Of a stretch of DNA of 8,902 nucleotides, positions 1 to 8,902 are shown one piece after another. The DNA is from Octopus sinensis (taxonomy: Eukaryota). Position 1 is the first letter of the stretch; every line of letters begins with the position of its first letter. A program made the position numbers and the translations under genes. The notes under the pieces are model-generated. The model ran no database searches and had not been told where the DNA came from. It saw only the letters and a list, made by a program, of their open reading frames with translations. The stretch spans positions 1-8,902 of the forward strand of contig NW_021828168.1 of the NCBI RefSeq assembly GCF_006345805.1, in the 5' to 3' direction.

Positions 1-19
1 CACGCATATATATATACCA

Positions 20-410
20 CACAAATATATCCCCAACTATATACATCCCAAACTTTAAATACAACCCTCGATTCAATAACACCGTGCAGAAACTCTTTAC
101 TTGGAATGACCAATTTTAAATCCTATTGGAACTTACTCACAAGGTATTGGAATCTTATATGTATACCATTCTACCTAAATAATGGATCTACAGATGCAAT
201 ATCCCTGCATATCTCACGTCTATTTTCATTCCTCCACTTCACTCTCTATTCCATATCTTATCAAGAATAACTATTAGTTAACCATTTTCTAACACCGTCT
301 TCGATGAAGGGATATATAAAATATCCCGGAAACAGCTGTAAGACCTTCTATTTATAAATGTTCTAAAATCTTTCACGCCTTAGATTTTTATTTCATTCTG
401 ACAATGTTTT
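20..410 (+). mobile_element. Probable Penelope-like element (PLE) terminal-repeat fragment carrying HHR1
   Basis: Non-simple AT-rich sequence containing a minimal hammerhead, followed by a T-rich tail that runs into a (TA)n tract at ~410. The PLE assignment is inferred from the known association of such hammerheads with PLE repeats. No RT or GIY-YIG ORF is seen, and the 5' boundary is approximate. Confidence 0.5.
297..344 (+). ncRNA. Minimal type I hammerhead ribozyme motif HHR1 (variant core)
   Basis: Helix I GTCT(297-300)/AGAC(341-344). Core TCGATGA (301-307; canonical CUGANGA with positions 3 and 4 altered). A308.G328 mismatch, then a perfect 7-bp helix II GGGATAT(309-315)/ATATCCC(321-327). 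GAAA 329-332, palindromic helix III CAGCTG 333-338, and a GUA cleavage triplet with the cut after 340. Confidence 0.8.
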
Positions 411-415
411 ATATA

Positions 416-473
<58 letters not shown>

Positions 474-748
474 GCATACATATAATATAATTATATGAAC
501 ATTACATATGCGCTTGTATGTCTGTTTGTATATGTATATATTTCTATATGTACCTAGTATAATCACAAATGAATAAGAATATATACATACATACCTACAT
601 ACATACATACATATATATGTATATGTATACAGTATATATACAGTATGTATATATGTATAAACGTACCTCTTTATGTATGTATGTATGTGTGTATGTATGT
701 ATGTATGTATGTATGTTTGTATGTATGCATGTATGCATGTATGTATGC
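410..748. repeat. (TA)n tract followed by degenerate (CATA)n and (TATG)n microsatellites
   Basis: Direct reading: TA run ~410-472, ACAT run ~584-611, ATGT run ~674-747. Confidence 0.95.
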
Positions 749-873
749 GGGTAATTGCGTAGGCTTTGATATAGACTCCATCGAGGTACAAATTTCTCAA
801 ATATCAACTCCAAGAATTTATTAGATGATCCTTCTGCTTAAGGTAAAATTATTTTTATTTAAAATTAACATTA

Positions 874-1090
874 GGTCCGAGCTGGTAGAATGATTAGAAT
901 GACGAACAAAATGCTTGGCAGCGTTCAGTCCGTCTTTACTGTATGAATTCAAATTGTGCCAATGTCGACTTTACCTCTCGTCATTTCGGTATTGTTGAAA
1001 TAATATCAGCAACATACTAAGGTCGCGGTTGTTGACTAGCTCGCACTCCACCTCATTTTCTGGCCTCGTGCCTAGGGTGGAAAGAATAAT
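874..1090 (+). mobile_element. tRNA-derived SINE family 1, diverged full-length copy
   Basis: A-box-like TGGTAGAATGA, B-box-like GAATTCAAATT, GTCGACTTTACCT and a 3' GGCCTCGTGCCTAGGGTGGAAAGAATAAT. Collinear with the copies at 6464-6684, 7511-7720 and 8543-8727. Confidence 0.8.
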
Positions 1091-1099
1091 AAACAAACA

Positions 1100-1102
1100 T
1101 TG

Positions 1103-1147
<45 letters not shown>

Positions 1148-1295
1148 ATATTTATATACATGCATATACGTATATATATAGATACAGATACACATACATA
1201 TGGATATATATATACATATATATACACATATATACCGATGTATATATATATAAACACACATACACAGACACGCGCATAAATATATATGTATATGA

Positions 1296-1326
<31 letters not shown>

Positions 1327-1676
1327 TGTGTGTGTGTTGAACGAATACAATTCATTCTAGCATGAATATATTTACTTCAGTCAGTAAGCATATATTGTTT
1401 ACTTACACATTTGTATGAGAGAGAGAGAGAGAGAGAGAATTGTCTGTTTGAGTGTGAGCGCGCACGAATGTGTGTGTGCGTATGTTTGTGTATTTGTGTG
1501 TGTATACCACATAAACAATATATCAAATTAAAACAGATATTGCTTAGTGTTAATGATTGAATATACATTCATCATACATATATATATATATATTAAATAA
1601 AGAGACACATATATATATGTGTATATGTTATATTTATGTATGTATATCATATACATAATATATATATATATATAAT

Positions 1677-1716
<40 letters not shown>
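1100..1716. repeat. Compound microsatellite field: (TA)n, (TG)n 1296-1337, (GA)n 1417-1437, (TA)n to 1716
   Basis: Direct reading of the simple repeats, with short unique spacers between them. Confidence 0.9.
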
Positions 1717-1720
<4 letters not shown>

Positions 1721-1813
1721 GGAGTAGTAAACACATAAATGTGAAACAAGGTGGAAAAAAAAAGATAGATGAACGGCAACGAGAAACTCAGAGTACAGAT
1801 TTTGTTGAAAAAG
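1717..1813 (+). mobile_element. Short PLE-like fragment between two (TA)n tracts, containing a hammerhead remnant
   Basis: A 97-bp unique island flanked on both sides by (TA)n. It contains GATGA-ACGGCAACGA-GAAA-CTCAGAG-TA. Confidence 0.45.
1766..1800 (+). ncRNA. Degenerate hammerhead remnant HHR4 (probably inactive)
   Basis: GATGA 1768-1772, preceded by TA instead of CT. CG-GCAA-CG mini-hairpin 1774-1781, GAAA 1783-1786, quasi-palindrome CTCAGAG 1787-1793, GUA triplet ending at 1795. The 5' strand of helix I does not pair. Confidence 0.45.
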
Positions 1814-1853
<40 letters not shown>

Positions 1854-2106
1854 ATATAGGTAGCTATATAAGCATATTCCATATTTATAGAAATCAATGC
1901 CTTTATATACATTAACAATTTAACAATTTGTATGTATTTTTATACAATATATATATATATATTTATATATATATATATATACGTATGTGTGTATATAAAG
2001 AATATCCACATATGTGTATTGATAATTATGTGAATATATAAATACACACACATACACACATACATACACACTTACAAATGCAAACATACGTATATATTCG
2101 TATGCG

Positions 2107-2137
<31 letters not shown>
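1814..2137. repeat. (TA)n tracts with degenerate (CA)/(TG) stretches
   Basis: Direct reading. Confidence 0.85.
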
Positions 2138-2370
2138 CGGACTCATGAATTTATATGAATACATACACAAATCTATCATTCTCCGTACCTCTCTATGTCA
2201 TATTAACACGAGTATTTTCCTCCGGCAAACCCAACAATTGCGCACTAATGACGGTATATCAATATACAGATCGAGGGTCAACCATATTTTCACATCGAGA
2301 CTGTAAATTTCATTCTGATAATTTAAAGTACATAATGTTATAGGTGTATTTCTTATAGCACCGTACCAAT

Positions 2371-2725
2371 ATGTATGCGTGTGTGTATGTGTGTATGTGT
2401 GTATGTGAGTGTGTACGCGTGTATGTGAGTGTGTACGCGTGTATGTGTGTATACGTACACACACACATATATATATATATACATATTTATATATTCATAT
2501 GTATATCTAAATGTATATACATATACTTATGTATATATACATATTTATATTTATTTATATGTATATTTTGTATGTATATGATTATACACACATTTATACA
2601 CATACATATATATATATGTACGTATGTGTGTGTGCATGTTTGCATGTTTGTGTGTGTATAATATATATACTGATACATATAACACACGCGCGCACACACA
2701 CATACACCACACACATACACATATT
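2371..2725. repeat. Degenerate (TG)n/(TA)n/(CA)n microsatellite field
   Basis: Direct reading. Confidence 0.9.
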
Positions 2726-2754
2726 ATACTTGTGCACATCTAGAACACTACATA

Positions 2755-3015
2755 CATTTAGTATATCAAGGATTTACTTTTGTATATCTTTTTAGCCGAT
2801 TTTACACGTAAAGAGGCGTTTTTCTGTCCATTTTAATCTACATTATGCAATTTACCTGTTTTTCTACCATTTTTAAGAGGCTATGTCTTTTGGCTACGAG
2901 ATATAAGCTCGGAAAATTGTCGTGCTGATGAGGAATACTAAAGGCAGAAACACGTGTCTACGATTGACCTCTTCTATCAGGCTTATAACGCTGTCCTTTT
3001 CTTTAGTGCTCTATA
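2755..3015 (+). mobile_element. Probable PLE-like terminal-repeat fragment carrying HHR2
   Basis: T-rich non-simple sequence around the hammerhead. Boundaries are approximate and the assignment is by inference only. Confidence 0.4.
2919..2964 (+). ncRNA. Minimal type I hammerhead ribozyme motif HHR2
   Basis: Helix I GTCGTG(2919-2924)/TACGAT(2959-2964), 6 bp with two G.U pairs. Canonical CTGATGA 2925-2931. A 15-nt segment with no clear helix II (2932-2946), GAAA 2947-2950, palindromic helix III CACGTG 2951-2956, and a GUC triplet with the cut after 2958. Confidence 0.8.
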
Positions 3016-3264
3016 GGCTTTGAAGAATGCTTGACTCTTGAGATTATCTCCCCTTCAGAACAGAAACCGTTCATAATTGATATTTTCTTATAATGACACA
3101 TCCCCTAAGGGCAGAAATAATTTTAATAATGCATGTTGTATGGTGTTTGATATACCTGTATTTCTCTATGTTGTTTAACTACATGACACTGAGTACTCGA
3201 TTTATTTCTCTCGACTCGTTTTGAGCAAATAAAGCAGAATCATATGCATCTAAACATTTATTGT

Positions 3265-3292
3265 TTATATATTTATATACATACATATATAA

Positions 3293-3323
<31 letters not shown>

Positions 3324-3485
3324 CGTGTGTGTGTGTGTGTGTGTGTGTGAATAATAGGTATATGCATATATATGCATATACTGAGAAATAACTATGCTAT
3401 ATGTATATATGCATATATATATATATATATGCGCATACATACAGATACACACACACATATATATATATAGATGTACATGCATATA
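3265..3485. repeat. (TA)n/(TG)n compound microsatellite
   Basis: Direct reading. Confidence 0.9.
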
Positions 3486-3486
3486 T

Positions 3487-3578
3487 TCTTTCACTTTTTT
3501 GCTTGCTTCAGTCATTTGACGGGGACGTAGACACACCAGCATCGGTTGTCATGCGATGCGGAGGGACAAACACAGACA
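3487..3578 (-). mobile_element. 3' fragment of a third SINE family, apparently with an internal deletion
   Basis: The reverse complement reads TGTCTGTGTTTGTCCC...ACAACCGATGCTGGTGTGT.TACGTCCCC|GTCAAATGACTGAAGCAAG. This matches my recollection of an abundant octopus SINE 3' region with its middle removed. There is no second copy in the window to confirm it. Confidence 0.5.
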
Positions 3579-3584
3579 ATCATA

Positions 3585-3651
3585 ATGTATGTATGTATGT
3601 ATGTATGTATGTATGTATGTATGTATGTATGTATGTATGTATGTATGTATG

Positions 3652-3697
<46 letters not shown>

Positions 3698-3727
3698 ACT
3701 ATCTATCTATCTATCTATTCTATATAT

Positions 3728-3791
<64 letters not shown>

Positions 3792-3880
3792 TGCATACAT
3801 TCATACATATATGCATACATACACACACATACATACAAACATATCCATACATATACAAATATATATACTGCATATACACG
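3585..3880. repeat. Compound microsatellite (ATGT)n-(ATCT)n-(TA)n-(AG)n, then degenerate (CATA)n
   Basis: (ATGT)n ~3585-3653, (ATCT)n ~3653-3718, (TA)n ~3721-3767, (AG)n ~3767-3791. Confidence 0.95.
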
Positions 3881-3978
3881 GGGGTCAATTTATAGACACA
3901 ATGATATAATACAATTTCTTACGTATACAGATAAGAAAGTATGAAATTGTTGTGTATTACTATTATATATTACGTAGT

Positions 3979-4298
3979 GAAGGTGCGTGGTTTAGTGAGT
4001 AGTATGTTCGGTACAACGTCGTGAGTTCAATTCCTGGCAAATTGTTGTGTGTTTTTTTGCAAGAAAATCGATGTCACGTTTCTGCGGTACATTCAGCTGG
4101 CAAAAAAAAATGGAATTATACCCGTAATTTAAAGAGCCTGCCTTGTCACATTCTTTGCTAGGTTGAATCTCCTTGAGAATTCTGTTAGGGGTACGAGTGT
4201 CCATGGAGTGCTCAGCCCTTGCATGCTAGTTTCAGAAGCAGGCTCATTCGCAGAAAGGATCAACCGGAACTCTCGCCGTCGTAACTGACAGAATGCCA
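3979..4298 (+). mobile_element. tRNA-derived SINE family 2, near full length
   Basis: A-box-like TGGTTTAGTGAGT and B-box GAGTTCAATTCC (4023-4034). A central TTGTGT...GCAAG...TCAGCTGGCAAAAA block and a 3' end GTCGTAACTGACAGAATGCCA. A second copy lies at 8326-8485. Confidence 0.8.
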
Positions 4299-4375
4299 TT
4301 AGTTGTGTATTACTATATAAAAAGTTACTTGTCCTGAATACGAAACTCTATTGTAGTTGCATAATCGGAGGAGCA

Positions 4376-4377
<2 letters not shown>

Positions 4378-4408
<31 letters not shown>

Positions 4409-4433
4409 GCACACACACACGCACGCACACAAG

Positions 4434-4484
<51 letters not shown>

Positions 4485-4526
4485 CTTCATTTACCTGTTG
4501 ATATGTGAGTGCCTCTCTGTATGCTG

Positions 4527-4583
<57 letters not shown>

Positions 4584-4724
4584 CCTTTTCATGTCTGTTT
4601 ACACACACACACGCTCACACATGTATATTAATTTATGTCTATGCTTATGCATATGTATATATAATGTATATATATATAGGCATAAATGTGTATGCATATA
4701 TGTGGTGTATATGTAATACAGATG

Positions 4725-4761
<37 letters not shown>
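4378..4761. repeat. (CT)n-(CA)n 4378-4480, (ATCT)n 4527-4583, degenerate then pure (TA)n to 4761
   Basis: Direct reading. Confidence 0.93.
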
Positions 4762-4768
<7 letters not shown>

Positions 4769-4855
4769 TATTAGAGACAAAACCACTATTTGCACAAACA
4801 AACAAGGAAAGACTTAATCAATACATAAAATTTTAATAAATAGTCAAAAAAACCG

Positions 4856-4897
4856 CCACTACAATCGTTTCTTGTCTTGATCGACATCTTCAGGTGG
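4856..4897 (-). ncRNA. Minimal type I hammerhead HHR3' (inverted copy)
   Basis: The minus strand reads CCAC-CTGAAGA-TGTC-GATCAA-GACA-A-GAAA-CGATTG-TA-GTGG. It has a 1-nt deletion in helix II relative to HHR3. The cut would fall between 4860 and 4859. Confidence 0.8.
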
Positions 4898-4926
4898 ACT
4901 TCCAATAAGTCAGTTTCATTGGAAGT

Positions 4927-4969
4927 CCACCTGAAGATTGTCGATCAAGACAAGAAACGATTGTAGTGG
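4927..4969 (+). ncRNA. Minimal type I hammerhead ribozyme motif HHR3
   Basis: Helix I CCAC(4927-4930)/GTGG(4966-4969). CTGAAGA 4931-4937. Helix II TTGTC(4938-4942)/GACAA(4949-4953), GAAA 4954-4957, helix III CGATTG 4958-4963 (self-complementary with G.U pairs), and a GUA triplet with the cut after 4965. Confidence 0.88.
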
Positions 4970-5152
4970 CGGTTATTTTGACTATTTATTAAAATTTTAT
5001 GTATTGATTAGTCTTCCTTGTTTGTTTTGCAAAATAGTGGTTTTGTCTCTAATAATATTTTATAATATTTTACTATAAAATTGGATTTAATCCTAAATCT
5101 GATTTTTTTCCCTGTAAATTTGGATTTATTCCCTAATATTTTTATTTATAAT

Positions 5153-5188
<36 letters not shown>

Positions 5189-5574
5189 CTAGCAGTATCG
5201 CCCGGCGTTGCTCGGGTTTGTAAGGGAAATAACTATATAAGCATTTTTAGAGATGTAAGTATAATAGCCATCTCAATATGGCTAACCACAAGGGCGGGGT
5301 GTTACTGTAGCTTTTTACGTTCTGAGATTTAATAATATTTTTAGAGAGTTACTTCCCTTATATATGCCAAAAATGCATTAAAAATGGGAAAAATTGATGG
5401 TAATTTTTTATTTAAATCGTAGACTCATCGTAGACGCGCGCTAATACCCAGAAGGGCTCGATATGAATCACGACTATAAGATACCCAGTTTTGGTTAAAC
5501 TGCACCGCAAAATGTGGGAGTAGTTAGGAATCTAAATTGTAGGAGACAGCACACAACCTCATTTTTATATATAA

Positions 5575-5577
<3 letters not shown>
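5189..5577 (-). mobile_element. Non-autonomous Helitron (389 bp)
   Basis: The minus strand starts TC (5577-5576) right after an A and ends CTAG (5192-5189) right before a T, giving an A|T target with no TSD. A GC-rich hairpin CCCG-A-GC-AAC-GC-CGGG (5201-5216) lies 8 nt from the CTAG. No Rep/helicase ORF. Confidence 0.9.
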
Positions 5578-5611
<34 letters not shown>

Positions 5612-5830
5612 TGTGTTTGCATGTTTACATACATGTATATGTGTATCCTTATATATATACACACACTATACACACAAGTATAGATATATAATCCACAAAT
5701 CATTTCGTAAGGAATCTCTCTTCTAACGTATATCTGTGTGTATATATAGGATTCTGTGTGAGTGTGTATTTGTGTGTGTGCGTGCGTGTGTGTGCGCGCC
5801 TGTGCATGAGTGAGTGTGTTTGTTTATGAG
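5578..5830. repeat. (TA)n and degenerate (TG)n microsatellites
   Basis: Direct reading. Confidence 0.85.
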
Positions 5831-5849
5831 AGTGCGTATAATTTTATAT

Positions 5850-6420
5850 ACTGCGGTCTTTGAGGAATGGTGTCTTCCACATCATATGCCGATGGATTCT
5901 AATATATTCCGTAGCTTCCCACATCTTGGATGTCAAACATCTGTGATACTCCTTGGGAACTTCCGTTTTCTTTTCCACCACAAGCTTGCTTTACCTTCAT
6001 TTCCAATGCTGTCACTACAATTTACCGTATGCAGCGGTGACCACAACTTACAGGATGCAGCGGTGACCACAACTTACAGGATGCAGCGTTGACCACAACA
6101 ATTATGCATCAAATCTTGTGTTAATTTCTACTTTGTTTTCGATTTAGCTCTTGTACCTCTTCCATATGTTTATTAAGCACTTTCTGATTAACCCTCCAGC
6201 TTGCATGTCATTTTTCTGTTCGTATTTCTAATTTCATCTTCAGTCAACTAAATCGTCGTAAATATATCTACAATTCTACAACATACCACATTTCCACGAG
6301 ACACTGTACTCTGCTCTCCTCGTGCCTTACACATTCACCATCCTTTTCTTATGCTCACTCCACAATGGCTTGCGAAATCACGTCAACTCAACCATCAGAG
6401 GAAATATATCAAGTCAATTC
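5850..6420 (-). mobile_element. Possible highly decayed 3' part of an RTE-like LINE ORF
   Basis: The minus strand is purine-rich with stops and frameshifts. It gives, in order, YISSDG, EMW, DEIRN and LEMKVKQACG, which loosely follow the RTE post-RT region. The similarity was judged by eye and is weak. Confidence 0.35.
6029..6099. repeat. 26-bp tandem repeat ATGCAGCGGTGACCACAACTTACAGG, about 2.7 copies
   Basis: Identical units at 6029-6054 and 6055-6080, a partial unit at 6081-6099 with one mismatch, and a degenerate unit at ~6006-6028. Confidence 0.95.
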
Positions 6421-6463
6421 ATGCCACAAACTAACTATTTATAGCTAAATATTCGACGCTGGT

Positions 6464-6684
6464 AAACGCGGTGAACTGACAGAGCCGTTACCACGCCGGG
6501 CAAAATGCTTCACAGCATTTCGCTCGGCTTTAATTTTTGAGCTCAAGTCCCATCGAGGTCAACTTTACCTTCCATTCCTGCGGGATTGATAAAATAGGTA
6601 CCAGTTGAGCATTGGGGTAGGTGTAATTGATTTGTCTCCACTCCCAAAATTGCTGGTCTTGTGCCAAAAATTTTAAATCAATAT
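6464..6684 (+). mobile_element. SINE family 1 copy
   Basis: GGTGAACTGACAGAG...CAAAATGCTT...GAGCTCAAGTCCCATCGAGGTCAACTTTACCT...GTACCAGTTGAGCATTGGGGT...GGTCTTGTGCC; aligns with the other three copies. Confidence 0.85.
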
Positions 6685-6699
6685 ATTTGTTGTTTGTGC

Positions 6700-7025
6700 T
6701 TCCTTCAAATCCATCAAAGCTGTACGCTCACGAAAAAAATTTTGAAGTTTGGGTGCTGGTTTCGCCTACGTTCATGCGTTATATTTTATAAGAATATTGG
6801 GGGAAAGAACTCTGTGCCACATGGTTCTGGTTGTAGCATTCACAATGTTTTTTTCAAGCAGTAAGGATAATCCACAAAGAGTTATATCTCTTGGGAAACC
6901 ACACAAAGGATGACAATTATACTTACAACACATAGTCTTCAACCTGGTGGCAATCAGCTGTGCCACACACCTCCCGTACATATTGACCAGAAATGTAGGC
7001 ATTTTGTACACTGATCTTAAGTTTC
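6700..7025 (+). mobile_element. Decayed non-LTR reverse transcriptase fragment (CR1/L2/Jockey-like)
   Basis: Collinear, frameshifted motifs: NPSK (6708-6719), KILK, IFYK..SVP, FFK, KDNPQRVISL (6863-6892; cf. K.DPxNYRPISL), SCATHL (6956-6973; cf. QHGF..SCxTxL) and VGILYTD (6995-7015; cf. VDxIYxDF). Confidence 0.55.
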
Positions 7026-7069
7026 ATTTCCTACAAGAGGGACTACAATGGTTTCCTTTATTCAGCAAT

Positions 7070-7330
7070 CATACGTACTGCTGATGCGTCATGGCCTCCC
7101 AGTCCTATTGCTTTAGTCATTCGTTCCTCTCCTCCTGTATGATGAATTTGTCTGGCGACAGTGTCTCACATGCTAGTGATTTTTTTTTCTGGTGGGATAC
7201 CCATTTGTTATTTATTGATCCCAGTACAGTCAATATCTCCTGCAAAATATCAGACTTTACTGCGCTCTTGCAGTTGCTTTTCTTTACTTCTCTGATTTAT
7301 TCACGTAATATTTCCACGCTGTTAAAACTA
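7070..7330 (-). mobile_element. Decayed RTE-like reverse transcriptase N-terminal fragment
   Basis: The minus strand gives VEILRE*IREVKKSNCKSAVKSDILQEILTVLGSINNKWV, then after frameshifts IIQE..ND* and GGHDA. This resembles RTE RT domains 0-1 (K..KA.G.SGI..E.L...G...WV...I...G.IP.DW...KGKGDA). Confidence 0.5.
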
Positions 7331-7510
7331 TCGTTTGGGCGGCCTCAACAATCTGATTCATTGAAGCGGATTTATATGTCACCAGCCCAATTATGTATGC
7401 GTACATGCATGTATGCATACAAACTGATATACACAAAATCAAATACGCTCACCTACACGTATTCCGTGCCTGATTTCCTGCCAAAGTTAGAACTTATATA
7501 CAGTTATTAT

Positions 7511-7720
7511 AAGTTGGTGAATTAGCAGAGTCGTTAGTACGCCGCACAAAATCCTAAACGACATTTCTTCCGGATTTACGTTCAGAGTTCTAGTTCCACC
7601 GACGTCGACTTTACCTTTCGAAGTCGACGAAATGAGTACTAGTTTAGTACTGGGGGCGATGTAATCGACTAGCCTTCTTCTCCAAAATGTCAGGCTTTGT
7701 TGCTATAGAGAAAAGAATCG
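7511..7720 (+). mobile_element. SINE family 1 copy with (ATT)n tail
   Basis: GGTGAATTAGCAGAGTCGTTAGTACGCC...GAGTTCTAGTTCC...GTCGACTTTACCTTTCG...GATGTAATCGACTAGCC...AAAAGAATCG. It has a short deletion between CCTTTC-like repeats relative to the 8543-8727 copy. Confidence 0.88.
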
Positions 7721-7753
7721 TTATTATTGTTGTTATTATTATTATTATTATTA

Positions 7754-7784
<31 letters not shown>
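7721..7784. repeat. (ATT)n trinucleotide tract
   Basis: Direct reading; a few interruptions. Confidence 0.97.
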
Positions 7785-7787
<3 letters not shown>

Positions 7788-8166
7788 TGAGAGAGCAGTG
7801 CATGGCATATGAAAGTGACAATGGGGTAAAATATACGAAGCTCAGTATATCCATCATGACTACCTGTCTGATAATGGTACACCAGGTACATGCATCACAA
7901 CAATATGTGCACGACATGGTAATTTCATATCAAGATAAACAGTGCATGACCTTGCAGGTGGGGCCCAGTTAGAATTTTCTTCAAGTTGAGTAGCCCATCC
8001 TGCTCAAAAGGTCCTTGAATAAGGGTTGTTTAAGGACGTTAAACAAAAACACCAATGTTTCCATAGGTGAATTATCCACACCCCAAACAATTCCTCTCTA
8101 CACATGACTATAATGCTCCCCCACTGCTTCAGCTCGTAGTTAGAGATGCACATATCGTCAGCCATA
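7785..8166 (-). mobile_element. 5'-truncated 3' end of a LINE-like retroposon ending in (AAT)n
   Basis: The minus strand ends ...GCACTGCTCTCTCACTG-AATAATAAT. The sequence matches my recollection of an abundant octopus interspersed repeat. The clade is not determined. Confidence 0.55.
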
Positions 8167-8325
8167 TTAAGACATGAGAGTTGTCTTAACACAGATTTGT
8201 TGGTCACCAACATGAGAACAAAATTATTTCATTTTACCAGAGCGTTCTGCCTATTATATTAAATATACTACGTACTGAAATTCCTAACAACGTGACATGA
8301 AAAACTTCGAGTAAGCACGATCAGC

Positions 8326-8485
8326 CAAGGCAGGCTCTTTGAATTACGGGCATAACTCTTTTTTTTCCTTTTTTTTTTTGCCAGTTGAGTGTACCGCAGG
8401 AACGTGACATCGATTTTCTTGCAAAAAAACACACAACGATTTGCCAGGAATTGAACTCACGACGTTGTACTGAACAGCCATGTGT
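8326..8485 (-). mobile_element. SINE family 2 partial copy (3'-truncated), nearly identical to 4006-4145
   Basis: The reverse complement of 8326-8475 aligns to 4006-4145 with about 7 substitutions and one indel block at the A-run. Confidence 0.9.
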
Positions 8486-8542
8486 TATTATCAACTAGCG
8501 TATCCCTTTGGGAGTATTCATTATCTGAAACAACAACAAGGG

Positions 8543-8727
8543 GAAATTTTGCGGGAGGAGGTTAATCGATTACATCGGCTCCAGTGCTTGACTGGTATTT
8601 ACTTTATCGACCCCGAAAGGATGAATGATAAAGTCGACCACAGCGGAATTTGAACTCCGAACGTAAGGACGAACGAAATGTCGCTAAGCATTTCACCCCT
8701 GCGTACTAACGATTCTACCAGCCCGTC
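8543..8727 (-). mobile_element. SINE family 1 copy
   Basis: The minus strand reads GACGGGCTGGTAGAATCG (A box)...GAGTTCAAATTCC (B box)...GTCGACTTTATCATTCATCCTTTCGGGGTCGATAAA...GATGTAATCGATTAACC. Confidence 0.88.
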
Positions 8728-8902
8728 AATTTCCAAAAGAATTAATTGAAATTATTAATAAGATTGGAAATGACGTTTAGGAGGGAATTCTTGTTATTAA
8801 GACATCCGATAAAAGAAACAAATATGTTGTGACATGAAATAAAAAGGGAGCATTTGGTTTTGCGATTATCTTCCTTATATTTGGATGGAAGCATTCTCAA
8901 CG

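What the first reader, a model, noticed from the sequence alone, without database searches (positions are those of the whole stretch)
297..4969. Five minimal hammerheads from four contexts in 4.7 kb, each with a different palindromic helix III: a possible dimerisation code
Seen: the same type I architecture (short helix I, core, helix II, GAAA, palindrome, UH) recurs in four dissimilar sequence contexts, with helix III palindromes CAGCTG, CACGTG, CGATTG and CTCAGAG. None has the usual G10.1-C11.1 pair. Known: minimal hammerheads with palindromic helix III occur in Penelope-like elements and cleave better as dimers. Inference: the palindromes look mutually orthogonal (for example, CAGCUG against CACGUG leaves two central mismatches). 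Each family would then activate only its own transcripts, acting as a family-specific, copy-number-sensitive cleavage switch. Such family diversity packed at one cephalopod-like locus may be undescribed.
Basis: partly seen in the sequence, partly recalled or inferred. Interest (0 to 1): 0.85.

Follow-up and report, generated by a model that had tools for sequence, protein, structure and literature searches.

The report
Decayed hammerhead ribozymes in octopus-like retroelement fragments
The five motifs are real but mostly broken copies of small self-cutting RNA motifs (hammerhead ribozymes) carried by four abundant mobile-element families that insert into TA repeats, a known kind of thing in animal genomes; nothing supports the proposed "dimerisation code".

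Summary
All five sites exist, and each lies in a repeated element, not unique DNA. Four repeat families are involved. All four have genomic copies with the canonical core CUGANGA...GAAA...UH, a short helix I and a self-complementary helix III.

In the window only one copy is intact (4927-4969 +). The others have a 1-nt deletion in helix II (4856-4897 -), a collapsed helix II (2911-2969), two core substitutions (297-344) or a truncated core (1768-1798).

Chance is excluded. My descriptor hits 0.015 times per Mb per strand in 68 Mb of Markov sequence.

The elements sit in (TA)n arrays. They occur as head-to-head pairs in which the inverted copy is cut short at its 5' end at varying points. This matches the published insertion signature of Penelope-like elements (PLEs) and their minimal hammerheads. 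I could not show a direct link to an RT/GIY-YIG ORF.

The four palindromes are predicted not to cross-pair, but any distinct palindromes behave that way. A fifth, dominant hammerhead family shares CACGUG/CAUGUG with one of the four. One family carries two palindromes that cross-pair. The genomic layout is inverted, not tandem.

Verdict: new members of a known kind. The dimerisation code is unsupported.

The parts
148..405 (+). Solo copy of repeat family c1 (unit of about 260 nt) ending at a (TA)n array
   Evidence: window 175-410 matches at least 2972 first-look candidates at 90-94% identity. Copies often sit in head-to-head (-,+) pairs whose inverted partner is 5'-truncated at different points (query 107-227, 81-227, 135-226, 44-194). 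Searches show L094 and L095.
297..344 (+). c1 hammerhead-like motif: GUCU / UCGAUGA / A / GGGAUAU-AUAAA-AUAUCCC / G / GAAA / CAGCUG / UA / AGAC. Two core substitutions; presumably inactive.
   Evidence: Near relatives read CCGAUGA (about 16 of 24). Among 100 exact genomic 31-mers, 52 read CUGAUGA and 48 CCGAUGA; 664 copies match at <=1 mismatch. No Rfam hammerhead hit.
1718..1812 (+). Deletion derivative of repeat family c4, flanked on both sides by (TA)n
   Evidence: the two halves (query 3-45 and 53-94) match separately at 100% in many places. Six copies share the same deletion (for example L093). One search shows the full copies L091 and L092.
1768..1798 (+). c4 hammerhead remnant: GAUGA / A-CG-GCAA-CG-A / GAAA / CUCAGAG / UA / CAG. 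Lacks the helix I 5' strand and C3-U4.
   Evidence: full copies read CUGU / CUGAUGA / ACGGCAACGA / GAAA / CUCAGAG / UA / ACAG; 2584 + 2581 genomic matches to that 38-mer at <=3 mismatches; control 0.
2831..3240 (+). Copy of old repeat family c2 (about 70% identity between copies)
   Evidence: 636 first-look candidates; hits cover query 87-479. Partial tandems and inverted neighbours occur, for example at C6:94031057/94031186, C3:127755317/127755407 and C2:147556530/147556794.
2911..2969 (+). c2 type I hammerhead: GUCGUG / CUGAUGA / decayed helix II / GAAA / CACGUG / UC / UACGAU
   Evidence: RF00163 scores 21.9 bits at 2919-2964. Searches give the family consensus GGACA-AUU-GUCGUG CUGAUGA N GGC UAUUGA GCC A GAAAC ACGU GUC UACGAC UGUCC. 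Core columns are 90% conserved against 78% elsewhere. Helix II covaries: G-C to C-G in 3 copies and G-C to A-U in 3 copies.
4754..5150 (.). Family c5 element: a short inverted copy (about 4754-4912, - strand sense) placed head-to-head with a long copy (4900-5150, + strand sense) that carries an extra 82-nt 3' tail. (TA)n lies on both sides.
   Evidence: at least 1362 first-look candidates at 93-98% identity; all 30 copies lie between (TA)n arrays, each with a long arm (query 1-251) and an inverted arm (query about 19-169); the inner junction varies between copies. RNA of 4770-5060 folds as one hairpin at -204.3 kcal/mol, z = -33.8.
4927..4969 (+). c5+ hammerhead, intact: CCAC / CUGAAGA / UUGUC-GAUCAA-GACAA / GAAA / CGAUUG / UA / GUGG
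   Evidence: only strict descriptor hit in the window; identical in nearly all 63 arms sampled; 1519 + 1509 genomic copies of the 35-mer at <=1 mismatch. No Rfam hit.
4856..4897 (-). c5- hammerhead on the other arm; one U deleted from the helix II 5' strand
   Evidence: row L061-1758.
409..468 (.). (TA)n array abutting the 3' end of the c1 copy. Similar arrays lie at 1659-1716 and 1813-1858 (around c4), 3297-3323 (after c2), and 4739-4762 and 5151-5189 (around c5).
   Evidence: (TA)n is the inferred insertion target. All 30 c5 copies and L091-L093 are flanked the same way.

Best explanation
The locus is a (TA)n-rich stretch that has collected insertions of four different short, non-coding retroelement families. 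Each family carries a type I hammerhead ribozyme with a very short, self-complementary helix III.

These are the minimal or canonical-like hammerheads known from the terminal repeats of Penelope-like elements (PLEs) and their non-autonomous derivatives (animal retrozymes). In a source element the motif is thought to cut multimeric or read-through transcripts. Because helix III is too short to fold alone, two copies must pair through their palindromes to form a double hammerhead.

The copies in this window are dead relics; only one of the five keeps every required feature. Different families carry different palindromes because any self-complementary sequence will do, so each family keeps the one it inherited.

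Shown here: family membership, copy numbers, canonical cores in relatives, head-to-head architecture, the (TA)n target, and helix II covariation in c2.

Inferred: mobilisation by PLE enzymes, and self-cleavage as dimers.
For: 1. All four contexts are multi-copy families. The hammerhead segments alone occur 5165 times (c4), 3028 times (c5) and at least 664 times (c1). Reversed-pattern controls give 0.
2. Relatives carry canonical cores: c4 CUGAUGA, c5 CUGAAGA, the c2 consensus CUGAUGA, and c1 with 52 of 100 CUGAUGA.
3. The motif is far rarer than this by chance: 1 strict hit in 68 Mb of Markov sequence.
4. Helix II of c2 shows compensatory changes, and its core columns are better conserved than the rest of the element.
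5. The layout matches the PLE insertion signature described in PMC8557442. There are head-to-head (-,+) pairs with variable 5' truncation of the inverted copy, an extra tail on one end only, partial tandems and insertion into (TA)n (30 of 30 c5 copies).
6. It also matches PMC4209133: several consensus families per genome, helix I of 4-5 bp, palindromic positions 15.2-16.2, and paired motifs on opposite strands.
7. The genome holds thousands of GIY-YIG candidates. All 149 scored passed the Pfam cut-off, with open frames up to 781-883 aa, sometimes head-to-head.
8. On contig C1, c4 motifs also occur about 3.3 kb apart in direct orientation (56860748/56864093) and in inverted orientation (90182061/90185408 and 99045386/99048707). 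That spacing is the size of a PLE.
Against: - No RT or GIY-YIG ORF was found next to any sampled copy. Among 148 ORFs within 1.5 kb of 59 hammerhead or c2 loci, Pfam found only one zf-RVT.
- None of the GIY-YIG places coincides with a listed motif place (all these lists are partial).
- Rfam Hammerhead_1 scores c2 below its gathering score. It does not report c1, c4 or c5 in the window or in the c4 and c1 relatives tested.
- The base of helix II lacks the G10.1-C11.1 pair that PMC4209133 calls highly conserved.
- The tails are 75-82 nt, against 30-40 bp described for PLEs.
- No cleavage data exist for these sequences.
Confidence: 0.75

Rival explanations
1. Reader's hypothesis. The different helix III palindromes form an orthogonal dimerisation code, so each family's transcripts activate only their own kind in trans. 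Cleavage then senses the family's copy number.
For: Predicted helix III duplex energies: homodimers -11.1 (c1), -10.3 (c2), -7.4 (c4) and -5.8/-6.4 (c5) kcal/mol, against 0 to -2.7 for pairs from different families. Cofolding of whole motifs predicts the extended intermolecular helix III with helix II kept. Activity as dimers is established for this class (PMC4209133, PMC6765202).
Against: - Non-cross-pairing and distinctness are automatic for unrelated palindromes.
- c2 and the dominant family of the genome share CACGUG/CAUGUG.
- The two c5 variants cross-pair at -6.1 kcal/mol.
- In c2 the palindrome decays at its CpG without compensation: CAUGUG in 6 copies, CACAUG in 5.
- Copies are head-to-head, not tandem, and the full element folds as a -204 kcal/mol hairpin.
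- In c1 the CCGAUGA subfamily, presumably inactive, is about as abundant as the canonical one. This suggests cleavage is not what limits spread.
- PMC11167929 reports that hammerhead mutants do not affect PLE insertion in vitro.
Confidence: 0.05
2. The elements are cut-and-paste foldback elements or MITEs of the Stowaway type (TA target, long inverted arms). Their hammerhead-like strings are coincidental.
For: The elements are short, non-coding, palindromic, high in copy number and always in TA-rich sites. No RT/EN link was shown. Rfam does not call three of the four families hammerheads.
Against: - Four unrelated families each combine CUGANGA, a helix II, GAAA, a palindrome, UH and a closing helix I. 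The chance rate is 0.015 per Mb.
- The inner junction of the arms varies from copy to copy while the outer 3' ends are fixed. One arm alone carries a 75-82-nt tail. This fits 5'-truncating reverse transcription, not transposase-defined ends.
- Solo copies and partial tandems exist.
Confidence: 0.07
3. The elements are non-LTR retrozymes in the strict sense: tandem repeats that spread through small circular RNAs, not fragments or dependants of PLEs. This applies mainly to c2 and the dominant family.
For: - c2 has the canonical-like build: a 6-bp helix I, then a 3-nt bulge and a further 5 bp, and a helix II of 3 bp plus a variable closing 10.1/11.1 position with a 6-nt loop.
- The dominant family occurs as a 431-bp tandem at C16:25146363/25146794.
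- Retrozymes are reported in molluscs (PMC7229834).
Against: No tandem array exists in the window. c1, c4 and c5 occur as inverted pairs, not tandems. A 2026 preprint argues that animal retrozymes are themselves PLE derivatives (10.64898/2026.07.22.740005), so this is closer to a sub-case than a rival.
Confidence: 0.12

Closest known systems
Minimal hammerheads (min-HHRs) in the pseudo-LTRs of Penelope-like elements (Cervera & de la Pena 2014, PMC4209133; Lunse et al. 2017, as cited in PMC6765202)
   Same: Type I topology, helix I of 4-5 bp, helix III reduced to a self-complementary stretch, and predicted action as dimers. Thousands of copies fall into several consensus families per genome. 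Most copies are solo, and some are paired on opposite strands 100-700 bp apart.
   Different: The base of helix II is U-A or a purine.A/G mismatch instead of the conserved G10.1-C11.1. One family has a U4C subfamily as common as the canonical one. No adjacent RT/GIY-YIG ORF was shown here. Cephalopods do not appear in the papers I could read.
PLE insertion architecture (Craig et al. 2021, PMC8557442; PMC11167929)
   Same: An inverted 5'-truncated copy abuts the 5' end of the main copy. Partial tandems occur. An extension ('tail') is present at one end only. Insertion is strongly biased towards (TA)n microsatellites.
   Different: The units are only 190-400 nt and non-coding. The tails are 75-82 nt rather than 30-40 bp. 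For c5 the truncation points cluster within about 20 nt.
Double-hammerhead of newt satellite 2 and avocado sunblotch viroid (Forster et al. 1988, as cited in PMC4209133 and PMC6765202)
   Same: Two motifs with an unstable helix III pair through it to build one extended helix III and two active sites. Cofolding predicts the same arrangement here.
   Different: Those motifs sit in tandem multimers on one transcript. Here the genomic neighbours are in opposite orientation.
Animal non-LTR retrozymes and the Schistosoma Sm-alpha SINE-like elements (PMC7229834, PMC6765202)
   Same: Short non-coding retroelements carrying a type I hammerhead near the 5' end of the unit. c2 and the genome's dominant family look like this.
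   Different: Those occur as tandem arrays and are expressed as circular RNAs. That could not be tested here, and there is no tandem array in the window.

Membership tests
Hammerhead ribozyme, type I (Rfam RF00163) | Catalytic core C3-U4-G5-A6-N7-G8-A9 ... G12-A13-A14 ... U16.1-H17 | tested here: inconclusive
   In the window the core is met by c2, c5+ and c5-. It is not met by c1 (UCGAUGA) or c4 (truncated). At family level it is met by c2, c4, c5 and about half of c1.
Hammerhead ribozyme, type I (Rfam RF00163) | Score at or above Rfam's gathering threshold (34 bits) | tested here: not met
   c2 scores 21.9 bits. c1, c4 and c5 give no hit at E<=10. The c4 and c1 relatives tested give none at E<=1. 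Eight other loci in the genome do pass, the best at 48.2 bits.
Hammerhead ribozyme, type I (Rfam RF00163) | Helices I and II closing the three-way junction, supported by covariation | tested here: met
   In c2, helix II changes G-C to C-G in 3 copies and G-C to A-U in 3 copies, and core columns are 90% conserved against 78% elsewhere. c1, c4 and c5 are too young to vary. Their helices are present in the consensus.
Hammerhead ribozyme, type I (Rfam RF00163) | Site-specific self-cleavage after H17 | not testable with these tools
   Needs transcription and cleavage assays.
PLE minimal hammerhead (Cervera & de la Pena 2014) | Short helix I (4-5 bp) and palindromic 15.2-16.2 / loop 3 | tested here: met
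   Helix I is 4 bp in c1, c4 and c5. The stretches from A15.1 to U16.1 are ACAGCUGU, ACACGUGU, ACGAUUGU (or ACAAUUGU) and ACUCAGAGU, and all self-pair.
PLE minimal hammerhead (Cervera & de la Pena 2014) | Extra nucleotide between A9 and 10.1, with a conserved G10.1-C11.1 | tested here: not met
   c1 and c2 have an extra 5' nucleotide followed by G-C, but also an extra purine before G12. c4 has A.A and c5 has U-A.
PLE minimal hammerhead (Cervera & de la Pena 2014) | Located in the terminal repeats of an element encoding RT plus GIY-YIG endonuclease | tested here: inconclusive
   No such ORF lies within 1.5 kb of 59 sampled loci. GIY-YIG frames up to 883 aa are plentiful in the genome. c4 pairs occur about 3.3 kb apart.
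PLE-type insertion (Craig et al. 2021) | Inverted 5'-truncated copy adjacent to the main copy; one-sided tail; (TA)n target | tested here: met
   30 of 30 c5 copies lie in (TA)n. Pairs are always ordered (-,+). The tails are longer than described.
Non-LTR retrozyme | Head-to-tail tandem repeats of 150-450 bp, each with a type I hammerhead | tested here: not met
   No tandem of any of the four families exists in the window. Elsewhere c2 shows only partial tandems, and the dominant family shows one 431-bp tandem.
MITE / foldback DNA transposon | Fixed terminal inverted repeats with target-site duplication, derived from a DDE-transposase element | tested here: inconclusive
   Arms are inverted, but they are asymmetric (one-sided tail) and their inner ends vary. 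Target-site duplications cannot be read inside (TA)n. No transposase was sought.

The most novel reading that the evidence does not exclude
The palindromic helix III could act as a partner-choice tag, so co-resident hammerhead retroelement families cleave only with their own transcripts. My data do not strictly exclude this for the four families in the window. A second reading is also not excluded. The purine.purine or U-A base of helix II, together with a U4C subfamily as abundant as the canonical one, may mark a lineage in which the motif is kept for something other than catalysis, for example as a recognition or priming structure for the PLE enzyme.
Probability: 0.07. Interest if true: 0.65.

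Novelty: new member of a known kind. Interest (0 to 1): 0.3.

Why it matters
The result gives a clean annotation for what looks like a striking cluster. The cluster consists of relics of hammerhead-bearing, probably PLE-dependent, short retroelements piled into a TA microsatellite. It adds a cephalopod-like genome, holding about 10^4 such motifs in at least five families, to the animals known to carry them.

Two by-products may interest specialists:
- Family c1 has subfamilies with canonical U4 and with C4 at about equal abundance, and the two arms of a pair agree. This suggests that spread does not depend on ribozyme activity, in line with in-vitro PLE data (PMC11167929).
- All four families depart from the G10.1-C11.1 rule.

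The result also warns that Rfam's type I model misses these variants, and that their long hairpins draw false microRNA hits.

Tried and rejected
- Rfam on the whole window at E<=10 returned only microsatellite-driven microRNA hits. I rejected these as artefacts.
- My first descriptor was too strict on helix II and missed c2 and c1. I relaxed it to allow a 1x1 mismatch or 5' bulge at the helix II base.
- I looked for PLE ORFs around hammerhead loci. Pfam on 148 ORFs of 85 aa or more from L001-L060 found only one zf-RVT. The window has no credible ORF and no tRNA.
- I compared the GIY-YIG places with the motif places. None lies within 10 kb, but every list is partial.
- L050 and L051, 2.15 kb apart, looked like a possible pLTR pair. 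They proved to be a 98.6% identical 2.19-kb tandem duplication with no ORF, which is not informative.
- Lunse et al. 2017 (PMC5785218) is not held, so I cite it only through PMC6765202.
- A fuzzy-regex co-occurrence scan timed out. I replaced it with blastn-short.
- My first view, that c1 and c4 were chance look-alikes, was dropped once intact relatives were seen.

Full report
**What the window is.** The 8.9-kb window is contig C4639 of a 2.72-Gb assembly. It is AT-rich, full of TA, TG and TATC-type microsatellites and SINE-like repeats, and has no credible ORF or tRNA. A whole-window Rfam scan gives only microsatellite-driven microRNA hits.

**The five sites in the window.** I label them c1 (297-344 +), c4 (1768-1798 +), c2 (2911-2969 +), c5+ (4927-4969 +) and c5- (4856-4897 -).
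- c2 is the only one Rfam's type I hammerhead model reports. It scores 21.9 bits against a gathering score of 34 (negative results).
- c5+ is a complete motif: CCAC / CUGAAGA / UUGUC-GAUCAA-GACAA / GAAA / CGAUUG / UA / GUGG.
- c5- lacks one U in helix II.
- c2 has an intact core and a 6-bp helix I, but its helix II is broken.
- c1 has the core UCGAUGA.
- c4 begins inside the core.
- My descriptor requires the canonical core, helix I of at least 4 bp, helix II of at least 3 bp (a 1x1 mismatch or bulge at its base is allowed), a self-complementary helix III of 4-8 nt, and UH. It finds only c5+ in the window.

**Each site belongs to a repeat family, and relatives are better preserved.**
- c2: window 2745-3245 hits an old family at about 70% identity with 636 first-look candidates. 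An alignment of 20 copies gives the consensus GGACA-AUU-GUCGUG / CUGAUGA / N-GGC-UAUUGA-GCC-A / GAAAC-ACGU-GUC / UACGAC-UGUCC. Core columns average 90% identity against 78% elsewhere. Helix II shows double compensatory changes, G-C to C-G in 3 copies and G-C to A-U in 3 copies. The window copy has lost helix II.
- c4: the two halves of window 1716-1812 match separately in many places. Full copies (L091, L092) read CUGU / CUGAUGA / A-CG-GCAA-CG-A / GAAA / CUCAGAG / UA / ACAG, present on both arms of an inverted repeat. That 38-mer occurs 2584 + 2581 times at <=3 mismatches, many of them perfect, and 0 times for the reversed control. The window copy, like L093, is a deletion derivative whose hammerhead arm starts at GAUGA.
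- c5: window 4765-5140 hits at least 1362 candidates at 93-98% identity. In 63 sampled arms the motif is nearly invariant. Helix III is CGAUUG in about 35 arms and CAAUUG in about 27, and the two arms of an element nearly always agree. Genome-wide there are 3028 copies of the 35-mer at <=1 mismatch.
- c1: window 175-410 hits at least 2972 candidates at 90-94% identity. Near relatives of the window copy read CCGAUGA (about 16 of 24). Among 100 exact genomic 31-mers, 52 read CUGAUGA and 48 CCGAUGA, again agreeing between the arms of a pair. 664 copies match at <=1 mismatch.

**Chance.** In 68 Mb of order-2 Markov sequence trained on 291 kb of this genome, the strict descriptor hit once. That is 0.015 per Mb per strand, or 0.0003 expected per window. 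With one core mismatch allowed the rate is 0.22 per Mb, or 0.004 per window. A very loose version (up to 2 core mismatches, helix II of at least 2 bp, one palindrome mismatch) gives about 0.4 per window. So the window's c1 and c4 would not be convincing alone. With their families they are. The descriptor was tuned after I had seen the candidates, but it is close to the published min-HHR descriptor, and the margin is several orders of magnitude.

**Architecture.**
- c1, c4 and c5 copies occur typically as head-to-head pairs in (-,+) order, with the hammerheads reading outward.
- The inverted partner is 5'-truncated at variable points. For c1 the partners cover query 107-227, 81-227, 135-226 and 44-194. 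For c5 the inner junction differs from copy to copy. For c4 the start-to-start spacings are 48-61 bp, but also 124-270 bp.
- One copy of each pair carries an extra 3' tail of about 82 nt in c5 and about 75 nt in c4.
- c2 shows partial tandems, in which a 3' fragment directly precedes a fuller copy, and also inverted neighbours.
- All 30 c5 copies examined lie between (TA)n arrays. So do L091-L093 and the window's own copies.
- In L076 a c4 3' end shares the TA array with a c5 element. On C1 near 74.81 Mb, c4 and c5 motifs are interleaved.

**Comparison with the literature.**
- Cervera & de la Pena (PMC4209133) describe minimal type I hammerheads in PLE terminal repeats. Their features are helix I of 4-5 bp, a long helix II with a bulged 5' nucleotide, palindromic 15.2-16.2, predicted dimeric action, low activity in vitro, thousands of copies in several consensus families per genome, mostly solo motifs, and pairs on opposite strands 100-700 bp apart.
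- Craig et al. (PMC8557442) describe PLE insertions as highly 5'-truncated, in partial tandems, often with an inverted 5'-truncated copy abutting the 5' end, with a one-sided tail and a bias for (TA)n.
- PMC11167929 ties the tail to internal initiation of reverse transcription. It also shows that hammerhead mutants do not affect PLE insertion in vitro.
- PMC7229834 reports more than 6000 type I motifs in 16 families in one coral. It also reports a mismatch at the base of helix II in an axolotl family.
- A 2026 preprint (10.64898/2026.07.22.740005) argues that animal retrozymes derive from PLE terminal repeats.

Everything seen here fits that picture.

**The PLE link is incomplete.** The genome has 4846 first-look GIY-YIG candidates. 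All 149 scored passed Pfam's cut-off, with open frames up to 781-883 aa and some head-to-head pairs. c4 motifs also occur about 3.3 kb apart in direct and inverted orientation, which is the size of a PLE. However, Pfam on 148 ORFs flanking 59 loci found only one zf-RVT. No listed GIY-YIG place coincides with a listed motif place. PLE dependence therefore remains an inference from architecture.

**The dimerisation-code idea.**
- Nearest-neighbour predictions do separate the four palindromes. Homodimers of the A15.1-U16.1 stretch give -11.1, -10.3, -7.4 and -5.8 kcal/mol. Cross-family pairs give 0 to -2.7. Whole-motif cofolds form the extended intermolecular helix III.
- This is what any set of different palindromes would do. 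Two distinct palindromic hexamers always mismatch at two or more symmetric positions. Four random ones drawn from 64 are all different with probability about 0.91 (my arithmetic).
- The palindrome is not private to a family. The dominant high-scoring family of this genome reads GUAC / CUGAAGA / GACCC-AGAAC-GGGUC / GAAAC-AUGU (or ACGU)-GUC / GUAC. It uses CACGUG/CAUGUG like c2, with different helices and flanks.
- Within c5, CGAUUG and CAAUUG cross-pair at -6.1 kcal/mol.
- In c2 the palindrome decays at its CpG without compensation.
- Genomic neighbours are antisense to each other. RNA spanning the c5 element folds into a single -204 kcal/mol hairpin that buries both motifs.
- The near-equal abundance of canonical and U4C cores in c1 suggests spread does not hinge on cleavage. 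That U4C inactivates the ribozyme is general knowledge of hammerhead core mutants; I did not test it here.

**Why the motifs cluster.** About 10^4 motif copies in 2.72 Gb predicts about 0.02 in a 4.7-kb span. The cluster is best explained by the shared (TA)n target, which is unusually dense here. I offer this as an inference. The only enrichment measure I have is weak: one c1 and one c4 copy in about 87 kb flanking 29 c5 loci.

**Verdict.** There are five hammerhead-derived motifs from four families, but only one is intact. PLE-type minimal hammerheads that would need to dimerise: yes. An orthogonal, copy-number-sensing code: no evidence, and several counter-indications. This is a new instance, in a cephalopod-like genome, of a known kind of element. 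It has small variant features: a non-G-C 10.1/11.1 position, a U4C subfamily and long tails.

Noticed in passing
Genome-wide; window 301-307; L094, L095, L102, L114: Family c1 is split about 1:1 between the canonical core CUGAUGA and CCGAUGA (U4C). The two arms of a head-to-head pair agree, for example C5:104176110/104176335 both CUG and C2:174069908/174070211 both CCG. Both versions therefore seem to have amplified, which hints that ribozyme activity is not needed for spread.
   Followed up: partly
window 4958-4963; L062-L090: Family c5 has two helix III variants, CGAUUG (a wobble palindrome) and CAAUUG (a perfect palindrome). The ratio is about 72:28 among the first 100 exact genomic copies. 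The variants are concordant between arms, so they mark subfamilies.
   Followed up: partly
L092:69-136 and L091:167-236: The central hairpin formed by the two c4 hammerhead arms scores 43.3 bits on Rfam mir-980 (gathering score 47) and also hits mir-745 and mir-196. This is probably structural mimicry by a perfect hairpin. Thousands of such hairpins could nonetheless be sources of small RNAs.
   Followed up: no
G000, for example C10:27570372, C6:12733272/12759897, C15:17222472(-)/17222815(+): There are thousands of GIY-YIG endonuclease candidates. Many give identical scores and have open frames of 781-883 aa, and some are head-to-head. This looks like a young, possibly intact Penelope-like element family.
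   Followed up: partly
L004:738-776(-), 1501-1546(+), 1691-1729(+): A hammerhead of the dominant family lies between two outward-facing c5 hammerheads that are about 950 bp apart. It looks like a nested insertion into the centre of a c5 pair.
   Followed up: no
L050 / L051 (G000:C1:144078732-144081221): A 2.19-kb tandem duplication at 98.6% identity contains a c2 copy in each unit. No ORF of 85 aa or more lies between the two copies.
   Followed up: partly
window 4005-4110 vs 8371-8476; 7614-7691 vs 8543-8620; also about 860-1085 and 6470-6680: Several SINE-like repeat copies are present, two of them as a 95% complementary inverted pair 4.3 kb apart. ARAGORN finds no tRNA-like fold.
   Followed up: no
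window 5190-5560: Immediately after the TA array that follows c5 there is another non-microsatellite block. It starts CTAGCAGTATCGCCCGGCGTTGCTCGGG and looks like a further repeat. I did not search for it.
   Followed up: no
window, many places (for example 3398-3468, 1242-1321, 3593-3665): Rfam microRNA models (mir-297, mir-3149, mir-466, mir-1277) hit TA/TG microsatellites with E-values down to 1e-8, though far below their gathering scores. These are artefacts of low-complexity sequence.
   Followed up: yes
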